Assembly: GCF_964204645.1 (NCBI RefSeq)
Contig: NC_134028.1
Location: 23,556,345-23,620,344 of the forward strand
Origin: Tubulanus polymorphus
Taxonomy: Eukaryota > Animalia > Nemertea
Reading direction: 5' to 3'
Length of the DNA stretch: 64,000 nt
In this document: piece by piece, positions 1-64,000 of the stretch
Numbering within the stretch: position 1 is the stretch's first letter
Layout of the letters: every line of letters begins with the position of its first letter
Notes under the pieces: model-generated
The model's input: only the letters and a program-made list of their open reading frames with translations
The model's database searches: none
What the model was told of the DNA's origin: nothing
Made by a program: the position numbers and the translations under genes

Positions 1-204
1 GGTACACTGACCTGAAATCCTGGATCTCGAAATTAATTTCTCATATACAAGTCATCATACGTAGTTGTGACAGGACAATCATTATGTTGATGACAGGTAT
101 CCAAATGACGACTTAATCTTGGTAAATTAATTGAAAATACAAATTTGGAGTCAAACTGACCTAAGCATGTGAGTTTGAATATTTGTGTTTTCTTTTGATT
201 ACAG

Positions 205-3200
205 TGTGGGATTTATCCAGTGGTAAATGTCAGCGTACATTTCGTCACAAAGCAGCGATCAGTGCAGCGGCTATCGGTGGTAGCATGTGCGTAACAGGAT
301 GTGAGGCAGGAAAAGTTAAAGTTTGGAATCTTAAAAATGGAAATCTAATCAAGGTATATCATTTGGCGGCTTTCGTACCGAGATTGAATTCTGGAGCCGG
401 TTGCTCAAAAGTTACCCAGTGGATAGTTGACATAGCGACAATTAAAAGCTCATTGTTACCCACATTATTTATCCACCAGTTATCTTTAACCAACTTTTGA
501 GCAAAAGTTGGTTTTAAGATAACTGGCTGATAAATCGAGATTAGATGAAGAATAGTTTCATGAATTATGTCTCTCTGTAGGTATTGCTTGGACACCACGG
601 ACCGGTGACTTGTATCAAGTTTGATCGTTGGCACATCGTCACTGGAAGTAAAGACAACTATGTTTTAGTGTGGAGTGCTCAGGGTGAACACGCAAGATGT
701 CTGAATGCGCTTAGGCACCAAAAGTAAATGATTTCACATAATAAATACTATTTTATATTCTATTGCAGCGATTAACTAAATTAGAGTCTATTTCAAGAGA
801 AACCCACAATATCAATTTAGACAACTGGACCCAGTTCCACAGTTGTGAGTTAAGATTTGACCCGGAGTTAACTCATTGAAAATGAACTAATTTCAACTCA
901 GAGTTAACTCTAACTCATGACTGTGGAACTGGATCCTGTTATTCTTAATTTTTCTTATGTCACGAGTTGAATCCTTCCACCCATCTTAATAATTCATTAA
1001 AAGAAGAAAAACCAGTTTATTCAATTCAAAAATTTAAACAGTTGTTCCAATTGATATTGTGGGTTTCTCTCAATGACATTCACCAAGACTGGAAAAAGTC
1101 TCAACTATACGCATACATAAATTGGATTCTATTTAATGTTTATACAGAGAAGTGTTGTGTTTGGAGTTTATGTATCTGAGGGTCGTATCAGGATCGGCCG
1201 ATGGTCGACTTCGTATATGGAACATCATTACGGGACAATGTTGTAGAATCATGAGGGGAAATAGTCGCAGCGATCCTATTCTTGGCCTGGTAGCTATCGG
1301 CAATCGGTAAGTAGTAGAGATGAATGTCCTTCATTGACTAATCAAATAGTTTTCGAATGTCTCAAGAGATTCCATGGTTTGCCATCATTTTACCTCCTGG
1401 TATAATAACTCATTAACTACTTGGGTTAAAGCTATAATTATATCAAACCCCTGAATCTGAATCAGTTAAATCCATAATTTTGATCTAATCAGCAGATAAA
1501 TTTCATCGTTGCTCAATGATCTGAATTTATTGGTTGGCCATTTATCTGGAAATCAGGGGAAAGTCAGGGCAATTCCTTTTCCGTAAAAAGTCAGGGAATT
1601 TTGTAAAGAAAAGCTAAAAATTAGGGAAATTTGTTGAGATTGCTAGATCGCGCGTAAAATCTAACAATTTCCCTCTATGTTTTACATATTTGACTGTGTC
1701 AATTGATTGGATTCTTAACAGATCAAGTCAGAGAAAACAACGTGCATTTCAGGGAATAGTCAGGGGAAAACCAAGTCAAAATTGGCCTCCTTGATTAACC
1801 TTATTCTAGTGTATCTAATTTTGGTCGTAGATCTGTAAATGATCGTCTAATATGAATTATTCTTGTTTGTTACAGAATAACGTTGAATACGCACATAAAT
1901 CTGCTTACGTTAAACTTCGAAGAGGTTGAATGGGATTATACGTTAGAAACCGATAAGATGCCTCCGCTCGTCACGTACGGCTCTTATTCCGACGCGCCTG
2001 TTCGCCAGCGTCCGTACGGGTACATACGCGCCCAGCGTATGAAACAGGCCGGAGCTACAAACACGAAAATTACGCGACACGCTAAAAACGACGCCGTATT
2101 CACCGGTCCGGCGATGACTCCACGAGCCGAGCAGTTGCCGCACAGCGCGAAGAGTCTCAGCGCGAAAAGCATGATGCGTAGTAAACTGATACAACAACGA
2201 CGCGCCGAATCGGCTAAAGAACCGCTGATGAAGACGAAATCGCAACAGAGGATCGTCGACGAACGGCTTGATCTTCGCGACGATGAGAATCGACCGCCTT
2301 CGACCGCGACTTCCCGACCGCCGAGTTCTAAGCGACCTCCTTCATCTCGCGTCGCGACCGCTAAATCGCGAACTCAATCCGTTTCGATCGCCCCGGCGCC
2401 TTCTGAAATCCATGACGACGATGACACGCCTATCGTACCGAATCGGAGAATTTCGTGGGCGTTCGAAAAACCGAACATTCCCAAGTGTAAAAACGTTACG
2501 TTATCGGAAACGAAAGCGATTCTTAGATCGCAGATGCGCGCGAAAGAGGTGATTCCACCGCCGGATTTTATCTATCTATCGGTCGCCGCGATTCATAACT
2601 CGCAAAGTCGCGAACCGGCCGCGAAAAATACGGAATCAAATCAAAACTATTCGATTAACGACGCGACGAAGCTTCACAGTCGACCTCCGTCTGCTCCGTC
2701 TCGACTCGATACTCGAGCGCGACTTCCTCGTAACGAGATCAACGTCGCCGATTTCTGGTCTCAGGCGAGCGACGACGAAGAGGCGATCACCGAGCTCGAC
2801 TCGGTCGCGACCCGACCGAAATCAGCGAATAACGAACCGAACGCGTCGAAGACTCCGATACCCGCGATGGAAACGTTCACGACCGATTTTGAAGTCGTCG
2901 ATAGCTCGCCGCGTTACAAGAGCATTCATCCGATGAGGGTTAAATCGAGTATTCCTCGCGGAAAGATTATCCGTCCGCATACGGTGAACGTCGCGCAAGG
3001 CAGCAGACAGCCGAGCGACGTTACAAAACAGAGACCTCATACGGCTGTGGGTCTCGCGCGGCGACCGACCAGCGGTTCGTCGAGTCTGAATCAACGTCCG
3101 ATGAGTTCGAAATCGGCCGTTAGCTCGGCGTCGGTTAGAGCTAAACGACGGATTCGACCGGAATCGACGGCGCCTTCGCCGCCCGATGCGGACATGGTTC

Positions 3201-3526
3201 CGATGTTGATGTATCCGCCGAATATGATCGAAAAAATCAAAAACAAAGTGAAATCGATGCACGTATCGCAGCTGTCGATCAGTCGTAGCAGCAGCGAACC
3301 GGCTCTGTTAGGCGTCAATCAATACAACGATCCGATGCGTAGCCACGCCCAATTTAAACTGCGTACGTACGAACAGGAGAAACAGTATCTTCACGATATC
3401 GCGAATTTGTATCGTCAGCAGAAAAAGCAGAAGGTTATTCAAGGCGAGCAGGATAAACGTAAAGCGTGGCTTATGAAAGCGAAAGGTCAAACCCCGACAG
3501 CACGGGTTGTACCGGCGGTTAACTGA
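205..3526 (+). CDS. FBXW10: F-box/WD40 protein, FBXW10/CDRT1-like (3' part; 5' exons lie outside the window)
   Basis: GT-AG exons 205-353, 581-723, 1148-1306 and 1876-3526 join in frame. WD40 repeats GHHGPVTCIKFDRWHIVTGSKD and EVLCLEFMYLRVVSGSADGRLRIWNIITGQCCRIMRGNSRSDPILGL...NRITLNTHINLLTLNFEEVEWDY resemble the FBXW10 C-terminal WD region as recalled. A long low-complexity S/P/R tail follows. Confidence 0.8.
827..935. mobile_element. Fold-back MITE with CCAGTTCCACAGT TIRs (related copy approx. 57459-57521)
   Basis: CCAGTTCCACAGTTGTGAGTT ... AACTCATGACTGTGGAACTGG inverted repeat. Confidence 0.7.
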
Positions 3527-5460
3527 TCTTACTGTATAGTGCTACTCTTACAGAGCAGGGGCCGGTTAACCGATCAATTTTTGGTTGGATTCGACTGGAG
3601 CCATGCGTGTAGGATTAAAGTAGAATATGAAAACATGATATTTTGGGTCAGTGTAGGTAGTAACAGGGGAGGATTCAGAGGGACTTGTACAATTCCATCA
3701 AATTTTTTGAGCGCCATTTTTCGTTGTTTCAACAAACAAAAAATTAGTGCATTTTAATTCAGGAGTACGTTTGATATTGCCTTTTTGGATATATGACAAA
3801 TTCAGGTTGTGCTATAGATCTGCTGGGTGTACCTGTATATGGTTTATTAGCTCAGTGCAGAAGTGATCTAATATTGCCTTTTTGGACATCGAAGCGCCAT
3901 CTTTTTTGGATGAGACAAGTTCGTTAAAATTGGCCCCTGGATCCGCTGCTGCGTAGGTAGGTGTTGTAAACTCCAAAATCAGTTCAATTTTGTATTTTGT
4001 TTTTACCAGACAGAGATTACTAAGTTTCATAAAGAAGTATCATAAAACCATTTAACGCTGTAGCAACCTCTATCTTACACAGATTATATTATATTGATAC
4101 GTATCTGAAGATAATATTTTATTCGTTAATATTGAGTACAGGGTATATAAGAAAACTTATTATTTGTAATGTAGTTGATTTAGATAAATAAATATATATT
4201 TTATACATATATATATTGTATATTTCATACATAAAAATACATACACATGACCTTTATGCTTGCTACAGACTTATAGCACATAAGCCTATGAGAAACAAAC
4301 TTGTTGTGATATTTGTTGTATTGTAGATTCATTATATAAATCGTCCGTCCTCTAATTTATGATGTTATCATCGTATATTTGTAACCATAATGAAATTAAA
4401 GTTTATTTATTTTACCTGTATTTGATTAGTTTCTTAAATTAATCAAGATTTTAGTTAGAATCCAGAATATTCTAGTCCAAACCGCTTTAGTTAAGTTGGC
4501 ACAGCTGGGACCATTCATTATGACTATCCAAATGACGACTTAGACATTGTAAATTTGAATTCGAAATATAGATTGGGACTCAACATTGAGACGACTTAGA
4601 CTTAACAAAGTTTCACTGAACCTCAATAGTACCTTAATGAAGAAATAACATGGTTTGTAGTACGGTAAGTAAGACTTAACCAAAAGTAAGCACAGGAAAA
4701 GGTAAAAACTTTTTTAGAGAATTACGCCCATGATAGATGACATTGTAACAGCTCATCATTTGTCAAACTATCACAATAACCTTCAACATACAGACTGACC
4801 CTGTAGGTCTACTAACTTTTAACCAAATTCAAAAAGTAGCACTAGTAGACTTGCTACAAACCATGTCAAATTATGACAAACTAAATTGGTTTATCTGGGG
4901 AATAAACTTCAGTCAAACCTTCAACAAAGATCGGAGCTTCAACTCCGCAGATTCCACAACAACAACAGGAATATTCTTATATTTCATATAAGAAACGTTT
5001 TATTAAAAATTTTGATTAGCGTATCATCGTCATTTTGAACACAATTACTCAGACACAGTATATAAAACATTCATATCAAAATCTTAAATTAATCAATCAT
5101 CTGGAATTATTAGGAAGCAATAAATAAACTACATCTATATACATTAAATAAAGCTAGGCCGGCTAGCTCAGTAAGAACCTACATGTCTATAAAAATTTTA
5201 ATAACAATTCTACTTAGCATTTACTGAATCTACTTAGCATTTACTGAATGTAATAGTCTAGTGGAACCAGTCCACATACAGTAATAAATAATACTATGAA
5301 CCCAAAACCAATCCTACTTAATGTTTCGTCATTACTGACATATCCATCCTACATCTAAACAGCACGAAATAAAAACTGCTTTCTTCAATCATAAAATACT
5401 GATACAGTCGATGTGTTCACAAGGATTTGTGAGCACAGATTGAATGCAATAGTACAGCGT

Positions 5461-8400
5461 TTAAGAAGTTAATTTAATGGGCGACGAGTGCCTCGGTCCG
5501 AGGTATCCATCCTTACGATCGAGCTCATCTTGTAACAACGAAGATCTCTGTTGTAACGAATTCACTTGGCTCTTCAGTGATATGATGGTTTCTTCAAGAT
5601 CCTGAAAAAAGATATATTACATATTTCATCTCATATCCCTTTATTTAGAATTTTCACTTATATGAAGATACCAATATGTACTATAATGAATGATTCTACT
5701 ATTAATGATATCTTCGTCATTCTGTCAGAAACTTAAGACATTATCAATTATAGGATTATTCATTATCTTCTACACAAAGAATGCATCGGTTTATCAGTCA
5801 GTGAAACATAAGTACCTTTTGCATCGCGACCGGCAAAAGACCTTTTATTCTCTTTTCGTACAGCATTTTAACATGGATCATTTTATGTTCGTGGTCGACG
5901 TCCATTTCTTGAAGTTTACGCTCCAGATTTTGCACCAACGAGTGCTGCGATTCTAGTTGTTCTTGCAGACTCTGAAAGAATTAAACAAGTCTTGGTAACA
6001 GTGACCTCTTCATACGACTTGTTCGTTCTCGTGGAAATCATGAACGTACCTGCAGTGTAATAGCGTGTTGACGATTCAAAGATCTTTTGTCATCTTCCTG
6101 TTTAGCGAAAACTTCCTGGAAATGTTGTTCTCTTTGAACAATCTCACTAGAAAATAACGATTTGAATTCATTAAAAGTTGTTTGATTGAATAAGACACAA
6201 CGCCGGCATATGCGAATAGCACTTACCTTTTATGTTCTTGTCTCATATGATCAACAGTCGAATTCAATTCAGATATCGTCTAAAATAACAACGGCATAAG
6301 ATGAATTTTACGGTCAAAGTCGTCTGTTTTGGTCAATGGACAATCATTATGTGACTTATCCAAATGACGACTTAGATTTTAGTGAAAATGAATTGGAAAT
6401 GCAAATTAGGACTAAAAATTAACTGATTTGACAACTTATACGATGACGATGTATGCAAGTTTGACTGTAGTCTCTTTCTTACCTCGAGTGCTTTCTGATT
6501 TCTGAGTGAGTATTCTTTCTCTATATCTCTAAGTCTGTTATTCGTCTGAAAACAGATTCAAAATCGAATAACTCAGTCGCTTTAAACTACGAAACATCGA
6601 ATCGAAAAATATACCGAGAAGTATCTCAATGGATACCTTTTCGAGTTCTCTCTCCATCTCGACGCTGTGTTGTTTCTGTAAATCGATACGTTGTTGATCT
6701 AACTGACAGCGTAGTTTATTGATTTGCGACTCGTGGTCGCGTTGTATTTTCTGTTTCTCCTCTTCTCGTAATAAACCGAGTTCGACGAGTTGCTGTTTGC
6801 GGAGTTGATTCGACTGCATGACCTCCTCGCGTAACTGACGCACGCTTTGTTCCAACTCGGCTATCATCTGAAAACAACGACACATTTAGTGAAGATCCAG
6901 GCTCATTGTACCCTATAAACACTCAATTTACAGTTTATGGCCAAAGTCACCTTCTTGAAGCTTATAGACAGTAAATCACTGTTATGGGTTCTTGCAGATC
7001 AGGGAATCCAAAATCCCTGATATTACCCTGACCCATGACCAAATATTCCCGGATTGAATAATAAGATTTTTCACCACAAGAACAACAAAAATTCCCAGAT
7101 TCGTCCTTGATTTTCAAGAAAAGAGCCAGAATTCCCTGACATACCCTACATCCCAAATTCCCTGATCTGTTGTTAGGGGCCTGGGGCCAGTTGCTCAAAA
7201 AGTTGGTTAACCAGCGGATAAATACCATAGTTACAATGAACTTTTAATTGTCACTATGTCAGTTATCCACTGGATGACCCTATACAAACTTTTGAGCAAC
7301 TGACCACTGATTCACAGATAATATCTCAAGTTTTCCCACCTTCGAATCGCGATCTCGTTGATTTTTCGAACGTTCTTCGATTTCGGTTTTCTCGATCGTG
7401 AAGTGTTCCCTCAAACTGGCGAGTTCCTGCTCGTGCTCGGTGTGAAATAGTTCACGTTCTGTGTGGTGATTGTGTATCAACTGTGAACGCTCGTGTTCAA
7501 ATTGAACTTTTAAAGCTGCCATCTAAAAATGAATAACCATAATTATCTATTGTGAAGATTCAGCTGTTCTAATACTGCTGACTATAAACTATTTCTTATT
7601 TCATCGAATTCGTAAATAAAGCACTGATTACCTCTTGTTCGTGTTTCTGTTTTATCTCTTCAACTCGTCGATTAAACTCTTGCGATTGTTTCTCTCGTAG
7701 TTCTTTTGATTTATTTAAATCGGCCTCAACCATCTCCATCTAAACACCGCGTAAAGTTATAACCCTTTAATCTAAAATTCTGTCTGTCGGGAGGCGCTGT
7801 TTAGATAGTGAAATGTGTTTCATACCTGATGTTTCATGTCGTCGTACATACGTCCTGAATTACGTTCGACCTGAGTTTTAAACTCTTCTAAAGCCTGTTC
7901 TGCTTGTTGCGCTTGTAATTTGTTCTGTTCACTCAATCTTTGTATCTCTTCTTCATTTTCTCTACAATATTAAGAAATCCATATGTAAAACCGCTCACAG
8001 GGTGGCCACTTTCCGCCCGTTTACAAATCCCCTGAGTTTTCTTCAATTTTTCCATGTGATTACAAAAATTCCTAAAGAAGTTCTAAGTTTAAAATGTTAG
8101 AATTCTTTCATTCTTCCGTAAAACACATATTGATAAAGAAACACGTGATCAATAGCATTATCTGAATACCCTGAGTTTTAAGATTTATCAGATTCCCTGA
8201 GTAAGAGTTTTCCAGGTTTTCCAGGTCAGCAGTCACCCTGACCCACACGTTTGAGAATCAATACATAAAAGATGCCTCTACTTACCTAACAGTTAGTTCT
8301 AAACGACGAATCTTTCTTTGAGATTCCTGGTCTTGTTGTTCCATTTCTTTCTGCAATCCGTTAATCTGCAAAAACGACAAATAAGTCAGCTTGAAGACCA

Positions 8401-11400
8401 GGTGTTTATAAAAGACCCGCAATATTGAGGATTAATAACTGAAAATTAGTTACGTTGATGTTTCAAGTACAATGACTTTACCCATCTTCATATTCATTTG
8501 AAATCAAGAACAAATATCTGATGGTCGCAAGCATTTTACTCGAAATGTCAATAATAACTAATCTATAGTCGTTCATCTTCAATATTTCAATGAAAACAAT
8601 TGGAAATTCAGTATGATAGGTTCAGATAGACAACGGTACCTTTTTCTCGTGTAAATGCTCCAGATGTAACTTGTCTTGCTGTTGGACTTGTTCCATTTCC
8701 TAAAAAAAAAGAAAAATAATCGCGATATTTTCTCATCGTCGTTTCACCGACATCGTTCGTCCAAGCGATGAAATCATTCGTGCACAAACCCTGATTTGTC
8801 GCGTTCGTTGATTTTCTAATTCTTGCATCGCTTGTTTCAAATGAGCCACGTGAGATTCTAAATCGGCCGTTATATCAGCAGACTGTCGAAGCAAACACAA
8901 ATACAGCATCAGTTTCAGTTCAAAATAGCAAAACTATTTACGAGAATTTCGATGAGGGGGTCGTCAGGTCGATGAACTGTAGATTTTCAACTCCTTTACC
9001 TCTGTTTTCGTAACAAAACACCAGGGACCAGTTGCTCAAAAGTTGGTTCAAGATAACCGGCGGATAAATACTTGTACCAAAGTTACGATAACTTTTGTCA
9101 CTATGTCAACTATCCACTGTTTAACTCTAACCAACTCTTGAGCAACTTGCCCCAGGATCTTTGTAACTTTTTTCACAAAGTTTTCACATTTTTTTCACAA
9201 CAAGGTGGAACTATATATACAATCACTGCTCACAATCTGAACAGATTGGAATGAAATTTCTTAAATTCCAACACAGCGACTGTATAAATTCTGAGCCAAC
9301 AGAATATGGTATCAAGAGGGGATCAAAATATTTTCACAAAACTTTTTCATACATTTTCATGATTTTTCGCATTATTTTCCACATAAATCTGAACCCTGCA
9401 AAGATGAATTGGAATTAAATACCTTCGCAGCTGCTAAAGCGTGTTCTTGTTTCAAGAACTCAAACTGAGCGTCGTGTTTGTTTTTAGACGTTCGTATCTC
9501 CGTTTCGAAATCATTGACGCTTCGTTTGTGTTCTCTTTCCAACAAAGACAACCTGTAAAACAAAACAACTACCATCAGCACACACAGAAAACAGAGACGA
9601 TATCTGGATGCATAACAGGGCTCGATTTTAGCAGTATCCCGAAAGGTACTAGATTTTTCGTTGCAAAACGAAAATTTGAAATGAAACTTTCCCGGACAGG
9701 ATGAGAAATTCTGTTAATTATCGACCAAATTATTTCCTATGTTTTCTTGATCGGAATCTTAAATCAAGGACAAACCAGGAAACTGGGATTCCGACGATGG
9801 AGGATCTTGTAATCCAAGAAGATACTCTCTAGATTGTATAAACCGAGCGTTGAAGGATTTTCCATAATGAACTTACTTTTGTTGAGTGTCCAGTAAATCA
9901 GAATTCAGTTTCTCGTTGTTCATTTGAAGATCGGATCTCTCTTTTTCGAGTTGATTTTTCAGTTGCGTCGTCACTTCAGCATCGGCCGTCAACGTCTGAA
10001 CCCGGGCCTCTAATTCTTTAATTACCGCGTTCTACAACAGAGAAATTTGCCGGTCACTCACAGTCAACTCCTTGATAATAAGATAAAACCCACTATCTAC
10101 AGATTAAAAGAATTTAAAAACAAGAATTTATTTATTCAATCTAAAATATATATAAGACACGACGTTTCGATCTCACCCTAGAGATCATCGTCATCCGCAC
10201 CTGACGATGATCTCTAGGGTGAGATCGTTTCTTATATATATTTAGATTGAATAAATAAATTCTTGTTTTTAAATTCTTTTAATCTGTAGATAGTGGGTTT
10301 TTATCTTATTATCTGTTCACCACGTTTGAGTGTGGTTATCGTTCTAACTCCTTGATAATTTCAAACTAGCCGAGAACGATTACTCACGGTCTGCGCAGCC
10401 TGAAGGCTGTAGTCATCTTCCATCTTCTGGAGTCTTGCGTTTGTATCTTCGAGTAATTCTTGTATGTTCGCAGTGTGCTGTTTCTGCAGATCAATTTTCT
10501 CCTGTTCGAACTCACTAACGGCGTCTTGTAACTGGAAAATAAGTACGATTTAAGTAACACATTTTAACCTTTCCAACAGATGACGAATAACCGCGAGTTT
10601 CATACCCTTTGCTCGTATTCTGTACGTCTAGCTATATCAGTTTCTTCAATCGCTCTCTTCAGATCTGTTATCTGTTTTTCCTTGTTGTCTTTGACGGTTG
10701 ATAGTTCCTTCGTCAAGGCATGCACTAATCGACACCGAAAAAAAATAAATCATATGAAAACATGTCATAAATGCCTGGGCTGGATTTATAGACTGGTATC
10801 AACTTTAATTCAGGGGTTAACTACTAATCCACACCAAAAAAAGAAATCATATGAAAACATGTCATAAATGCCTGTGCTGGTTTTATAGACTGGTATCAAC
10901 TTTAATTCAGGGGTTAACTCAGTTGCATATAAATTGAGTTAGCCCCCGGTTAAAGATAATACCAGTCTACAAAACTCGCCCCTGTGTTTTAGATAATTCA
11001 TCGCAAGAACTATGCATGAAATTGATCAAGACCGAGAATCTTCAATCTCAGAATTCTCCGATTTCCACGAGAAAATACCAGAATTTGAAATCCTAAATCC
11101 CCCCGATTTCCCTTATCATCCCCAGGAACCCTGTAATTAGTAAAATAATACCAGTATTCCTGACGATGACTATTAGGATCAAGTCGACGTCTTTTTCATT
11201 AATGCTCGGGATTTTCTCGTACTGTCGTTCCAACGCGGACAGAGTAGTATCATCGAGATTATCATATCGTAGCATTTCAGTACCAATGAAACTTACATTT
11301 ACGCTCCATTTTAGACAAACTATCCTCTTGATCTTTCGCCTTCGAGCGATAGTGACCTTTCACATCTTCGATTTCGGCATTCTTACGATCAAGGATCTAC

Positions 11401-14400
11401 AAATAGGACACAAGATTTTAAGGATCTTAATGCTAAACTCGCATCAAAATCGGTTTTTAAACTGGTGATGAAATTCAAAATCTTACCTTTTGAACTGCAG
11501 TATCATGTCTTTGTTGGAGCTTTAATTTCTCTTCGTGAAACTTAGCTTCCAAAATTTTTGTCTTCATTTCCAACTACATCGTACGATAGAAAAGACAACT
11601 TTTATTATTATGTGACCGATTCAAATTTTTCGTTAAGATTTCGCAATCACTCGTATTTGATATTTCTCGTACCTCTTTCTCGTGAATCCTGACGAGACTT
11701 TGTTCATCGCGGTACGATTTCAGCGATGATAAAGTATCTCCAGCCTGAATCGGAACAATTAGACCAGAAATCAGTAGCGATAGTTGTTATACAACAGAGT
11801 CAAATTGTCAAACTTTTCACATCAATATACCAGGATTTTTTCAAATTTTTTCCCCGAACTAATAATCAAAGTTTTCATATTTTTTTCACATCAAAATACC
11901 AGGGCCCGGTTTCATAGACTGAGTATCAAAGTTACTCAAAGGGGTAAATCCTTAATCTGGGTGACAACCACCATAGTAACAATGAGAAAGCATGGTTATA
12001 ACTGATGAATTTCAAAATATTTCCAGGGATTATTTCTCTTCCACATCTATGAAACCTAGCCCTGGATCCCCCCGAACTAAATATTTTTTCTTGAATTTTC
12101 ACACATTTTACTTGACTTTTCTGATTTTGTAAACTTAGCTGTCAGCATACTTATAGTATAGTTACTTACCGGGTTAAGAAGTTTACGTGGAGAGTGAGAA
12201 TGTCTTCTGGTAGTAGGTGCAACTAAAATACGGCAAACAAATATTCGCTTTATTACTGATGCTGTTGTTGGTAAGGGCTGTAATGTGCAGCATTGAAATG
12301 TATGAATTTACCTTCAACAGCTTCATCCTCATCCGAGGAAATTTGGAAAACTTTTCTTCGAACCACCGGGGCGTCATCCTGCAAGAACAAATCTCAAAAT
12401 CTAGCCAATCATGGATTTACTGCGATACCAGCCATCCCATCAGATGGCGGGACAAACAGTCACTTGATCTGCTAAGAATCCAATCAATTAACGCAGTCAA
12501 ATATGTAAAACATAGATGGAAACTGTTTGATTTAACCCTTTCAGTGCTGGCTAATTAATACCCTATAGTGCTAAGGATAATTTGAAGATTTTGAAAAATT
12601 CCACCCTAGTGTGTTGAATAACGGGAATAGCACTATAGTGCGTCTACACCGCGGCGCGGTATATCGTTAGTTACTAATATTTCACTATGTTTGACAGGTG
12701 CTGCCATGTTTCAAGAGAGATAATTAGTAATTACTAATCAAATCAATTATGAATTTACGAATCAATGATGGATTTTGCTAATACACCGCACTGCGGTGTA
12801 GACGCACTGAAAGGGTTAAAGTACGATCTAGCGATCCTTACATATTGCCCTTCTTTACAAAATTCCCTGACCTGATTCCCTGATATCCAAGTCATAGGCC
12901 ACCTTTCTTACCTTCGAAAATTTCACGCGTTCTCCATAAAGTTTTGATCGTGGAGATCTCGACCTCGATCTGGTTGTCGGACTCGGAGATCTACTGCCAG
13001 TCATAGCTAGTCTCGTGGCCGACTGGGTTCGTCTACCCATCGTCGGAGATCGCGATTTCGCTAGTCTCTCCCCGTCGCTGCCGGACCTTTGACCATCGCC
13101 TAAATCCGAAACCCAGTCCGGTACTCGAGATATAATCGGTAGCTGAAATAGAAAAGTAATGCAGTCTTTCGTGTTGTATACTGAAATTAAATCAAATGCA
13201 AAATCTCACAATTGTTGAAAATTTAACGAAAATATAGATATATTTCAGGTGGTTACTACCGCCTTTATTCAGTTTTAGTCTTTTTTTTTTAACTGAAGAA
13301 AGGTGCTAGTCTGAAATATTTATAGTATTTTAGATAAACGTTTTAATGTTTCAACAATTATGGGATTCTACATCAAGATATTGTATATATCTTACTGATT
13401 CAGAAATTGAATTGGTAAAAACATTATTATTGGTAAAAACACCTTATTTCAAAAAAGTGTTTGAAACAATCAAACTGAAACTAACCTGCTCCTCGGGACC
13501 CTTAACGTTGCCAGGTTCGTCGAAATAAATAGACTGAAATAACATAAAACGAACAAAACTAAATAAAAAATCTACAACTGAATTCACTAGAGATAAACGA
13601 TACCTGATAAACGTAACGTCGCTTAGATTCGAGCCTTTCAATTAGCGTAAAATACATCTACATAATAATTGTAATCGATTTAAGAGAGAAACAAAAACGG
13701 ATTTCTTAGGAAGGTTTTGATTAGTCTCTATTGATCCTGGAATTCTCTTCTGGCGCGTGCGTTTCGACCAGAATATATGGAAACTTAGGCAAATTGTTCC
13801 ATTTAGGCTTTACTGCGAGGAAAAAATAGTCGTTAAAAACTGGTTGACTGAAATTTTATACGGAGCACCGTGCTCCTGAAAAGCATAATTTGTAAACCTG
13901 ATAGGCTAGATACGACCGGTAGAGAGTTTGTAATCATCTGGAATTGCTATTCCTAAACTAGAATGTTCAAACGAAACCTGCCTCTTAATAAAATAAAACT
14001 TACCATGTACGCAGGTAGTGTGGCCAGTGGACCTTCCTCCGGCCTCGTCACAAACGGACCTTCAAGGGTGCCTTTCTTCAACATGTGCAACAGCAGTTGC
14101 GAGTAGAGATTACGATTTTTACTAAAATGAAAATAAACATTTGGCTGATACAAACGTCTTACTACAAATTGACGGATTTGTATTCCAGCACACACACACA
14201 CACATACCGGCCGGTTATTCCAGGGACACACTGCTCGCACAGTTTTTTAATCCATAGTGCACATCTTTGACATTCTGAAAAAGATCCAAGGATGAATTCA
14301 AACAGTTCTATATCATTGGAATAAAGATCAGGGACCAGTTGCTCAAAAGTTGGTTGAAGATACCTGGCAGATAGATATATATAAACAGTGAACTACTCAC

Positions 14401-14570
14401 TGGTTAACTCCAGCCAACTTTCGAGCTCCCAAAATTCTCCAACTTAAGAAAATCTACAAACCAGATTTATGAGGTAATCGAAGCACGTGAGGTTTCATTT
14501 CAGCTAAATACTGTTCAAATTCATTGTCGAGTTGTAATATTGTTTCAGCATCAGTTTCACTGCAAGCCAT
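5461..14570 (-). CDS. CEP112: Centrosomal protein of 112 kDa (multi-exon coiled-coil protein)
   Basis: ATG at 14570. Exons 14462-14570, 14208-14274, 14004-14121 and 13486-13533 give LDNEFEQYLAEMKPHVLRLPHKSECQRCALWIKKLCE...GRKNRNLYSQLLLHMLKKGTLEGPF...LPAYMSIYFDEP, the CEP112 N-terminal domain. Many coiled-coil exons follow. The last exon is DLEETIISLKSQVNSLQQRSSLLQDEL..., stop at 5461-5463. Confidence 0.92.
7183..7303. mobile_element. Short MITE family with CAGTTGCTCAAAAGTT TIRs (other copies approx. 399-510, 9025-9153, 14331-14426, 22568-22675)
   Basis: About 110-130 bp elements bounded by CAGTTGCTCAAAAGTT / AACTTTTGAGCAACTG, repeated in introns. Confidence 0.75.
10066..10359. mobile_element. 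About 240-bp palindromic insertion with hammerhead-ribozyme-like (Penelope-type) core and a 14-bp direct repeat
   Basis: Inverted repeat 10074-10313. AACTCCTTGATAAT at 10066-10079 and 10346-10359. Core CTGACGA-TGATCTC-TAGGGT-GAGATC-GAAACGTC is split between the arms. Confidence 0.7.
10739..10983. repeat. Fold-back element (TATAGACTGGTATC / GATAATACCAGTCTACA) with a tandemly duplicated left end
   Basis: AAATCATATGAAAACATGTCATAAATGCCTG...CAGGGGTTAACT occurs twice; the second copy is closed by an inverted repeat. Confidence 0.7.
12532..12819. mobile_element. piggyBac-like MITE (TTAA|CCCTTTCAGTGC...GCACTGAAAGGG|TTAA), nested in an older repeat
   Basis: Terminal inverted repeats with TTAA at both ends and internal TACACCGC..GCGGTGTA palindromes. 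Six copies in the window. Confidence 0.85.
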
Positions 14571-16381
14571 CGTGAGTCTGCAGAGTGTTGTTTCTAGCTA
14601 GTGTTGTATTATCTTCAGTTGAACTCCTGAGACCGAGTTGTGCTGCTGAGTGCTGTTCTGTAGTTTCTATAATCTACAATTACAATCCGCACAATTTTAA
14701 AAATTCATAAACGAATCTGAGAGCTGAGCAACGTAGAGTTGAGTATAATGACGTGAAGGGTTGGGATTTTTTATAGATGTTGGTAAGACAATACGAAGTT
14801 GTTACCCGTGTGGCAATCTCCACAACAGGTTAGACGTACGTGAGTTCCCTGCGCATGCGTCAATAATAATCTACGTACGTGTATGCATGAATAGGGTTAG
14901 GGTTAGGTGAGGCTATATGTAAATTGACTTTTGTCAACCCTGCAGTTGAGTTCTGTGGCTCAGTGGGTAAAGCAATGTGGACTTCCGCTGGATTTTTTTC
15001 ATTTGGTTTCAAATCCCAATATTGCAAGTCAGAATTCTACCTTTACTGTATTGTGTATGCGCCAACAACGTACTCACATACGGCTAACCTTTGGTAATCA
15101 CCGTACAGTCACGTACGGGTAACAACAGCGAAGATAATACTAATTAGACCTGCCAATAAAAAGAATTGAACTTGGAAACCCGAAAAAATGGGACGCGTTT
15201 GGGCACATATCGTCATCGACATCGATCAATTACTCTCTCAGTTCAAACACAGCGTCCAAAACACAGCAATAAAAGTGTCCTTCTTCAAAATAATGAATCA
15301 TTCCAAGTTATAAATGTTACCTGTTGGAGTAGTAGAAGTAAGAGGAAATATAAGACCGCAGACTTTTCAAAACTTTCGCCGTTTTCCGCTGGTAAACAAA
15401 CTCACGAAACTGATCGGCATGCGCACCGGACCGAACCGGACCAATAATGGGTAGCTCCGAGAATATCAAAATCTGAACATCCAAATTGGGCAGTGCTCTC
15501 AAATCAAACCGGGGAATATTCGTGTTACGGCACTTAGTATCCATCTGGGAATTATTCAATTTAATCGCTAAAACACTTTCTCAAACGCACTATTCTACGA
15601 AATGAATTACATTTGTAATACAAAATACTTTTAACTCATAATATCCAAATGAGGGCAGCAGTCCAACCGGGCGACCCATTGAGAGGGCACGAGGCCGGTC
15701 TGGGCCAGCACCGAGGATGTTGTTCCATATTTTAAACTTGAAAAAAAAAATTAGACTCGCTTGGGTGCTTTTTGTAACTTTGAATAAATTATTGGATTAG
15801 TAGATTGACTGATTTTTGTTTACTTTTGATGGCACCGTGTCCGTCAGAATCTAGAATTATGGACATGTTCGCGCCCGCGGCCAGGTCCATCATTCCAGAA
15901 AAAACCTGCAAACACAATGATCTGTTGTCGCTTGTAATAATAAGCAAGATCCGCCAAAATAGATTCTAAAATAGCAATATCCGAAAATATCAGTACGGAC
16001 CTCGTCAGCGGAGGTAAAACTTTTTTTAAATAATTTATTTCTCAAGTTTCTTTGTGTAGTTCGGCCTCGGAAAATCACACCCTCGGAAAACTTTTTTAAA
16101 GAATAAATCACACCCTCGGAAAACTTTTTTAAAGAATAACAAAAATATCTACGTCAGAAATTCGGAGACCCGATTAGTTTTGCGGAGTTTTACGAATAGC
16201 CTTCGGATTTATCCATACGGGTCAGTATGTCGAATAGCCACTTGATCTGCTGCTCTGAGACCGACGAGAGGCCACTAACCTATTGCATCTCCTCGTATAA
16301 ATTACTTGCTCCTGAATATGAACTATGCCTTATGAAGAAACCGTGAGCTTCATATCGAGTTGTCTAGATTAAGGTAAAAAT

Positions 16382-16388
16382 AAAAAAA
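16382..16388 (-). terminator. Pol III oligo(T) terminator of tRNA-Leu
   Basis: T7 run on the minus strand a few nt 3' of the tRNA. Confidence 0.7.
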
Positions 16389-16393
16389 CATCT

Positions 16394-16475
16394 TGGCAGC
16401 GGTGGGATTCGAACCCACGCCTATTTCTAGACTGGTGCCTAAAACCAGCGCCTTAGACCACTCGGCCACGCTACC
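16394..16475 (-). tRNA. tRNA-Leu (anticodon UAG)
   Basis: Reverse complement is GGTAGCGTGGCCGAGTGGTCTAAGGCGCTGGTTTTAGGCACCAGTCTAGAAATAGGCGTGGGTTCGAATCCCACCGCTGCCA: A and B boxes, anticodon stem CTGGT/ACCAG around TTTAGGC, long variable arm. Confidence 0.96.
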
Positions 16476-17119
16476 TAGTTATTAATAATGCAAACAGACA
16501 TTTAATATAAAACAACAATTACTAGCACGCGTAAATTGCAGCGTAAGATGACGTCAACTACGATCTAAAAAGTATCATGGCTGACCTTCCAAGAGATGAA
16601 GGCACGAATCAAGTGTATCGTGGGGATTTAATTTCAGGCAACATGACAGGTTCATTCCGTGATAGGGAATGCTGTTAGAGGTGTTAAACTTCATAGGGAA
16701 CAGTGAAGTAAGTGGTATTTCTATCATCTCTGTAGTGTGTTCGCCTTTGGTGGGTGGGTAAAAATTAAAATTATTTTTTATTTAATTTAGAGAAGTCACT
16801 GACTCATTTTTTTTCTCACTAAGATCAAGTTAACCGCTTTTTTTCTGGTGTGAATGTAATTGAATTTTTTATTTCAGAAAACAAAGAAGTTTGAGGTGAA
16901 GAATAAGGCGATATCGATTTCCGCAACACAAAAGGTGAAATTGACCCTGCGTGGTGGGTGGCACTGGCGGCATCCTTGAAGGACCGAAACAAGAAGAAAA
17001 GAGCTCGATCCTGACAAATAGCCGGAAAAATTTTAGAAGGAACTTTTTCTTTTAGACGGTCTGCAAGTGCGCTGAAGAACCTGGAAAATTCAAATTTTTG
17101 TAAACGAAATACGAGCGAA

Positions 17120-20100
17120 ATGTCGAGATTAGTTGAAATTGGATTCGCTCCATCTTCTTACCAGCAGAACGGTAACATGGCCGAGGATGAAGACAGCGAT
17201 CTCAGTGAAAATGAAGATTTCCCGATGGAGGCGTTATTCTCGGATGATAACGCGACGCCCAGCTCGCCGACGCGTCGCGAGGACGGCCGTAAATACGTCG
17301 CCACCGACGACGAAAGCGACTCCGACGAATTTCCCGCGTCGCCGAGACCGATGACCCTGCGACAAAGACGCCTGTCGAAGTCGGCGTTGCCGCGGATGCC
17401 GTCGTTGAACTTCGCGAAGAAATCGGCCCCGATTCGGATTTCGGACTCGTCGTCCAGTCCGAGTAGCAGTCCGCGTTTGAATTGGAAGAGAGCGTTTCAG
17501 AAACTGAAGAAATTACGCGATCCGTGGGCCGAGTTTCATATCGACTCGTATCAACCAGAAACAGCCATCAGACATAGATACAATGCATTGAAAAAAATCT
17601 GGGTCACTGACACTGTTTGTATTAAAATGGAAAAAACGGTAAGTTACAGTAAAAGTATAGGCCCCTATTACGCGGTCTCGATTCCATAAAAACTCATTCT
17701 AAATAATTCAAGGAAACTCCTAAATGTTCAAGTAGCCGCAGAAAAGGGGCACTTTTTCACCGTAAAAAGCCAGGGGCACTTATGAAAAATGACAGATCTT
17801 AAATGTGAAGTGCCTGGGTACCTGAATAATTCATTTGAGAACAGATTGCTTTTCATTTTATGAAAAAAAACCTGAAATTTGTTTCCAAATTTCGAAAAAA
17901 TATTTTCCCAGATTTTTTTTACGCTGGCTTTTTGAAGGGCACTCTGAAAATGTTAGGCGGGGTCTTTCGCTACATATGAACCCCCCCTCGGCACGCGCCT
18001 CGACAGGTTCAATTCCCTACTGAGTGAAGACGTAGATGCTGTAAATGGATTTATAATTAAACCCAAAAAAATTTTTTTTTAGACAATTTTTCATCGTTAT
18101 TTTCAGGCTTTCAATCACGGAGCGATGAGAGAATGTTATCGTCTGTAAGCTTCATTTTAAGAAATATTATTTCCTACGTTTACAAATCTGTGAGAATTAG
18201 TTTCAATTCTCTTCCTTTTTTTGTTACAGAAAGAAACAGTCAAACTTCAGTAATCGCAAGGGCTGGAAACACGCGCAGAACTACGTGGCGAAGATCTACA
18301 TGCAGGAAGTACCGCGCGAGGTCTACTTCGAAGATGTTAGACTTCAGATGGATGCCAAATTGTGGGGCGAAGAATACAATCGCCACAACCCTCCCAAAAA
18401 GGTATATTTGTGAAGCGATCATTGATGTAATTTGAAAAAAATGAAATCTATTGCACTGAAATTTTGGGTAGCAGTTTCACAATTTGAAATAACAATTCAC
18501 TTAATTTCTGATATGGTTTAAAATATTTTGTAGTTTAGGCCTAATTTATCCAAAATATAAACTAGATACATTACAATTCTAAAATACTCTATTTTTGATG
18601 TTAATACAAGGATTTTTGATGTTAATACAAGGATACTTGATTTTGCTATCATGAAATTCAAATTGTTTTTATGATATTTCATTGAAGAATTTATGGGCTT
18701 CAAATTGTTTGTTTTGTTTTACAGGTTGATATTTTCCAGTTGTCTATTCTGGAGTTTATGAATCGCGAAGGCGAGCCGCTGTATCACCTCGAACACTACA
18801 TCGAGGGTGAATATATCAAATACAATTCAAACTCGGGCTTCGTAGACGAGAAAATGAGGCTGACACCGCACGTAAGCTGAACTTAGATTTACATAATGTC
18901 TTTCTGATGAAGTTATGATGCAGTTAAGAATCTTTCTGTGAGAAATATTTGTTCGAATCTGTTGAATTGAAATTTAGAAAGGGATATTTTCTGACTTTGG
19001 TTTCTATAGATGTGTGGCAGTCTATTGTCTGAATAGAGTAAAACCAAAAATACATTCTCTTTGTTTATGTATTTTTGGTAAAACTCACTATCAAAATAAA
19101 AACTTTAAAAAGGTGTTTTTAACATTTCGATTCATTTGCTATAATGAGCCATTCTCAGATTTATACGAGATTTATACAAGATCATGAATGATAGGCCGAC
19201 TTTGGTTTCTATAGATAAGAGACATTCTATTGTCTGAAGAGAGTATAACTCATGATCAAAAGAAAAACTTTAAAAAGATGTTTTTAACATTTCGATTTAT
19301 TTGCTATAGTGAGCCATTCTCAAAACTGATTTATACGTTTCTACAAGATCATGAATGATACCTGTTGTAGCTAGGATACAATTTGAGAAAAGAAACATTC
19401 GATACGTTTTCTGATATTTTTCAGGCGTTCAGTCATTTCACATTTGAGCGTTCGGGCCACGAGTTGATAGTAGTCGATATACAAGGGGTCGGAGACCTGT
19501 ACACGGATCCTCAGATTCATACGTCCGAGGGTAACGAGTACGGCGACGGCAACCTCGGAACGCGCGGCATGGCTTTATTCTTCCATTCACACGTGTGCAA
19601 CACGATCTGTCAGAGTCTTCAACTGTCGCAGTTCGATCTCGCTAGTCACGAAATACAAGATCAACAGAAATTCATGAATGTAAGTTAGAAAATCAGCACT
19701 AGTTATTATTATCAACGCTGCCAACTAGGCCTGATTTTCAGTATTTTCAGAATTTCCTATTTCATAGGCCTAACAAGAATTACTGAGTCAGGGAATTTCG
19801 TTAAAAATTTAGAAATCAGGGGAAAGTCAGGGAAATTTGTTGAGATCGCTAGATCAAACAGTTTCTGTCTATGTTGTACGTATTTGAATACGTTAATTGA
19901 TTCGAAAAAGGGAAAAGCAAGTCAAATAAAAGTGGCCACCCTGTTAGTGCTCAAAAGTCGGATCGACATGTTCAGCCTTTTAGTCATAATATTATCATTA
20001 TAGTCATTATATCAGCCATTCAATTAATATCTAAAGGTCAATGTCTTTTTCAAACTCTCGTTCCGTATATTTTTGTAGAAAAATGCGATGACAGTCGTGC

Positions 20101-23100
20101 GTGGTTGCGAGGAGATGTGTTTGAGTCCGTCGCCGAAAGAGAAAATAGATCTGTCGAAATTCATCCGACAGCGCACGATTTCGCAATCGAGCGCGCTGTC
20201 CGCCGACGAGTCGGCGAGTCCGTTAGATTCCGAGAACGACAACGACGAAGTTCCCGCGTTTTTCCCGTTCAAACGTCGACTGAATCTGCGCTTCATCAGC
20301 GAGTCGGATCGCGATACGGTCACCGAGGTAAGTTTGTAGCGAATCGTTGTAAAAAATCGGATGGAATCTTTCGCTCGTGATATTTGGATGATAGTAGCTA
20401 GGTTCGATGATTAGATATTGTATAGTTAAATAGATATACAGTGGGTGTGTATAGTTAGGTAGTCGAAATAATGATCGATTTGAAATATATGATAAAATCC
20501 CACAATACGATGAGTCCAAAAAGTTTGCGTAAGCTAGTTTAACTGATTTCGACAATTCGATATATCCTCGTAGTCATTTTCATGAATATAACAAAATTGC
20601 TAAATATGTATATATACAATCTAGAAGAGACTTGCCGAGTGAAGTCAGAAGTGGGGGTAATACAATATAGAATAACTTAAGTTATAATAAATTTAGTTAT
20701 AAGCTAAAAAAATTGAAAGTTCTTTTCATATTGTGGAATTTTATGATATATTATCGTTGCAATGCGGACTGAAAGTTTCATCAAGATTTTACAAACTTGA
20801 ACTATTTTCTTTCTGTATGTAATGATGATTGTATTTTGAAGGGTTTGAGACAATTTTTGTTTTGATATCACTAATAACACTCAGAAAAATAGGGTAGCAG
20901 ATGAAAAAAGTGACCGAAAGAACAAGAACAAGTTCTTTTGTCTGACATTTTGCAATCTTGTTTTGATTAGATCTACTATCCAAAATTTTCGAAAAAATAA
21001 AAAGTTTGTTTTGTCTATTTGTGTCATTCACTATAGGCTATCTGTGATTCCTGGTAGTAGACGTATTGAGATCTATAGAAGTGCGTCACTCATAACAGTG
21101 AAACCTGTGTAAACATAGGCAAACATTTCATGGAATACTATACCTCCTATAGTGAAATCGACCGAATAATGTCAAGGTCGTGTAGTTATTATCTCCGTCT
21201 GCAAAACAACGTTTGAAAGCGGTCGGTCGATAAACGACAAACAAGTTCTTCTAATAAAAGATTTCATAGATTTTGATCGAAGATAAATACTTTGTCTTAC
21301 ATTTACAGAATGAATCTACCAGACGGGTATATGATATATGTTAATATATTCGTTAATTTATTCATATCATTAATGATTAAAAAGTTAGATTTTTATTCAT
21401 ACAGTTAATAATTAATTTATCATGTTTATTTACGTAGCTAACTCAGTAATTGACAGGGATACTTTTCCTATCACGAAATGATTTTTTTCAGCGAAAGAGA
21501 AATATATCATTGGAACCTCAGAATATCGATTATTCGCAACCAAATTTTCTCATTTGGGTCAAAAGTTTGTTATATTCAATAAGTTTTTCTGGTTTAACAA
21601 AGTTCCGCAATATATTTCACTTGAGAAAAATTATTTTCGTTATTCGATATTGAGTTATCCCCGCGAAAGAATTATTGAGACAAATATATATATTTAACTT
21701 CATACTCAAGATCTCACTGGGGCTTTGTTCATGGGCACTACAGTGATTTAAAAAAAAATGAGACAAGCAATTTGATTTCAGTCATCTACATGCCCCGATG
21801 ATGATGACGACGACGATGATATTAAGGATGATGACAAGGAGGTATTGTCAGGTCAAACTGAAATATTGTTTGTTCGCAGTAGTAGAACTCATTGTGTATT
21901 CAGTACTGCAAACGTTCATTATTTCAACGCAAAGCGATGCCTTGTTTTCAACGCTTTTTCTTATAGTTTACCGATTAAATTGTCATCGAGCCGCGTACGC
22001 TGTGTACTCATTTAACAGCCATTGACCCTTGATATTTCCTGCCAACATATTCTCGGTTCTTTTTGTATTTATATATCGTAGATTGCCTGATCTCGATCGC
22101 AATAAAAACCGGTTCTCTTTAATTGCGTATTTTTCATGAGAAAATCGACGGAATATTACATTTTAATAGCACTACTTTTTACTAACTAATAATGACCTGA
22201 AATTTCTTTTTTCGGATAGTGTTTAGTGTATTTATCAGTTATATTAAGTAGAATGATTTTTATGCTATTTGACGTATTGACTTCGAAACTAGTTTCAATG
22301 CATGATGGTTCGTTTCAGTTATCCTTAGGAGTTCAGTATTCTTTTAACTAAAAAAACCGAAGTAAACCAGATTTTTCCACATGACAGTCTGAGCCTGCTA
22401 ACGAATTCTACATTTTTCATCAATCCCCTAGATGGATGCAAAATTTTACACATTAACCCTCTCGGCATGCCTAAGAGTTGTAATAAGTTGAGAAGTCATT
22501 TTCAAAGCAATTTATGATAATCTACTAATATGGTATTGGGCATAATGTATATACAAGAATACGATAGGTCAGTTGCTCAAAAGTTGACCAGTGGAGGTGT
22601 GGCATAGTGACAATTATTAAAGCCCATTGGCCACTTCATTCGTTTACTTTAACTAACCTTTGAGCAACTGCCTCCAGACTTACGTATATCAGAACTACCG
22701 ATATTTTGAGATAGAAAAACCAAAGAATATCGTAGAATGCCATAGTCATTTTATGAGTATGACCGATGAGGCAGATCTCATAGGACGCATGCTACGTAGT
22801 TGATAGACTAGCAGCTCTGTCGGGCGAAATGTTACGATTTAATTATCTCTTTCGTTTGATGTCTTGTTTTTAGGAGGAAGATCGAATCGCTTTCAGAAAC
22901 GCGATGAGAAGCAAACACCGGCCTTCGTGTATAGCGCATGAGATACGTTTGAGGAGCGCATCAGCGATCAGCACTGATAGCAGCAAAGTCGTTGTTCAGT
23001 TCGACTCCGTTTTGGGCAATGTAAGTCGCTTATTTTGAGCCTGCTTCAAGTAAAACAACAGCAGGGATCGGATTGATGTGAAAAACTGTGAAGATGCGTG

Positions 23101-25104
23101 TCTGTTTCAAACTTGTAACAAAATCTGTGAAAAATCATGTGAAAAATTCAACACAAGTGTCTATAAAGATATTTTGATGTACAAGTTGTGTTAAAGTTTA
23201 AGAAATTTTATTTGAATCTGTTCAGATTGGGATCAGTAACCGCCTATTTTATTGTACCTTGATGTGAAAAAAATGTAAAAGTCTAGGGGGAAAAATGTGA
23301 AAAAATCCCTGGTACCCCGGTATTTTATTGTGAAAAATCTGAAATAGCAAATTGTAAGGTGGTGAAAAAATGTTAATACTCCTGAGTTCATCGATCTGAT
23401 CCCTAAACTACCCTTGTAATGTAGTTTCAAGTAAATGAAAGTGTCTTGCGTTGATCACGTAGATTCACCATGATCTCGCGAAATATCACGAAGCCGGACG
23501 ATTCGTGATGAACGATGCTGAAATAGATTGGGATGCAGCGTTATTCCACGAGGAGCACGCGGCTCAGCTCGGCGTGATGGACGCGATTATTACAATGGCC
23601 AGACTTTACTTAGGTTTACCGCGAGATGTGCTCATCAACTGCGAAGTTCAGGTTAGTTAGGCGTAAAACAGACCTAGGTAGGTTTCGATTGAATGTATTC
23701 CGGTTTAGGAATAGAAATTCCAGATTACAAACCTGCCGGCCGTTTCTATCAGGTTTACAGATTACGTTATTGCGGAATAGGGAGAGTGTATTCTGTATTC
23801 TGGTCGAAACTAACGCGCCATAAATGAATTCCGGAATTGGTAGATACCAATTGAAACCTGCCTTAGATTTCTTTAGAATAATGGGGTAAGGGGAAAAAAT
23901 GGAGCAGACCACACGACCATTACTATTAATAGCGCGGTTACTTTTACTTTTAGGGCTCAATTACTTTGAAGACTTAGTATTCTCAAAATCATATTGATTT
24001 CTAGTTCATTTTCAGTTGAAATACTGCTCAATATTTTTGATACCAAATTTCTCGTATCTGTCCGGGAATCTACTCTCAAAAAGAAGTGACAGGTAGTAAG
24101 TTCTGGTAGGGAGAGTCCTGGAGTATTGAGCGATCATCAGTTTTGCGGTTGTTATTTGTAGACTACTGATGAGAACATATCGATCGGTTTGCATTACATG
24201 GAAAAAGCAGCTGAAGGTGGAGACCGAGGATCGATGATTTTTCTCGCGAAATCATTTGAAACTGGTGAAAATGTTGGCGGACCGAGGTACGTAGTGCGTC
24301 ATGGGCGGATACTGTCTGTCACTCATACCGAGGAGTGAGTCATACCTCTAGGTGTAAATAAAAAACGAGCGTTCGGGGCCAAGAAATATTATTATTTTGA
24401 TGGCCATTCTGAGAGGGTGTAATTTGATTTTTGGAAGTACATGCGTGTATCTAAACCGGCCCTCGAGTTATGATCGAGTAGGATGTCTAGCCCCTGGACT
24501 ACTGGACTATGATGATGTATGTTTTTATCGTTCACAGTTTCCGCAATTGGAATAAAGCTGTCAGCTGGTATGAAAAGGCGGTTACGTATATGGATAACGA
24601 TCAAAGCGGGCAGTTCGACGGCACCTTAGATAATCCCATACATATCCTGCAAGCTAAACTGGCTGAAATGTTGAGGCGAGGTGGAAATGGATTGATAGCT
24701 GATCCTAATAAGTCAGGTATTTTAAACATGGCACAATCTGCGGACCAAAACCTTATACAGTCAACCCCCGATATACTGCCCACATCGGTGCAGAACGATT
24801 TTTCGGGGTATAGAGAGTATGGCGGTATATCAGGGGTGTTTTACTATATAGACTATTTATTTGTATTGAGTTGTACATCGAGAAAACCTGGCGGTAGGCA
24901 GGGTTGGCTGTATATGGGGGTTGGCTGTACTTTAAATCATAGATTGATATTCGTCTGATTGTGATATTGTACATTGTAGGGGAGTTATACACATCAGCCG
25001 CAGACAGCGCTACCGCAGCAATGAATGGTAAACTAGCAGCTAAGTATTATATGTTAGCAGAAGAGGCGTGGGCTGAATGTGAAGAAGAGGATGAAGAAGA
25101 ATAG
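17120..25104 (+). CDS. EEF2K: Eukaryotic elongation factor 2 kinase (alpha-kinase plus SEL1-like repeats)
   Basis: Exons approx. 17120-17638, 18106-18143, 18230-18400, 18725-18871, 19425-19679, 20079-20327, 22874-23020, 23463-23651, 24162-24286, 24538-24716, 24980-25104. Motifs [106 protein letters not shown], and C-terminal [15 protein letters not shown]. An alternative start is the ATG at 17177. Confidence 0.96.
18993..19360. repeat. Imperfect tandem duplication (unit about 205 bp) in an eEF2K intron
   Basis: GACTTTGGTTTCTATAGAT...TTTTAACATTTCGATT...GAGCCATTCTCA...CAAGATCATGAATGATA occurs twice, starting at about 18993 and 19198. Confidence 0.8.
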
Positions 25105-26053
25105 AGACAGGTAATCACTGTGAATACCGCTTGATATTAGAAATCATACAAGGCTTGATTTATACGATTCTTAAGAGTATCTTCTCAGGATACGAGATCC
25201 TCAATTGTCAGTATCCCACATCAAAGGCTTTTGATACAATATTTATACAAATCTAGACAGTATCCTCTTTGGATACGGGACGCTCCATTGTCATCCCGCA
25301 TCATAGTTTGATGATTTTACAGTTTGCCTTTGATGTAAGTTTCTAATCAAGAAAGCGCACAGCACAGAATGAGATTAAACATCTCCAAAAGTCGGGTCTT
25401 GATTTGAGATGAATTATTGAATTTTGTTTCAGGATGGTGGAAACGATGTTGAATCGACTGTGAATACGTGAACTGTTCGACTTTCAAAACGACTGCTGAA
25501 ATTCGACTTCGGGACTTCGAAATCTCAGCTACCCTTTCTTTATCCTTATCATTTCAAAGAATAAGTATCTATCCCTTCAGGTCCTTATATTAGTATTAGT
25601 ATCCCTCTCGATGGGTCTTTTTCATCAGAAATACAGTATTGGTAGACGATATGAATTGCACTGTTGTAGTAGCATCTCCACTTGAGAATACAAACAGCTG
25701 ATGTTCATCAAGGGTACGGGTATTCTTAAAGAGCTCTGTTAATTAGTCCTCAAATACAGATCAAGTGATGTTAGACAATGTATGTGCATTTGCTATGTAG
25801 GGAGTATTGTGTATTGTCTCTTATTGCGTAAAGGTAGAAATTGATCCGCACTGAAATCTATATCAAAAGTTGCCAGCTCTTATATGTCAATTGATTATGT
25901 CATATCGTTTGCACGAGTTTGAAGAGTTAGTTGGATTATGCCTAATCCGTTGACTGTCAAGCATGTATATAGACTGTAGATAGCTGTTAATTCACGCATT
26001 CTAACTTGTGTTGAATATGTTGTCACATGAAATGTCGTTACATTTGATTTTCG

Positions 26054-26323
26054 TTAACCCCTTCAGTGCTGACTATAGTTATTACCCGAAAGAGCTGGAG
26101 ATAATTTGAAAATTCCATCTCGCTGTGTGGAAAAACGGGCACACCGCTATTATGCGTCTACACCGCGGCGCGTATCGTTTGTTACTAATATTTCATGGTG
26201 CTGCCATCTTTCAATTGATAAAATCTAATTACTGATGATATCAATACGCCGTGATGCGGTATACTAGCAAAGCCCATCACCGATTTATACACCGCAATAG
26301 TGTAGATGCCCCGAAAGGGTTAA
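26054..26323. mobile_element. piggyBac-like MITE copy (downstream of the eEF2K stop)
   Basis: Same TIRs, TTAA ends and internal sequence as 12532-12819, more diverged. Confidence 0.8.
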
Positions 26324-29064
26324 TCGATTTTTGCCAATACTCGATACATGTATTAAGTGTTCGGTCAATATCCCTGGATATTTCCTGGTCAAATTGATCA
26401 CCTTTTACTAACTCAGGTGGCTATACGAAATGAGTATTGTAAAAGGATGTGTCGAAAAGTTATTCTAGCCATTACTTAACAGTCTCTTAGGTCATTTACA
26501 GTAAAGTATTAACTCTTCGGTATTGAATATTGTGAAATGATCCGTGCATATTTTGTAAATAGAAACATGACATTAGCGTGTGGTATGTGTGCATTCTAAA
26601 TGTGCCAGTAGATGTGAAAAAGACGATTTTATATTCTGAAAATACAAAAGCAACTCCCCTTGCACCCTATATATGTATACTTACTGCGTTACTAGTATAG
26701 TAACCTCTGGCAGAAATCGGAGATTGATAATTTCGAGAAAACGTAGCAATATATTTTTCTATCTATTCATATTTTATATGTTTAAGTACGTAAAAAACCA
26801 ACAACAATAATATCGTAGTTTTAGACTTATGCAAATAAGAATTAATCTCAAAAGATACATCTATATATTCATGTGTTAACGAGTGTCGGTGTCGACCTAT
26901 TACTCGTTTCAAAACCCGAAATATTCATGAGATGAACTACAAAAAAATGTGCTGTTGTTGTTAATTCATGGCTGTTCTGTGAATTATTGAAAGCTTTATC
27001 TTCGAAATTTGTATATAATCCTATTGTTCGGTAATGTGTTGTGACTTCGCTGAACTTTAAACAATCTATTCAGTGATCAGGTCTGTATGGTCTAGGTTGT
27101 GTTAATGCGTTTTCAATTACAGTTATATAAAACCAATTGAATTTAGGTCTACTGAAATCCATTTGAGCTATGTGTGTATGTGCATAGTCTGTATCTAATT
27201 ATTCAGCAAAGCCTGGATTTCCTGGCGGTGTCCTATATCAAAACACAAGGTTTATAATCTATGATCTAATCGTATATTGTGGTGTAGATAGATATGAATA
27301 ACAGGTTGGGGTTTTATGATATTCACGATTAATGATTTCTATCGGACTCCATCTGTTTCAATGTAATCATTTTTGAAAATCAAAAGGACACGTATATGTA
27401 AAACCTACATTTTTCTGTATACAGGAATAATGTCTGGCTGATGTATTAGTAACCTATTCATTGCCTCGAAAATGGAGCCTTTGGTATTTTGGACTACGAA
27501 AAACGAAATTTCGAATATATCAACTATAATATGGATACAGAGTGTAGATAAATGATGCCGCAATTATTGATCTGTTTCTCTGAAGATGGAATTTAGACTG
27601 TAATAATAATTAACTTAAGATATGATCCATTGTAGGATCGTTCATCATCTTCTACACATCCATCTGTCTGAACATAGTTGATAAAATGTATTATGTCGAA
27701 AACGGAATTGGACAGAAAAGTACAAGTAGTCTGTCCAAGCTGATTCTTACTCAATTCCTTTGACCTTTCAGTGAATACACATCTTTTCTTTACTCTTCAT
27801 GTTATATATTTTGTCAAGGGCTTTAACTGTCTCCACTTTATCAAAAAGCCAATAATTCAAACTATTTGTACACATACAAATCAGTGATATTTGACATTCA
27901 AATTTTATAGTTTATTGTCTCTGTACAACAGTAAGATCACTTATTTATGTAGCGTGTGTAACTTGTATTATGTATTATTTAGTGTGTTCATTCTTGATGT
28001 ATTTATACTTAGTTAAATAGCATAGAATGCTTAAATTGATTTGACGATTTTGTTCATGCATTGCAATTATTAATTATATCATCACTTTTTACAGTAGATT
28101 GAGCAATTTCCACCTCGATTTCTGCAGCTGATAGTTCTTACCCCCCCCCCCCTATATGTATTATAATGGTATGTTAGCTATTTTGCAAAATATCTAATTT
28201 ATATGTAAATGGTTGAGGCATTGTCACAATGTTTGGCAGCTTGTTGACTAAAATGTAAAAAAAATAAAATAAAATACTTGGCATATATTTATGTAGCTTT
28301 CTTATCAATTGTCTGGAATGAAGCCAATGAAGATAAGTTACTGGGCAGCAGCGGATCCATTGACTATTTGTGAAGGTCTTGCGACACATTTTAGGGTATC
28401 CTCTATCATCGAAGATGGCGGGGTATTAGCAATTAAGGCGTTCCTTTCAAAGTTTGCGGTTGGTGAGATGCATTTATAGCATTTCCGTGAGGAAAACCTT
28501 TCTGACCAATCATGTGAGAACAGTTTATAAGATTCCATATGATAAGGTAGTAAGAGATCATTCAGAAAAAGGGAACTGAAAACATTTGAGGATCTTACCT
28601 GTCGGGTTCAACTCAGGCAAAGGAGAGTTCTGCGGCTTTTACTGATTGCATGAATTTGAGAAAAAGACCTTTTCCACGCATCAGTATTCAACCTTTATTT
28701 ACATTTTCGAAAAAATAAATTACAAACGATTTTATATATAAATTGATAATCGATCGTACTATAAAAATTCAGAGTAATAGTATCATATATCTTGTATCTT
28801 ATATATCTTAATAGTATAGTATAATATCATCAAATTGATTCATAAATATCAAATGAGATTAGAACATATAGAAAAGGCATCACACATGTAGGTTCTGTTA
28901 AACAGGTTATTCACTATCGTCTGAGACAAACTATTGACCAATATACATTCTGATCAATGCATCAAATATAGTTAATACTTCGATATTCTATAAAAATTAT
29001 TGAGCAATAGAAATGATATTAGTTCAAAATTTTCAATATAATTCAAAATTTCATCCGGATATCA

Positions 29065-32000
29065 CTAGAACCAGTAAAGTGAGTCATTTTTGAAATAATA
29101 GTTGACATCGAATGTCGGGGGGCCATCGAAGATTGGATTCAAGTTATCGATTCGATACATGGCTTCAACTTCTGGAGATGGGAATGTGTGGTTGCTCTTT
29201 CTCGCTGAAATCATGGAGAAGAAGAAGGAGAATTAATCTGATAGCTGATCTACTCAATCTTAGGCGAAAAAAAATTCATACCTTGTTTCTCATTTCTGCT
29301 GAGTTTAAAAGTTGACCCAGCCAGCCACCTATCTACCATGTACATTACTCATGATCAAAGCTAACAGACCCAACAGTTTTAAAAATGAACCGATCACAAA
29401 TTTTATTGCAGTTTACAGAAGTGACCGGCCAAATTAGGAGAAACAAGGTACCGTACATGCATAATTCTTTAAGCCTTATTTTGAATAATACTGTTAAAAC
29501 ACTGTGTGTCCATGTGTAACAGTGATTTTCGATATAACAAAATCCACAGAACAAAGAGAAGAGAATCCGAAATGTTTCCTTGAGCAAATACCGCTAGTTA
29601 ATTTGATATTTCGATTATATCCTAGTCATCTTCAGCAATGCTTGTTTCAAATTGCTTACCTTCATTAACGAAAAAATCAGCGAAATATTGCGCAATGCGA
29701 ATGGCATTAGGAGTGTGTGGAGATGTATGTTTACCATTCCAATCGTATACGTTTTTCTCTGGATGCCACTGAGTTCCGTAAAATGGATAGGAGATGGCTG
29801 GAAATGAATTTCAAATATAAGACCTCATGGCACTTTCTACAATAGGTGCATGTAATTGTATGGTATAGTCAACCTCTCTGATAAACTGCCACCCCCACCT
29901 AAAGAGAACATAACATCATGATCTATATTTTGTCTTAGAATTAGTAAATGAGCCCCTTATGTACCGCTGTCCTCTCTTAACAACAGGAATCCTAAATCAC
30001 ACATTTATCAGGCAGTTTATCAGGGGTTGACAGTAGAATATTATAGTACCTTCCATCGTTGAGATGAATTCAACTCCCTTTCGGTCATAATTAGTGGATA
30101 ACACTCTGAAGAAATCATGTAACTGTGGATATTGCTTGTATGTCTGAAAATTTACAAGGTAACTTATAGAATTATGCATTAATAAACACAAAAATACCTG
30201 TCAGCATCCATACGCAGGGTCGTACATAGCGTGGGCAATTGCCCCTCCCCAGAAATTTTGGAAAAGTGCCTTTTTTGCAGATTTCATTGTTATATCCAAT
30301 AGAACTGCGCCCTTTTTCGGGTTTCTCTACCCCCCCCCCCCCAAAAAATTCAAATGCTAGGTATGGCCCGGTTACATACCTCTGGTAATAGCGCCCAATG
30401 ATGGAAATTAGCAGTAACGGCTTCTTTCTGAAGTATCCTCAATACATCACTCGGCAAATGAGAAAACATACGACTTTCAGTAGTGGCTCCTGTAATGAAT
30501 TACATAAACCGGATCAACATTTCCTATTCATGACACTAATTGCATCATGCACATTAGCAAGTTAGAAAGTGCAGTTTGTGAACGAAAAATGATAAAGCGT
30601 GCTTATCTAAAAACTCAGCGTGCAGTTATCATTTCGCTTATGAAAGCTCCCCAAAATCGAATCAATTACAGGTCAGTTTGAATTTACTGAAAGCATGGAT
30701 GATATTACCCGGTATCAACTCTGTACAAATTCATCCTCCCCGACAGGAATTCGAACCTGTTGACATCAAGAGACTCTGCCATGGTACGAATCCTGTCTGA
30801 TCAGCTCAATTGCACTATAAGCACAGGTTAGGCACGATGCCATGTCGCGATGCCATGAAGTTCGAATCCCTGCTGAGGGAGGACAAAGCTCCTATAAAAG
30901 CGAAGCATGATTCGGTGAAATTTGCAGAAACTCCTTTTACCTTTAGAAAAATTTAGTGGCATTGCAATGTTCATAGCATCTGTTTTTAACAGAACATCTT
31001 TACCGAGAACTAGTGCCGTTAGAAGTTGAAATCCCATACAAGTGCCCCACATCGGAAAAAATACACCTTTTTTATTTTCCTAAAATTCAGATGAAAGTCA
31101 GATGAGCTCCTCACCTGTGGTTACATTTAGAGGCAACGCAATATCTTCCGCGTCCGTAGCTTTGAGGATATACTTGCCAACCACCAATGCAGTTAACAAC
31201 TCAAAACCGTTACAGGTACCCCACATAGGAAAAAAGTCCCCTCTCTCGTCGTGCGCCTACAAAAAGGGAGAAAAGGGTTGTGGGATGTTGCGTTCTTACC
31301 TTTCGAGATGTTCAGTGGTATCGCATAATTTGATGCATGCGCTGCTTTAAGCACATTTTTACCGACAGCAAGAGCGGTAAAGAGTTCAAAGCCGAGACAA
31401 GTGCCCCACATGGGGAAATAATCACCTTTTTTTCTAGCCTAAAACGAATGCATGTATTTAGCCAACTGATCGCTGAACTATCACGAAGAACAGGTACTTG
31501 ACCTTCTTTTCCAGTTTCATTTGCACCGAAACCACAAGAAATGCAGATACGGAAAGAAATGTTAATAATTATCAAGACCAATTCTAGATATATGTTTAGA
31601 TATTAAGAGAGAGCAAGAGAGAGAGAGGACAACAGATAGACTGTAGGGGTTATTTTTGTTTTAATTAAACGTGTAAATAAAAGAGGAAATAGTTTCATCA
31701 ACCAACATTCAAAATCAACATTTTAAGTTAGAATAAGCATAAATAGCAAGATAATATTAGACTTTTTAATGAACAGTTAAGCAAACTGAACTCTCGGTGC
31801 AAACCCTGACAAATGATTATTTACCTGAACAGCCAATTTGAAGAATATTTGACCGATTCTTGCGTAACCAGAATTCACAATATCAACAGCACCTCCAGGG
31901 TATAGAATTCTAAAAATAGAAATAACAACACTGGATTGATTAATACCATAGGCCTTATCAAAAATAGAATTCCCCAACAAGAAATAAACCAGGAAGTAAT

Positions 32001-32669
32001 TATGGCCATATAATACCGGTACTACATACCCATTCAAGTAAGAGAATAACTTTTCATAGTATTCCATGGGCTGGTTGATTCTGAAAATATAAGCGATATA
32101 CAACAAATATTCAACTAAAAATATGGTTGTCTCTACCTAATGCAAGCCTACTTGATAGGAACCACATTAGCACCAGCCATTTGAAGATATTTCACATACG
32201 ATGCAGGAATGTAAGAATCGCCATGTTTCCAATTTGACTTGTCAGTTTCTTGTGCAGCAACCCCTAAAAAAATCATAGTCAGGTTTAACAGAGTTAGCCT
32301 GGGATGATGCCTAGGGGCCAATTATTACAGAGGTAAGAAAAATACTCGATGAGTGAACTGATGGTGAACAACTGTTTAATTTTCTTATGTTCGGGGATTC
32401 AACTGGACAATCCTAACGGATTTTTTGAATCCCCAGACAAACTTATGTTATAACGTTATAATCTGTTGTTTTTGTATTATATAAATGATCATATGTTTGT
32501 CAAATAAATGAAAATGAAATGAAAATGAAATGACAAAGAAATAAACTATTTTAGGAAAACAATACAATAGCTACATTATTGTTGACTTACCAATGATTGG
32601 TCGTAAATTCAAAGCAACTGCAGAGTTAAGGCAGTAACCCAGAGATAGAATTACTACAAACAGCTTCAT
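29065..32669 (-). CDS. GGH: Gamma-glutamyl hydrolase (peptidase C26), with signal peptide
   Basis: Exons 32591-32669 (MKLFVVILSLGYCLNSAVALNLRPIIG), 32152-32263 (SYIPASYVKYLQMAGANVVPI), 32030-32080, 31825-31909 (ILYPGG), one of three exon-5 copies (FPMWGTCxGF), 30380-30489 (VTANFHHW), 30050-30143, 29660-29797 (YPFYGTQWHPEK) and 29065-29204 (ARKSNHTF...). The Cys-His-Glu catalytic motifs are present. Confidence 0.95.
30941..31079 (-). CDS. GGH: GGH exon 5c (catalytic-Cys exon, alternative copy 3)
   Basis: ttttag|...|gtaaaa, 139 nt, phase 0 to 1, ENKKGVFFPMWGTCMGFQLLTALVLGKDVLLKTDAMNIAMPLNFSK. Confidence 0.88.
31115..31256 (-). CDS. GGH: GGH exon 5b (catalytic-Cys exon, alternative copy 2)
   Basis: ttgtag|...|gtgagg, 142 nt, phase 0 to 1, AHDERGDFFPMWGTCNGFELLTALVVGKYILKATDAEDIALPLNVTT. 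Confidence 0.88.
31300..31438 (-). CDS. GGH: GGH exon 5a (catalytic-Cys exon, alternative copy 1)
   Basis: ttttag|...|gtaaga, 139 nt, phase 0 to 1, ARKKGDYFPMWGTCLGFELFTALAVGKNVLKAAHASNYAIPLNISK. Confidence 0.88.
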
Positions 32670-32842
32670 TTTACAGCTACCCAACTGTTGTCACTAGTCA
32701 CAGGACTGTCAACTGAGTGCAATGTGTCACGAGAAACCCTCGGTCATGACAGTAGGGAATCCGGAAGAGAATTCCAGTGTGGGATATCCCTCGAGGAAAT
32801 CCCTTATCGAGGGAATCCCTTCAACGAGCTTACTAGGTCAAA
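32670..32842. promoter_or_regulatory. Bidirectional promoter GGH/SRP68
   Basis: Divergent start codons are only 173 bp apart. Contains a cluster of GGGA(A/T)WCCC-type motifs. Confidence 0.7.
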
Positions 32843-35800
32843 ATGGCGGCTGGAAATGCTGGCGTGTTACAGGCGAATGACAGCGATAAACGGACTGATA
32901 AATCGGGGAAGACGAATGCTGCCGGTGTAGATAGTGAGTAGACTAATAGAACAATCCGTGATCTTTAATTAGAAACTAATGAGAAGTGATTCCGAGCCGC
33001 ATACGTTCCGTAAACTCCACAGAAATGTTACCATCTGTTCTAAATAAAAAGTCCAGACCCAGTTCTAGTATTTTTAGTCTGTGCAACGTCCTTTCATCTA
33101 ATTTCAGTTTTACGGTTGATAAAAGAAGCGCATCTACAACACGGTTTGAGACATGGAGATTATCAGCGTTACAGGTAAGAACTGAGGGATCAAAAGTTGC
33201 GGTTATTCAATTAAAACTTAGAAGTCAATCGGCTAAAGATTTCTCGATTATACATTTCCTAACTAACAGGAGTTACTGCGCCAGGAGAATACGACGTATT
33301 CGAAAATCGTTACATTTTCCTCAAGGCAACAAATATAAAGTACAACATAAAAAGATAACGGAGGATATGCTTAAAGACAGCAGGTATTGTAGGATGTTTG
33401 TTAGGCAATATATTTTGTTTGGCTGAGTAAAAGAAATTTTGTTATATCTTTACTACTCTGAATTTTAGGTATCTATGTCTTCCTTTGATGGAGAGTGAGA
33501 GAGCTTGGAGCTACGCGATGCAGTTGAAATCTGAAGCTAATACGGAACCGAGAAAGAAATTTCATATGATATCTCGTTTGAAGAAGGCAGTTTCTCACGC
33601 GGATGATCTGGAGAAGCTTTGTAAAAGCGGACGCGTGGATGCTCGGACTAAATTAGAGGCACAGGTATACTATTACTTAACCCTTTCAGTGCTGACTAAT
33701 CAATACCTTATAGTGCTGGAGATAATTTTAAAATTTTAAAAAATTCCACCATAGTGTGTTGAATAACGGGAATACCACTGCAGTGCGTCTACACCGCGGT
33801 GCAGTGTATCGTTAGTTACAAGTATTTCACTATGTTTGACAGGTGTTGCCATTTTTCAAGAGAGATAATTACTAATTATTAATTACATCAATACACCACA
33901 GTGCAGTGTACTAGCAAAATCTGTCACTGATTTATACACCGCACTGCGGTGTAGACACACTGAAAGGGTTAACCATTTTTTAAAGGTTTTTTGATGGAAT
34001 TTCTTATATCTGGGGTCCTTCTCTTTGTCTAGGCTTACTCATCCTGGATGCAAGGTACTCTGTATTTCGAACAGGAGAATTGGAAACTGTGTATGGAGTT
34101 GTTTACTAAGGCAAAGTGAGTAATCAATAGTTCATAAGATGATAGATAGACTGATCTCAATGTAGATGCTGATGACAATTGATGACATGACAAGTTTATG
34201 GATCTGACAGTTTTGAGATTTATCTAGATCCCAGTGTTCTCCATATAGTAGAATTTTAAGGAGCTGCATTCATTGTAAAGTGTATGACATCCTAACTGCT
34301 GAAGAAGCAAGGCTTTTGACCCCCAAAAAATACAGAAAATTCAGCTCAATTCTGGCGTAACCTTCTTCACAATAGCTCAATATGTTTCAAAACAATTATC
34401 AGCATTGATGGAATATTGACATCCACTCTGGTGGGGGTAGCAGATATTTTATAAAGGGTGTCCGATTTTCAGAAGGGTAGATGTGAAAATGAAAGGGGTG
34501 GGCGCCCCTCCGAAACCTATGGAGGAGAACGCTGAATTCTTAAGAAAAAAAAATCTCATATCGTCGATTGTGCAATTTTTCGTTTACAATCGTTCCAGTA
34601 AATGATTGTGTACGTTGTATGGTATTTTGATTGTAGGACGATTTACGAGAAATTGTCGACTGCTTTCACCGAGGATCTACAGGTTCTGTATAAACAACGT
34701 GTGGAAGAGATCGCGCCGAATATACGTTACTGCGCTTACAACATCGGCGACAAGTCTGCCATCGACGATCTGATGCAGATGAGGCTGAAATCCGGTAAAG
34801 AAGATCTTCTGACGAGTCAAATAGATGTGAGTTTATAGTGAAATTGTTGTAGCGATCGAAAAAGGGAAAGATCCTAAAGGGTTAACTCATAGCGTTGCTT
34901 TTGGTCTTGACCTCTTGTTAATAAGATTGATTGTTTTGAAATTTCTGTCAAATTTTCAAATATAAGCACATTTTGGAAATTTCATTTCTAGTTATCATCT
35001 GACCTGAACTGGCAAGCAACTGCTGGTTTGGGAGACAACTTAAGTTGTTTTAGCCCTTTCAGTGCTGACTAAATGATTCCCAAAAGCACTTGGAGATGTT
35101 TGAAATCTTTGAAAAAATATCACCCCTGTGTGTTGAATAATGGGCACTCTGTCGCTATAGCGTGTCTTCACCGCAGCAGGTGTATTGTTAGTTACGTATA
35201 TTTCACAAGGTTTTGTACCATACTTTGATGCAGTGTAGAGGCAGTGTAAGGGTCAACGATAAAAGTCGGAATATTATTCTCTATTCAGGACTTGTTGACT
35301 CAAACTCGTGAAAAGCAGACAGCGACGTTATCGGAGGTTTCGTGGCGCGGTCATCAAATTCCGGTGAAAAACGAGAAGGTTCGATTGTTTCTGCTGTCAG
35401 TTCAGGCGAGCGAGAAAGAAATCAAAGAGGCGACGACGATCGACAGTAAAATCTCCGTCTATGAGAGCATGTTCAAAGAGTGTATAGATGCTTTACAGGC
35501 GTTGAGAGATGAGCTGAAAAATGACCCTGTAAGTATCATCGTTTGATCGTAGAGAAATAGTTGGATGCTGGTAGTTGAACTGCAGGGGTCGGGTTGATAC
35601 GAAAAATTGTTAAAGATCATGGCAGTGTATAAAAAATTCAAAAATCTGGTATATGTTGTAATAAATCTGGAAAGAGGCCAATTCAGGCTGGCCACTGATG
35701 AGGAAAAGCTGGAAAACTCAGGCAATCAGAAAAATCTTGAAAAATCAGGCAAAACTGACAAATTTTACCAAAGAAAAACCCTGGAAAACTCCGGGATTTC

Positions 35801-37819
35801 GTATAATGCTGGATTTGAAATTGTACGGATTCTCTGTGTTGTTCAGTCAAACCCCCGTGATGAAACCGGTAGTATTGTGTATTTCATGTCCATCTCGTTG
35901 ATTTCAGAATTTCAAAATCGCGCAAAAAGGCCAAAAAATCGAAGGTCAAGTTTCGAAGTTGCAAATGCTGCACACGTACGTCACGTATTTACGATTGACG
36001 AAAACGATAGAACGCAATTTACTGATGATTCAAAATCTCGAAGAGGGACTTCATAGCAAAAAACAACAGCGCGAAGGGAAGAAAATACCGAAACCTCAGG
36101 ATTTAGCCCGATTATATGAAATCATCGTTCAGGTCGGTATATAGCACATCAGATGCCATCATACACGCGTTTATGACCCGGGCAAAATTTGGCCTGTGTC
36201 AGGTTTAGACCCTGAAAATTCAGGAAATAAGGAATTTTTAGTGTCTTGTTCTTGCTGGTGACAAGTAAGATAAGAAACAGGCCCCACTGAGAACTTCTTT
36301 TAATTCAATCATCGAATTTTGGTCATGTATCTTATCATTTATCAGGGTACTCCCTGATCTATAAGAATGCCGAAAGTTGGGGATTTTGAATTCATGTAAC
36401 TGTGTGTGAACAATGCTCGAAATTCCATGTCTTAACAACTAATTTTGTGTTTTCTTTCTAAAGAATCTTACCGATATACCAAATCTACCTGGGTTCGAAG
36501 ACGATGACTCGATACAGACCGAAGTAGATACTGAAATATTAGGATATAAAGCATTTAGGTTCGTGTGGCATCTTTCAAATTTCATCGACTGTTGTTTTAT
36601 AATGTATAAATATGAATATTTGAGAATCAATTAGTCTAGGTGATCGAAGATAATAAATGCTGAAGAAACTAAAGTATACATCAAATTAATGAAAAGATAG
36701 AAATTTAGGCATTGAAATATTGAAACTTGTTTTGAAAAATTGCAGGTGTTTCTATATAGCAAAAACTTACGCCAGTGTGAAGAAATGGCCGGAGGCTCTA
36801 GCGTTATACGAAAGGGTGCTAAAATATGCAAATCAGTCGTTAGCCGGTTACAAATCATTCAAGGACAGTAAGTCGGAAAAAGTGACGATAGCCGTGACGA
36901 AATTAAATAAACTGGTGCAAACCGTCGATGGATTGAAATATTCGTGCCACGCCGCGAGTATTCTAGACGTAGATAATCTGACAGAGCAAACCGCGTCGAT
37001 GTCAATTCAATCAAAGAAGGTAAGAAAAAAGCGCGAAATTTTTTTACGAAATGAGATGGATCTAAAAAATCAAAATACAGTTGACTCGTCGCTAGCCTCG
37101 GAACTCTCAGGACTGATAGATTCTCTCCAAAGTAGGATACAAATTCCGTGGCATTTGACTCGAGGGTAAATGCAGTGTAATGTACTGGACCCTGATTGCA
37201 CAGTTTATGGTTAAACAGGGTGGCACTTACCTGGAAATCAAGGAAAACACAGGGAACTTTTGTGAAATAGCTTTTAATCTGGGAACAGTCGGGGAAATTT
37301 TAGGAGATTGCTAGATTGCTCGCGTAAAATCAAACAGTTTCCATCTATGTTTTACGTATTTTACTGTGTTAATTTCTAGCAAATCAGTCGGGGGAACAGC
37401 TTGCATGTCAGGGAATAGTCACGCTGAAAGTTAGTCAAATAAAAGTGGCCACACCGTAAAACATTTGACTGTAGTGTTTAATAAGTCCTATGATCTGTGA
37501 CCAGGATCTCAATTCCACTGAGTCTACGATTGATAATTCATAGTTAGCGATCAACGTCTTCACGATATCTTCTCTGTATTTTTTTCAGCCACTGATTGAT
37601 CGATTAGACGAGTACGTTACCGACTCGTCGTTAACCGGCAAGAAACCAAATCTCGTACCGTTCCCGCCTGATTTCCAACCGATCGCGTGTAAACCGTTGT
37701 TCTTCGATCTGGCGTTGAATCATCTAGAATTCCCGTCGCTAGATGATAAAGTCGAACAGAAGAGAGGCGGCGGTATTACCGGTTTCGTTAAAGGATGGTT
37801 GTGGGGCAGTAAAAAATGA
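32843..37819 (+). CDS. SRP68: Signal recognition particle subunit SRP68
   Basis: Exons approx. 32843-32933, 33108-33174, 33270-33383, 33469-33664, 34033-34116, 34637-34825, 35289-35528, 35909-36132, 36464-36558, 36746-37019, 37589-37819. Motifs [88 protein letters not shown]. Confidence 0.96.
33677..33972. mobile_element. piggyBac-like MITE copy (SRP68 intron)
   Basis: TTAA-CCCTTTCAGTGC...ACACTGAAAGGG-TTAA, closely similar to 12532-12819. Confidence 0.85.
35050..35256. mobile_element. Degenerate piggyBac-like MITE copy
   Basis: CCCTTTCAGTGCTGACT start and a decayed right end (GTAAGGGTCAA). Confidence 0.65.
37217..37456. repeat. Dispersed CAGGGAA-rich repeat with CAGGGTGGC(C)AC-type ends (related copies approx. 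1536-1790, 7997-8240, 12380-12900, 19770-19945, 35686-35830, 46560-46785, 55477-55890)
   Basis: Shared core CTAGATCGC..GTAAAATCAAACAGTTTCCATCTATGT in several copies, plus GTGGCCACCCTG-like termini. Confidence 0.7.
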
Positions 37820-37961
37820 TAGACTATTCAATAATGTACATTGTTATATATGTATGTATGTATGTGTTAAAACATTGGTTATGGGTCATCATAAAGAGTC
37901 AGCCACATTGTGTTTCATGATTGAGCTATTGATGCGACCACTAACTCGACATCTGTCCCTG

Positions 37962-38268
37962 AATGGGGTACTGGCAACGCTACTGTGGCCAACGAGGATT
38001 CAGTGAGGATCCACCAGGTTCGCTAGTGGCACCGGGTTGCCGCGCTTCAATTTCCTTCTACATTTCAATTCAAGTAAACTTTTCTATTTGTAAATCAATT
38101 TTCAGTGTAATCTATACGGTACTCTGCGAATCTTGTATAGCTATTCGATTACGTGTAATTTTTGGATTTGGAAGCCTAAAAATCGAGTTCAAATTTCATT
38201 GAAAATGGACTGATTTTAAATACGAATGTTTTTTCGTGGCGCCATCTGGTGTTTGCCGGTACCCCGTT
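37962..38268. mobile_element. MITE-like element with AAYGGGGTACYGGCAA TIRs
   Basis: AATGGGGTACTGGCAA (37962-37977) and TTGCCGGTACCCCGTT (38253-38268). Confidence 0.6.
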
Positions 38269-38792
38269 ATGAATGTGTCTGCGTGCACGCTACGGAGGGG
38301 TCAATTTTACAAGACTACGCTCTGTAATTCATGTCAGTATCCGTTGTAAAACCGGGCCTCAGTCATTTTTGTTTCTCAACGTGCTTTTGATTTCAACGAA
38401 ATCATTGCGTATACCGGTATTTTCAATTATTTCTTAAGCATCCAAATCGATTTGTAAACGAACGTTCTTGTTTTTGTGTTGGTAATGATTTACGATCTAA
38501 AGTCTGTGATTAGATATTTATTTTCAATGAATTTCGGACTAGAATATTGTGTAATGTAAGAAAAACAAGGAATTAATTGTCACAACACTAGGAAGTGTTA
38601 AGGTATCAGGTGGAATAATACATTTTGTGGAATAACTGTCCTTATTTTCTTTGACTACTGAATGGTTTCTGAATTAAATTGTTGAATTTTACTTTTAATT
38701 TGTCTGATTGAATGGTCATATTTAACGTATGAGATGATAATATAACAAAAATGATGATAAATAAAACAATAATACATTGAATTTTTGATTAT

Positions 38793-41296
38793 TCACGATT
38801 TATTTAGTTCTGGATTTTTAAAGTCAAACCAGGATGTACATGTACAGTTGTCACTTGTATTACTGATCGATTCATCCGAGAATTTAGGATTTTCAAACTG
38901 ATTTAAAAGTTCCGCAGCACGAGAGTCGATAAGAGCGTTGATCGCCAGTTCTTTTTTCACCGAATCGAAGTTGGATTTGTCGACAAAATTAGCGGAGATA
39001 GCGATTGATTTCTCCAGGTTTTCTACTCGATGAGGACAGCCTGCTGGTACGAACAACACATCCCCTGTAAATACAAACCGTTCGTTCGAATTAAACGGAA
39101 CCTCAGGTCATGAACTTGAGCCTCTCGGTCAGAAACATACCTTCTTGTAGAATACATTCCATAGGTTTAGTGAGTCGCAGTAATGGATATTTGTCGAAGT
39201 CCGGTTCAGATAAATCTACTGAGAAAACTGGATCCATCGAATGCGTGTAATCGGGGTAAAGATATGGTAGATCATCTTTTGAAAAGAACACCCATCTGAA
39301 AAAACATGTAGTCATTATAAACCGAGGATTCTCGTAGTCAAACCAGCTTAACCCTTTCACTAATTAGTACCTAACATTTAACTCTATTTGACAGGTGCAG
39401 TGTACTAGCAAAATCTATCACGATTTATACACCACACAGCGGTGTAGACGTACTGAAAGGGTTAAGTCACATAAGATAAGTCGCGTCACTATTTTTTAGT
39501 CTCAATTTGTACTTTCAATTCAATTCACTAAGTGTAAGTTGTCATTTTGATATTTTTTTTTTCAATATAATAATCGTCCCAACTATTACGACATATGTGT
39601 TAAGAGTTTCACCATAGTAACATAGGGCTGTACCTCTTCTTGCCTTGAAATAAAGCCATCCAAAAGTTTGAACCAAATGCATCGACATGTAATTCACTGC
39701 GTATACCGACTGGGGCGACGAACAGACTCGGCCAGCTATCCTTGTATAAACTGCCAGCCGACGTTCGCTGTAAGAAATCGCCTGAAAAAATTAAGACGCA
39801 TATTCACATCTAGACTCTATCATCATCTTTTATATACGCTAGATAAAGACTGCGACAACCATACCTGAGAAATACCGAGGAATCTTCAAATCTTTCACCA
39901 AATCAGGACAATGTATCGGTAAACTCCAATCGAATAAATAACGATCTATATTTCCATTCGAAATGTAATCGATGAACGCCGATAATTTCATCGATTCAGC
40001 ATCTTCTAATTGAGCCCATTCTGCTGAATCGGTGACGAGCTTCTTCAACGTTACAGGGCAATCTCCTTATAATACAAGAATTATACCGCCCATTGTTTAT
40101 CATTCCACTTGTACGAGGTAATAAGAATTCATCTTAAATTTGTATAAATTACCAGCTAGTTTTTGCAGTCGTTCGATGTTAAACGGTTTGTCCGACATTT
40201 TCGATGCCAATCCAGTAATTATAACCGGCTTGCTTTTCATAGAATATTCCGCAATAAACTCATTTACACTGAGGTCCTCTACAGACCTCCTTTCAACCTG
40301 TAATAAATGAATTCAGAAGTTTTAACACAGATGAATTCACATAAATACAGGGTTACCCAAGCCTTAGTTTGCTCAACTAGAATAAAATACCGGTAATGAT
40401 GTTGGTAGTTTTAGTTCTGTTACTGGAGAACGCTTGTTTAGTTCATCTGTAGCTGATTTCTGAAGACCGGCTATTTCTATCTTCTTTCTTATTTTGTGAA
40501 GCAACCATTTCCATTCTTTAATAAGATTTGACTGCGCATCGCCTACAAAACGAATTCAACTCATCAATTCATGTTTGATTGTTACAACAACACAAAAACC
40601 TTTCTGATTGGACTTACATTGGATTTCAATGGCTTTTGTCAAATAATCACGTGCCTTGTAGAGGTCACCAAGTTTCTCATAGAAAGAACCGATTAAAGCC
40701 AAGGATAAAGAGTCTTCACATTTTCCAGAAGAGTGCAATTCGTCCAATTTTAGTTTCATAAATTCCTGGGTCTCTGGTAACCTATAACAAAACGTTACTG
40801 AAAATAAGTTTTGGAGTCATGTTTTGTAAATTGAAAAAGTTGGTTTGTATCGAACCTACCTGAAAATGGAATTTAAAATTGTGTTAGGGTTACTGGATTG
40901 AGGTAAAGAGTTTTCATATTTTTTTCGCAATGCTTGATTGCGTTTCCACCATTGCGCCACTGTTGCTGTGATATTTGTTGTTTTTTGTTTTTCTTCCTCG
41001 TCATTCTTTATTCGTTTGACATGTTTTGAATCTAATACCACTTCACCCTCCGTTATGAGCGATCTGAAAAAGAGTAGACACAGATTGCCGGACCCGGTCC
41101 GGTGCGACTTGGATGAATAAATTTCCATTGAATTGCTTCAGTTTTATTGTAATTTCTATTCTAACTGACATTTGACCCATTCATACCTCTTCCTTTCACT
41201 CTCCAATTTGCAATCCAATCTTCGATCAACGTCTTCATCACCTTCATCTGAATCTGGAGGCGGCCAACATGTTATTAGCTGTATTCCTTCATTCAT
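38793..41296 (-). CDS. JmjC (cupin-like) 2-oxoglutarate/Fe(II) oxygenase with an N-terminal TPR-like segment
   Basis: About 9 exons. VERRSVEDLSVNEFIAEYSMKSKPVIITGL, YLFDWSLPIHCP, SWPSLFVAPVGIRSELHVDAFGSNFWMALFQGKKRWVFF (HxD), GDVLFVPAGCPHRVENLEKSIAISANFVD (distal His). JMJD4/6/8-like; subfamily not assigned. The start codon is tentative. Confidence 0.85.
39348..39465. mobile_element. Internally deleted piggyBac-like MITE copy
   Basis: TTAACCCTTTCA...CTGAAAGGGTTAA, only about 118 bp. Confidence 0.75.
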
Positions 41297-41524
41297 AATT
41301 ATGTCGAATAAAATATCATTGAATTGGTTAAGGCGGCACAGCCGTGGTGGCAGCACTTGACGGTCGCATTTTCTAATTTGGTAAATGTAGCCTGGCTGGA
41401 ACTTTCGAGTCCGGATTCTGACTCGCGGAGCCTGGCCGAAATCAGACATCACGGAAACCACCTGTTCCGCGGGGATTTCCCATATAATTTGACGGGGGAA
41501 CCCCTTCCACAAAAGAGAGCGAAG
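41297..41524. promoter_or_regulatory. Bidirectional promoter JmjC gene/ECD
   Basis: Divergent ATGs about 228 bp apart. GC-richer than the flanks; contains GGGGATTTCCC and GGGGAACCCC. Confidence 0.65.
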
Positions 41525-56165
<14,641 letters not shown>

Positions 56166-59100
56166 ACGCACATGAAACTGGCGCAAATGTTTAATGTATG
56201 TAAATGGCAGATGTATTAATATGATTGAATAAAAATGTTTGTGCTAATGTGTTAGATATTCGACAGAAAACATACACAAGACTCGCATTGCTACGTATTT
56301 GATGGTGTAAATTGTAAATTGATATAAACTTACAGCTGCTGCAACATTAATGTATACGGTGTTAATAAGTTGTTTGTAATATTATCATACAGCGGAACTT
56401 TGTTATAACTGGAATTCTTGCGAATAAAACAACTTAAAAATGAGGGCATTTAACTGATTTCATGAAATTATAACAATACAGATCTTTTTTTGTCCTTTGA
56501 AGTTGTATTGAAGTTCAACTGTAATATGAATTCTTGTAATGTTTTTCGTGATATTCAAGGCCAGTTTTGACCTTATGGAATTGACGACTTAATTCAATAT
56601 TCAGATATGGGATTGGTCTCCCCTTATTGACTTGCTGTGTTTATCAGATTCGATAGAAGCTTTGTATACGATTTGTAGTTTGCCTAACAATTATTTTAAT
56701 GCTGCCTTATTTATGAATTATGCTCATTCTCTGGTGCTGTTGTTGCTGAACAAAATTTTCAAACAAATCAAATGAAACCCTGCTTAGGTAGGCATTTTAT
56801 AGTATATACGCGATAAAACGAAAAATTGGGAGTAAAATTATTGCTTAAAACAAGTATTGATATTGTCTTAAGAATTAGAACAGCTTTCCGGGTATCCCCC
56901 GCGTTTGCTTATGGCTTAAGAAAGTCTTCCTTCTTAAAAATGAAAATTTGTGATATGATTCTGCAGTAAAAAGTAATTATCCACTAGTTAATACATAGTG
57001 AAAGCTACCAAAATAACTGGTCACATATTTCTTTGAAGATACTCAGACCATGAATTTTCAGAACTTGTTCTGGAAGTGGTCTTGTGCATTTGAAACTTGA
57101 ACACAGTTGCTGCTTGCCTTCCCTGGTCATATTAACTATATATATATATACTATCTGTTTACACATTCCATGCTTCAGTTAGTTTAGCCATTGAATTATA
57201 TTCTATTAAAAGGATTGCCTTTCATAAGTACATACTCCCAACGTATAAGTGCCCTATTAATCTTACAAATTAACCAATGTTTGTAAAAGTTTTTTTTTCT
57301 ATCAGTAATGTGCACAAAGCATTTATATTTAAGTTCGATATATGTAATGTATATTTTGAAGCATTTATGATATTTACAGTAATTATTGTTTGAACATTTT
57401 AAGTATTACTTGATTTGATAGAAGATTTGCTAATTGAAACGTGATTTCAATCTTCTGGAACCAGTTCTACAGTTCAAAATTTTGATGCTTCGACGAATCC
57501 TACAACTGTGAAACTGGATCCTATTTTGTATACTTGAATGCTGTATTTAATGTTATATGTACATACACGTAGCCCTTCAAAGTTGTAGTCATCGTTTAAT
57601 AGTTGAATTTCAAGAATTATATTCAAAAACTTCCCTCTCTTCTTCGTGCATATTTATTTCATGTGTAAAGAATAATCCTTTTTGAGATCTTGAATTATAT
57701 GACACCAATGAAGTATGTTTTTACATCTCTGTATGATCATTTTATTATAGACACATTGTCAAAATCATCTATAGCTGGCTTCAAATAATCAATAGCCAGT
57801 GATTTGTGTGACACAACGATTCCTATGTGCTTTTTAGAATCACTTGTCATGTTCAATCAAACATAATCTTTCTTGTGCCAGTTCGGCTTTTTTGTTACAA
57901 GTATGATAGATATTTGGATTCCCAGTATGCTTTATCATCAGATTCTAATACGCTATGTACAAGGATGATATCATGAACAATAAAAAGTTTGTACCAAATC
58001 TTTAGTTTAAAATTTGTTTGTTAAAGGCTTTTTGAAGCATGAAGGGTTTCCTCTTTCGCAAATCTCCTATCGAGCATTTTCTCGACACGGTGGGACCTCC
58101 TTGCTGTAACGTTCTCAGAAATAACCATTAGCGGTTTTTACAAGCCAAGAATTTCATCCCATATAGGACAATTTCACTGGATATAATGAACTATCCCAGT
58201 TATATATGGTTCCTAGTGGTAAGGCTAAAGCAATTTGCTTTTGCTGCAAAAGCATTTTGCACCTTGAAGTGCGGAAAAAGTGGTGGCACTTTTCTATTGC
58301 CCACAGCCATTCTGCTCAATCATTTTCATCCATCATGGGCAAACTGACTGTATGCCTACATTTGACCAAGATGTAAATCGACGTAATAAATTGCAATAGT
58401 TTCTACCAAGAAGTGGCTTTAAAGTTTTTATTAAGAGAATTTCATAGAATAAAGCATTAGCGTTGATGGAATTAGCAATTGAATCAATTCGCCCGCCACA
58501 GTGAACATAGAGATATTGACTGTCTGGTGCTGCCCCTATATATAACGATAGCGAGAAAAACGAGAACTAACATAATACTCGCTTGCCAAAGTCGTTGAAC
58601 AGCCGAACTGGACAAACTATTTACTGATTTGCGGGCCGGGTTTCCAAGCGAGACAATTGTCAGACTCTTAAAACAGCACTGTAACTCCTTAACTGGCAAT
58701 TTTTCATATAGAAAATTAGTTATTAGTTATTAACGGAGTATTTGTATTTTGATGAATGATCATTCAAAAATGCTATGAATAATGTATTTTGCTATGAAAA
58801 ATTGATTGACAAGCCGATAAGAGTTTTTATAAACAATATACAATATAGATACCTAAAATGATATGGAAATATGATTTGAGGTACCGTTATCCACTTTCAT
58901 ACTAAAACCTTGCCTCTCCTCACATTGAAGATATACAGAGGGACATACAAGTACTGCTGACTCCTTCCTTGCTTTTGAATGAACTTGCCATGTTTGTTTT
59001 CGGAGCATGTTTTAGTCATAGAATATGCGACTGGCTCCATGCTTTATGATCACAGAGAACAACTACCGGCAATACTAAAAATACACCATTATATGGTTAT

Positions 59101-59339
59101 CCAACATCACTTTATTATTATTGAAATTGAAAGGTGTACAATTCAGTATCATTATAGACATCTATATACATAATTTAATGTTAAAATTAGCAACAGAATA
59201 TTTCTCACTAAAATGTTAACATATCTGACATTGAAAGCGGTGAATCAAATTTAAGATTGTGTGATCGCAGCCCACAGAATGTAAATCCAGAATTCGAAAC
59301 TAAAACCAATTTTCTTCCATCAAATAAACCATTCTTCCG

Positions 59340-62300
59340 TTAGATTTTGACAGTAAAGCTCACTGGTTTCGGGGATGGTGTGTTAGCAGTTCGCGCTGCT
59401 GTAACCTTGAATAATGCCTTCTGTACAGCAGCCATGTCTAACTCCATGTATTCTAATGGTTTCAAGTCGGACGATGGCTTGATTTGTCTGCGAAGAAAAG
59501 TAAACATTTCGAAATTACTAAAAGGCGTACCTGAAAATAATCATCGATAACAGCAGCGTGGAAGTATATTTTTAGAGTACTCTAAGCAGCCTGTGGCTGG
59601 ATTCTAAATGTTTTATCATTAATCGACAGGATACACTGTTTAAGGGAGGCTGTTTATGGTATAGCAGGGGTTGATAGCATCGATCATAAACATAAATATC
59701 TTACTTCGCTAATCCTTCGATATGGTCGTCAGGAATCTGAGCGTTAATTGGTGTGACCATTCGAACGGTCATCGGTAATCCGTCTAACTCGCGATTGTTA
59801 TATTTCTTCACCGACATCAACGCGTGTTCTTTCGTATGGAACACGATCTCCGCGACTCCCTTTTTCACAAGTCGTCCTTTCCTCAACGGACCCAGCGCGC
59901 TGAACAACTCCTGTTAATATTATCAACGCACAAATGATGTCAAGAACCGGACGAGATTTTAAACCCCCCCATCGAGGTTTTTTAAATTCTTTGACGTACC
60001 ATGATATCATCCTGTGTTACGATCGGGTGTAGATTGGTGACAAGCACTTTGAATCCTTGCAACGGGCTGATAATGACAACATCCTGAAACAATAATCGAA
60101 AAAATAAATCTTCAATCAAATTTTCGACGACCATAAAACGGTCATAGTAGCATAACATATAAACTCAGACAAAGAGAATAGATAATAAGATGAAATAAAA
60201 TTTAGACAATGGGCTCTAGAGGGAGAGAGAGAGTCCGAAATGTCATGTCTTTAAGTTATTTCTTCATTCTAATTTTTGATAAAAAAATTTGTTTTTTTTC
60301 CCGTATACAACCTTGTAAAATCTTAATAAAACGTTCTAGATGGCCATAATTCCCCAGATTTCTCATCAATTCTAAACTTGAAATTAATCCGATAATTAGG
60401 TCTCGCAATACATACCTCATCCTCGGGTTTCTTCAATTCCTTTACGGCAGCTTTATGAGTTCTAGTTGTTACCAACGGTGGTTGCTTCGCGGCGGGAGCA
60501 GGTTCCATGTACTGATCATTCTGTATGCGAATCAACGGTGAAAATCCTGGATCGACTACGTCACCCCTACTACTAGCGATCTGATAATGAAATCAAAAAT
60601 ATTATCATCCCAACTTCTCACTGCTTACAAATGGAAATTTCGCTGAAAAGAACGCTAAGGACAGTTTTGATCGGACAACTAGCAATTCTGGATTACAAAC
60701 TCTCTTCTACCAGGTTTATAGATTACACGATTCCGGAATAGTTAGAGCGTATTTTGGTCGAAACAAAGAGAGCATTCCAGGCTCAGCATCAAATAGAAAC
60801 CTGTCCAAAACCTACATTTGTCTGTTGTTGACTGACGGGTCGAGTGATAACGAAGTTCTCTTTCGGTGAATAAGATTCAGCGTCCATTTCATCAGTGAAT
60901 GTAGAACTGTTATTACCGATCTGAAAATAGTAGGTGAATATCTCACAAATGGCAACGACACAATACTATCAAAACGATTCCTAATTTAGCGGGGCAACAT
61001 TTGGCCCGGGTCAAAAACACATGTGTGATCACGGTTGAGATCACGGAGTCATTGAGAACTGTCTATTTCTTCAAAATAGTGTATGCAAATAGTTTCGGAA
61101 TAATACTTACAGTTCTACTGAATAGAGTCTGTTGAGCAGGTGATGCAGTCATGCTGCTGTATAGACCAGACGTCGGCTGCGAACGAAGTGCCTGAAAATT
61201 AGACAAAAATTGATCGGGCAACCTTCATTGGTTCTGACATGGAATTTCTAATGCGAGTTCAATGAACTTACAGATCTGCTCAAAATACCCATTTGACTGG
61301 GTTTTGTTGCCGATGGAACCTACAAAAAAATAATATACTGTAATTGTTCATGCGATCAGGAATTTTTCACGATATGAACGCCGCATTCTAGGTGCGAGGA
61401 TTATGTGAAAGTCAGAGAGACTTACAGTTCGTGATATTTGACCAATCGATGATGAGGCGCCATTTTTTGATTTATTCAAAGTACCGGCGATTGTTCGCGA
61501 GAGAACGCTCTGTGCTCGTCTATTTACCTGTTGAGAGTGAAAATCATACGTACAAAAAATCTTCACTGAAAATGGTGACAATGGTGGAAAAACCAGAAAA
61601 CAATGAGAAAACATTTTTTGCAATAACTTACAGGTATGGTCCTCGTGATTGATCCGATATTTGTTGTAGGTTGAATAGTAATAAGATTTGGTCGTCCTGT
61701 CGCTGGTGCACTTGTATTTCTCGAAGTTATTGTATTCTTAATAGTTATTTTCGGAATGGTAACGCCACCTGGGGCCGACGTCGGTCGCTGTTGTTTTTTC
61801 GGTGAAACTATTTTCGGCTTATTCGTTTTTTTCGCAGCAAGATTGTTTACGATTTTTACACGCGCATCCGCGAATTTCGTCTTGGCGAGAATTTTCTGCC
61901 GCGCGTCGGTCATTTTACCAAGATTTTTATTCGTTATTTTTACACGCGCGTCGATATTCTTTTTCGTTATCAAATTCAAGTTTTTCCCCTGCCCGCCTGC
62001 TCCGTTCTGCTTTCCCTTTGCTCCGAGACGGTTTTTAATGCTACCAGTCGAGGTAATCTTTGCCGCTAACTTCTTGGCATTAAATTTTGATTTAATATTG
62101 CGGACACCCGCACCTTGCTGCTGCTGCTTTTGCCTGGAGACTGTGACTGGCGAATATTTAAATGCAGATTTTTGCCCATTCTTTTTATTTACAGGGAGCG
62201 GTCTAACAAAGAAAAAATGAGAAATGTATAATTATGACAAAAGATATAGGCCTATTGCAGCAGCCATGAATGAAAGAGAAAGAAAGTACTACTGTACTGT

Positions 62301-62518
62301 GTGTTTTACTGTTGTGTTAGTGTTGTGTACAGTATATATTTCAGCATTTAAAAATGTCACTATTTCGGTGTTAAAAGCTGCAATTTGTTAATGTAAAACA
62401 TTTTGCATAATTTTATCAAACAGAGGAGACGGTTAAAGATATCAGAGCCAGCTTACCTATTCTTAAAACCGCTGAATTTCTTTCTTTTTATATAGTCATC
62501 CAACGAAAGGTCGGCCAT
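59340..62518 (-). CDS. POLDIP3: Polymerase delta-interacting protein 3 (SKAR/PDIP46), RRM protein
   Basis: Start MADLSLDDYIKRK, repeated DARxKI motifs (DARVKI, DARQKI), RRM SPLQGFKVLVTNLHPIVTQDDIMELFSALG...YNNRELDGLPM, C-terminus KPVSFTVKI with stop at 59340-59342. Confidence 0.92.
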
Positions 62519-63039
62519 TTTTCTTGTAGGCTACGCGTTCCACACGTCGATGGCGATGCTGGCGCTGCTGCAGCTCTGCTGCTGCACCGGCGGCTGACGG
62601 CGAAATGTAAACAATAGCGGTAAATATCACAAAATATATGGACCTCCCGTTCTTTATTAACAAAAATAGGGTCTAACGTATGAAGTTATAAAGCAAATTG
62701 CATAATTTGGTAAATTCGGCTACGTTTTAGGCGAGTCCGGCCCGCAACCGGTGTTAAAATTCTGATGATTGACCGTCAAGTGCTGCCCCTATAATCATTT
62801 CCGATGAGGAAAGTGAAAGCAACATTTTTTCAAAAATGAAATTTGTTTAGACATTTTTATTTATTATGACTTTTCTACTGTATCCAAGAATCGGAAAGAT
62901 ATTTTCTGTTTTTAAACATAGATTTTAAACAATGGGCCGAACATTTCCGAGCGGATCCGAACTCGGCAGTTTCGCCATTTTGTTTTACGTACGTCGCTGA
63001 TTTGCAAACTCATTAGAGAACAAAACAGCGGATTTCAAG

Positions 63040-63753
63040 ATGTTTAAACGACCTGCAGAAGATGACAATCAACAGGGTAATCATCAGTTTATTCTCTTAT
63101 TTATATTAAAGCAGCCCTTGTTTCTAAATTCTGTGCTGTTAAAAAGACAAAAAAATGACTGAAAATGGGGCTTCCTTCCTGGTTGCACTAATTATCGACA
63201 TAAACAGTTCTTCACATGCCCTAACTTCATTCATCATATCGATGATTATCTTGTTGGAAAGAAATGACTCGGCAGTATTTATAACGTGAAATAGCTGGCT
63301 TTAATTTAAAAAAACCCTGGAAAACTGTTTATTTAATATTGGAAATGGAGTTATTTTCTTCCGTTCCATATTTCGATAAAGTGTTAAAACGCAATTTGTT
63401 ACTGAAAACCCTTTTAACAGGTCGTGCTGTCTTCAAATCTTTTTTCTGAGCTCTTCTCACTGAAAAAAAACAGCCATTGTAAATCTTCTTTTCTTCCCTC
63501 GCTCTTTTCACTTATCCCTACTCCTCTGCACGCTCTAGAAACAATTAGATATAGAAAGGTCAACGTAACTCAATTCGCCTTTCCATTTCAGTTTACACGG
63601 CATCGACCAACTGGCCTTTAGATGGCGGTAAGAATCGACAGAAAAAGCGTCGAAGTCGTTGGCAAACGGACGAAGTGGATAAAACGTTCATACCGGGAAT
63701 GCCTACAGTTTTACCAACGAACCTATCGAAAGAACAAGAACGACAATATCTAT
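63040..63753 (+). CDS. SF1: Splicing factor 1 (branchpoint-binding protein), first two exons; continues beyond the window
   Basis: Exons 63040-63076 and 63592-63753 give ...RQKKRRSRWQTDEVDKTFIPGMPTVLPTNLSKEQERQYL, matching the SF1 ULM (RSRW) and the IPGMPT segment. Confidence 0.9.
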
Positions 63754-64000
63754 GTAAGTATCCGCATAATAAAGTATTCTATGATAGGTTACGAAAACTC
63801 TGCGGGGCGATTTATTACTGATAATAATAATAATCGATAATTTAGGTGTTTCTTTAAATGATTAATTAATAAAAAACCTCCTTTTTCAACATTAATTACA
63901 GACGTTCTAGTTCAGTTTCAGGCAAACAAACTTCGACTCAAATAATCAAATCTTTTTTCTCCCGATTAATCAGAAAAGATTTCTTGTAGATCGTTCTTTA

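What the first reader, a model, noticed from the sequence alone, without database searches (positions are those of the whole stretch)
30941..31438. Three tandem, mutually exclusive active-site exons in gamma-glutamyl hydrolase
Seen in sequence: the GGH exon carrying the nucleophile elbow occurs three times (31300-31438, 31115-31256, 30941-31079). All have open frames, canonical AG/GT sites and identical phase (0 in, 1 out; 139/142/139 nt). Joining two or three copies, or skipping all, shifts the frame. The copies differ at many positions yet all keep FPMWGTCxGF, the TAL/GK core and a terminal N-x-S/T sequon (NIS, NVT, NFS), which points to purifying selection. They differ right after the catalytic Cys (Leu/Asn/Met; GFE vs GFQ) and in the following loop (AHASNYA / TDAEDIA / TDAMNIA). 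Established: this Cys is the nucleophile of the Cys-His-Glu peptidase C26 fold, and vertebrate GGH has this region once. Inference: one gene makes three folylpolyglutamate hydrolases with swapped catalytic cores, possibly differing in endo/exo mode, pH optimum or substrate. I do not know of this being described for GGH.
Basis: partly seen in the sequence, partly recalled or inferred. Interest (0 to 1): 0.9.

Follow-up and report, generated by a model that had tools for sequence, protein, structure and literature searches.

The report
Swappable active-site exons in worm GGH
A ribbon worm's folate-trimming enzyme gene (GGH) carries three old, intact copies of the exon with the catalytic cysteine and splices in one at a time (two seen in RNA, the third only in automatic gene models), which likely tunes substrate handling rather than the chemistry.

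Summary
Three copies of GGH exon 5 (A 31438-31300, B 31256-31115, C 31079-30941) lie 43 and 35 nt apart. RNA contigs from two studies splice exon 4 to B to exon 6, and exon 4 to C to exon 6. The A, B and C proteins are identical to RefSeq isoforms X3, X1 and X2 of the nemertean Tubulanus polymorphus, so all three are already in automatic annotation; I found no paper. Synonymous sites are near saturation and pN/pS is 0.24-0.34, so the copies are old and selected. Exclusivity is likely enforced by spacers shorter than the ~50-nt donor-to-branch-point limit, backed by frameshifts. Copy A is less certain: in RNA contigs it appears only in non-coding forms. 'Swapped catalytic cores' is overstated: the residues invariant in the family are shared, and the post-cysteine Met and the Gln variant are common among homologues. 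One new lead: a second nemertean, Lineus longissimus, swaps homologous blocks of GGH at exons 2 and 6 instead. Verdict: a real, new member of a known kind; functional differences untested.

The parts
32591..32669 (-). GGH exon 1 (coding part; hydrophobic N-terminus, likely signal peptide)
   Evidence: identical to RefSeq proteins
32152..32263 (-). GGH exon 2 (the equivalent block is swapped between Lineus isoforms)
32030..32080 (-). GGH exon 3
   Evidence: joints in X2 and X4
31825..31909 (-). GGH exon 4, common upstream donor (phase 0)
   Evidence: joints to A, B and C
31300..31438 (-). Exon 5 copy A (GTCLGFE); RefSeq isoform X3; acceptor used in X2, but the contig reads on through its donor
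31420..31428 (-). Donor inside copy A (AAG|GT, 13 nt in), spliced to the acceptor of B in X2
   Evidence: joint 31255-31425
31257..31299 (-). 43-nt spacer A-B, shorter than the ~50-nt steric limit; retained in an X2 contig
31115..31256 (-). Exon 5 copy B (GTCNGFE); RefSeq isoform X1; spliced alone in X2 and X4
31080..31114 (-). 35-nt spacer B-C with a branch-point-like CTGAC about 17 nt from B's donor; retained in an X2 contig
30941..31079 (-). Exon 5 copy C (GTCMGFQ); RefSeq isoform X2; spliced alone in X2 and X4
30380..30489 (-). GGH exon 6, common downstream acceptor (phase 1; NFHH motif; the equivalent block is swapped between Lineus isoforms)
30050..30143 (-). GGH exon 7
29660..29797 (-). 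GGH exon 8 with catalytic His and Glu (QWHPE)
29065..29204 (-). GGH exon 9, coding part to the stop codon

Best explanation
One GGH gene holds three old, intact tandem copies of its catalytic-cysteine exon and splices in only one per message (shown for B and C, predicted for A), likely because the 35- and 43-nt spacers are too short to be spliced out, giving isoforms that likely differ in substrate handling or stability but not in chemistry. Inferred steps: the branch point of a downstream copy lies within 43 nt of the upstream copy's donor, so U1 and U2 cannot sit there together and neighbours cannot be joined. The one jump this does not block (A to C, 220 nt), full skipping and spacer retention all shift the frame and would be removed by nonsense-mediated decay. 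Every isoform keeps Pro-x-Trp-Gly-Thr-Cys-x-Gly and shares the His/Glu of exon 8, so each is predicted to be an active folylpolyglutamate hydrolase. The 18-19 differing residues sit just before the nucleophile strand, on the helix after the Cys and in the loop at 137-155.
For: Single X4 contigs span exon 4-B-exon 6 (199 nt) and exon 4-C-exon 6 (196 nt); X2, from another study, shows the same four joints, all GT-AG, and the DNA-type run X1 shows none of them. Contigs crossing each spacer unspliced exist in X2 (31230-31437; 31052-31143), the dead-end product expected if the spacers cannot be removed. Reconstructed A, B, C proteins are identical to XP_074649016.1, XP_074649014.1 and XP_074649015.1. 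pS 0.65-0.89 and pN 0.22; pN/pS 0.24-0.34, all three 95% intervals below 0.6. A fits the family profile as well as C (both -66.0; 19 of 130 homologues score lower). The model of the A form matches human and zebrafish GGH structures (E about 1e-35, TM 0.85). A donor-to-branch-point distance under 50 nt is a recognised cause of exclusivity: 57 of 629 human clusters (PMC5740500, passages) and OGDH 4a/4b (PMC7969005, passages).
Against: In X2 the contig that enters A from exon 4 runs unbroken through A's donor into B, and another contig uses a donor 13 nt inside A; both forms have premature stops. A's status as a coding exon therefore rests on sequence and on a RefSeq model whose evidence I could not see. 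Branch points are predicted from sequence only, and no consensus match was found in the A-B spacer. The minimum intron size of this species was not measured (shortest other intron in the gene: 71 nt). No assay or ligand-contact map supports a functional difference, and most variant residues occur in ordinary single-exon GGHs.
Confidence: 0.68

Rival explanations
1. Only B and C are coding alternatives. A now serves as a decoy or 'poison' exon whose acceptor and internal donor divert messages into frameshifted forms, or it has recently fallen out of use.
For: All A-containing contigs seen in X2 are non-coding: exon 4-A-spacer-B, and intron 4-A(13 nt)-B. A carries a few residues rare or absent in 130 homologues (Arg111, Phe129, His143).
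Against: A keeps its frame, both splice sites (donor 8 of 9 consensus letters) and all invariant residues despite pS 0.65-0.85 to B and C. Its family fit equals that of C. RefSeq models it as isoform X3. Contigs drop rare variants and only two informative runs were laid.
Confidence: 0.28
2. The isoforms are enzymatically near-equivalent. The copies persist because each is used in some cells, so each stays under purifying selection, and the differences are mostly tolerated drift.
For: Met after the Cys (18 of 130) and Gln at +4 (55 of 130) are common in single-exon GGHs. The copies are about as far from each other (61%) as from mollusc or brachiopod GGH (57-63%). Only the backbone amide of the post-Cys residue forms the oxyanion hole (PMC12958103).
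Against: Asn after the Cys in B is rare (1 of 130). A second nemertean has block swaps in two other exons of the same gene, which hints at repeated selection for GGH variety. Human tandem-duplicated exon events are reported to be tissue-specific and to lie near ligand sites in some enzymes (PMC9741552, passages).
Confidence: 0.35
3. The triplet is an assembly artefact, or two copies are neutral pseudo-exons.
For: None found.
Against: One DNA contig spans all three; the copies are 59-67% identical in DNA with pN/pS well below 1; B and C are both spliced in two studies.
Confidence: 0.02

Closest known systems
Gamma-glutamyl hydrolase, peptidase family C26 (human PDB 1l9x; zebrafish 4l7q, 4l8f, 4l8w)
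   Same: Same fold (TM 0.85, 44-46% identity), nucleophile Cys in this exon, His/Glu motif in exon 8.
   Different: GGH is absent from the human catalogue of tandem-duplicated exon substitutions (supplement of PMC8373072: GGH 0, controls KHK and ACOX1 5 each). None of 13 other GGH clusters compared showed an internal block swap.
RefSeq gene models XP_074649014.1, XP_074649015.1, XP_074649016.1 (Tubulanus polymorphus GGH-like X1-X3)
   Same: Identical, residue for residue, to the B, C and A forms.
   Different: Automatic annotation only; I found no description of the cluster, its spacers or its function.
Tandem-duplicated mutually exclusive exons in enzymes (KHK, ACOX1, OGDH 4a/4b)
   Same: Homologous exons of equal phase swapped near the active site; short donor-to-branch distance (OGDH); conserved catalytic residue in both forms (KHK).
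   Different: Three copies rather than two; the whole spacer is under 45 nt (in OGDH distant branch points do the job inside a longer intron); apparently confined to one invertebrate lineage.
Lineus longissimus GGH isoforms XP_064623907.1, XP_064623916.1, XP_064623925.1
   Same: Same gene, same phylum, homologous block swaps that fit exon boundaries.
   Different: The swapped blocks are exon 2 (63% identical) and exon 6 (42%); the exon-5 block is the same in 3 of 3 isoforms. Lineus DNA was not seen.

Membership tests
Gamma-glutamyl hydrolase (peptidase C26) | Class I glutamine amidotransferase fold, closest to GGH | tested here: met
   Foldseek top six hits are human and zebrafish GGH, E about 1e-35; next family E 8e-9; model made for the A form only
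Gamma-glutamyl hydrolase (peptidase C26) | Cys nucleophile with His and Glu of the triad | tested here: met
   Cys in all three copies aligns with the position mutated in 4l8f C108A; QWHPE in exon 8
Gamma-glutamyl hydrolase (peptidase C26) | Hydrolyses folyl- or methotrexate-polyglutamates | not testable with these tools
   Needs an enzyme assay
Tandem-duplicated mutually exclusive exons | Adjacent homologous exons of like length and equal phase | tested here: met
Tandem-duplicated mutually exclusive exons | Each copy spliced alone between the same flanking exons | tested here: inconclusive
   Met for B and C in two studies; for A only a RefSeq model, with RNA contigs showing non-coding forms
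Tandem-duplicated mutually exclusive exons | Joint inclusion or skipping gives no functional product | tested here: met
   All 12 other forms computed have a stop 291-835 nt before the last junction
Tandem-duplicated mutually exclusive exons | Purifying selection on each copy | tested here: met
   pN/pS 0.24-0.34 over 42 codons; pairwise within one genome, no orthologous copies available
Steric-interference class of mutually exclusive exons | Donor-to-branch-point distance under about 50 nt | tested here: met
   Whole spacers are 43 and 35 nt, so any branch point inside them qualifies; branch points not mapped
Docking-site/selector class (Dscam type) | One RNA docking site pairing with a selector at each copy | tested here: not met
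   No site shared by all copies; 1 of 12 duplex tests beat all 30 shuffles, a low-complexity CT/GA pairing with B only; no cross-species test possible

The most novel reading that the evidence does not exclude
Ribbon worms have independently and repeatedly turned one GGH gene into a small enzyme family by exon swapping: three nucleophile exons in Tubulanus, paired exons 2 and 6 in Lineus. The isoforms have different gamma-glutamyl substrates, chain-length preferences or compartments (gut, lysosome, mucus), and the swaps would map the determinants of GGH specificity, including endo- versus exo-cleavage.
Probability: 0.25. Interest if true: 0.7.

Novelty: new member of a known kind. Interest (0 to 1): 0.45.

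Why it matters
Mutually exclusive active-site exons are a known device, and these three isoforms are already in automatic annotation, so the finding is not a new mechanism. It gives a natural set of GGH chimeras that differ in only 18-19 residues around the nucleophile; with the Lineus exon-2 and exon-6 swaps, that is a ready experiment on what sets GGH substrate preference (GGH controls folate and methotrexate polyglutamate turnover; own knowledge). The 35- and 43-nt spacers are a very compact three-way case of steric exclusion with visible dead-end products. Swaps at different exons in two nemerteans would, if the Lineus DNA confirms them, be convergent diversification of one enzyme.

Tried and rejected
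No whole genome was held for the window, so other GGH genes and the species' intron-size distribution were not checked. No listed run is on record as RNA; X2 and X4 are taken as RNA because their contigs skip GT-AG introns that X1 keeps. No A-to-exon-6, A-to-B (at A's own donor), A-to-C or B-to-C joint was listed in X2 or X4 (6 joints in all, none hidden); contigs show presence, not absence, so I do not count this as evidence. X5 laid nothing. Contig depths were not used to rank isoforms. The first protein search with B alone found nothing. Pfam gave no hit for the 46-47-aa exons. The scan of metagenome contigs returned 74 loci, none with a tandem exon cluster; 2 of 74 had two motifs about 1.1 kb apart, which look like whole-gene repeats (not checked); no locus matched the query's first sequence above 64% over its length, so the contig behind the nemertean-like fragment P0373 was apparently not returned; many loci are short, so this is weak. 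A tree of the exon block (34 rows, 46 columns) did not resolve A/B/C; one clade is not rejected (p-AU 0.564). A common RNA docking site was not found. An intronic promoter at 31754 was considered and set aside: that contig ends next to a site that differs in X1 (31755), which fits a graph break. The 59 open codons upstream of A's internal donor hold no Met and no in-phase acceptor. The supplement search of PMC5740500 was uninformative because the control KHK also gave 0. The paper on the zebrafish GGH-methotrexate structures was not held, so substrate contacts were not mapped; PMC12710020 (passages) is a docking study and was not relied on. Paper searches for GGH with mutually exclusive splicing, isoforms or exon duplication, and for Nemertea with mutually exclusive splicing, showed no description in the listings (at most 20 rows listed each; none of the 20 listed of 137 held 'glutamyl hydrolase'); subscription journals and bioRxiv supplements are not covered.

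Full report
Observation. On the minus strand three homologous exons lie at 31438-31300 (A, 139 nt), 31256-31115 (B, 142 nt) and 31079-30941 (C, 139 nt), each with AG/GT ends and an open frame. The proteins are 59-61% identical with 22 invariant columns. The motif occurs three times in the window, all here. A DNA-type contig of run X1 spans 30313-32391, so the triplet is real. The spacers are 43 and 35 nt; the other introns of the gene are 71-455 nt.

What the gene is. Nine exon positions give proteins of 315 (A), 316 (B) and 315 (C) residues. These are identical to RefSeq XP_074649016.1 (X3), XP_074649014.1 (X1) and XP_074649015.1 (X2), gamma-glutamyl hydrolase-like, Tubulanus polymorphus, a nemertean. 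The exon matches human and zebrafish GGH, and its Cys is the residue replaced in the C108A structure. The His/Glu motif is in exon 8. An AlphaFold model of the A form (pLDDT 83.9) matches GGH structures at TM 0.85. The triplicated exon encodes the nucleophile strand (119-122), the helix after it (124-134) and the loop to residue 155.

Splicing evidence. Five runs were listed, none on record as RNA. X2 and X4, from two studies, have contigs that skip GT-AG introns kept in X1, so I take them as RNA. On 30370-31920 six joints were listed. Exon 4-B, B-exon 6, exon 4-C and C-exon 6 occur in both runs; in X4 single contigs span exon 4-B-exon 6 and exon 4-C-exon 6. That shows one-at-a-time use of B and C. 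X2 also has three non-coding forms: exon 4 into A reading on through the 43-nt spacer into B; a contig crossing the B-C spacer; and a donor 13 nt inside A joined to B on a contig that keeps part of intron 4. All have premature stops. So A's acceptor is used, but its coding use is shown only by a RefSeq model. Such models usually rest on RNA-seq introns (recalled; I could not see the record's evidence). I put productive A at about 0.7.

Selection. Over 42 codons pS is 0.65-0.89 and pN 0.22; pN/pS is 0.26 (A-B), 0.34 (A-C) and 0.24 (B-C), with bootstrap upper bounds 0.44, 0.58 and 0.38. The copies are old and constrained. Against 130 non-redundant homologues (of 208 full-length ones, filtered at 85% identity) all three keep the four invariant residues. 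A and C fit the family equally well (19 of 130 homologues score lower; B 31 of 130). A tree of 46 columns cannot order the duplications; a single clade is not rejected.

Mechanism. Shown: equal phase; B or C alone in messages; spacers under 45 nt; frameshift for all 12 other forms computed. Inferred: neighbours cannot be joined because the donor-to-branch-point distance is under the ~50-nt limit described for 57 of 629 human clusters (PMC5740500, passages) and for OGDH exons 4a/4b (PMC7969005, passages). A CTGAC lies about 17 nt from B's donor; no consensus match was found in the A-B spacer. The retained-spacer contigs are what this block predicts. A to C (220 nt) is not blocked sterically and would rely on nonsense-mediated decay. 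No shared RNA docking site was found. What chooses the copy is not known.

Function. The chemistry residues are shared. After the Cys, homologues have Leu 100, Met 18, Gln 10, Asn 1, Glu 1 of 130; the +4 position is Glu 75, Gln 55; the sequon is family-wide. In family C26 the oxyanion hole is made of backbone amides only (PMC12958103, passages). B's Asn is the one rare choice next to the nucleophile. Tuning of substrate handling or stability is the likeliest effect, but near-equivalence remains open, and I could not map ligand contacts.

Relatives. Twenty clusters were looked up and 15 compared member by member; three singletons and the zebrafish and skate clusters were left out. Thirteen showed no internal block swap. 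Lineus longissimus, a second nemertean, has three 332-residue isoforms that share one exon-5 block but swap homologous blocks at residues 33-57 and 159-194. These fall inside Tubulanus exons 2 and 6 (63% and 42% identical between versions, 100% elsewhere). This suggests independent mutually exclusive exons in the same gene; I saw protein models only, so mis-joined tandem genes are not excluded. Human GGH is not in the tandem-duplicated exon catalogue (supplement of PMC8373072, with working controls).

Novelty. The device is well known (KHK, ACOX1, OGDH; PMC9741552, passages). Unchecked notes of this scan list 10 similar active-site cases in at least 7 genomes and none for GGH. The isoforms are already in RefSeq. 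Paper searches showed no description (listings only). Verdict: real, a new member of a known kind, interest 0.45; the Lineus parallel is the lead most worth following.

Noticed in passing
P0123, P0372, P0374 (Lineus longissimus XP_064623925.1, XP_064623916.1, XP_064623907.1): GGH isoforms swap homologous blocks equal to exon 2 (14 differences) and exon 6 (21 differences) and are identical elsewhere: candidate independent mutually exclusive exons in the same gene.
   Followed up: partly
window 31426/31425 (-): An AAG|GT donor 13 nt inside copy A is joined to B in X2 on a contig that keeps part of intron 4. If the AG left at this joint were then used as acceptor, exact exon 4-B would result (a two-step, intrasplicing-like route; idea recalled, untested); two earlier AGs would shift the frame.
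   Followed up: partly
window 31619-31630 and 31236-31247: A 12-nt inverted repeat pairs a CT tract in intron 4 with the start of copy B and would loop out A; best of 12 duplex tests (0 of 30 shuffles as low) but low-complexity, so possibly chance.
   Followed up: partly
window about 29260-29460, 30760-30900, 32400-32500: Short high-copy repeats inside GGH introns 8, 5 and 1 (very high depth and many loose ends in X1).
   Followed up: no
window 36693-37169 (+), 41312-41737 (+), 46180-46566 (+): Exons of SRP68 (PF16969) and an SGT1/ecdysoneless-family gene (PF07093).
   Followed up: no
window 1856-3526 (+); 17015-17689 (+): A 556-codon open frame without a Pfam hit; an exon that looks like eEF2 kinase (name recalled, no Pfam hit in this piece).
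   Followed up: no
P0117, P0118, P0229, P0313; L052, L053: GGH-like proteins of 490-615 residues that score as if doubled, and two loci with two nucleophile motifs about 1.1 kb apart: probably fused models or whole-gene repeats.
   Followed up: no
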